Shown here in pieces: positions 1 to 26,816 of a stretch of 26,816 bases of DNA (the first letter of the stretch is position 1; each line of letters begins with the position of its first letter). The stretch comes from Methanotrichaceae archaeon. Its GTDB lineage: Archaea; Halobacteriota; Methanosarcinia; Methanotrichales; Methanotrichaceae. The position numbers were made by a program, and so were the translations under genes. The stretch spans positions 1-26,816 of the forward strand of contig CAVWIG010000037.1 of assembly GCA_963754945.1 (NCBI GenBank), given 5' to 3'. The notes beneath the pieces were generated by a model. The model did not search any database and had not been told where the DNA came from. It saw nothing but the letters and a program-made list of their open reading frames with translations.

Positions 1-3
1 ATG

Positions 4-13
4 TGCTGTGTCG
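4..13 (+). repeat. Left terminal inverted repeat of the IS5 element
   Basis: TGCTGTGTCG is the exact reverse complement of 983-992. Confidence 0.8.
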
Positions 14-49
14 ATTAAGCTTAAACAGTTTAAATATAAATATTATATC

Positions 50-922
50 ATGAACTATGTTGATAATAGAGACTGGCCAGAATATAATGCCCAACTTGTT
101 CGAAGAGGCGAATTCTATCTCGATTTGAGTTGTGTGAAGAACTGGAGTTGGGAATTAAGAGAAATGAATAGAAAGAAAACAGGCGCTCCATACAAATACC
201 CTAACACTTTTATAACTTTTGCATCAATAATATACTCTTTTTTTCGAATGCCATATCGTCAACTTGAAGGACTCTTTGGACGACTTTCGACCTATGAACC
301 AGGATTGGTGGCGGCAGATTATACCACCCTCCATAAGCGAATCTCTAAGCAAGATCTTGGAATAGAGATACCAGAGAACGACGCTGTTGTTGCAGTTGAT
401 TCAACTGGGATAAAGGTAACAAATAGAGGGGATTGGATGCGCGAGAAACACGGAAAGCAGCGGCGAGGATGGCTTAAAGTTCATGTGGCAGTCGACGTTG
501 AATCAAAGAGATTATTGTCTATGGAAATTACAGAAGAAGACACCTCGGATAGCGAGGTTTTGCGCCCTTTGTTGAAAGACGTCAATATTGAGGAGGGGTT
601 GATGGATGGCGCATATGACACAAACGACGCATTTGAATTTATGAAATCGAAAGGTGTAGATTGTCCAGGGATTAAGATCAGAGAGAACGCGATAGTAGGT
701 AAAGATGCATCAGCCAGGTCAACAGCGGTTCTGGAATTCAAAAAAATGGGCTACAAGGGTTGGAAGCAAATGCATCAGTACGGTAGAAGGTGGGCAGTTG
801 AAGGCTTCTTCTCATCGATCAAGCGTATCTTTGGTGAGACGGTTCGGGCATCTTCACCCGAAGGAATGGTCGCCGAGATTAAAAGAGCATTCATTTTGTA
901 TAATATACTTAGGAGCATATAA
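50..922 (+). CDS. IS5-family DDE transposase
   Basis: Motifs NYVDNRDWPEYNAQLVRRGE, VAVDSTGIK..GWLKVHVAVD, DGAYD and RWAVEGFFSSIKR are typical of IS5-family transposases. ATG at 50 is preferred over GTG at 8, which lies inside the terminal repeat. Confidence 0.92.
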   Translation: MNYVDNRDWPEYNAQLVRRGEFYLDLSCVKNWSWELREMNRKKTGAPYKYPNTFITFASIIYSFFRMPYRQLEGLFGRLSTYEPGLVAADYTTLHKRISKQDLGIEIPENDAVVAVDSTGIKVTNRGDWMREKHGKQRRGWLKVHVAVDVESKRLLSMEITEEDTSDSEVLRPLLKDVNIEEGLMDGAYDTNDAFEFMKSKGVDCPGIKIRENAIVGKDASARSTAVLEFKKMGYKGWKQMHQYGRRWAVEGFFSSIKRIFGETVRASSPEGMVAEIKRAFILYNILRSI

Positions 923-982
923 GTAATTAGTTAAAATAAATTATGAATTCTTGAATAACGAAATAATACTATAATAATCATG

Positions 983-992
983 CGACACAGCA
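983..992 (-). repeat. Right terminal inverted repeat of the IS5 element
   Basis: CGACACAGCA is the exact reverse complement of 4-13. Confidence 0.8.
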
Positions 993-1270
993 TCTTTATG
1001 CCATTTTTTGGGTTTTTCCTTCGGCACATTAGCCTGGTATTCAGGATTGTCCGGCAGTATTTTAGGACGGCCTTTCTCACCTTTCAGCCGGTTTATTTCA
1101 TCCTTTAGCTGTTGATTGTCTTTGCGGAGTTCTTGATTTGACTGGGCTAATTGCTCTATTGTGCTTAGAAGCTGGAGGATCAATTCTTTCATCGCTTCTT
1201 TATCGTCGAAGTTGATCTTGTCTACATCGAGGTTGATTATGGCCTCGTGTATGATATCTGGCACAAACAA
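993..1270 (-). pseudogene. N-terminal fragment of an IS66-like transposase, interrupted by the IS5 element
   Basis: The coiled coil followed by LKDEINRLKGEKGRPKI resembles N-termini of IS66-like transposases, recalled rather than searched. The frame runs into the IS5 right repeat after KKWHK. A possible element end GTACTTGCTCAATA lies on the minus strand at 1339-1352. Confidence 0.6.
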
Positions 1271-1744
1271 AATATTTTAGATATATGTATTAATAATTTT
1301 TGGTCCATGCACTCACTCGATTGGGGAATTCAACGTAATATTGAGCAAGTACGTTTAATCAAGATCAGCCAATGGGCTCGAACTGTGCCCATAGACTAAT
1401 GGAATATTGAATCTGCCGGATGGAGTTAGGAGCCTGGTCATGTCAGGACCCGATCATTAAGAATATTATTGCAAGTTATATGCACTCTGGCCATCGAAAC
1501 GCCATCGAACAGTGTTTCTAGGCATCAGTCCAAATATGGCGTCGGTTTGAATATGCGTTCTCTTCCCGGAGCCAGGGCGGCCATAACTCCCTTATCCAGG
1601 ATCTTGCGACTGAAAAAGGCTAGAAACATAAATCCTGGGCATCTCGCGCAACCCTGAGTAAGAGGTCTATTGAGTCCAGTTGAAGTTGGGATCAATAAAA
1701 TCAATCGGAAGTGCCCTAAGAACGTAAAGAGGCGACGAATCCTT

Positions 1745-3202
1745 TTAAGTCACTCCCTTGCACACCTCACCTCCGCCCTCCAGATCCTCTCTGAAGAAGT
1801 CCCGCCTTGTGCGCAGCCCAAGAGCCAGTGCAGCCTTTCTTTTGGCATATAACGGAGCCAGCCTCAGCGTTTCCTTAGCAAACCACTTCGGATAAAGCCG
1901 CTTAACCTTGTTGTATCTGAACCATTCCCAATTGTAGTAGCGGGCGTTCATCTCCCAGGTGATGTACTGGATCTCCTCATCGCTCAGGTGCCTTGTCCTG
2001 CAGTTGGCGTGTAGGCCATCGTACTTCGTGAAATCGTTCTTCGTGACCAGGCCCATCTCCTCAAGCTCTGAACGCATCTGCGTCTTGGGGTAAGGCGTGC
2101 TGATGTAGAAAATGGGGACATCCACCTTTAGCTTTCGAGCCAGCCGGAAGTTCTCCCAGATGTCCTCGGCGTCATCCTCCGGGTTCCCGCCGATCAGGCC
2201 TGTGGAGACTATGATATTGTTATCGTGAAGATACTGCACTGCCCTCTCGGCATCATTCGACATACTGCCCTTGCCGAGAAACTGCAGGTTGCGCTTGTTC
2301 ACGCTCTCAACACCGAGGAAGACACCGTCGAAGCCTGCCTCGCCCATTTTGTCTACCAGCCTTTTGCTGGAGGCAATTCCTGAAGCCGAAGCCTGGGTCT
2401 TGTACCGCAGATGGGTGAGCCCTGCATCGATTATTGCCTGGCAGAGCTGCTCCAACCTTTTCACATCCAGGGTGATGTTGTCGTCAGGGAAGAATATCGA
2501 GCCGGCACCGTGAGCTTCGGCGTCCTGGATGTCGGCGATAACGCGTTCGAGCGGGAACTTGCGGAACCTGCGGCCATACATGAGGTTGATGCTGCAGAAC
2601 TTGCACCCTTGAGTGCACCCCCGGCTGGTCTCGACGGAGTCTATGGGAACCCCCAGGCTCTCGAATCCCCTGGTGAGCAGCCGGGCGTTCCGGTTAGGCA
2701 TTTTGATCTCGTTCACGTCCAAGAGCGGCCTTGCAGGGTTATGGACAAACTTATCTCCATCGTGAAAAGAGAGGCCGAGCACATCTTTGAGGCTCTTGCC
2801 TTCGAGCTTCGCCTTGACGAGCTCTCGGAACGTGGCCTCACCCTCGCCCCTGACGATGTAATCGATGAGCTTGGCATCTGGCGATTCGGCGATCTCCTGA
2901 TAAGCCAGAGTGGGGTGATATCCTCCAAAGACCGTCTCAGCTCCGGAATCCTTCACGATCCTTGTCAGTTCCAGAGCCTCTTGATACTGAAAGCTCATGG
3001 CGGTCAACCCAACAAGATCGTAGTCGTTGACGATGTTGCGGACATAATCTCTGGGGCGCTTCTGGCCGTGGATGTCGGCCACATGAACTGTGCACAGGTC
3101 GTCAACGTGCGCCGCCAGCGAGGCCAACCCAAGGTTTGGCAGACGTGCGATTCGGTCGAAGTCCGGCTGAACGATTGGGGATGAGAGCAGAAGGATTTTC
3201 AT
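1745..3202 (-). CDS. B12-binding domain / radical SAM protein (class B methyltransferase-like)
   Basis: N-terminal cobalamin-binding domain (PNLGLASLAA..DLVGLTAMS..GGYHPT..VRGEGE), then ETSRGCTQGCKFC (CxxxCxxC), FPDDN and LGVES. Confidence 0.92.
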   Translation of the reverse strand: MKILLLSSPIVQPDFDRIARLPNLGLASLAAHVDDLCTVHVADIHGQKRPRDYVRNIVNDYDLVGLTAMSFQYQEALELTRIVKDSGAETVFGGYHPTLAYQEIAESPDAKLIDYIVRGEGEATFRELVKAKLEGKSLKDVLGLSFHDGDKFVHNPARPLLDVNEIKMPNRNARLLTRGFESLGVPIDSVETSRGCTQGCKFCSINLMYGRRFRKFPLERVIADIQDAEAHGAGSIFFPDDNITLDVKRLEQLCQAIIDAGLTHLRYKTQASASGIASSKRLVDKMGEAGFDGVFLGVESVNKRNLQFLGKGSMSNDAERAVQYLHDNNIIVSTGLIGGNPEDDAEDIWENFRLARKLKVDVPIFYISTPYPKTQMRSELEEMGLVTKNDFTKYDGLHANCRTRHLSDEEIQYITWEMNARYYNWEWFRYNKVKRLYPKWFAKETLRLAPLYAKRKAALALGLRTRRDFFREDLEGGGEVCKGVT

Positions 3203-3205
3203 GGA

Positions 3206-4573
3206 CTAGCTGACCTTGAGCAGCCTGGGACCCTGGCTCCAATCAAATCTGTTTGCCCTGGCGATGTAGGCTGCTACTTCCCGGAGACCGGCCACGCCTC
3301 CGTACCGGTATGCATTGCCCCACACACGGGCGGAGGTCCTGATGGGTGCTGTCAAGGGATAGACCTGTTTGAAAGACCAGTCTAGGATGCCCGGAATCTC
3401 CTCCGGCTTGAGATTCGGATGGTTCCAAACCATGTGCTTGCCGTCGTAGTTGTGATAATCGTGATCCCAGATTCCGTACTTCTCCTTGATTTCTTTGTAC
3501 AGCGGCGTCTGAGGCAGGGGGGTTAGAACGCATATCTGGGTTATGTCAAGCTTGAGGGAGGCCAACTTAGGAATGTCCTCCCGGAGAGACTCCTTTGTGT
3601 CGCCTTCAAAGCCGATCATGTAGTAGCCTACTGTTCCCAGGCCGTGCTTCTGAAGCTTGCGTACGGCATCAAGGATGTCCTCCGTGCCCTCCTTCTTCTT
3701 TATGTCGTCCAAACGCTCCTGGTGCAGGTTCTCAATTCCTATGGCCGCGCCTCCGAAGCCGGCCACTAATTTTTTGCCTCTGCGCAGCCTCATCTCCGCC
3801 CACTCGTCTATCTTTCCTCGGAGATAGTCTGCGCGGGCCATGCAGCCCCAGACCATTTCGTACTTGTCCAGCAGCTCGACCACAGCGTCAGCGTGGCGAC
3901 GATTGCAGCCGAAGTTCTCGTCCTCGATCAAGACAACGTTTATTCCGTTCTCCTTGTAGTAGGCGATAACCCGTTCCAGGCTCTTTATTGAGATCGGGTT
4001 GGGCTTGCTGCAGAACACCGGCGTCTGGCAGAATTTGCAGCCCACAGGGCAGCCGCGAGTTGTAAAGAGTACGCCGTAAATGTTCAGCTTGATCCCAAAG
4101 GGTGTGTTCAGGTACTCGATCAATGGCGGGTGGAGGACGTCTTTGATCTGTCTTCCGAAGAATGGAGCGAGCTGGTGCTCCGAGTAGCCAACAAAAATCC
4201 TGTCGAACTTGTCTTGAATCTCTTCTGTGAGAGCGCCGTAGTTTCCGGCCCACACCTGGCCCACGTTGGCCTTGCGGGCAGCATCTACCATCTCTAGGGC
4301 CTCATGGGTTTCGCTGAGATAGAAGGAGAGGCCAACGACGTCCCAGCCCTCCTCCAGCTTTTTCAGGTATTCTTCCCAGGTAGGGAACTCCAGGATCTCC
4401 AGCTCAGGTATGTTCTGCTTGAGAAAGCGAAGTCCGAAGGACTGGATCCTGGGCCAGTAGAACCTGAACCACGACCTTGTGTTGGCCCCGATGTAATCGT
4501 AAGGTTCGGAGCCTTTCCTGTAAACTGTGGCGAACAAAACCCTGGGGGGCATGATTGTCTTTTCCAGTTCCAT
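3206..4573 (-). CDS. Radical SAM protein with a divergent B12-binding-like N-terminal domain
   Basis: Motifs TTRGCPVGCKFC, IEDENF, IGIEN, YYMIGFEGD and LTPLPQT. It ends 3 bp before the start of the other radical SAM gene, so the two are probably co-transcribed. Confidence 0.88.
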   Translation of the reverse strand: MELEKTIMPPRVLFATVYRKGSEPYDYIGANTRSWFRFYWPRIQSFGLRFLKQNIPELEILEFPTWEEYLKKLEEGWDVVGLSFYLSETHEALEMVDAARKANVGQVWAGNYGALTEEIQDKFDRIFVGYSEHQLAPFFGRQIKDVLHPPLIEYLNTPFGIKLNIYGVLFTTRGCPVGCKFCQTPVFCSKPNPISIKSLERVIAYYKENGINVVLIEDENFGCNRRHADAVVELLDKYEMVWGCMARADYLRGKIDEWAEMRLRRGKKLVAGFGGAAIGIENLHQERLDDIKKKEGTEDILDAVRKLQKHGLGTVGYYMIGFEGDTKESLREDIPKLASLKLDITQICVLTPLPQTPLYKEIKEKYGIWDHDYHNYDGKHMVWNHPNLKPEEIPGILDWSFKQVYPLTAPIRTSARVWGNAYRYGGVAGLREVAAYIARANRFDWSQGPRLLKVS

Positions 4574-4651
4574 GGAAGATTAAACTTGCGTTCTAAGCAG
4601 ACTGCGAAATGAACGCAACGTATAATATCCCTTATCGCATCTCTTTGATTC

Positions 4652-5647
4652 ATGGACGATGCAGCGATCTCTTTGCGCGGCCTGACCAAGAGATTTGGGG
4701 ACCTCGTTGCTGTGGACAGGGTCGACCTGGAGATAGCTAAGGGAGAACTCTTCGGCCTCCTGGGGCCCAACGGTGCAGGCAAGACCACAATAATCAAAAT
4801 GCTTACCACCATGCTCAAGCCAACGGACGGCGAGGCCCTGGTCTGGGGGCACAACGTGGCCACGGAAAGGGACAATGTGCGGTCTTCTGTTGGTGTAGTC
4901 TTTCAGGACCCGAGCGTCGACAGCATGCTCACCGGCCGGGAGAACCTGGACTTCCACGGCCGGATGTACGGCCTCGGCAGGGCGATGCGCAAAAAGAGGA
5001 TCGCTGAGGTTCTGGAGCTGGTCGACCTGACAGACAAGGCGGACGTCAAGCTGGAGGACTATTCTGGCGGCATGCAGAGAAGGCTGGAGATCGCCCGTGG
5101 ATTAATGCACCATCCCAAAGTTCTCTTTCTGGACGAGCCGACCCTGGGGTTGGACGCCCAGACCAGGAGGTACATCTGGCAGTACGTCAAGGAGATGAAC
5201 CGGCAGGAAGGTGTGACCGTCGTTCTGACCACGCACTACATGGACGAGGCCGACTTTCTCTGTAACCGCGTGGCAATAATCGACAACGGCAAGATTGTTG
5301 CCCTGGACACGCCCGAGAACCTGAAGGACATGATAGGAGCAGACACAATAACTCTGGAGACCCAGAGCGGCGGAGAGATGCTGCTTGCCTCCCTCAAAGA
5401 CTTCGATTGGATCAAGTCCACGCACCAATCTAACGGCACAATCGAGCTGATGGTGGACCACGCAGAGTCGAGGATACCTGAGATAATGCTCACCGCCTGT
5501 CACAGCGATGTTGTGATTAGATCGGTAGGCCTTCACGAGCCGACACTAGAGGACGTCTTCCTGAAGTTCACCGGCAAGAAGATCAGGGAAGCCGAGTCTG
5601 CCAACCAGGGAAGAATGATGGCAAGAATATGGCATCGGAGAAAGTAA
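4652..5647 (+). CDS. ABC-2 type exporter ATP-binding subunit (DrrA-like)
   Basis: Walker A GPNGAGKTT, signature YSGGM, Walker B LFLDEPT, H-loop TTHYM and C-terminal EPTLEDVFL. Confidence 0.96.
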   Translation: MDDAAISLRGLTKRFGDLVAVDRVDLEIAKGELFGLLGPNGAGKTTIIKMLTTMLKPTDGEALVWGHNVATERDNVRSSVGVVFQDPSVDSMLTGRENLDFHGRMYGLGRAMRKKRIAEVLELVDLTDKADVKLEDYSGGMQRRLEIARGLMHHPKVLFLDEPTLGLDAQTRRYIWQYVKEMNRQEGVTVVLTTHYMDEADFLCNRVAIIDNGKIVALDTPENLKDMIGADTITLETQSGGEMLLASLKDFDWIKSTHQSNGTIELMVDHAESRIPEIMLTACHSDVVIRSVGLHEPTLEDVFLKFTGKKIREAESANQGRMMARIWHRRK

Positions 5648-6421
5648 ATGAGGCTGGATCTTTATGCCATCTACAGCATCTGGCTCAGGGAGATGCTCCG
5701 CTTCGTAAGGCTGCGTAGCCGCCTCATCGGCTCACTTGGAGCGCCCTTCTTCTTCCTGGCATTCCTGAGCATTGGGTTCAACACCGGAGGCGCAGGGATG
5801 TCTGGGCTACCTAAAGGCGTCGATTACATCAGTTTCCTGACCCCCGGGATAATCGGCATGACGCTTCTGTTCTCCGCTACATTCACAGGTCTATCGGTTC
5901 TCTGGGACCGGGAGTTCGGCTTTCTCAAAGAGATCATGGTGGCACCTGTGAGCAGGCTGGCCATAATCCTGGGAAGGACTGCAGGCGGGGCCACTACTGC
6001 CATCTTCCAGAGCATGATAATCCTGGTCTCAGGGATTATAATGGGAATGAAGGTTCAGGGCCCGGAGGGCTTTCTTCTTTCTTTCGTCTTCATGGTTCTG
6101 ATTGCTGCTACATTCATCGGCATGGGTCTGGCCTTTGCTTCCAAGATGAAGGATATGTCCGGCTTCAGCCTGATAATGAACTTCCTGATCTTCCCGCTCT
6201 TCTTCCTCTCGGGGGCGATCTTTCCCCTGGAGCGGTTCCCGTCTGCTGTTAAAACGATCGCCTACATCGACCCTCTCACCTACGGAGTCGACGGGCTAAG
6301 ATACTGTTTCCTCGGTACAAGCGCCCTGCCCCCCATCATGGACCTTGCTGTCTTATTGGCCTGCTGCATTGCTATGCTGAGCCTTGGGGCTTATCTCTTC
6401 GAGACAGGGGAGGTGGATTAG
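5648..6421 (+). CDS. ABC-2 type exporter permease
   Basis: About six hydrophobic helices, DREFGFLKEIMVAPVSR and FFLSGAIFP..PLTYGVDGLR motifs. It directly abuts the ATPase stop codon. Confidence 0.95.
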   Translation: MRLDLYAIYSIWLREMLRFVRLRSRLIGSLGAPFFFLAFLSIGFNTGGAGMSGLPKGVDYISFLTPGIIGMTLLFSATFTGLSVLWDREFGFLKEIMVAPVSRLAIILGRTAGGATTAIFQSMIILVSGIIMGMKVQGPEGFLLSFVFMVLIAATFIGMGLAFASKMKDMSGFSLIMNFLIFPLFFLSGAIFPLERFPSAVKTIAYIDPLTYGVDGLRYCFLGTSALPPIMDLAVLLACCIAMLSLGAYLFETGEVD

Positions 6422-6800
6422 GCCAGAGATTGTTGAGCAAGTCGTCTCAAACTTATCAGAGAAACGCGGACGACTCGGGAGGATTGCCTCGATGCAGAGT
6501 TGTGGACGAAGTGTATAGCTGAAAGAAGAATGCCAAAAATGCTACGTTTCTAATGGAATTATTTGTGCCTTTGTTTGCATCAAATACGGCATCTAGACTT
6601 TCTCGGGATTCGGGATGGGTTTTAATTTAGCCGATAATCCTGACCGAGTAACATATCTTGTCTACAAGCTTATCAAAAACGAGAGGACCTTAGTGCCCAG
6701 CAGAAGTGAGCCTCTGCAGAAATGTCCCACGTAACATACCGACTATCTATGCCAGCTTTACAAGATTAAGAAGTAAAAAAAGTTAAAAAATCGAAATTGA

Positions 6801-8090
6801 TTATCCGCTGGTAACAGAACAGACCATATCGAGGAATTGATTCCCGCTGACTGCCCACCTCATTTGCCACTTGTTCGCACCGAGCGGGAGCAAGTACATG
6901 TGATTGGCATTTCCAGCATTCATGTTCCTGGCGGAGTAGAATGTCCCGCTATCGGTGATTATCTTGAAGACCAACGAATCGCCTGCATTGAAGGTGCCAA
7001 GGTTGAAATTCCTGCCGACAACCGAATTTGTCACACTGCATATCGGTCTACCGGCAGGCGTTGTAATGTCCAGCTCGCGAATATACGCGTTCTTTAGAGT
7101 CAGCACTTTCAAGTTGACTGGCCCGGACTTTTTCAAGACTATAACACCATAACCCGACGGAGCAGGCGGATTCGGTGGATTTGGTGGATTCGATGACATC
7201 TGAACCGCGTAGAACGGAAACTCGGTTCCCATGCCGCACTGGCCGTATGCTATCTTGAAGAATCCACCTTCACCCCAACCAGTTCCCCAAGAGTTCTTGC
7301 AGATCCAGCAATTTTGTGTGTCGTCATACCCGATCACGCAGATGGCGTGATTCCCCGCAAAATCACCGTAGTCGTATGTGTAAACTCCACTTTCGTACCA
7401 GAAGAAATCAGAGTTCACTTCCATGCCGGTCATTATCGGGCCATTGGTAGCGATCCAATCCTTGGGATTGGTTATCGTCTTCCATGAGGCTATCTTTGTA
7501 GCCCTGCTGGCTCGATCCGGGCATGGCCCTGTACCATCGTAAGGCCAGCAGGCTTCGTCGGCTATGCCGGCGGTTTGGGCTCTACTCAAGGCCTTCTCAA
7601 ATTGCCAACCATAACAGCTCGCCCCGCCACCGAAAAACAGATCTGCCTCAGACAGATCAGGAATCGGTTTAGGGTTGCCCCTGGATATCTCGACAGCAGA
7701 CTCAATCGTGGCGACAGTGGCAAAAGCTACACATGATCCACACCCGCCCTGGTCTTTGATAGGAGTTACCCAGTTGGTTCCCTTTGTATTTCCTCTAGTG
7801 TTTCGCCAATCCCATGTCGAGGCCACAGTCGCAGTCATGTTGACGACAGGAAGCCTAAAGCTGGCGGACGGTTGCCATATCAGGCCTAGTCGGTGTTGTT
7901 TTTCAGCTAAAGACAGATCTGAGACTGAAGTATGACTCGCAGTCCAGGAATGTCCATTTGCCGAAATTATTGTCTGGATCGACTTCAGTTCTTGAGCGGA
8001 TCTTAGGTCTATTGATCCACTCGATATGCTGGAAATTAATAAGATAACCCCCAGCAGCAATAAAGCCCGTCTTAACATCGAAATCCCCAT
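6801..8090 (-). CDS. Secreted papain-like cysteine protease (peptidase C1A) with Pro-rich linker and C-terminal beta domain
   Basis: Signal peptide, WDWR, KDQGGCGSCVAF (Gln and catalytic Cys), NHAICVIGY (His), KNSWGTGWGEGGF (Asn), then a PPNPPNPP linker. Confidence 0.93.
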   Translation of the reverse strand: MGISMLRRALLLLGVILLISSISSGSIDLRSAQELKSIQTIISANGHSWTASHTSVSDLSLAEKQHRLGLIWQPSASFRLPVVNMTATVASTWDWRNTRGNTKGTNWVTPIKDQGGCGSCVAFATVATIESAVEISRGNPKPIPDLSEADLFFGGGASCYGWQFEKALSRAQTAGIADEACWPYDGTGPCPDRASRATKIASWKTITNPKDWIATNGPIMTGMEVNSDFFWYESGVYTYDYGDFAGNHAICVIGYDDTQNCWICKNSWGTGWGEGGFFKIAYGQCGMGTEFPFYAVQMSSNPPNPPNPPAPSGYGVIVLKKSGPVNLKVLTLKNAYIRELDITTPAGRPICSVTNSVVGRNFNLGTFNAGDSLVFKIITDSGTFYSARNMNAGNANHMYLLPLGANKWQMRWAVSGNQFLDMVCSVTSG

Positions 8091-8658
8091 ACATTAGAAA
8101 ATATCTTCCAATGTTAAATAGTTATCTCAAAGCTATCGGATAAGTTGTTTCCATTGATGCAGATAGTATCCCATGATCACGGCTATCTTGCCGATGAATC
8201 GATTTCCCATGAAATTGGTGCCAACAGATATCACTTTCATTTTTCGTGCATGAGCATCTGTCCTGATCTTTAGGCTCATGTGGGTTTTATATGCAAAACA
8301 ACGACTACGTGCTACTAATATCATAAAAAAATTATACAAATTGCCGTCCTGCTTACCTCGAACTCATGATGTATTTCCCTAATTTTCCTAATTTTCGATA
8401 TCGTTAGAATAAGGCTGCTATATGTATATTCGATCAATCCCGAATCCCTTGTTCGGAAAGACGATCCGTCTTATGGTTCTTCTATCCCAAATTCATCCTG
8501 GCCTAGACTTAACGCAACACTTCTTCACAACCCGAGCTAAAGCTAAATATAGATTCTAATCATTCATGTTCGTCTGAAACACTGCAAAAGGACAATAACG
8601 GGAAAATCCTCTCCCGGACCTCACGCGGTGCTTGTCGAATTAATGCTGGAAGGAATGA

Positions 8659-11600
8659 ATGGACTTCGTCAAGTTGGTCTTTGTCTGCACTCTGGTCGTG
8701 GCTCTTCTCACTACAAGCCAAGCCCAGGAGAATTCCGCCAGGTACTGGCTTGAAAAAGGCCAGGCCCTTAGCTCTAATGGCTCTTATCAAGAAGCATTGT
8801 CGTCTTTTAATAACTCCATTGGGCTCGATAGCCGACAAGCTGCGGCTTGGACAGGCAAGGGAGATGTGCTGTACAAACTTGGTGGATACGAAGCCGCAGC
8901 GAACTGTTACGATCACGCGGTGGGCATCGATTCAGAGAACCCTGTGGCCTGGGAGGGCAAGGGTCTGGCCGCCTCGAAGCTGGGACGATACAAGATGGCC
9001 AGGCTCAGCTTCGAGTCTGCTCTGCGCCTTGACCCGAACAACAGAGCGTTCTTGTACAACATGGCTCAGGTCCTGAATAAGCTAGAGGATTACCAGGATG
9101 CCTTGGATGCTTACAACAAGTTGGATAAGATGACACCAGGGAACACCAGTGTGATTCTTGGCAAAGGCGATGCCCTAAGGGGTCTGGATAGGTTCGAAGA
9201 ATCAATCTCATGCTACGACAACGTCACTAAGACGGATCAACGAAACCGGTATGCAGTATTGGGAAAAGCAGAGGCATTGGTCGGCCAGGCAGAAGTGCTC
9301 TCGGGACTGCACAGGTTTGATGAAGCTATTCAACTCTACGATAAGGCTTCCGAACTCGACAGGAACAACTCTGATTCGCTCATGGGCAAGGCTAGAGCGC
9401 TGGCTGGAATAGGAGACCAACTGCTAGAACAGGGCAGCTTCAAAGAGGCTGGAGCGCTTTACAACCAATCACTGCTGTTGATCCCACAAAATCCGTTCGC
9501 GTTAGCAGGATTAGAAAACGTCTCTTCTCTCATAAAAGAGAGCTCTGAGCACGAGAAGTCAAAGACCAATATCGTACTTCCTTCAACAGAAAGCATTTCA
9601 ACCAATCTCATCGGACCCAGGGTTAAGGCACCTGAGGTCAACAACACACCTCGAAAACCTAGAAACGATTATAGCTACTGGATTAATAGAAGCCTGGAGC
9701 TCAGTCGAAATGGATCATTCGATGAAGCTCTGGCCTCCTTCAACCAAACTCTAGAGCTGGACGACCATCAGGCAGAGGCTTGGATAGGCAAAGGAGATGC
9801 ACTCTACAAACTAGGAAGATACGAGGAAGCAACCAACTGCTATGACCGGGCTATAGGCATCGATTCGGAAAACCCAAGGGCCTGGGAAGGCAAGGGCCTG
9901 GCCACATCGAAGCAGGGCAATCTAAGAATGGCCCGGTTCAGTCTGGATGCTGCGCTGCGCCTAGACCCGGATAACGCTCTGCTCTGGTACAATGCGGCCT
10001 ATGTTCACACCGGTCTGAAGGAGTATACCGATGCACTGGATAGCTACGATAGAGCTGAAAAGCTATCACCTGGCAACGTCCCCGCGTTCCTCGGAAAAGG
10101 CGGCGTTCTGATGATTCTAGGAAAGTACGGTGATGCAGTAAAGTGTTACGACCAGATTTTGGTCATCGATCCAAAGAACCTCAGCGCTATATTGGGGAAG
10201 GGAGATGCACTTCTGGCTTTGAAAGAGTACGATATGGCTCTGGAATCATATCAGAACGCCCTTGCCATCGATTCCAGAAATGTCACCGCTTATGTGGGCA
10301 GCGGAACCGTATTATCTGCTCAGAAGAAACTTGATCCGGCCCTTGAGTCCTATCAAAGGGCCTTGAATGTAAGCCCTGAAAACATCCAGGCCCAACTGGG
10401 AAAAGGGGATCTGCTATGGCAGAAAGGCAGTCTTGATCCGGCCCTCGAATCCTACGAGGACGTCCTCAAGCTCGATCCGGGCAATTCGTTTGCTCTCGCG
10501 GGGAAGGGAGATGTGCTCCGCCAACAGAGAAGATTGAACTTATCCCGCGTCAGCTACGAGTCTGCCCTAGGCCTCGATCCAAAGAATACCAGGGCTCTGG
10601 AAGGCCTGGCAGAGGTGGAATACCAGCAGAAGGACTTCGAAGGCGCCCTGAAATCCTACCAGAACGTCCACCAAATGGAACCGAAGAACATAAAGGCGCT
10701 GGTGAGACAAGGAGACATCCTCCGCCTGCAGGGGATGCTAGAAAAAGCCCTGGAATCCTATCAAATGGCCTTGGACCTTGACCCGAGAGACATCGAGGCC
10801 CTCTTAGGAGAAGGAAATGCTTTGCTCTTGGAAGAGAAGTTCGACTTGGCCCTGGGATTCTATACTAAGGCGCTTTCCATCGATCCGGGGGACACCAGGG
10901 CGCTTGAGGGAAGAGGCGATGCCCTTTACCACAAAAAGGATCTGGACGGAGCTCTCGCCTCATACCAAAAAGCCTTGATTCTAAACCCCCTGAAGCCCGG
11001 ATCTCTCGCTGGCATTGGAGACATCCTCTGCGATCGCGGCAATTTCACTGCGGGCCTGCAATTCTACAGAATGGCCATTGAACGAGACGACACCTGCGTA
11101 AGAGCATTAACAGGAGAAGGGATTGTACTGGCTGCACTTAACCGCTCCGCTGATGCATTGAAATGTTTTGACCGGATTGTTTCTTTGTATCCTGATAGCG
11201 CGGCCGCCTGGTCCAATAAAGGAAGCCTTATGGCGGCAACGGGAACATTAACTGATGCTCTAGGATGCTTCCAAAAAGCATCAGGTTTGGACCCCTCAAG
11301 CGAAGCTGTTTGGTCTAACCTGGGATTGACCTTCTATGAGCTTGGAAGATACCAGGAGTCAGCGGATTCGTACAAAAAAGCGCTCAGCTTGAAACCCGAA
11401 GACCCTACTGGTTGGTATGGCCGAGGGCTAGCTTTGAACAGAACAGGCCAGATCGATGAAGCAATAAAAAGCTATCAGAACGCCACAAGATTAGACCCGG
11501 GCTACACAGCAGCTTGGTACAACCAGGGACTGGCCCTGGCGAAATTGAACCGTAGTCAGGAAGCAGTCGATTGCTTCAACCGAGTTCTGGAGATCAATCC

Positions 11601-11670
11601 AAACATCTCTGAGGCCAAGTACAGCAGGGATCTGCTCCTGGATCTACATAAAGAGAATCTTTCGGGTTGA
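8659..11670 (+). CDS. Large secreted tetratricopeptide-repeat protein
   Basis: Signal peptide (..TTSQA), more than 20 34-aa TPR units of the W..KG.AL..LG.Y.EA...Y..AL.LDP type, and several N-x-S/T sequons. Confidence 0.93.
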   Translation: MDFVKLVFVCTLVVALLTTSQAQENSARYWLEKGQALSSNGSYQEALSSFNNSIGLDSRQAAAWTGKGDVLYKLGGYEAAANCYDHAVGIDSENPVAWEGKGLAASKLGRYKMARLSFESALRLDPNNRAFLYNMAQVLNKLEDYQDALDAYNKLDKMTPGNTSVILGKGDALRGLDRFEESISCYDNVTKTDQRNRYAVLGKAEALVGQAEVLSGLHRFDEAIQLYDKASELDRNNSDSLMGKARALAGIGDQLLEQGSFKEAGALYNQSLLLIPQNPFALAGLENVSSLIKESSEHEKSKTNIVLPSTESISTNLIGPRVKAPEVNNTPRKPRNDYSYWINRSLELSRNGSFDEALASFNQTLELDDHQAEAWIGKGDALYKLGRYEEATNCYDRAIGIDSENPRAWEGKGLATSKQGNLRMARFSLDAALRLDPDNALLWYNAAYVHTGLKEYTDALDSYDRAEKLSPGNVPAFLGKGGVLMILGKYGDAVKCYDQILVIDPKNLSAILGKGDALLALKEYDMALESYQNALAIDSRNVTAYVGSGTVLSAQKKLDPALESYQRALNVSPENIQAQLGKGDLLWQKGSLDPALESYEDVLKLDPGNSFALAGKGDVLRQQRRLNLSRVSYESALGLDPKNTRALEGLAEVEYQQKDFEGALKSYQNVHQMEPKNIKALVRQGDILRLQGMLEKALESYQMALDLDPRDIEALLGEGNALLLEEKFDLALGFYTKALSIDPGDTRALEGRGDALYHKKDLDGALASYQKALILNPLKPGSLAGIGDILCDRGNFTAGLQFYRMAIERDDTCVRALTGEGIVLAALNRSADALKCFDRIVSLYPDSAAAWSNKGSLMAATGTLTDALGCFQKASGLDPSSEAVWSNLGLTFYELGRYQESADSYKKALSLKPEDPTGWYGRGLALNRTGQIDEAIKSYQNATRLDPGYTAAWYNQGLALAKLNRSQEAVDCFNRVLEINPNISEAKYSRDLLLDLHKENLSG

Positions 11671-11804
11671 CTGGAAGATCTATTGAGCTGGAATCGATAA
11701 TAGCGAATGATTATCTTATCGTCACAGAAAGCTGAGGTAGCACCGTTGGAGATGCACCATAGAGGGTGGTGGGAAAACCATTTCTACGTACTCCAGCAAG
11801 CTTG

Positions 11805-12266
11805 CTACCATCTTCCCTCAGCACTTCGTTTTTTGGCTTGCAAAACGTTTTGATTTATGTCTTGATTTACCAAGCCAGTAACCTCAGCCAACAATCTGTA
11901 CTGCCTGTTGTTTCTGTTGCCTTTGCGTTCCAGAAGACCGTCGCGGTTCATTCTGGAGAGGTAAGTGGAGACAGTGGAGAGCTTGATATCGTCAGAAACA
12001 GTCTCGTATTTATCTCTGAGCTGCTGAGTTGTGAACCAGTTTTCAGGAAATTCGAACCTGATGAAATTCTCCAATCTGTCCATCAAGGTTCCACCGGCTT
12101 CGTAGGTATGAGCGGATTGAGGCTGGCTTTCTTTCTCAGAGAATACACCTGAGGCACCCAAATAACTTACAATCTTGTCTCTGAGATCCTCTCCCCCGAG
12201 CTCTTGGGATTCGAACTCATAGACTGATTTCATGCCTTTGTCTTCGATCTCAATCCGGATCCTCAT
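11805..12266 (-). CDS. Uncharacterised protein with C-terminal winged helix-turn-helix
   Basis: C-terminal WFTTQQLRDKY..IKLSTVSTYLSRMNRDGLLERKG..RQYRL fits a wHTH pattern, and there is a short N-terminal beta-beta-alpha module. GGTG lies just upstream of the ATG. Confidence 0.8.
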   Translation of the reverse strand: MRIRIEIEDKGMKSVYEFESQELGGEDLRDKIVSYLGASGVFSEKESQPQSAHTYEAGGTLMDRLENFIRFEFPENWFTTQQLRDKYETVSDDIKLSTVSTYLSRMNRDGLLERKGNRNNRQYRLLAEVTGLVNQDINQNVLQAKKRSAEGRW

Positions 12267-13140
12267 GTAACACCAACTCTTGATCCTTCCCTCGATCTAA
12301 GCGTTGAGTCCAGGAGCCTGATCGAGGGTCACTGAAATCCCTTCGGTGATTGAACGATCTATCTTCTCGTATCCGGCTACGTCAAATCTGTGTCCTTGGC
12401 GCAGATCAATTGACAGTGTGAACAACTTGATGCTTCCCCTCATGTATCTTCCCTTCCATCTACCCTACAGATCTGGAAGGATCGAATCAGGACCGAAAAG
12501 ACCCCCTTATTCGTGCCTGACACGACCCAATTTCCTTCACTCGTGTCATCCCTTCACTTCGTGCACAAACGCCACCATCTCGATTTTCAACGATCGAAAA
12601 CCGATACGGTTCCATCTTATCCCGCTGTCCCTTTCCAGCGGCCTGGATTACGTTTATGCATCTCCAACTTCTAGCCCTCTTGTCGTCCCTTTCCGACAGT
12701 TAGGCTTTTAATGGATCCGGACTAGCTTCCAATCTCAAACTCGGCCGTCCCTTTTTCGGCTTTGATTGAGAGTTCGAACCAATCTTGTCCGATCCGAACT
12801 GCTTCTCCCTTCTTGCTCCCTGGTGCCATCCCTTATCGAGGCGTACTGACATACAGCTCGTAACTTGCCAGGGATCACAAAGATCCTGGCTTCCCCTTCA
12901 TTGCTACTCAGTTCGTGCCATCCCTTCAGGTGACTCGAGCTTGTACAATATGGACAAAGTCAGGATCGTTACAGATCTTGTGCATCGTTATATCTGTTGA
13001 ATGCCTTCGAACCGCGATCACGACTTTTCCACAGTACGCCGTTTGCGGACCTGCGAAGACCCATCCATCCCCTCAAGACGAATAGCTCCTCAGACAACTC
13101 CTGTCTGATGTATTCAGACAGGGTGTCAACCCTTTTTTGA
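12267..13140 (-). ncRNA. Candidate large structured RNA / 5' leader with repeated AAGGGA motifs (family unassigned)
   Basis: No convincing ORF. Multiple stems (12289-12328, 12562-12660, 12580-12604, 12622-12641, 12681-12698, 12744-12760, 12771-12800, 13100-13122), several of them needing G-U pairs available only on the minus strand. Nine exact AAGGGA copies on the minus strand. A BRE/TATA lies immediately upstream. Boundaries are approximate. Confidence 0.6.
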
Positions 13141-13163
13141 CAACTATAACCTTGTAATAGAAG

Positions 13164-13178
13164 TATATAAACTTTTCC
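13164..13178 (-). promoter_or_regulatory. Archaeal promoter (BRE + TATA box)
   Basis: The minus strand reads GGAAAAG-TTTATATA, a purine-rich BRE directly 5' of a consensus TATA. This predicts a transcription start near 13140. Confidence 0.7.
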
Positions 13179-13381
13179 AACAGTCGAAAGTTGTAGTTAA
13201 TCGATAACAACAAAGAATATAGTTTTATTTTTGAAATAGAACCAGTATAGTAGTCTAAATAGTATTCACACATAATGCTTTCGACGGGAAACTTGTAGTG
13301 TATATCGCTGTTGAGAGGAGATACTAATTGATACTATCATAATAATAAGATATCCGCAGATGCTTTAATTATGTTCGCGAC

Positions 13382-13402
13382 ATTGTGAAAGCTTTTCACA
13401 AT
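13382..13402. promoter_or_regulatory. Perfect palindrome, candidate transcription-factor operator
   Basis: ATTGTGAAA-GCT-TTTCACAAT (9-bp arms, 3-nt spacer) in AT-rich intergenic DNA, with a further half-site ATTGTGAA at 13427-13434. Confidence 0.45.
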
Positions 13403-13569
13403 CCTTACGTTTCGCAGATATTGTAGATTGTGAATCCCATTTCTTAGGTTGACCAACTCATCGGAATTAGCGGTTGTGCGCGGAGTTCAAAAGGATATTA
13501 TTCCCGAGATTTATTGTTGTGACCGCCAAAGAGCGGTCGTCTCTCCACCATACTAAAAAAGTGAGTTAT

Positions 13570-13692
13570 TTAAGAAGCCTGATTTGGTTCGAAGTACTCT
13601 TCAATAAGCCAGTCGCCGATCTCTTTTAGATACTTGCGCCTGCGCTCATCTTCCAAAATAAGCTGAAAAACCTCGGATAAATCTTCATCCAT
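13570..13692 (-). CDS. Small acidic protein, 40 aa (below the ORF track cutoff)
   Basis: Manual translation gives MDEDLSEVFQLILEDERRRKYLKEIGDWLIEEYFEPNQAS*. A TTTAAAT TATA-like element lies about 30 nt upstream and a T6 tract just downstream (13555-13560). Confidence 0.6.
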   Translation of the reverse strand: MDEDLSEVFQLILEDERRRKYLKEIGDWLIEEYFEPNQAS

Positions 13693-13760
13693 TGGTGTCT
13701 CATATGTTCCAGGCGGCATTTAAATCTATCGAAAGCAGCCAGGGCAAGCTCAAATCAGAT

Positions 13761-14537
13761 CTAATCTAGATTCTGCATAGGCCTGCGATTTATCCTGGCT
13801 AGGATCAGAGCAACATAGTAAGGCCCTTGTGTCCTCTTCAGCCTGCCAGCGTGCACAGGGTGGTCGCCGCAGAGGACCAGAAGAGTCTCATTCGAGGCGG
13901 CAGATGCTATCTTACCAGCGCAGCGATCTATCGAAATCGCGGCATTTCTTATCTCCTTTGGTCCAAGGCCCAAGTGAACCGTCTTATCTATTCCTATGAA
14001 ATAAGATATTAGTAACCTAGGCTTGCTGGCGAGAGCCTCAAGGGACTTGCTACAGGACTCCTGGTCGAAATCTTCCGGGCTCAAGCAATCTGGAATCCCT
14101 GAAGCGATCTCTATTTTGTCTCTATAGACATCTGCTCCACTCTTTTCCATTATCACAGCAGATCTGAGCCCCTGTAAGCTGGCAGCTTCAGGTAGGCTTG
14201 GCATTCTCGATTTCTCGACGCTCTCTTTATCAAAGATCCTGTGATGCTCAGGCAATAGACCGCTGAGGATGGAAGCGATGGATGGAGATGTGTGAGTGGA
14301 TACGGCTTCTGCTTTCATCAGAAGGCCGCATTTGGCTAAATCCGGTATGTGCTTCAGACCAGGCTCCAGCCACCGGTAGAGATCGTAACCTAGGCTGTCA
14401 ACGATTATTAGAACGGCGTTTCGGCATTTCCAGCCATTTACCTCTCTAATCGGTCTTCCATCCACATTGTGAATGGCTATGCCCAAAACTTGCGCAATGG
14501 TAGGAGCGATATCCACCTGGCTGACATGTCTCATCAC
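13761..14537 (-). CDS. Alkaline phosphatase / sulfatase / phosphodiesterase superfamily protein
   Basis: Metal-ligand motifs LIIVDSLG, STHTSPSIASILSGLLPEHH, IDKTVH and LCGDHP. Confidence 0.8.
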   Translation of the reverse strand: MMRHVSQVDIAPTIAQVLGIAIHNVDGRPIREVNGWKCRNAVLIIVDSLGYDLYRWLEPGLKHIPDLAKCGLLMKAEAVSTHTSPSIASILSGLLPEHHRIFDKESVEKSRMPSLPEAASLQGLRSAVIMEKSGADVYRDKIEIASGIPDCLSPEDFDQESCSKSLEALASKPRLLISYFIGIDKTVHLGLGPKEIRNAAISIDRCAGKIASAASNETLLVLCGDHPVHAGRLKRTQGPYYVALILARINRRPMQNLD

Positions 14538-14706
14538 ATCATCCCAAACATCCGGTCTGAAAGTAATCTTAAGGATTTCCTCCTTATCGCCACGAGATTA
14601 AAGGCTTTCCTGGATTTACCTCAAGGCATCTCCACTGCAAACCACTATCGGTAAAACACCATTGGACTACACAAGGTTATTATAGAATGTAACAGTCCGT
14701 CTAGAC

Positions 14707-15159
14707 ATGGGTTGCCTGAACCGACTTATGGACATCTGCAAAGCCCTAATTCTTGTCAGCCTGTTCGTGTCCCCGGCCTGCGCGAAGGTCGACATCGACT
14801 ACAGCCATAATGTTGCAGGCAATGGAACTGTCATAACCGATTACAAGGTGGGGGACCAGGAGACATCAGTGGCCTCCGGGGCTATTCGCGGCACGGGCAA
14901 TGTAGTTAGCAGCTACTCCTTTTCCACCAATAACTCTTCTGACTTAAGGATTGAGGACAGGTTTGTCCTGACCAAGACTACCGAGAAGGCAACAACTATG
15001 TCAGTAACCCCTAGTTTTCCTCTTTGGCCGGGAAAACCCGGCGTCTTCAGGCTGATAGGGAAAAGCTGGGCAGAAAACATAGAGATCGGATCGTTTAACA
15101 GTTCGAAGAACTACAATAGTTCGTATGCCAGAATCCTCCAAACGTCCGGTTCGAATTAG
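14707..15159 (+). CDS. Hypothetical secreted protein
   Basis: Signal-peptide-like ALILVSLFVSPACA, a Ser/Thr/Asn-rich beta-like body and N-glycosylation sequons. The start may be the second Met. Confidence 0.7.
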   Translation: MGCLNRLMDICKALILVSLFVSPACAKVDIDYSHNVAGNGTVITDYKVGDQETSVASGAIRGTGNVVSSYSFSTNNSSDLRIEDRFVLTKTTEKATTMSVTPSFPLWPGKPGVFRLIGKSWAENIEIGSFNSSKNYNSSYARILQTSGSN

Positions 15160-15268
15160 GGAAAAGCAATAACGAGGGCCGCAGATAGTTCACCAGGAAG
15201 GCACCTGTCTTAAGAGGTTAATATATTCTCCTCCTGAGCCAAACCCTTATAATTTTCACCGCAAAATT

Positions 15269-16720
15269 ATGATTATGAAGCCTGAAGAGATCCAGAAAAA
15301 GTATTCTGAGCTGGTCGGGATTTGCAGCAGGGCAAAAGGCGAGATCTCAGCGAACGAGGAGATTGTGGTGGCATCTCATGTTGATGCAGATGGCCTGACC
15401 TCATCAGGCATAATCTGCACTGCCCTTGAGAGATGCGGGATAGAATACAAGCCACAATTTTTCAGACAGCTCGATGGGCCTGCGCTAGAGCAGATCGCTA
15501 ACATGGGCGTAGGTCTGGTCGTGTTCACTGACCTAGGCAGTGGCATGGTGAAGGAGATCTGTGAATTAGGCATTCGTGCCATCATCGCCGATCATCACAG
15601 GCCAGGACCAGAGGGCGAAACAGGACCTGTGGCCCACATCAACCCTCATCTCGTTGGAGCAGATGGAGCCACAGAGCTTAGTGGCAGCGGGGCATCTTTT
15701 CTTCTCGCCCATGCTTTATCATCGGGGAACGATGACCTCTCTGGCCTAGCAGTCGTTGGCGCAGTTGGGGATCTCCAAGACATGAGCAGGGGTCAGTTGG
15801 TGGGGATCAACCGCGTGATTCTTGAGATTGGCTCTAAGGCTGGTGTCCTCCACTTCGGCAGGGACCTGAAGCTATTTGGCAAGCAGACCCGGCCGGTCTA
15901 TAAGATGCTGGAGTACTCCCAGGATCCGTATGTACCGGGACTGTCCGGTGATGAGGATTCTTGCATCGCCTTTCTAAAGGAGGTTGGGATCCGCCTGGGA
16001 GGTGAGAAGTGGAGACGCTGGATAGACCTGAATCAGGATGAGAAGGCACGAATGGTCTCCGCCCTGGTGAGACGGGGCCTGCGTAGCGGGATCTCCCAAA
16101 CAAAATTGGAACGACTGGTGGGAGAGGTTTACACTCTACTGCGTGAGGCGGAAGGTACCGAACTTCGAGACGCCAGTGAGTATTCTACACTGCTTAACGC
16201 CACTGCTCGCTACGGACATTCGGACGTTGGCCTTAAGGTGTGCATGGGAGATCGAGAGAAGGCTTTCGCTGAGGCGCACACCCTTCTCAACCAGCACAGG
16301 CAGAACCTGGTCAATGGCCTAAAGATCGTCCGCGAGAAGGGAATCACGCCCTTGAAGAACATCCAGTATTTTGATGCAGGAGCCTCCATACTGGACACAA
16401 TCGTGGGAATCGTGGCAGGCATGTGCTTCCAGATGGCCGACAGATCCATGCCCATTCTGGCCTTTGCTCGGACTCCTGAAGGAGACATAAAGGTCTCTGC
16501 TAGGGGAACTCAGGACTTGGTGAGGTCGGGGCTTGACCTGTCGGGAGCCATGTCAGAAGCGGCGCGCGCCCTGGGCGGCGTTGGAGGAGGTCACAACGTG
16601 GCTGCTGGTGCGACCATCCCGCTCAAGGCTCGCGAAGAATTCCTGGAGATGGTGGATGCCATGGTGGGACGCCAGCTATGTGGTCAGGCGCAAGGCAGGA
16701 AGCCCGCTTCGCTCAGGTGA
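15269..16720 (+). CDS. Archaeal RecJ-like DHH/DHHA1 phosphoesterase
   Basis: Motifs SHVDADG, FTDLGSG, ADHH, VGAVGD, KVSAR and GGGHNVAAGA. Confidence 0.92.
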   Translation: MIMKPEEIQKKYSELVGICSRAKGEISANEEIVVASHVDADGLTSSGIICTALERCGIEYKPQFFRQLDGPALEQIANMGVGLVVFTDLGSGMVKEICELGIRAIIADHHRPGPEGETGPVAHINPHLVGADGATELSGSGASFLLAHALSSGNDDLSGLAVVGAVGDLQDMSRGQLVGINRVILEIGSKAGVLHFGRDLKLFGKQTRPVYKMLEYSQDPYVPGLSGDEDSCIAFLKEVGIRLGGEKWRRWIDLNQDEKARMVSALVRRGLRSGISQTKLERLVGEVYTLLREAEGTELRDASEYSTLLNATARYGHSDVGLKVCMGDREKAFAEAHTLLNQHRQNLVNGLKIVREKGITPLKNIQYFDAGASILDTIVGIVAGMCFQMADRSMPILAFARTPEGDIKVSARGTQDLVRSGLDLSGAMSEAARALGGVGGGHNVAAGATIPLKAREEFLEMVDAMVGRQLCGQAQGRKPASLR

Positions 16721-17121
16721 TCTTTTATCACCAGAAAGTGCTCGTTCAGGCTGAAGTTGCCAACGTACATGTGGTTGATGTCGGCTATCACATCCTTCGG
16801 ATTACCCGTCTCGGGATCAAGGACTAAGTAGCCTATTCTGCCTATCCCTATGAAATCGGCATTGATATCGACATCTGTAAGATTTTCATTGGCCTTCAGG
16901 TTCATTCTGGTCGAGAGACGGGTGGCGTCTGTAAACTCCTTGGTGGCGCTAACCTTCATCATGTAGTTTTTGAGGTCTGTGCTCTCCTCGAATTTCTGGT
17001 CGTATGAGAAGAGATGGGCATGAGGATTGCTCTTGCTTCCTATCTCCATAGTGTAATGCGCTGCCAATGCTGGATAGACGACCATCAAGCACAAACCGAC
17101 GATTACGGCCTCCTTTATCAT
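16684..17121 (-). CDS. Hypothetical secreted protein
   Basis: Signal peptide MIKEAVIVGLCLMVVYPALA begins at ATG 17121, 17 bp downstream of the dapF stop. Its 3' end overlaps the DHH gene by 37 bp. Confidence 0.7.
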   Translation of the reverse strand: MIKEAVIVGLCLMVVYPALAAHYTMEIGSKSNPHAHLFSYDQKFEESTDLKNYMMKVSATKEFTDATRLSTRMNLKANENLTDVDINADFIGIGRIGYLVLDPETGNPKDVIADINHMYVGNFSLNEHFLVIKDHLSEAGFLPCA

Positions 17122-17138
17122 GAGATCAGACTCCTGTA

Positions 17139-18038
17139 TCACAACTCTTGTGACAGGTTCCACCTATACTCGTCGCTCAGCTCTCCTTGGTAGACTGTCA
17201 CTGCGGGTCCTTCTAGAAATGCTCTGTTGCCTTCAAAGGACACTATCAGAGGACCGCCTTTCGTTTCCACCAGCACCTCGTCTTCTACGAGGTCCAGCTT
17301 TCTGGCTACCGCCACGCTCGCCACCGCACCAGTACCGCACGAGAAGGTCTCCGCCTCAACGCCGCGCTCGAAGGTCCTGATCTCGAATGGATCTCCGGCC
17401 TTTACGAAGTTCACGTTGGTTCCCTCTGGAAAAATCGAACTGTATCTTATCTGCACGGCAACCTCCTCAATGGGCAAGTCGAGGTCCTCGACGAAGATGA
17501 CCGAGTGGGGAACACCAGTGTTGACGGCTGAGACATCTAAGCCTTCCAGGGGCTCCATAAGGAACTCACCTTGCCCTATGGCCGGAATGCACGGCCGCTC
17601 GAAGTTGGGAATCCCCATGTCCACTCTGGCCCAGAAGCTATTATCCATTTCTCTGACCTGGATGGGTATTATTCCAGCCAGAGTGTCCACCTCAAAGAAC
17701 TCGCCAACGTATCCCGTCTCCCAAGCGTACTTGGCCAGGCACCTTATGCCGTTGCCGCACATCTCCGCCTCAGATCCGTCGGGCTGAAAGAGCCTCATCC
17801 CCAGATCAGCTCTGCCGCTACTGGACATGAAGAGCACTCCATCTCCACCAATGCCGAAGTTGCGGCTGCAGCAGCGTACAGCGAACCGACCTTTGGCGGC
17901 CTCAGGGACGAATTCCTGGCGCATCTCGTCTATCAGTATGAAGTCATTTCCGTTCCCGTGAAGCTTGGTGAACGCAAACGTGCTCGGCCCGAAGGGCGCG
18001 TCATCAAGCTCTATTTCAGAAATCTCCGCCAGCTTCAT
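17139..18038 (-). CDS. dapF: Diaminopimelate epimerase
   Basis: Motifs FTKLHGNGNDF, GIGGDG, EMCGNGIRC, NTGVPH, NVNF and ERGVEAETFSCGTG. The start is taken at ATG 18038 (18050 is possible). The longer ORF-track extension is antisense to hxlA. Confidence 0.93.
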   Translation of the reverse strand: MKLAEISEIELDDAPFGPSTFAFTKLHGNGNDFILIDEMRQEFVPEAAKGRFAVRCCSRNFGIGGDGVLFMSSSGRADLGMRLFQPDGSEAEMCGNGIRCLAKYAWETGYVGEFFEVDTLAGIIPIQVREMDNSFWARVDMGIPNFERPCIPAIGQGEFLMEPLEGLDVSAVNTGVPHSVIFVEDLDLPIEEVAVQIRYSSIFPEGTNVNFVKAGDPFEIRTFERGVEAETFSCGTGAVASVAVARKLDLVEDEVLVETKGGPLIVSFEGNRAFLEGPAVTVYQGELSDEYRWNLSQEL

Positions 18039-18093
18039 TTTATATACCATGCTCAGTTTACCTAAATCTGTGCTGCTTTGGTGGTGATGAGCT

Positions 18094-19374
18094 ATTAAAC
18101 CCATTCTACAAGTGGCCCTAGATCTTCTAGAGCTGGATAGATCTATACAGATAGCGAGGGAGGCAATAGCCGGAGGCGCAGACTGGATCGAGGCCGGAAC
18201 TCCTCTCATAAAGAGCGAAGGGATGGATGCAGTGCGCGAGATGAAGAAGGCTCTCCCTGGAGTAAAGATAGTCGCAGACATGAAAACGGTGGACACGGGC
18301 GCAATGGAAGTGGAGATGGCGGCAAAGGCTGGAGCCGACGTTGTAGCCTTGCTCGCCGCTTCCGACGACTCCACAGTGGAGGATGCCCTCAGGGCTGCGC
18401 GGAAGTACGGCGTTCAAATAATGATGGATCTTCTCACGGTGCCCGACCCGGTGAAACGGTCGAAGGAGCTGGAGACGTTAGGAGTGGACTATATTTGCGT
18501 TCACGCAGGGATAGACCAGCAGATGACCGGTCGCGATAACATCGATCTTCTGGACCTGATTCTCAAAGAGGTTAATTTGCCCGTAGCCGCTGCTGGGGGG
18601 ATAGATGCTGAATCCGGAGCAGATGCGATCTCTGCCGGAGCTGCCATAGTAATAGTCGGGGGAAATATAGTCAGATCAGCAGACGTGACAGGATCTGCAA
18701 GAAAGATCAGAGAAGCCATTGATCATGCCAGCGCCAGGGCGAGGCCACGTAAGTGCATGGAAGAGGAGTTGATCTCTCTGCTCAAAGAAGTGTCCACTCC
18801 CAACATCTCTGATGCGATGCACAGAAAGGGAGCCATGCGGGACATTCATCCCATAAACACTGGGACTAAGATTGCGGGCACTGCCATCACAGTCCAGACC
18901 TTTGCAGGAGACTGGGCCAAGAGCGTGGAGGCCATAGACCTGGGCGGACCGGGAAAAGTGATAGTGATCTACAACGGAAGCAATTATGTCGCGCCATGGG
19001 GAGGCCTCGCCACCCTTAGCTGCAAGATAAAAGGGATCGAAGGCGTTGTGATAGACGGTGCCGTCAGGGATGTGGACGAGATCAGGGCAATGAACTATCC
19101 AGTTTTTGCCTCGGCTATAGTGCCGAACGCCGGCGATCCAAAGGGCATGGGTGAGATCAATGCCGAAATCACTTGCGGAGGCCAGTTGGTCAAGCCAGGC
19201 GATTACATAGTAGGTGATGACAGCGGCGTGGTTGTCATTCCAAGGGAGCGGGCTTACGAGATAGCCAGACGGGCCAAAGAAGTGGAGAAGAACGAGTCCA
19301 GGATGTATGAGGAGATTAGGCGCGGAAGCACCTTGTCCCAGGTAGCCAAGCTCAAAAAGTGGGAGAAGGTCTAA
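18094..19374 (+). CDS. hxlA: Bifunctional 3-hexulose-6-phosphate synthase / RraA-family protein
   Basis: HPS barrel ([33 protein letters not shown]) fused to an RraA/HMG-aldolase-like domain ([39 protein letters not shown]). The start codon is uncertain (ATT 18094 vs GTG 18112). Confidence 0.9.
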
Positions 19375-19499
19375 AGGCCGAAACGATAGTCGTAAATAGA
19401 TTGAAGTATTCTGAAAAGGCGCGATATGCAATTAAAAAAAATAGTGATTAGGTTGCTAATTCACGGGACAACGACGCGGTGAGTGCGAGGAGACTTAGT

Positions 19500-20399
19500 A
19501 TGGATCTTCAGGACGTAGTTTCAAAGTACCCACCCAGGAAGATATTGATGCTTCCTATAACGATTGCAGTTATAGCATTTATCATCCTGGGGGCAAATTA
19601 TCTCAGCACAGGTTCGCCTATTAATCTAGGCGTTGAGTTTACAGGAGGCGCCGTTGTAACGGTGCCCACGGTTGAGTCACAAGATGCTATAACCAAACAG
19701 CTGGCGGCGTATCCTGTTACAGGTGTCAGTAGAGTTGGTAGTCGCTACATGGTTCAATTCGGGTCCATGAGCGAATCCGATTACACCAATCTCGCCAAGC
19801 TGGTCAACACTCAGTTTAAGGATGCGGATATAAGTTACATGGGGCCAGTATACAGCCAAGGCCTTCTGTCCCAGGCGCTTCGGTACATACCGATATCCTT
19901 CATCCTGATGGCCATAGTGGTCTTCGTCATATTCAGGACGCCTCTGGTATCCGGTATTGTGGTCCTCTGTGCCATCCTTGACATATCGATAGCTGCTGCG
20001 TCTATGAACATAACGGGGGTCAAACTGTCCCTTGGAACAGTGGCAGCTCTTTTGATGCTCATAGGTTATTCCGTGGACACTAACATTTTACTTACCAAGA
20101 CGGCTTTGACGCCGAGACAGACTCTCACGGTAGACGAGACAATAGTCAGCGCCATGACCACTGGACTGATGATGACGGGCACTACTATTGCCGCCGTTTT
20201 CGCCCTGTTCGTTGCATCGAACCTGCTCTATTTTGTGGTCCCGTCTTTCACCAGAATGGACATAATCGCTGATATCTCAACGGTATTGCTCTTCGGATTG
20301 TTCGCTGACATCTTCAACACCTGGATTACCAATGCTCAGGCCATAAGATGGTATATGAGCCGTCCCAAGAAGGCGGTAGTTGGGAGGCGTAAGGAATGA
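19500..20399 (+). CDS. secF: Protein translocase subunit SecF
   Basis: Motifs LGVEFTGG and AALLMLIGYSVDTNILLT, six-TM layout, directly upstream of secD. Confidence 0.93.
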   Translation: MDLQDVVSKYPPRKILMLPITIAVIAFIILGANYLSTGSPINLGVEFTGGAVVTVPTVESQDAITKQLAAYPVTGVSRVGSRYMVQFGSMSESDYTNLAKLVNTQFKDADISYMGPVYSQGLLSQALRYIPISFILMAIVVFVIFRTPLVSGIVVLCAILDISIAAASMNITGVKLSLGTVAALLMLIGYSVDTNILLTKTALTPRQTLTVDETIVSAMTTGLMMTGTTIAAVFALFVASNLLYFVVPSFTRMDIIADISTVLLFGLFADIFNTWITNAQAIRWYMSRPKKAVVGRRKE

Positions 20400-22192
20400 A
20401 GCTCTCCCAGAACCCGAGAATACTCCTGTACTTGGCTGCAATATCGTTGTCGATCATATTCATAGCTGTACACGGCGTGAATTACGGCATTGACATACAG
20501 GGCGGATCATCGCTCCAGCTACAGCTTGAAGGTGCAATAGTCGAGCTGAACGTCGATTCATCGAAGATTCTGGAGCACCAGTTCAATACCAGTTCTGTTC
20601 AAACGCTGAGCGACGGATACGTCGTAACCGTCAACGGCGCTATTTCACCCGATCTGATAAACAAATTGGGTTATTCCGGCTCAAAAGTGACAGCCAGGAA
20701 TAATACTACCAAGATCACTATAACGACCTCTCCTGAGTCGGTTGTCGCGAACTATCTCAAGAACGCCCTTGACGCGGATGTGAAGGTAGTGGGGGTGGCA
20801 CCCGTCCAGTATGAAGTCAGGACGAATGTAACCAGGGAATCGTTGAACGCGATCCTGGCACCCGTCGGAGGGGCTGTGGATACCAGCCCGCAGGCCTTCG
20901 TGGAAGGCTTGACTCCTCAGACCGTGCAGGATACCAAGAGCGTTCTGGACCAGAAACTCAACCGCCTAGGCCTTAAAGACATCAAGGTCAGGGTTGTCGG
21001 CAGCCAATACATCCTGATAGACATGGCTGGACTGAACGTTGCGCAGGCCCAGGAACTGGTAGGAACGCCCGGTAAGTTCGAGATAAGGATCCAGACCCAA
21101 AATAACCAGACTGAGCACGTGCTGTACGGCGATTCGGTCGAATCCGTGGATATTCCCTCGAACAATCAGGGCATGTGGGGAGTGCCCTTCACCCTGTCGG
21201 ACGACGGGGCAAAGATCCTGCAAAAGGCGGCTATAGATTCCGGAGCCACCAAAAACCCCACGGCTCACGAGCTCTCCATGTACCTGGATAAGGACCAGAT
21301 CTTCTCCGCTCCGCTGGCACCCGAGCTGGCTGCAAGCCTGCAGAAGACTCCATCGCGGTCCATGGTGGCCGAGGTTGGGACAGGGGATGCCGGGTCCCAG
21401 AAGGCCAAAGTGCTTTACATCGACCTCAAGGAAGGAGCCCTGCCTGTTAACGTCAGGGTAATTGGATCCGGACAGGTCACTGCCGCTCTCGGGGACCAGT
21501 TTAAGAAGCAGATATTAATTGCAGGACTGCTGGCACTCCTGGCAGTCGGCGGGATGATCTACTGGAGATACAGGGTAAGACGGATAGTCCTGCCTCTAAC
21601 AGCCACTTCCACAAGCGAGGTAATCATGATCCTGGCAGTGCTGTCCGCTTTGGGACAGCAGCTTGACCTGGCGGCCATCGCAGGCCTGATCACCGTGATA
21701 GGCACAGGGGTCGACCAGTTGGTCATAATCACTGACAGGTTGATGCGCGGAGCGACGGCCCTGCCCAGCAAGGTCGAAGGGAAATACGCTGTCAGTGGCG
21801 GTCGTTTGCACGAGAAGAGGATCATGGAGATCCTAGGCATAATCATAGGATCGGCAGCAACGACCGTAGCTGCCATGCTGCCTCTGCCGTTTATGGGCTT
21901 CGGCGCACTGACCGGCTTCGCAGTGACGGTTATAATAGGCGTTATCGTTGGCGTAGGAATAGCCAGGCCGGCGTACGCAAGCATTGCCGACTACATCCTT
22001 GGTGAGGACGAGAAGCCCGAGACAAAAACCATCGGAGAGGATTCCGGCCCCATAACCGTCAGGAAGGTAGCTGCCAAGGAAGGAAATGAAAAGGAGACGG
22101 CCGGGGAAGAGAACAACGGGAGAAAGGCTGCAAAGACCAGAAGGAAGAAGGGCAGCAGGAAAAACGAAGAAGAGAACTCGGAAGAAGAGTAA
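20396..22192 (+). CDS. secD: Protein translocase subunit SecD
   Basis: Motifs YGIDIQGGS, LNRLGLKD, GKFEIRI, LKEGALPV, DLAAIAGLITVIGTGVDQLVIITD and ARPAY. ATGA overlap with secF and a highly charged C-terminal tail. Confidence 0.94.
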   Translation: MKLSQNPRILLYLAAISLSIIFIAVHGVNYGIDIQGGSSLQLQLEGAIVELNVDSSKILEHQFNTSSVQTLSDGYVVTVNGAISPDLINKLGYSGSKVTARNNTTKITITTSPESVVANYLKNALDADVKVVGVAPVQYEVRTNVTRESLNAILAPVGGAVDTSPQAFVEGLTPQTVQDTKSVLDQKLNRLGLKDIKVRVVGSQYILIDMAGLNVAQAQELVGTPGKFEIRIQTQNNQTEHVLYGDSVESVDIPSNNQGMWGVPFTLSDDGAKILQKAAIDSGATKNPTAHELSMYLDKDQIFSAPLAPELAASLQKTPSRSMVAEVGTGDAGSQKAKVLYIDLKEGALPVNVRVIGSGQVTAALGDQFKKQILIAGLLALLAVGGMIYWRYRVRRIVLPLTATSTSEVIMILAVLSALGQQLDLAAIAGLITVIGTGVDQLVIITDRLMRGATALPSKVEGKYAVSGGRLHEKRIMEILGIIIGSAATTVAAMLPLPFMGFGALTGFAVTVIIGVIVGVGIARPAYASIADYILGEDEKPETKTIGEDSGPITVRKVAAKEGNEKETAGEENNGRKAAKTRRKKGSRKNEEENSEEE

Positions 22193-22201
22193 GGCTTGAG
22201 C

Positions 22202-22246
22202 CTCCCGCCAGCTAAGGCGGGAGACCAAACTTTTTACATATTTTTT
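22202..22246 (+). terminator. Hairpin plus T-tracts after secD
   Basis: CTCCCGCC-AGCTAA-GGCGGGAG 8-bp stem followed by T5 and T6 runs. Confidence 0.6.
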
Positions 22247-22414
22247 GGCATATTTAAATGCATCACTTCGTTGGCTGCGGCCCGACCTTTGCCATTCCTG
22301 GGAACATCACACAACGGTGGATTCTGTAAGATTTCCTCAGTCCAGAAGGGGCAAAGGATGGATAAGGCAGATTGCGCATTAGAGTGGTATGGATGATCTC
22401 GGAGAGTCGTTTCA

Positions 22415-22771
22415 ATGGACAGGAAGCTCTGTGAATTAAGCTCTGAGGAGTTGTGCAAGTTGCCCGGAATATCCGATCGCAACTGGATCGGTGAAGAGAA
22501 GATCTACCTTCACCTCCGGAACTCCAAAAAGATGCACTGGTATTTTGCTGAGTACGACCCTGCATGGAGAAAGTTCTTCGGGTTTTCGGATAGTCCTGGT
22601 GAAGGGGTCCAATGGGCGCAGTTCTACATGGACGATCTTCTCAGCTACGGAAAAAAAGGCAGCTCATGGGAGTTGATAGTAGAAAGCTCTTGGAAACCCG
22701 TTTATTCCAAAGAGATCCAGGCCCTTCAGGGTTACATAAGACTCATGCTTTCCATGGCCGATACACTGTAG
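22415..22771 (+). CDS. Hypothetical protein, possibly DUF2958-like
   Basis: 118-aa ORF whose WYFAEYDP..FFGF..G..WAQFYMDDL pattern resembles DUF2958 from recall only. Confidence 0.6.
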   Translation: MDRKLCELSSEELCKLPGISDRNWIGEEKIYLHLRNSKKMHWYFAEYDPAWRKFFGFSDSPGEGVQWAQFYMDDLLSYGKKGSSWELIVESSWKPVYSKEIQALQGYIRLMLSMADTL

Positions 22772-22792
22772 TCAAAGTATAGTCCAGAAGAT

Positions 22793-23719
22793 TCACGACA
22801 GGCTGTTCCCGATCGACTCGTTGCCTTTGAGCGCATTCCTCGTGGATACATTAACCCAGAGGTGGAGGTCCCTATAGGGTGTCGTAAAGTTGTCCTCCTT
22901 ATAAAGTAAAAACTCCAGCTTCTGATTGTCGCCAACACGATGCAATGTATAGTTAACCGGCCTCTCCCAGGTCTGGTTGTCTTCCAGCCGTACGCCACGG
23001 CTCAAGAATGTGGAGTTTTGAATGGCCATCTGCATTGTGTAGTTAACGGTGACGTACTCGTGGTTTACTATCCCTACTATCACAGTGCTGTTCTGGCCAA
23101 GAGCCACCGATGTAGGATAATCGTAAGCTTTCCCCTTTGGGCCTAGGATGTAGAACTCTGTGAACTTCTCGCCTTGCTTTGGGGTTACCACTACGTACAC
23201 CAGGGCCGAAACGGACAGGATTATGGTTACAACCAGAATTACGGTCAGTGCCTTGTCTATCCTGCTGGCCCGGTCGTTTACTAGCTCACTACGGACTGCT
23301 CTGAAACCCTGCCTGAACTCTACCGAGAACCTGTCCTCCTGGTCAATCGCAGAACGGCGGAGATGAGCTGCGATGGACATCATTACAGTGAACAGGCATA
23401 GGGATATGACCACAGGCACAAGCCTGATGCCCCAGGGAGTGTAGTTCAGCCCAAGACCTATCAGAGGCACCACAGCAATGGAAAGGCCGAAGCTCAGGGC
23501 CACTTGCTCTATGCCGTCAAGGTCATCCTTTCTCGGGAAGAGTGCAGCTATCAGTGTGTATCCGGGCAGGAAGAGGACCATTGCCAGGCCAAGAGGTATC
23601 CTGACCGGCAGAGAAGCAAACGGCGGCACCAGGGTGAAGATCAGGGTTAGAACGGACAGCGTTGCTGCCGCCAGAAGATCTCCTGGAGGTTTACCAAACC
23701 GGTCAAATCTCTCCTTCAT
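22793..23719 (-). CDS. DUF1616 family archaeal membrane protein
   Basis: Motifs LFLPGYTLIAALFP, ALSFGLSIAVVPLIGLGLNYTPWGI, EKFTEFYILG..AYDYP and YRDLHLWVNV. Confidence 0.88.
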   Translation of the reverse strand: MKERFDRFGKPPGDLLAAATLSVLTLIFTLVPPFASLPVRIPLGLAMVLFLPGYTLIAALFPRKDDLDGIEQVALSFGLSIAVVPLIGLGLNYTPWGIRLVPVVISLCLFTVMMSIAAHLRRSAIDQEDRFSVEFRQGFRAVRSELVNDRASRIDKALTVILVVTIILSVSALVYVVVTPKQGEKFTEFYILGPKGKAYDYPTSVALGQNSTVIVGIVNHEYVTVNYTMQMAIQNSTFLSRGVRLEDNQTWERPVNYTLHRVGDNQKLEFLLYKEDNFTTPYRDLHLWVNVSTRNALKGNESIGNSLS

Positions 23720-23720
23720 T

Positions 23721-24506
23721 TTAACCGAAGATTCCCTTCAAAGAATCCTCCAGCCAGTTCACAAATCCTTCATCCTTCTTGACAGGCTGTTGGGAACCGC
23801 TCATGTTCTGTCCTACCGATGCGTTCTCGGTCGGTTTTTGCGGAACGGAATTTGCAGCGGTCTGTTTGCTGGAAGGAGAGACTTTGGCGGTTGATCCAGC
23901 CTCTGCGCTTGCGATTGGCATAGATGGCGATGCAGAAACAGCCTTTACCGTTTCCTGAACTCCACCTACCTGGATTGTTCTGGTCTCTCCAGCCCCTTGG
24001 ATCTTATAGGCGCCAGAAGGTATTCCCGAGGTGTCGATGTCGAGGCTGTACTTCCCTGCTGAATCAGCATTAACAGCCGTCCCGGCAACTACCTTCAGGT
24101 TAACGCTGTTTGCTCCGCTCAAGGCTTCGCCGAACACTTTGAGGTCATACCTTCCAGGAGGAATGTCCGAATGTGATATAGATGCCTTTCCGTTTGTCGC
24201 GGTGAATCCCTTTGATATCCAGATTCCTATCTTGATTCCCAAGTTGAGGTCCTTAACACCAGTGGCATCCACTTCAAACCTATTGGGCTTCTGGGGGATA
24301 TCAACGCCGTTTGCTACGTATTCGTAATTCCCCGAATTCACCGGCAAATCCATCTGGAAGCTTGTTTGAAAATCGACCTTCTGGCCGGGATTCGCCGTGC
24401 CCGTCAGGGTTACCTTCTCCCCAGGGCTTGGATTGGATGACGATACATCAAAAGCGCAGGCAGTCGATGTCAGGGCCATGATAACTATAAAAGCTATTAG
24501 CTTCAA
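23721..24506 (-). CDS. Secreted / cell-surface protein with Ig-like beta-rich domains
   Basis: TTG start abutting the upstream stop, signal peptide (..STACA), beta-rich body, Ser/Ala/Pro linker and amphipathic C-terminal tail. Confidence 0.8.
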   Translation of the reverse strand: MKLIAFIVIMALTSTACAFDVSSSNPSPGEKVTLTGTANPGQKVDFQTSFQMDLPVNSGNYEYVANGVDIPQKPNRFEVDATGVKDLNLGIKIGIWISKGFTATNGKASISHSDIPPGRYDLKVFGEALSGANSVNLKVVAGTAVNADSAGKYSLDIDTSGIPSGAYKIQGAGETRTIQVGGVQETVKAVSASPSMPIASAEAGSTAKVSPSSKQTAANSVPQKPTENASVGQNMSGSQQPVKKDEGFVNWLEDSLKGIFG

Positions 24507-25439
24507 TCACACCATCTCGATTATCTTCTGTCTTATTCCGCCCAGGCCGTTGTTTGAGTAAACGCCGCAGGTCAAAACGTATCGTCCAGGTTTCCAGTCT
24601 CCTTCGTGCATGAGGTACATCTCTGCCTTGGTCCCATTGGATTCGGCCAGGGCTAGAGCGCTATCCTGGGGAAGGATGGGCAAGATTTGATCCACCATCC
24701 CTTGAGATATCCTGGGCTCTCCAACGATCTTCAGAGACTCGTTTCCTATGCTTACCGTGGAGGTCATTCCCTCCTTCGACCCGTTGCTGCCGGTATTTAT
24801 GCGGGCTGCTCTGTAAGTCTCCAACGATACGATAGCAGCTCCGAACTTTTTGGAGATGTTCCTTTGATCATGAAGGACGTTGATCTTCACCTTCAGCATT
24901 TCGTTAGTCGAGGCCTTATCGGATGATTCGATGGATATCTCGTCATCTGTTATGAGCATAGGAAGTGCGGACAGGACTGACGGCTTTTTTGGGTCCACGA
25001 CGAGCAAGGCGTACAATCCTGATGCCATGCCGGGGATTCTAAAGTGCCCAGTTCCGGTGCTATTGAGGGATATGGGTGTGACTCCTGTAGGTTCAACCTT
25101 ATCCTGGGCCTCAAGTTTATATAGCTCCCTCAAAGCCTCCTGAAAGCTGGAGGTGTTCAACCTCCGGACAGAGACGACAACGGTTGAGCCGGCCATATGA
25201 CTTGTTCCAAAGAAGGTTCCAGATATGTTCTGATTCCTTGCATAAACAGGGTAGTAATCGTAAGGATAGGTCCAGTTCCCCTCAGGCAAGATCAGGTTGA
25301 TTTGGGGCATCAATACGTCGTAAGCCCCTTCAAGCTTTAACCAGCCTCCGATATTGTTTGGGTAGGTGTAATTGTCGAGGTCGTGGGCCAAGGCTCCAGA
25401 TATACATAAGATGATAAACATCAGGACAGCCGGTCTCAT
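24507..25439 (-). CDS. Methanogen extracellular protein (TIGR04279-like)
   Basis: Signal peptide MRPAVLMFIILCISGALA starts at ATG 25439, followed by a ~290-aa Tyr-rich domain (GGWLKLEG..YPVY..ISGTFFG..G.YAL..PGRYVL). The family assignment is from recall. Confidence 0.7.
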   Translation of the reverse strand: MRPAVLMFIILCISGALAHDLDNYTYPNNIGGWLKLEGAYDVLMPQINLILPEGNWTYPYDYYPVYARNQNISGTFFGTSHMAGSTVVVSVRRLNTSSFQEALRELYKLEAQDKVEPTGVTPISLNSTGTGHFRIPGMASGLYALLVVDPKKPSVLSALPMLITDDEISIESSDKASTNEMLKVKINVLHDQRNISKKFGAAIVSLETYRAARINTGSNGSKEGMTSTVSIGNESLKIVGEPRISQGMVDQILPILPQDSALALAESNGTKAEMYLMHEGDWKPGRYVLTCGVYSNNGLGGIRQKIIEMV

Positions 25440-25453
25440 CGGGCCAAGAGACC

Positions 25454-26816
25454 CTGGCAAAGGGCTGGGCTCTATATAACCTGGGTAATGCTTCTGATGC
25501 ACTAAAACTGTTCAACAAGGCTATCAATCTGAATCCAAAAGAGCCGAGCTACTGGAACGCCAAGGCCACAGCTCTAGGAAAACTGGGAAACACCACCGAT
25601 TCTCTGAATGCTTATGATCAGGAAATAACCCTCAAACCAACCGATCCCGGAGTCTGGATGAACAAGGGTTGGGCTCTCTATAACCTGGGTAACACCACCG
25701 ATGCCCTCAAGCTGTTTGACAAAGCCATCGATCTGAACTCCAAGGAACCGAGCTACTGGAACGCAAAAGCCACAGCTCTAGGAAAACTCGGTAACACCAC
25801 TGATTCTCTGAATGCTTATGATCAGGCAATAACGCTCAAACCAATGGATCCTGGAGTCTGGATGAACAAGGGTTGGGCTCTCTATAACCTTGGCAACACC
25901 ACCGATGCCCTCAAGCTGTTTGACAAAGCCATCGATCTGAACTCCAAGGAACCGAGCTACTGGAACGCAAAAGCCACAGCTCTAGGAAAACTCGGTAACA
26001 CCACTGATTCTCTGAATGCTTATGATCAGGCAATAACGCTCAAACCAATGGATCCTGGAGTCTGGATGAACAAGGGTTGGGCTCTCTATAACCTTGGCAA
26101 CACCACCGATGCCCTCAAGCTGTTTGACAAAGCCATCGATCTGAACTCCAAAGAGCCAGGCTACTGGAATGCCAAAGCCACAGCTCTAGGAAAACTGGGA
26201 AACACCACCGATTCTCTGAATGCTTATGATCAGGCCATAACGCTCAAACCTACGGATCCCGGAGTTTGGATGGCAAAGGGTTGGGCTCTCTATAACCTTG
26301 GCAACACCACCGATGCCCTCAAGCTGTTCAACAAGGCCATCGATCTGAACCCCAAGGAGCCGGGTTACTGGAATGCTAAGGCAACAGCCTTAGGCAAACT
26401 CGGCAACAGTACCGATTCTTTGAAGGCTTATGATCAGGCCATAACTCTCAAACCAACCGATCCCGGAGTCTGGATGAACAAGGGTTGGGCTCTCTATAAC
26501 CTGGGTAATACCTCTGATGCTCTAATGCTGTTCAGCAAAGCCATCGATCTGAACCCCAAGGAACCGAGCTACTGGAACGCAAAAGCAACAGCTCTGGGAA
26601 AACTGGGCAACACCACCGATTCTCTGAAGGCTTATGATCAGGCAATAACGCTCAAACCTACCGATCCTGGTGCCTGGATGGCAAAGGGTGTAGCTCTCGA
26701 ACAATTAAAGAATTATGACGAATCTCTCAAAGATTACGACCAGGCCATCAAACTCAGTCCAAAGAATTCTGATTACCTGAAGGCCAGGGCCCGGATCATC
26801 GGATATCTTAACAACC
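25454..26816 (+). CDS. TPR-repeat coding region, 5'-truncated and open to the window end (missed by the ORF track)
   Basis: Continuous frame KGWALYNLGNTTDALKLFDKAIDLNSKEPSYWNAKATALGKLGNTTDSLNAYDQAITLKPTDPGVWMN repeated six times, plus a capping TPR. There is an in-frame stop at 25415-25417, the first ATG is at 25658, and no stop occurs before 26816. Confidence 0.85.
   Translation, partial: MAKGWALYNLGNASDALKLFNKAINLNPKEPSYWNAKATALGKLGNTTDSLNAYDQEITLKPTDPGVWMNKGWALYNLGNTTDALKLFDKAIDLNSKEPSYWNAKATALGKLGNTTDSLNAYDQAITLKPMDPGVWMNKGWALYNLGNTTDALKLFDKAIDLNSKEPSYWNAKATALGKLGNTTDSLNAYDQAITLKPMDPGVWMNKGWALYNLGNTTDALKLFDKAIDLNSKEPGYWNAKATALGKLGNTTDSLNAYDQAITLKPTDPGVWMAKGWALYNLGNTTDALKLFNKAIDLNPKEPGYWNAKATALGKLGNSTDSLKAYDQAITLKPTDPGVWMNKGWALYNLGNTSDALMLFSKAIDLNPKEPSYWNAKATALGKLGNTTDSLKAYDQAITLKPTDPGAWMAKGVALEQLKNYDESLKDYDQAIKLSPKNSDYLKARARIIGYLNN
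25460..26683 (+). repeat. Six tandem 204-bp repeats (68 aa = two TPR units each)
   Basis: Units start at 25460, 25664, 25868, 26072, 26276 and 26480. Units 2 and 3 differ at only two positions by my reading. Confidence 0.95.

What the first reader, a model, noticed from the sequence alone, without database searches (positions are those of the whole stretch)
12267..13140. ~870-nt structured non-coding RNA candidate in one transcription unit with a winged-helix protein gene
Seen: a consensus BRE/TATA (13164-13178, minus) is separated from the next minus-strand gene by ~870 nt with no credible ORF, and the interval is dense with stems. Examples are AGUUCGGAUCGG/UUGGUUCGAACU (12771-12800, 12 bp with 4 G-U), UCGGUUUUCGA/UUGAAAAUCGA (12580-12604, 2 G-U) and a closing helix UGCAUAAACG/CGUUUGUGCA (12651-12660 with 12562-12571) that encloses two hairpins as a multibranch junction. 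Further stems lie at 13100-13122, 12867-12890 and 12289-12328. The G-U pairs would be A-C mismatches on the plus strand, which points to selection on minus-strand RNA structure rather than DNA palindromes. I see no RNase P, SRP, tRNA, group II intron domain V or CRISPR hallmarks. Inference: an undescribed large archaeal ncRNA or giant regulatory leader working with the downstream wHTH protein.
Basis: partly seen in the sequence, partly recalled or inferred. Interest (0 to 1): 0.88.

Follow-up and report, generated by a model that had tools for sequence, protein, structure and literature searches.

The report
Repeat-hairpin leader RNA of Methanothrix regulator operon
A conserved, roughly 700-base structured RNA leader studded with AAGGGA-bearing hairpins sits in front of a small open reading frame and a DNA-binding-type regulator gene in Methanothrix-family archaea, and it looks like a protein-binding RNA of a kind not described in archaea.

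Summary
Window 12444-13141 (minus) is a non-coding, strongly folding RNA behind a perfect BRE/TATA box.

The arrangement promoter, leader, sORF, winged-helix (wHTH) gene recurs in 30 of 30 related Methanotrichaceae loci examined, and in looser form in 8 of 10 loci of further genera.

AAGGGA occurs 9 times here (0.86 expected) and 197 times in 30 leaders (24.5 expected). It often extends to AAGGGAYGGCA and often sits in hairpin loops whose stems covary.

Canonical Shine-Dalgarno hexamers are depleted in the leaders. Rfam gives nothing. CsrA is not found in this genome and passes its cut-off in 1 of 105 family genomes.

Genome-wide, the only other dense motif cluster is the conserved 5' UTR of a large DUF11 surface-protein gene.

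Best reading (confidence 0.42): a multivalent platform for an unidentified sequence-specific RNA-binding factor, like CsrB in design, either cis-regulatory or a sponge. The function is inferred, not shown. No description was found in six literature searches.

The parts
13164..13178 (-). BRE + TATA box (GGAAAAG TTTATATA). The transcription start is inferred near 13141.
   Evidence: Sequence. It is the only minus-strand TATA-like match between 13171 and 11652. TTATATA is invariant in 30 of 30 aligned loci. The start site is inferred from the usual archaeal spacing and was not measured.
13100..13122 (-). Hairpin P1, CCUGUCUGA-AUACA-UCAGACAGG.
   Evidence: It is kept in both same-genus relatives with C-to-U changes that give U-G pairs. 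The 5' arm CCUGUCUGA is conserved family-wide.
13050..13093 (-). Hairpin P2, GAGG..UAUUCGUC-UUGAGGGG-AUGGAUGG..CUUC, presenting UGAGGG in its loop.
   Evidence: RNAalifold on 29 loci gives 13 pairs, 5 of them with compensatory changes. 93.5% of cells pair, against at most 59% when the partner is slid. The covariance model R1 scores 54 bits here.
12893..12934 (-). Block 2: GUCACC-UG-AAGGGAUGGCAC-GAACU-GAGUAGCAAUGAAGGGG. It resembles a translation-start region. The AUG at 12899-12901 opens an 8-codon frame.
   Evidence: The core ..AGCAAUGAAGGGG is found in 26 of 30 leaders. The frames that open there all begin MKG and are otherwise unconserved, 5 to more than 50 codons long. It is conserved by blastn across genera (query 247-290).
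12867..12890 (-). Hairpin GCCAGGAUC-UUUGU-GAUCCCUGGC.
   Evidence: It is kept with changes in same-genus relatives.
12806..12834 (-). Second AAGGGAUGGCAC element (12823-12834) followed by AAGGGAG (12806-12811).
12771..12800 (-).
   Evidence: A shifted GGAUCGGA/UUCGGUUC pairing is possible in both same-genus relatives. A GAUCGGAUC...GAUCCGAUC hairpin recurs in other genera.
12744..12760 (-). Loop-motif hairpin GCCG-AAAAAGGGA-CGGC.
12681..12698 (-). Loop-motif hairpin UGUCG-GAAAGGGA-CGACA.
   Evidence: For covariation of this hairpin class.
12622..12641 (-). Loop-motif hairpin CCGCUG-GAAAGGGA-CAGCGG, inside the multibranch closed by 12651-12660 with 12562-12571.
12580..12604 (-).
12518..12554 (-). 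Third class-A element, AAGGGAUGACAC. Its UGACACGA pairs with UCGUGUCA (12518-12525).
   Evidence: The pairing was read from the sequence.
12297..12443 (-). Conserved small ORF, 48 aa (MRGSIKLFTLSIDL...), preceded by GGAAGGGAAGAUAC (AAGGGA at 12450-12455).
   Evidence: A homologue is present in 29 of 30 loci with coding-type substitution. There is no Pfam or NCBIfam family. The AlphaFold model is poor, pLDDT 60.
11805..12266 (-). 153-aa protein: N-terminal beta-hairpin plus helix, a linker, a winged helix-turn-helix, and a conserved C-terminal KRxAEGRW.
   Evidence: It is found in 91 of 105 family genomes.

Best explanation
Window ~12444-13141 (minus strand) is the ~700-nt 5' leader of a two-gene unit, a small ORF followed by a winged-helix regulator. 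The unit is transcribed from the conserved BRE/TATA at 13164-13178.

The leader is a modular structured RNA found in Methanotrichaceae. It carries ten or so copies of a purine motif (core AAGGGA, often AAGGGAYGGCA, variant UGAGGGGAU). Several copies sit in hairpin loops on stems that vary in sequence but stay paired.

I propose that it works as a multivalent binding platform for a sequence-specific trans-acting RNA-binding factor, most likely a protein that is not yet identified. The same factor would recognise the same motif in the 5' UTR and ribosome-binding site of the large DUF11 surface-protein mRNA.

Binding to the leader would either set the stability or translation of the sORF-wHTH message, or titrate the factor away from its other targets. 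The second option is the logic of CsrB.

Shown here:
- conservation and synteny;
- strand-specific motif enrichment;
- hairpin covariation;
- absence of coding signal in the leader;
- presence of the region in RNA libraries;
- a second motif cluster in one other conserved 5' UTR.

Inferred:
- the start site;
- co-transcription with the genes;
- the existence and identity of the binding factor;
- the regulatory outcome.
For: (1) Conservation.
- The arrangement promoter, ~640-990-nt gap, sORF, wHTH gene is present in 30 of 30 loci taken from the best wHTH matches.
- Of 10 loci from the remaining genera, 8 have a TTTATATA 411-1009 nt upstream, and the same 8 carry 2-7 sense-strand AAGGGA. The antisense strands of all 10 loci carry 0-1.

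(2) Motif.
- AAGGGA is the most enriched of all 6-mers in the leaders, 170 observed against 15.3 in dinucleotide shuffles.
- The total is 197 against 24.5, with a maximum of 38 in 200 shuffles.
- There are 3-12 sense against 0-1 antisense copies per locus.
- In the own genome the background is 0.31 per kb per strand, and the 9-copy cluster is unique.

(3) RNA structure.
- All 58 distinct G[GA]AAGGGA sites of the 30 leaders were taken without selection. Their 9-nt flanks pair in 64.0% of cells against 50.6% in shuffles (0 of 500). The covariation score is 0.400 against 0.208 (0 of 500) and at most 0.239 when slid.
- Stems include cacagucg/cggcugug, cauugucg/cggcaaug and ugugugccgg/ccggcgcaca.
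- G-U pairs outnumber A-C cells 59 to 31, which favours the sense RNA.
- In hairpin P2, 93.5% of cells pair.

(4) Not coding.
- 0 of 10 leader ORFs hit Pfam.
- Related metatranscriptome contigs differ by indels of 1, 2 or 4 nt at 12 listed places between 12555 and 13052. None is listed in the two coding regions, but 15 further rows were not shown.

(5) RNA libraries.
- Contigs from 4 metatranscriptome runs of 4 studies lie on 11786-13108.
- Two of them (X2 12395-12556, X6 12395-12552) join the leader to the sORF with at least 31 nt on both sides.

(6) A second target-like site.
- Only two places in the genome hold 4 or more motif copies within 150 nt: this leader and C27:36077-36219, the 5' UTR of a DUF11/DUF7507 surface-protein gene.
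- 17 of 18 evaluable homologous 5' UTRs keep 2 or more AAGGGA, one of them placed as the ribosome-binding site.

(7) Not a plain Shine-Dalgarno mimic.
- Canonical SD hexamers are depleted in the leaders: AGGAGG 0 against 14.7, GGAGGG 2 against 17.8, GGAGGT 1 against 8.2.
- The same hexamers dominate upstream of the genome's start codons.
Against: - No binding factor is identified.
- CsrA, the only known protein with this kind of site, is not found in this genome. It passes its cut-off in 1 of 105 family genomes.
- The loop-motif hairpin occurs nowhere else in the genome in paired form. A wide regulon is therefore not visible. The supposed second target rests on one 5' UTR.
- There is no terminator between the array and the genes, so it is not a separate sRNA gene as CsrB is.
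- The sequences are kin, so the shuffle controls overstate significance.
- Contigs cannot show the 5' end, the strand or a single transcript, and DNA carry-over in RNA libraries is not excluded.
- Only about 41% of AAGGGA copies (81 of 197) have a simple stem of 4 bp or more around them. Many copies are presented in some other way.
Confidence: 0.42

Rival explanations
1. A purely cis-acting structured leader. The fold itself, or translation of the start-like Block 2 mini-frames and of the sORF, controls expression of the wHTH gene. It could act as a sensor of temperature, ions or a metabolite, or through upstream-ORF coupling. No dedicated trans factor would be needed, and the repeated purine loops would serve tertiary contacts.
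For: - Modules keep a conserved order.
- A possible long-range helix joins the 5' UGUGCCA to the last UGGCAC. It has 7 pairs in 18 of 18 aligned leaders.
- Block 2 has an SD-like GGGAG, a spacer and an AUG, conserved in 26 of 30 leaders.
- The sORF ends 13-31 nt before the wHTH start in most loci, which suits translational coupling.
Against: - The same motif cluster in an unrelated 5' UTR is not explained.
- Interior sequence and the number of hairpins vary widely between genera. This is unusual for a ligand-binding fold.
- The long-range helix shows no two-sided covariation within the aligned set.
- There is no Rfam riboswitch match.
Confidence: 0.2
2. A ribosome-binding or stabilising leader. 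The GGGA/GAGG cores pair with the 3' end of 16S rRNA (..CCUCCU). 30S subunits would then load on the leader and protect it from 5'-to-3' decay, or act as stand-by sites. This would resemble the Bacillus STAB-SD elements (recalled, not from a call).
For: - The 16S 3' end is GGAUCACCUCCU. GGGA(G) can form 4-5 pairs with it (my own pairing).
- In the surface-protein gene one copy sits 5-6 nt before the AUG, where an SD belongs.
- The motif lies at or near the 5' end of both transcripts.
Against: - Canonical SD hexamers are strongly depleted in the leaders, although they are the preferred SD genome-wide.
- The conserved motif extends to YGGCA, which has no complement in the 16S tail.
Confidence: 0.1
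3. The leader is processed and its 5' part accumulates as a stable stand-alone ncRNA, a true 'large archaeal ncRNA' that acts in trans. The downstream genes would merely share its promoter.
For: - In run X3 the contigs on 12880-13027 carry word depths of 1513-2728, against 158-263 on the wHTH gene. In X1 the figures are 268-366 against 158-170.
- The 5' ~130 nt are the best conserved part.
Against: - The tool states that contig depth cannot rank parts of a gene.
- No terminator-like site or oligo-T tract lies after the 5' domain.
- No ends were mapped.
Confidence: 0.15
4. DNA-level element: the repeats are operator sites on DNA for the wHTH and/or sORF proteins, giving auto-regulation by roadblock.
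For: - The wHTH resembles DNA-binding repressors of the PadR, MecI and MarR types.
- The P2 sequence recurs at a second locus just upstream of a conserved TATA box.
Against: - All copies are on the transcribed strand in 38 of 38 motif-bearing loci, and likewise in the second 5' UTR.
- Stems covary while the loops stay fixed.
- There are 59 G-U against 31 A-C cells.
- P2 holds 3-4 G-U pairs in most sequences, which makes it a poor DNA palindrome.
- The spacing is irregular, 13 to more than 200 nt.
Confidence: 0.06
5. RNA G-quadruplex elements: neighbouring GGG tracts fold into quadruplexes that gate translation.
For: Some stretches hold four GGG tracts with 7-10-nt spacers. Examples are the surface-protein start region and leaders L020 and L027.
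Against: - Most copies are 50-90 nt apart and sit singly in hairpin loops.
- The flanking A and YGGCA are conserved, which a quadruplex does not need.
Confidence: 0.04
6. Chance, or a decayed protein gene.
For: Long antisense ORFs appear (121 aa here, 218 aa in L011).
Against: - Such frames are expected opposite a 60% purine strand.
- None hits Pfam.
- The motif enrichment, synteny and covariation set out above argue against chance.
Confidence: 0.02

Closest known systems
CsrB/CsrC/RsmY/RsmZ sRNAs, which sequester CsrA in bacteria
   Same: - Many copies of a short purine motif with a GGA core are displayed in hairpin loops of one RNA.
- The motif also occurs several times in a target 5' UTR, with one copy at the ribosome-binding site.
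- AGGGAUG fits the recalled CsrA consensus A(R)GGAUG.
- Abstract starts seen in the listing say that CsrA recognises GGA-containing hairpin loops (PMC13443453) and that CsrB/C bind multiple CsrA dimers (PMC5027483).
   Different: - No CsrA was found: 0 in this genome, and 1 of 105 family genomes over the cut-off.
- There is no Rfam match to any Csr/Rsm family.
- The RNA is about twice as long and is continuous with downstream coding genes, not a terminated sRNA gene.
- The motif is longer (AAGGGAYGGCA).
- The organism is an archaeon.
Long structured 5' leaders / cis-regulatory RNAs of prokaryotic regulator genes
   Same: It lies between a promoter and the genes it precedes, with no internal promoter-like or terminator-like site. 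Its position is conserved.
   Different: - The length (~700 nt).
- The repeat architecture.
- A copy number that varies between genera.
- The same motif recurs in an unrelated mRNA.
STAB-SD 5' stabilisers of Gram-positive mRNAs (recalled, not from a call)
   Same: SD-like purine elements near the 5' end that are not used for initiation.
   Different: Here canonical SD words are avoided, and the motif has conserved bases outside any 16S complement.
Large bacterial structured ncRNAs (OLE, GOLLD, ROOL, HEARO; recalled)
   Same: The size class, the strong folding signal and the restricted phyletic range.
   Different: Those have long, well-conserved multi-helix cores. This RNA is a string of short modules with poorly conserved spacers, and it is attached to coding genes.

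Membership tests
CsrB/Rsm-type protein-sequestering sRNA | Multiple GGA-core motifs presented in hairpin loops | tested here: met
   There are 9 AAGGGA in the window leader. The loop hairpins have covarying stems. About 41% of copies (81 of 197) have a simple stem of 4 bp or more.
CsrB/Rsm-type protein-sequestering sRNA | Cognate CsrA/RsmA protein encoded by the organism | tested here: not met
   PF02599 gives 0 matches in the own genome, which is 87.7% complete. 1 of 105 family genomes is over the cut-off. The search's controls gave matches in E. coli, B. subtilis and T. maritima.
CsrB/Rsm-type protein-sequestering sRNA | Independent sRNA gene ending in a terminator | tested here: not met
   There is no terminator-like site on the minus strand. 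T5 runs occur in 3 of 30 leaders. RNA-library contigs join the leader to the sORF.
CsrB/Rsm-type protein-sequestering sRNA | Match to the Rfam models of the family | tested here: not met
   0 matches at gathering score and 0 at E<=1.
Any Rfam 15 family (riboswitch, RNase P, SRP, intron, CRISPR repeat ...) | Covariance-model match | tested here: not met
CRISPR array / tandem repeat | Regularly spaced repeats of 24-48 nt | tested here: not met
   Tandem Repeats Finder gives 0 rows at score 30. The motif core is 6-12 nt and its spacing is irregular.
Shine-Dalgarno mimic (STAB-SD-like) | Complementarity to the 16S rRNA 3' end comparable with real SDs | tested here: not met
   The 16S tail is CCUCCU. 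GGGA(G) gives 4-5 pairs, by my own pairing. Canonical SD hexamers are depleted in the leaders although preferred genome-wide.
Winged helix-turn-helix regulator (the downstream protein) | Three-helix bundle plus beta wing, similar to solved wHTH repressors | tested here: met
   The AlphaFold model has H61-72, H80-90, H96-108, E112-115 and E122-125, with pLDDT 82-88 there. The best Foldseek rows are PadR, MecI, Fur and MarR types at E 1.6e-3 and weaker. Pfam hits are all below their cut-offs.
Ribbon-helix-helix protein (the sORF product; my guess) | Strand-helix-helix fold and a Pfam RHH match | tested here: inconclusive
   There is no Pfam or NCBIfam match. The model shows an extended N-terminus plus two helices, but with pLDDT 60 and pTM 0.17. 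Only the first ~14 residues are well conserved.

The most novel reading that the evidence does not exclude
Methanotrichaceae have a post-transcriptional circuit like the Csr system, built from unrelated parts. An unidentified RNA-binding protein would recognise AAGGGA(Y)GGCA. It would control translation of the major DUF11 surface protein, and perhaps the hsp20/acetate-transporter locus through the shared P2 hairpin. The ~700-nt leader would be its decoy, tying the factor's free concentration to the output of a conserved sORF-wHTH regulator. This would be the first protein-sponge RNA described in Archaea.
Probability: 0.25. Interest if true: 0.88.

Novelty: new variant of a known kind. Interest (0 to 1): 0.72.

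Why it matters
Methanothrix produces much of the world's biogenic methane from acetate, and almost nothing is known about its gene regulation.

A family-wide, highly structured RNA with a repeated recognition motif gives a concrete handle. The motif can be used as bait to find an archaeal sequence-specific RNA-binding regulator. It also links a conserved but uncharacterised regulator operon to a major cell-surface protein gene.

If the sponge reading holds, the titration design used by Csr systems evolved independently in Archaea. If it does not hold, this is still a new and unusually large archaeal RNA family with clear covariation. It is suited to structure probing and to inclusion in RNA family databases.

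Tried and rejected
- **Tandem repeat or CRISPR.** Tandem Repeats Finder found nothing.
- **Known RNA family.** Rfam gave nothing at gathering score or at E<=1.
- **CsrA as the partner.** Not found.
- **Plain SD mimic.** Weakened by the depletion of canonical SD words.
- **Decayed gene.** 0 of 10 leader ORFs hit Pfam. I did not run a translated search of the leader against the large protein collections.
- **Regulon of loop-motif hairpins.** Of the 12 genome-wide GGAAAGGGAC sites, I saw flanks that pair around the motif only at the two in the leader. The generic stem scan gave 297 of 1843 AAGGGA sites with a stem of 4 bp or more, which is not informative.
- **Search for a complementary UCCCUU-bearing sRNA.** It only returned the same loci read from the other strand.
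- **sORF as a ribbon-helix-helix protein.** No family match and a poor model. It stays a guess.
- **Function hints for the wHTH.** Pfam hits are sub-threshold only. NCBIfam gave none. Foldseek gave generic wHTH repressors. The Atlas returned only 'hypothetical protein' clusters for the homologue P0032.
- **Full-length consensus fold of 18 leaders.** The alignment is gappy. Only P2, two loop-motif hairpins and two long-range helices without two-sided covariation came out. I do not rely on the long-range helices.
- **Parts without cover in read laying.** No contig of the four runs lay on 13109-13600 or on 11696-11769.
- **Contig depth.** Higher on the 5' part of the leader in X1 and X3. It cannot rank parts.
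- **Complex prediction.** Not used. I make no claim that the sORF and wHTH products bind.
- **Literature.** Six answered searches listed no paper describing this RNA, the motif or the protein. I saw listings and abstract starts only and read no paper. Supplements were closed, and TSS tables of Methanothrix studies, if any exist, were not seen.
- **The search of earlier findings.** It was closed.
Full report
**What is at the coordinates**

On the minus strand a textbook archaeal promoter (GGAAAAG TTTATATA, 13178-13164) is followed by about 875 nt before the 153-aa gene at 12266-11805. That fold is far more stable than shuffles: -300.7 kcal/mol, z -8.93, 0 of 20 shuffles as good. The plus strand is also structured (z -7.93) but 45 kcal/mol weaker. 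Rfam gives no match at gathering score in the whole window, and none at E<=1 on 12200-13250.

**One correction: a small gene inside the interval**

The 3' end of the interval, 12443-12297, is a 48-aa ORF (MRGSIKLFTLSIDL...).

- A homologous ORF of 48-57 aa is present in 29 of 30 related loci. L042 looks decayed.
- It has an SD-like GGAGGG 5-9 nt upstream.
- Its first 14 codons show the coding pattern. Entropy by codon position is 0.65/0.48/1.17, and 105 synonymous against 99 non-synonymous codons differ from the consensus.
- Only its N-terminus is well conserved.
- It has no family match and its model is poor.

The non-coding leader is therefore about 13141-12444.

**It is conserved**

Source names place the protein in Methanotrichaceae (Methanothrix/Methanosaeta).

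- The wHTH protein is found in 91 of 105 family genomes, and in 61 of 64 good-quality ones.
- By blastn the whole leader aligns only within the genus (94% and 87% identity). Its first ~120 nt and a 45-nt block align in 12 of 24 other family genomes, and in 0 of 16 genomes of two other families of the class.
- In the 30 best loci a profile of the promoter plus 5' domain hits 30 of 30, at 684-1038 nt before the wHTH start. TTATATA is invariant.
- The upstream neighbour (a phosphodiesterase/sulfatase-like gene) is the same in the 8 loci inspected.
- In 10 loci from the remaining genera, 8 have a TTTATATA 411-1009 nt upstream and sense-only purine motifs. Five show the sORF pattern. The two exceptions are L087 and L092, both from genus g8 genomes that hold two copies.
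- Homologous wHTH genes in four other families of the class keep the N-terminal domain and the wHTH, but they have 0-1 AAGGGA in the 1.1 kb upstream.

**The repeat**

- The window has 9 AAGGGA on the minus strand between 12338 and 12926, and none on the plus strand there. One of them (12338-12343) lies inside the sORF.
- The genome background is 0.31 per kb per strand, and no other place has more than 6 copies in 700 nt.
- Across the 30 leaders there are 197 copies, against 24.5 in dinucleotide shuffles (maximum 38 in 200).
- Copies number 3-12 per locus on the sense strand and 0-1 on the antisense strand.
- An unbiased count of all 6-mers puts AAGGGA first (170 against 15.3), followed by words of its extension (TGGCAC, ATGGCA, GACGGC).
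- The position table gives RRAAGGGAYGGCA.

**The repeat is presented by RNA structure**

- Many copies are hairpin loops, (G)GAAAGGGA, on stems whose sequences differ but pair. Examples are cacagucg/cggcugug, cauugucg/cggcaaug, aucc­ucacugucg/cgacagugaggau and ugugugccgg/ccggcgcaca.
- I took all 58 distinct G[GA]AAGGGA sites of the 30 leaders without selecting for pairing.
  - The nine flanking positions pair in 64.0% of cells, against 50.6% in shuffles (0 of 500 reach the observed value).
  - The covariation score is 0.400 against 0.208 (0 of 500).
  - All slid controls are at or below 0.239.
- G-U cells outnumber A-C cells 59 to 31, as expected for the sense RNA.
- These sequences are kin, so the shuffle figures are not probabilities.
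- The 5' domain holds a second conserved hairpin, P2 (window 13050-13093), with UGAGGG in its loop. It has 13 pairs, 93.5% of cells pair against at most 59% when slid, and 5 pairs show two-sided changes.
- Other recurring modules:
  - Block 2 (12934-12893, GUCACC..AAGGGAUGGCAC..GAGUAGCAAUGAAGGGG), found in 26 of 30 leaders. It looks like a translation start. The frames that open there all begin MKG and are otherwise unconserved.
  - A GAUCGGAUC/GAUCCGAUC hairpin.
  - A CAGGCUGUGAAA/UUUCACAGCCUG hairpin with visible compensations between genera (my reading).
- The leaders are 60.4% purine.

**Transcription**

- No TATA-like box (at most 1 mismatch) lies on the minus strand between the promoter and 11652.
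- No terminator-like site lies on that strand.
- T5 runs occur in 3 of 30 leaders.
- Contigs of four metatranscriptome runs from four studies lie on 11786-13108.
- Two of them (X2 12395-12556, X6 12395-12552) join the leader to the sORF.
- Variants in these contigs carry 1-, 2- and 4-nt indels at 12 listed places, all between 12555 and 13052 (15 more rows were not shown).
- Contigs show neither ends nor strand nor a single molecule, and DNA in the libraries is not excluded.

**Where else the motif occurs**

- Only two places in the genome hold 4 or more motif copies in 150 nt: the leader and C27:36077-36219.
- The second place is the 5' UTR and start of a gene whose full-length relatives are 1030-1650-aa (mostly ~1110-1270) DUF7507/DUF11-repeat surface proteins.
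  - In 17 of 18 evaluable relatives the 260 nt before the start keep 2 or more AAGGGA behind a conserved TATA.
  - The first copy lies at about the start of the transcript, and the last is placed as the ribosome-binding site (AAGGGAGUAG-AUG).
  - Block 2 of the leader resembles this start region. The local score is 31 against 19 for shuffles, with 4 of 500 as high. This is a weak lead.
- The P2 hairpin has exactly one other copy in the genome (C28:12164-12207, model R1).
  - Most genomes of 9 genera have two copies, one in each locus. In all, 31 of 61 genomes match.
  - The second locus lies between a yjbQ-like gene and Hsp20-like plus acetate-transporter-like genes (names from my reading of the translations). 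It sits just upstream of a conserved TATA.

**What the motif is not**

- The 16S rRNA ends in CCUCCU, so GGGA(G) could form 4-5 pairs with it. But canonical SD words are nearly absent from the leaders (AGGAGG 0 against 14.7, GGAGGG 2 against 17.8), although they dominate before the genome's start codons. The leaders seem to avoid true ribosome-binding sites while accumulating a different word.
- AGGGAUG fits the recalled CsrA consensus. However, CsrA is not found in this genome and passes its cut-off in only 1 of 105 family genomes.

**The proteins**

- The 153-aa product has a beta-hairpin plus helix, a variable linker, a winged helix with an invariant STVSTYLSRMNRDG...GNRNNRQYR, and a conserved tail.
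- Structure search gives generic wHTH repressors at weak E-values.
- No function is known for it.

**Mechanism**

The design is that of a multivalent binding platform. A fixed 6-12-nt word is displayed many times on variable stems. All copies lie on the transcribed strand. The word is shared with the ribosome-binding region of one other conserved mRNA.

I therefore favour an unidentified sequence-specific RNA-binding factor (confidence 0.42). The leader would be either its regulatory target or its decoy.

The rivals are:

- a cis-acting fold or upstream-ORF control (0.20);
- a processed stand-alone ncRNA (0.15, not exclusive of the main reading);
- 30S binding (0.10);
- DNA operators (0.06);
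- G-quadruplexes (0.04);
- chance or a dead gene (0.02).

**Novelty**

Six literature searches (listings only) and Rfam show no description. As a kind it is closest to the CsrB/Rsm RNAs, but it fails three of their four defining features tested here. I rate it a new variant of a known kind, in a domain where none is known.

Noticed in passing
Own genome C27:36077-36219 (+) (locus L051/L054); relatives L055-L073: The 5' UTR and start of a large DUF11/DUF7507 surface-protein gene carries 5-7 AAGGGA/GAGGGA copies behind a conserved TATA. One copy serves as the ribosome-binding site. 17 of 18 evaluable relatives keep 2 or more copies. In this genome the reading frame is only 290 codons, against 1030-1650 (mostly ~1110-1270) in relatives.
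   Followed up: partly
Own genome C28:12150-12270 (-) (L052); L047-L050 in four other genomes: There is a second copy of the P2 hairpin (23 nt identical in four genera), nested in a GGAUCCGGG/CCCGGAUCC stem and preceded by another GAGGGG. It lies between a divergent yjbQ-like gene and Hsp20-like plus acetate-transporter-like genes, just upstream of a conserved TATA. Whether it is transcribed is unknown.
   Followed up: partly
Own genome C21:95594-95759 (+), C14:18028-18143 (-), C35:46230-46348 (+): A three-copy repeat of ~115 nt (81-84% identity) begins A(A)GGGAUGGCCGGGUCAGUCAUGAAGGGAGUAUGGGG. It has the same motif words and a GGCCGGG/CCCGGCC stem. The two copies scanned (C21, C35) have no Rfam match; the C14 copy was not scanned.
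   Followed up: partly
Own genome C18:38050-38110 (-) (L004/L053): A Block-2-like copy (AAGGGAUGGCACGAG ... GGGAGUAGCAAUGAAGGGGG ... CGUCACCUCGUGCC) lies opposite the start of a plus-strand membrane-protein gene. Its GGCACGAG can pair with CUCGUGCC.
   Followed up: no
L074, L075, L078 (family f3 of the class): The wHTH homologues there are 246-333 aa. A long Gln/Pro/Asn-rich low-complexity linker is inserted between the conserved N-terminal domain and the wHTH. There is no AAGGGA array upstream.
   Followed up: no
G002:C59:1940-3377: One same-genus genome holds a second, more distant copy of the 5' domain plus a wHTH gene with an in-frame TAA. It could be a paralogue, a pseudogene or a contig from another strain.
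   Followed up: no
L083, L084, L085, L089, L091 (about 600-1500 nt upstream of the wHTH start): In several other genera a small Cys-rich ORF (MELIGICAICG...LYTC.LCG) lies upstream of the leader promoter on the same strand. In this window that place is taken by a phosphodiesterase-like gene (13761-14537).
   Followed up: no
Window 8659-11670 (+): A 1003-aa protein made almost wholly of TPR repeats, with an N-terminal signal-like segment, converges on the wHTH gene.
   Followed up: no
G114:C19:3109-3264: This is the only CsrA match over the cut-off in 105 family genomes. The assembly is 88% complete. It may be a stray bacterial contig.
   Followed up: no
L052:1280-1316 (-) = own genome C28:12479-12515: A sub-threshold Rfam hit to CRISPR-DR57 (27.2 bits against a gathering score of 39, E 0.0073), inside the yjbQ-like gene region. 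It is probably chance.
   Followed up: no

Follow-up and report, generated by a model that had tools for sequence, protein, structure and literature searches.

An AAGGGA motif array in the long 5' leader of a winged-helix regulator gene of Methanotrichaceae

The regulator gene and its leader

The window, i.e. the whole 26,816-nt stretch of DNA of a Methanotrichaceae archaeon that was analysed, encodes on its minus strand a 153-aa protein (11805-12266, with the ATG at 12266). Profile matches, an AF2 model and Foldseek assign to this protein an N-terminal beta-hairpin plus helix and a C-terminal winged helix-turn-helix. The profile matches, to the Penicillinase_R and Cdc6_C winged-helix families, are weak, the AF2 model has a pLDDT of 69.7, and the best Foldseek matches are regulators of the PadR/MarR/ArsR/MecI type, with E about 3e-3 and none at or below 1e-3. 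As modelled, the protein resembles common winged-helix regulators that bind dsDNA and does not resemble known RNA binders. Its ATG is preceded, 4 nt upstream, by a Shine-Dalgarno (SD)-like GGUG (12271-12274, minus strand) that fits the 16S rRNA 3' end, GGAUCACCUCCU. The gene was found in 91 of 105 genomes of the family and, as judged by sequence comparison, is conserved across Methanotrichaceae together with its leader.

This leader is a structured 5' RNA of about 880 nt (12267-13145, minus strand), delineated by conservation, RNAalifold and metatranscriptome contigs, and its middle is occupied by an array of AAGGGA motifs. A TATA box, TTTATATA (13171 to 13164), with a purine-rich, BRE-like GGAAAAG before it (together 13164-13178, minus strand), is the predicted promoter, a function assigned by the archaeal promoter consensus, and the leader is predicted to begin about 22-27 nt downstream of the TATA box. 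TTTATATA recurs 484-1024 nt upstream of the ATG in 36 of 49 distinct orthologous upstream regions; in the window, this sole conserved promoter lies about 905 nt upstream of the regulator gene. The leader is 94% and 87% identical, over 874 nt, to those of two genomes of the same genus, and RNAalifold on eight close relatives predicts 187 pairs, of which 31 show compensatory changes. Small open reading frames in the leader (such as 12969-13097, minus strand, and 12346-12711, plus strand) were rejected as coding because single-nucleotide indels disrupt them in close relatives, and the leader is therefore regarded as noncoding.

At the 5' end, the leader folds into a domain of two hairpins. The first (13093-13129, minus strand; identified in the alignment) has the core CCUGUCUGA-AUACA-UCAGACAGG and is present family-wide, with pair-keeping C-G/U-G and U-A/A-U changes. 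The second (13054-13092, minus strand) is predicted by RNAalifold with 17 pairs, many of them G-U, and contains a 23-nt block (13062-13084, with the G-rich arm GAGGGGAUGGAUG) showing no variation within the genus; its lower stem, UGAGGA/UCUUCG in this genus, becomes UGAAGG/CCUUCA in others, with A-U replaced by G-C. A search of 11500-14000 against Rfam (cmscan, E up to 10) returned a single chance match, bxd_5.

In four of four runs, contigs assembled from peat metatranscriptomes span 11786-13108 and leave 11700-11753 and 13158-13300 empty; such contigs make strand, ends and level unreadable and may include DNA carry-over. In runs X1 and X3, contig depth over 12834-13049 exceeds that over the gene, a quantity that cannot rank parts of a transcript, nor can gaps in contig cover be read in that way. 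The promoter, the noncoding structured RNA and the downstream gene are kept together as one unit. A separate sRNA gene, as the comparison of the array with the bacterial RNAs CsrB and RsmZ in the initial annotation might suggest, has to be replaced by a 5' leader: there is a single conserved promoter, no run of five or more T occurs on the RNA strand between the array and the ATG, and the RNA contigs span both leader and gene.

The motif array, its hairpins and its conservation

The array comprises nine copies of AAGGGA on the minus strand (12338-12926), seen as TCCCTT on the plus strand starting at 12338, 12450, 12549, 12628, 12686, 12748, 12806, 12829 and 12921; the corresponding 5' ends on the minus strand are 12343, 12455, 12554, 12633, 12691, 12753, 12811, 12834 and 12926. 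Neither AAGGGA nor TCCCTT occurs on either strand in the flanking segments 11123-12337 and 12927-14039. Variants of the AAGGGG/AGGGGA/GAGGGG kind are found on the minus strand at 12435-12441, 12503-12508, 12892-12898 and 13068-13074. The four copies from 12628 to 12806 are spaced 58, 62 and 58 nt apart by their coordinates; over the window's whole array, spacing is irregular (23-112 nt), and spacing between leader copies is not conserved. Across the 2,968,897 nt of the genome, AAGGGA occurs at 958 + 885 sites, a rate of 0.31 per kb per strand, from which about 0.18 copies would be expected in the 589 nt of the array, against the nine observed; dinucleotide-preserving shuffles of this stretch (n=5000) averaged 0.69 copies with a maximum of 5, so that none reached nine. 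A sliding 600-nt count over the 2.97-Mb genome ranks the array as its densest motif cluster (9), followed by one with 6 on contig C27 and two with 4. The original observation of nine copies on one strand only, far above expectation, is borne out by both the genome rate and the shuffles, and the genome-wide count against background that had been proposed as its check places the array at the top.

A second class of motif context, AAGGGAUGGCAC, was recognized by sequence reading and as repeat families D1 and D3 at 12915-12926 (minus strand), with a further copy at 12823-12834 and, in the form AAGGGAUGACAC, at 12543-12554. Across 49 orthologous leaders, AAGGGATGG is the second commonest context of the motif. 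Of the 12 occurrences of GGAAAGGGAC in the genome, only 2 fall within the leader.

Three of the nine copies in the window, and only these, lie in clear hairpin loops, all on the minus strand and all identified from the sequence and the alignment of relatives. Hairpin A, CCGCUG-[GAAAGGGA]-CAGCGG (12622-12641), shows two-sided changes at four of its six pairs (CG/GC, CG/UA, UA/CG) among eight relatives, seven of which keep the loop unchanged, the remaining one having UAAGGGA. Hairpin B, UGUCG-[GAAAGGGA]-CGACA (12681-12698), stands on a further 3-bp stem; in the same eight relatives it has changes of U-A to U-G, 97.5% of cells paired and an invariant loop. Hairpin C, GCCG-[AAAAAGGGA]-CGGC with the outer stem CUCAA/UUGAG (12734-12770, inner part 12744-12760), has A-U to G-U and C-G to U-G changes in the outer stem across the eight relatives; its inner stem is invariant and, as it never varies, uninformative on covariation. 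Taken together over these eight close relatives, the three hairpins are 96.9% paired, compared with 24-50% for slid partners, with two-sided changes at five pairs, and their covariation score of 0.222, computed on these eight related sequences only, exceeds the 0.147 +/- 0.017 of the shuffles and was matched by none of 500. The G-U replacements in the stems favour RNA over DNA.

Display in loops extends beyond the closest relatives. Among the 282 motifs of 49 orthologous leaders, 103 lie in loops on stems of at least 4 bp, whereas a flank-swap control gave 59.7 +/- 5.0 (200 trials, maximum 72). The leader loops include 47 with the sequence GAAAGGGA and 11 with GGAAGGGA, on about 68 different stems, and hairpins of the type G-[GAAAGGGA]-C with differing stems occur in 29 of 36 orthologous leaders. 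The three near-identical loops on different stems are thus as first described, in position and in sequence, and the proposed constant loop on variable but paired stems holds in the window, in the compensatory changes of close relatives and in the 49 leaders; loss of the loops in related genomes, named at the outset as grounds for abandoning the proposal, is not what the alignments contain, the loops being kept. A scan for further loci by hairpin shape was dropped, as 183 of the 1843 AAGGGA sites in the genome can be drawn as a 4-bp hairpin under its rule, which is too lenient.

The array recurs throughout the family. Counted over 36 distinct orthologous leaders, AAGGGA occurs 236 times in the sense and 3 times in the antisense orientation (TCCCTT), base composition predicting 21; at least three copies are present in 34 of these leaders. 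Divergent genera inside the family have 0-7 copies (15 loci), and homologous genes outside the family have 0-2 upstream copies (12 loci), which makes the array lineage-specific. Between genera, the copy number (2 to 12) and the positions vary freely, and the loop sequence remains constant. The data support the view that the array is non-random, strand-specific and acts at the RNA level.

Other motif-bearing loci and alternative explanations

A second motif-bearing mRNA is that of the open reading frame C27:36159-36983, which has four AAGGGA in its 5'UTR and two more in the first codons. Its promoter and UTR region is matched in 41 of 105 family genomes. Among 12 orthologous loci fetched, AAGGGA lies within about 30 nt after the TATA box in 10, and AAGGGAG precedes the ATG by 4-10 nt in all 12; in several genera, CGAGGGGAUGGAAGGGAG adjoins the SD of this mRNA. 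The product has no Pfam family match and, in a large protein search, gave four relatives (five matches including the query). By analogy, this family-wide mRNA suggests use of the motif in the manner of a CsrA target, near the 5' end and over the ribosome-binding site. There is no general enrichment upstream of genes (0.29 sense vs 0.25 antisense per kb in 590 kb, as counted with a crude ORF caller that hides the leader of the window under a spurious ORF call), and any regulon must therefore be very small. Every one of the top motif clusters of the genome is G-rich in the sense of its gene. A triple-motif pattern searched in 105 genomes retrieved, besides the two RNAs, mostly tandem repeats, and its reversed-pattern control matched many genomes too; a conserved locus, g8, is also among the pattern matches.

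Several explanations other than docking of a trans-acting factor on the array have to be weighed. The motifs could be parts of the RNA fold itself, forming loop-receptor or other tertiary contacts in an element that is sensor- or thermometer-like or that governs processing or stability, with no trans binder being titrated. The 187 predicted pairs with 31 compensatory ones, the invariant 5' domain, the location of the array ahead of a single gene with one promoter seen, and the reading of GAAAGGGA as two tandem GNRA-like tetrads would all suit such a cis-only leader. However, free copy number and position (2 to 12) with a fixed loop point to interchangeable binding sites and not to one defined fold, and the motif recurs in an unrelated short 5'UTR, so that we consider this explanation improbable.

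To a similarly small degree we credit an RNA-RNA decoy, in which the G-rich motifs (GAGGGGAUGG, AAGGGAUGG and the GGGA loops) would pair with a C-rich RNA and the leader would be its sponge or its target. The candidate partner is a 5'UTR element of a UPF0047/yjbQ-like gene on contig C28, the one further locus of the same genome with a copy of the leader's 23-nt block (at most two mismatches); if transcribed from its conserved TATA box, this element would expose the exact complement of the block. At least one match to the 23-mer exists in 43 of 105 family genomes, and an alignment of such loci (n=30) has an invariant TATA-like box on the opposite strand. Changes in the outer stem GGAUCCGGG/CCCGGAUCC in eight loci are G-U on that opposite strand and C-A on the G-rich strand, both differences between the 23-mers of the window and of C28 would be G-U wobbles in an intermolecular duplex, and the CGAGGGGAUGGAAGGGAG beside the SD of the second motif-bearing mRNA in several genera can be counted on the same side. 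Against these points, the C-rich tract complements GAGGGGAUGG and has one mismatch in six with AAGGGA; the top genome clusters, all G-rich in the sense of their genes, include no UCCCUU-rich RNA; and within the leader the 23-mer is predicted to be sequestered in a 17-bp hairpin of its own. Moreover, the leaders of most genera lack the 23-mer as an exact block, and 7 of 16 genera lack it altogether; these genera have AAGGGA arrays nonetheless. An Rfam search of the C28 locus gave sub-threshold chance matches only. G-rich blocks of the GAGGGGATGGA type also occur at a third locus in opposite orientation to the likely transcript, where a DNA site or an RNA-RNA duplex would fit better than a protein-RNA site.

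Slightly less probable again is that GGGATGG cores and AAGGGA are double-stranded DNA operators for a transcription factor, most simply the downstream winged-helix protein, which, coating its transcribed leader, would autoregulate as a roadblock and would have further targets at the other two loci. The downstream gene does encode a predicted winged-helix DNA binder, one-orientation direct-repeat arrays are known for cooperative DNA binders, at three loci GAGGGGATGGA-type blocks, in one orientation or the other, follow a conserved TATA box by no more than about 100 bp, and in this genus the reverse complement of GGATGGATGAA immediately precedes the C27 TATA box. Yet hairpin display with compensatory and G-U changes is meaningless for dsDNA; the motif copies all lie downstream of the start site and are nearly all in the RNA sense (236 vs 3); in all 12 orthologues of the second gene, a copy falls on the SD; and copy spacing is irregular and not conserved. 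Strand bias and stem covariation of AAGGGA speak against operators, and the occurrence of the GAGGGGATGGA block in both orientations is compatible with them.

The initial annotation had also suggested SD-like decoys; in this reading the motifs would attract 30S subunits as decoys or ribosome standby sites. AAGGGAG at SD distance from the ATG of the second mRNA (12 of 12 orthologues) and AAGGGA 10-15 nt before the ATG in some leaders of the genus Methanothrix would be in keeping with it, but the suggestion fits poorly, since the genome's own 16S rRNA ends in GGAUCACCUCCU, to which AAGGGA is not complementary: it pairs with the CCUCCU tail at no more than four contiguous positions, one of them a wobble. 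Closed 8-nt loops are moreover an unusual display for ribosome docking and the regulator gene has its separate GGUG, which leaves this reading very unlikely. That the array arose by chance or from the composition of a purine-rich spacer, although the leader is 59% purine, is refuted by the composition-preserving shuffles (mean 0.7, maximum 5, n=5000, vs 9 observed) and by the recurrence of the AAGGGA excess in 34 of 36 orthologous leaders, and has a negligible probability.

A putative docking platform and its relation to known systems

The explanation that we prefer, tentatively and at slightly less than even chances, is that the array is a multivalent docking platform for a sequence-specific factor, CsrB-like in mechanism and outside the CsrB family. 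The leader consists of the invariant two-hairpin 5' domain followed by an AAGGGA array of lineage-variable length, with some copies held in 8-nt, G-C-closed GAAAGGGA loops on arbitrary stems and others in the AAGGGAUGGCAC context. A trans-acting factor, probably an RNA-binding protein, for which the encoded winged-helix protein is one candidate, would dock on the array and so determine how stable the regulator's own mRNA is or how well it is translated; titration by the leader could free or restrain other motif-bearing mRNAs, notably the second family-wide one. The array, its strand bias and conservation, the covarying hairpins, the presence in RNA libraries and the second motif-bearing mRNA are observations; we infer the binding, the identity of the factor and the titration alike. 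Weighing against this explanation are the DNA-binder character of the encoded protein as modelled, the lack of general enrichment upstream of genes, the small share of window copies in clear loops (three of nine), the many genomic sites outside the leader for GGAAAGGGAC and for drawable hairpins, and the orientation of the GAGGGGATGGA-type blocks at the third locus. A more specific version, a CsrA-independent, Csr/Rsm-like titration circuit in which a protein (possibly of the winged-helix type) reads both GAAAGGGA loops and AAGGGA at ribosome-binding sites and the leader is autoregulatory target and sponge, its copy number (2-12) tuning the free protein, appears unlikely, at perhaps one chance in a few; if true, it would give Archaea a first described protein-sponge RNA. 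Confirmed protein titration would extend the bacterial sponge principle to Archaea by convergent evolution, and a winged-helix partner would mean that a transcription-factor fold reads RNA loops.

As producers of biogenic methane from acetate, Methanothrix and its relatives rank among the most important; to our knowledge, their post-transcriptional regulation is almost unexplored and they have no genetic system. Regulation by a docking array in a leader is barely known in archaea, and a family-wide, covarying motif-array RNA with neither an Rfam family nor a CsrA partner offers hairpins usable as bait for an archaeal RNA-binding regulator. In a full-text literature search, with supplements outside its scope, no such RNA was found for Methanothrix/Methanosaeta and no CsrA-like archaeal sponge. 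Long 5'UTRs are typical of Methanosarcinales, and the sRNA41 and sRNA154 of Methanosarcina mazei base-pair via C/U-rich or specific seed regions; these, like (putatively) the leader described here, exert post-transcriptional control within one class of methanogens. We know of no M. mazei sRNA described as an array of identical hairpin loops, and the AAGGGA array differs in being confined, homologous genes outside Methanotrichaceae being without it. The trp leader, bound by TRAP via spaced GAG/UAG triplets, is likewise a 5' leader with a repeated short motif for a multivalent binder acting in cis (here putative), but its sites are close, regular and unstructured, whereas those of AAGGGA are irregularly spaced (23-112 nt) and partly in hairpin loops.

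The closest comparison is with CsrB/CsrC and RsmX/Y/Z of bacteria, which titrate CsrA/RsmA. In the sense of family membership, a CsrB/RsmZ identity has to be given up, given the lack of an Rfam match and of CsrA: a Pfam PF02599 search that detected the protein in the controls E. coli, B. subtilis and T. maritima found it neither in the genome itself (0/1; 87.7% complete) nor in any of 64 high-quality family genomes, with one hit among all 105. The Methanotrichaceae RNA differs also in its archaeal host, in its loop, a fixed 8-mer GAAAGGGA, and in being an mRNA leader of about 0.9 kb with no terminator before the gene instead of a free-standing sRNA; no independent noncoding transcript with its own terminator was found. 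As an analogy, the comparison has gained from the conserved second mRNA with the motif near its 5' end (10 of 12) and over its SD region (12 of 12). Both kinds of RNA carry many copies of a short, GGA-containing purine motif, the AGGGA within AAGGGA fitting the loose A-N-GGA core of CsrA sites; both hold several copies in hairpin loops on unrelated stems (three of nine in the window, 103 of 282 across 49 leaders) and vary in copy number by lineage; and in both systems at least one mRNA, here of one gene family only, has the motif upstream of and over its SD.

The AAGGGA array and its probable transcript

The hexamer AAGGGA, read as TCCCTT on the forward strand, occurs nine times between 12338 and 12926 of the window together with several G-rich variants, as the initial annotation had described, and no further TCCCTT was found on either strand within ~1.1-1.2 kb on each side. 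The 54 contigs of the genome (2,968,897 nt), among which the window is C37, carry the hexamer at 0.31 copies per kb per strand, so that ~0.18 copies would be expected in the 589 nt concerned. The array is the densest 600-nt cluster of this genome, with nine copies versus six on contig C27 and four at two further places. The RNA strand of the stretch is purine-rich (59% A+G), and 5000 dinucleotide-preserving shuffles of it yielded a mean of 0.69 copies and never more than five. The genome-wide rate and these shuffles rule out a chance origin of the array.

The array is located upstream of an ORF of 153 aa on the minus strand (11805-12266), which opens at the ATG at 12266 and is preceded by ~905 nt by a consensus archaeal TATA box, TTTATATA (13171 to 13164, minus strand), with a purine-rich element before it. 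Between the box and the ATG, no ORF survives comparison and no run of at least five T was found on the RNA strand. Over 874 nt, the leader shares 94% and 87% identity with its counterparts in the two remaining genomes of the genus; other family genera retain, at 75-89% identity, a recognizable promoter, one inner block and the ~90 nucleotides transcribed first. Small parts of the stretch are present in 21 peat metatranscriptome runs, and the contigs of four such runs tile 11786-13108, that is, the gene and its leader, with no contig cover in 11700-11753 or 13158-13300 in any of the four; one contig passes into adapter sequence directly after 13108. Because these contigs reveal neither strand nor true ends and might include DNA carry-over, the tiling is consistent with a leader-plus-gene transcript rather than proof of one. 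Two of the runs, X1 and X3, show a summed contig depth at 12834-13049, within the leader's 5' third, that is several-fold above that of the gene; contig depth cannot decide the cause, which could be a stable processed 5' fragment or many strains summed over a conserved part. The forward strand carries a hairpin resembling a terminator at 13120-13133 (AGGGTGTCAACCCT, with TTTTTG as the T-run after it), which overlaps the very start of the minus-strand leader; no forward-strand gene ends near it, the TPR gene stopping at 11670.

The 153-aa ORF, for which annotation goes no further than hypothetical or "ArsR family", was found in 91 of the 105 family genomes, and its homologues in 193 of 251 genomes across the class. 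The protein model (pLDDT 69.7) consists of an N-terminal beta-hairpin and helix and a C-terminal winged helix, and the closest solved folds are regulators of the PadR/MarR/ArsR/MecI type (E ~3e-3, none at or below 1e-3). A second, diverged gene copy with the start of a leader (G002:C59:1940-2407 and 3072-3321; 66% protein identity, in-frame TAA) is present in a genome of the same genus and may be a pseudogene or come from another strain in the bin. Genomes of one genus, g8 (loci L167 and L168 of G022; L171 of G009), encode two copies, one with a ~450-nt leader containing three AAGGGA and the other with a TATA box ~200 nt upstream and no motif. The gene is convergent with that for a TPR-repeat protein of 1003 aa (8659-11670). 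Further features are a truncated ORF at the window start (2-922) that by eye resembles an IS transposase (putative) and genes for a phosphodiesterase/sulfatase-superfamily protein (13761-14537) and a DHH/DHHA1 (RecJ-like) protein (15269-16720).

Conservation and loop display of the motif

Collection of the regions upstream of the orthologues gave 62 sequences, 49 of them distinct, and a TATA box was present within 1100 nt in 36 of the 49. These 36 leaders, 846 nt long on average, contain 236 sense AAGGGA versus 3 TCCCTT, with 21 expected from base composition, and 34 carry at least three copies. Copy number and position vary among genera (2-12 copies, irregularly spaced); what is conserved is the presence of the array rather than its sequence. 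In many leaders, AAGGGA stands a few nucleotides past the predicted start, where the genus of the window has AAGGGU. The most divergent genera of the family contributed 15 further loci with 0-7 copies, both zeros being second gene copies with short leaders. Outside the family, the 1200 nt upstream of 12 homologous loci contain 0-2 copies (none in six, one in four, two in two), and the array therefore is an innovation of Methanotrichaceae. A locus conserved in genus g8 (G047, G048, G049, G052, G053, G056 and G009; e.g. L145 and L147) reads AAGGGAAGGA(A)AAAGGGAAGGATCTGCGGATGTCGGTCAAAAGGGA.

Eight leader sequences, that of the window and its counterparts in close relatives (two genomes, five metagenome contigs), were aligned; the RNAalifold consensus contains 187 pairs, of which 31 show compensatory changes. 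The three hairpins A (12622-12641), B (12681-12698) and C (inner part 12744-12760) read as initially described; across the eight sequences, 96.9% of their cells are paired versus 24-50% after a shift of the 3' partners by 1-3 columns, and five pairs have changed on both sides. Their covariation score in these eight related sequences, 0.222 versus 0.147 +/- 0.017 in shuffles, was reached by none of 500. Most of this signal comes from hairpin A (CG/GC, CG/UA, UA/CG), whose loop reads GAAAGGGA in seven sequences and UAAGGGA in the eighth; hairpin B shows U-A to U-G changes, and hairpin C is uninformative because its inner stem is invariant. Among the 49 leaders, 103 of 282 motifs lie in loops closed by at least 4 bp, versus 59.7 +/- 5.0 (maximum 72 in 200 trials) in a flank-swapping control, and at least one such hairpin is found in 29 of the 36 TATA-bearing leaders. 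The loops read GAAAGGGA in 47 cases and GGAAGGGA in 11, on ~68 different stems with a closing pair that is nearly always G-C; a constant loop on variable paired stems, as originally proposed, is thus the correct description. A second context, AAGGGAUGGCA(C), is as widespread among leaders as the loop. The 5' domain (13054-13129) comprises two hairpins, and the lower stem of hairpin 2 (13054-13092) alternates between UGAGGA/UCUUCG and UGAAGG/CCUUCA among genera.

A second motif-bearing mRNA

The next-densest cluster of the genome (C27:36076-36212) comprises two parts, a ~85-nt 5'UTR with four AAGGGA and the first codons of the gene with two more (locus C27:36019-36983; ~1020-1984 of L117). The product, 274 aa with an N-terminal membrane anchor, matched no protein family and had 4 relatives (5 matches including the query) in a large protein search. 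Conservation within the family is stronger for this UTR and its motifs than for the encoded protein, the promoter and UTR region being matched in 41 of 105 genomes. Among 12 such loci, AAGGGA stands within ~30 nt past the TATA box, near the predicted 5' end, in 10, and AAGGGAG 4-10 nt before the ATG in all 12; several genera have a GAGGGGAUGGA block ahead of this last copy.

Possible modes of action and known systems

The array is a real, conserved and previously undescribed feature. Our leading reading, held tentatively and at slightly less than even confidence, is a docking array: a putative sequence-specific, trans-acting RNA-binding factor would bind the AAGGGA copies and control the mRNA of the regulator, and the array may in addition titrate this factor. 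The remaining probability is spread over RNA-RNA, DNA-operator, cis-structure-only and Shine-Dalgarno-decoy readings. Room for the first two is left by a 23-nt block of hairpin 2, invariant within the genus and matched at least once in 43 of 105 family genomes, a copy of which, with two mismatches, lies on contig C28 between UPF0047/yjbQ-like and GPR1/FUN34/YaaH-type (acetate-permease-like) genes. There it forms the G-rich inner part of a conserved ~110-nt element (C28:12100-12260; ~1600-1760 of L104) with an outer stem GGATCCGGG/CCCGGATCC, a second UCGAGGGG(A/U)GGAU block, an invariant ATCATATATAAATTTTAC beside it and no Rfam match. Two features of this locus, a TATA-like box without variation and signs of G-U pairing in the 9-bp outer stem, favour transcription of the complementary, C-rich strand, which would then be the 5'UTR of the yjbQ-like gene. 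This UTR could form a duplex with the leader, or the block could perhaps be a double-stranded operator common to three promoters and read by the winged-helix protein; since neither explains why AAGGGA is strand-biased and displayed in hairpin loops, both rank below an RNA-binding factor. Shine-Dalgarno-like decoys are an unlikely reading, as AAGGGA is a poor mimic given the 16S rRNA end GGAUCACCUCCU, and a separate GGUG serves the regulator gene. Upstream regions of genes in general show no enrichment of the motif in this genome.

The likeness to CsrB/RsmZ proposed in the initial annotation stands in part. The gene for CsrA is absent from this genome, and the sole CsrA-family match in the 105 family genomes (L165, G114:C19:3109-3264; 86 bits), in a genome of 88% completeness, is possibly from a foreign, contaminating bacterial contig; the leader matches no Rfam model and is not a separate sRNA. 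On these three counts the array differs from the CsrB family, which it resembles in the likely mechanism, a multivalent array. Classical CsrA targets have two sites, one of them over the ribosome-binding site, and the C27 mRNA has the same layout.
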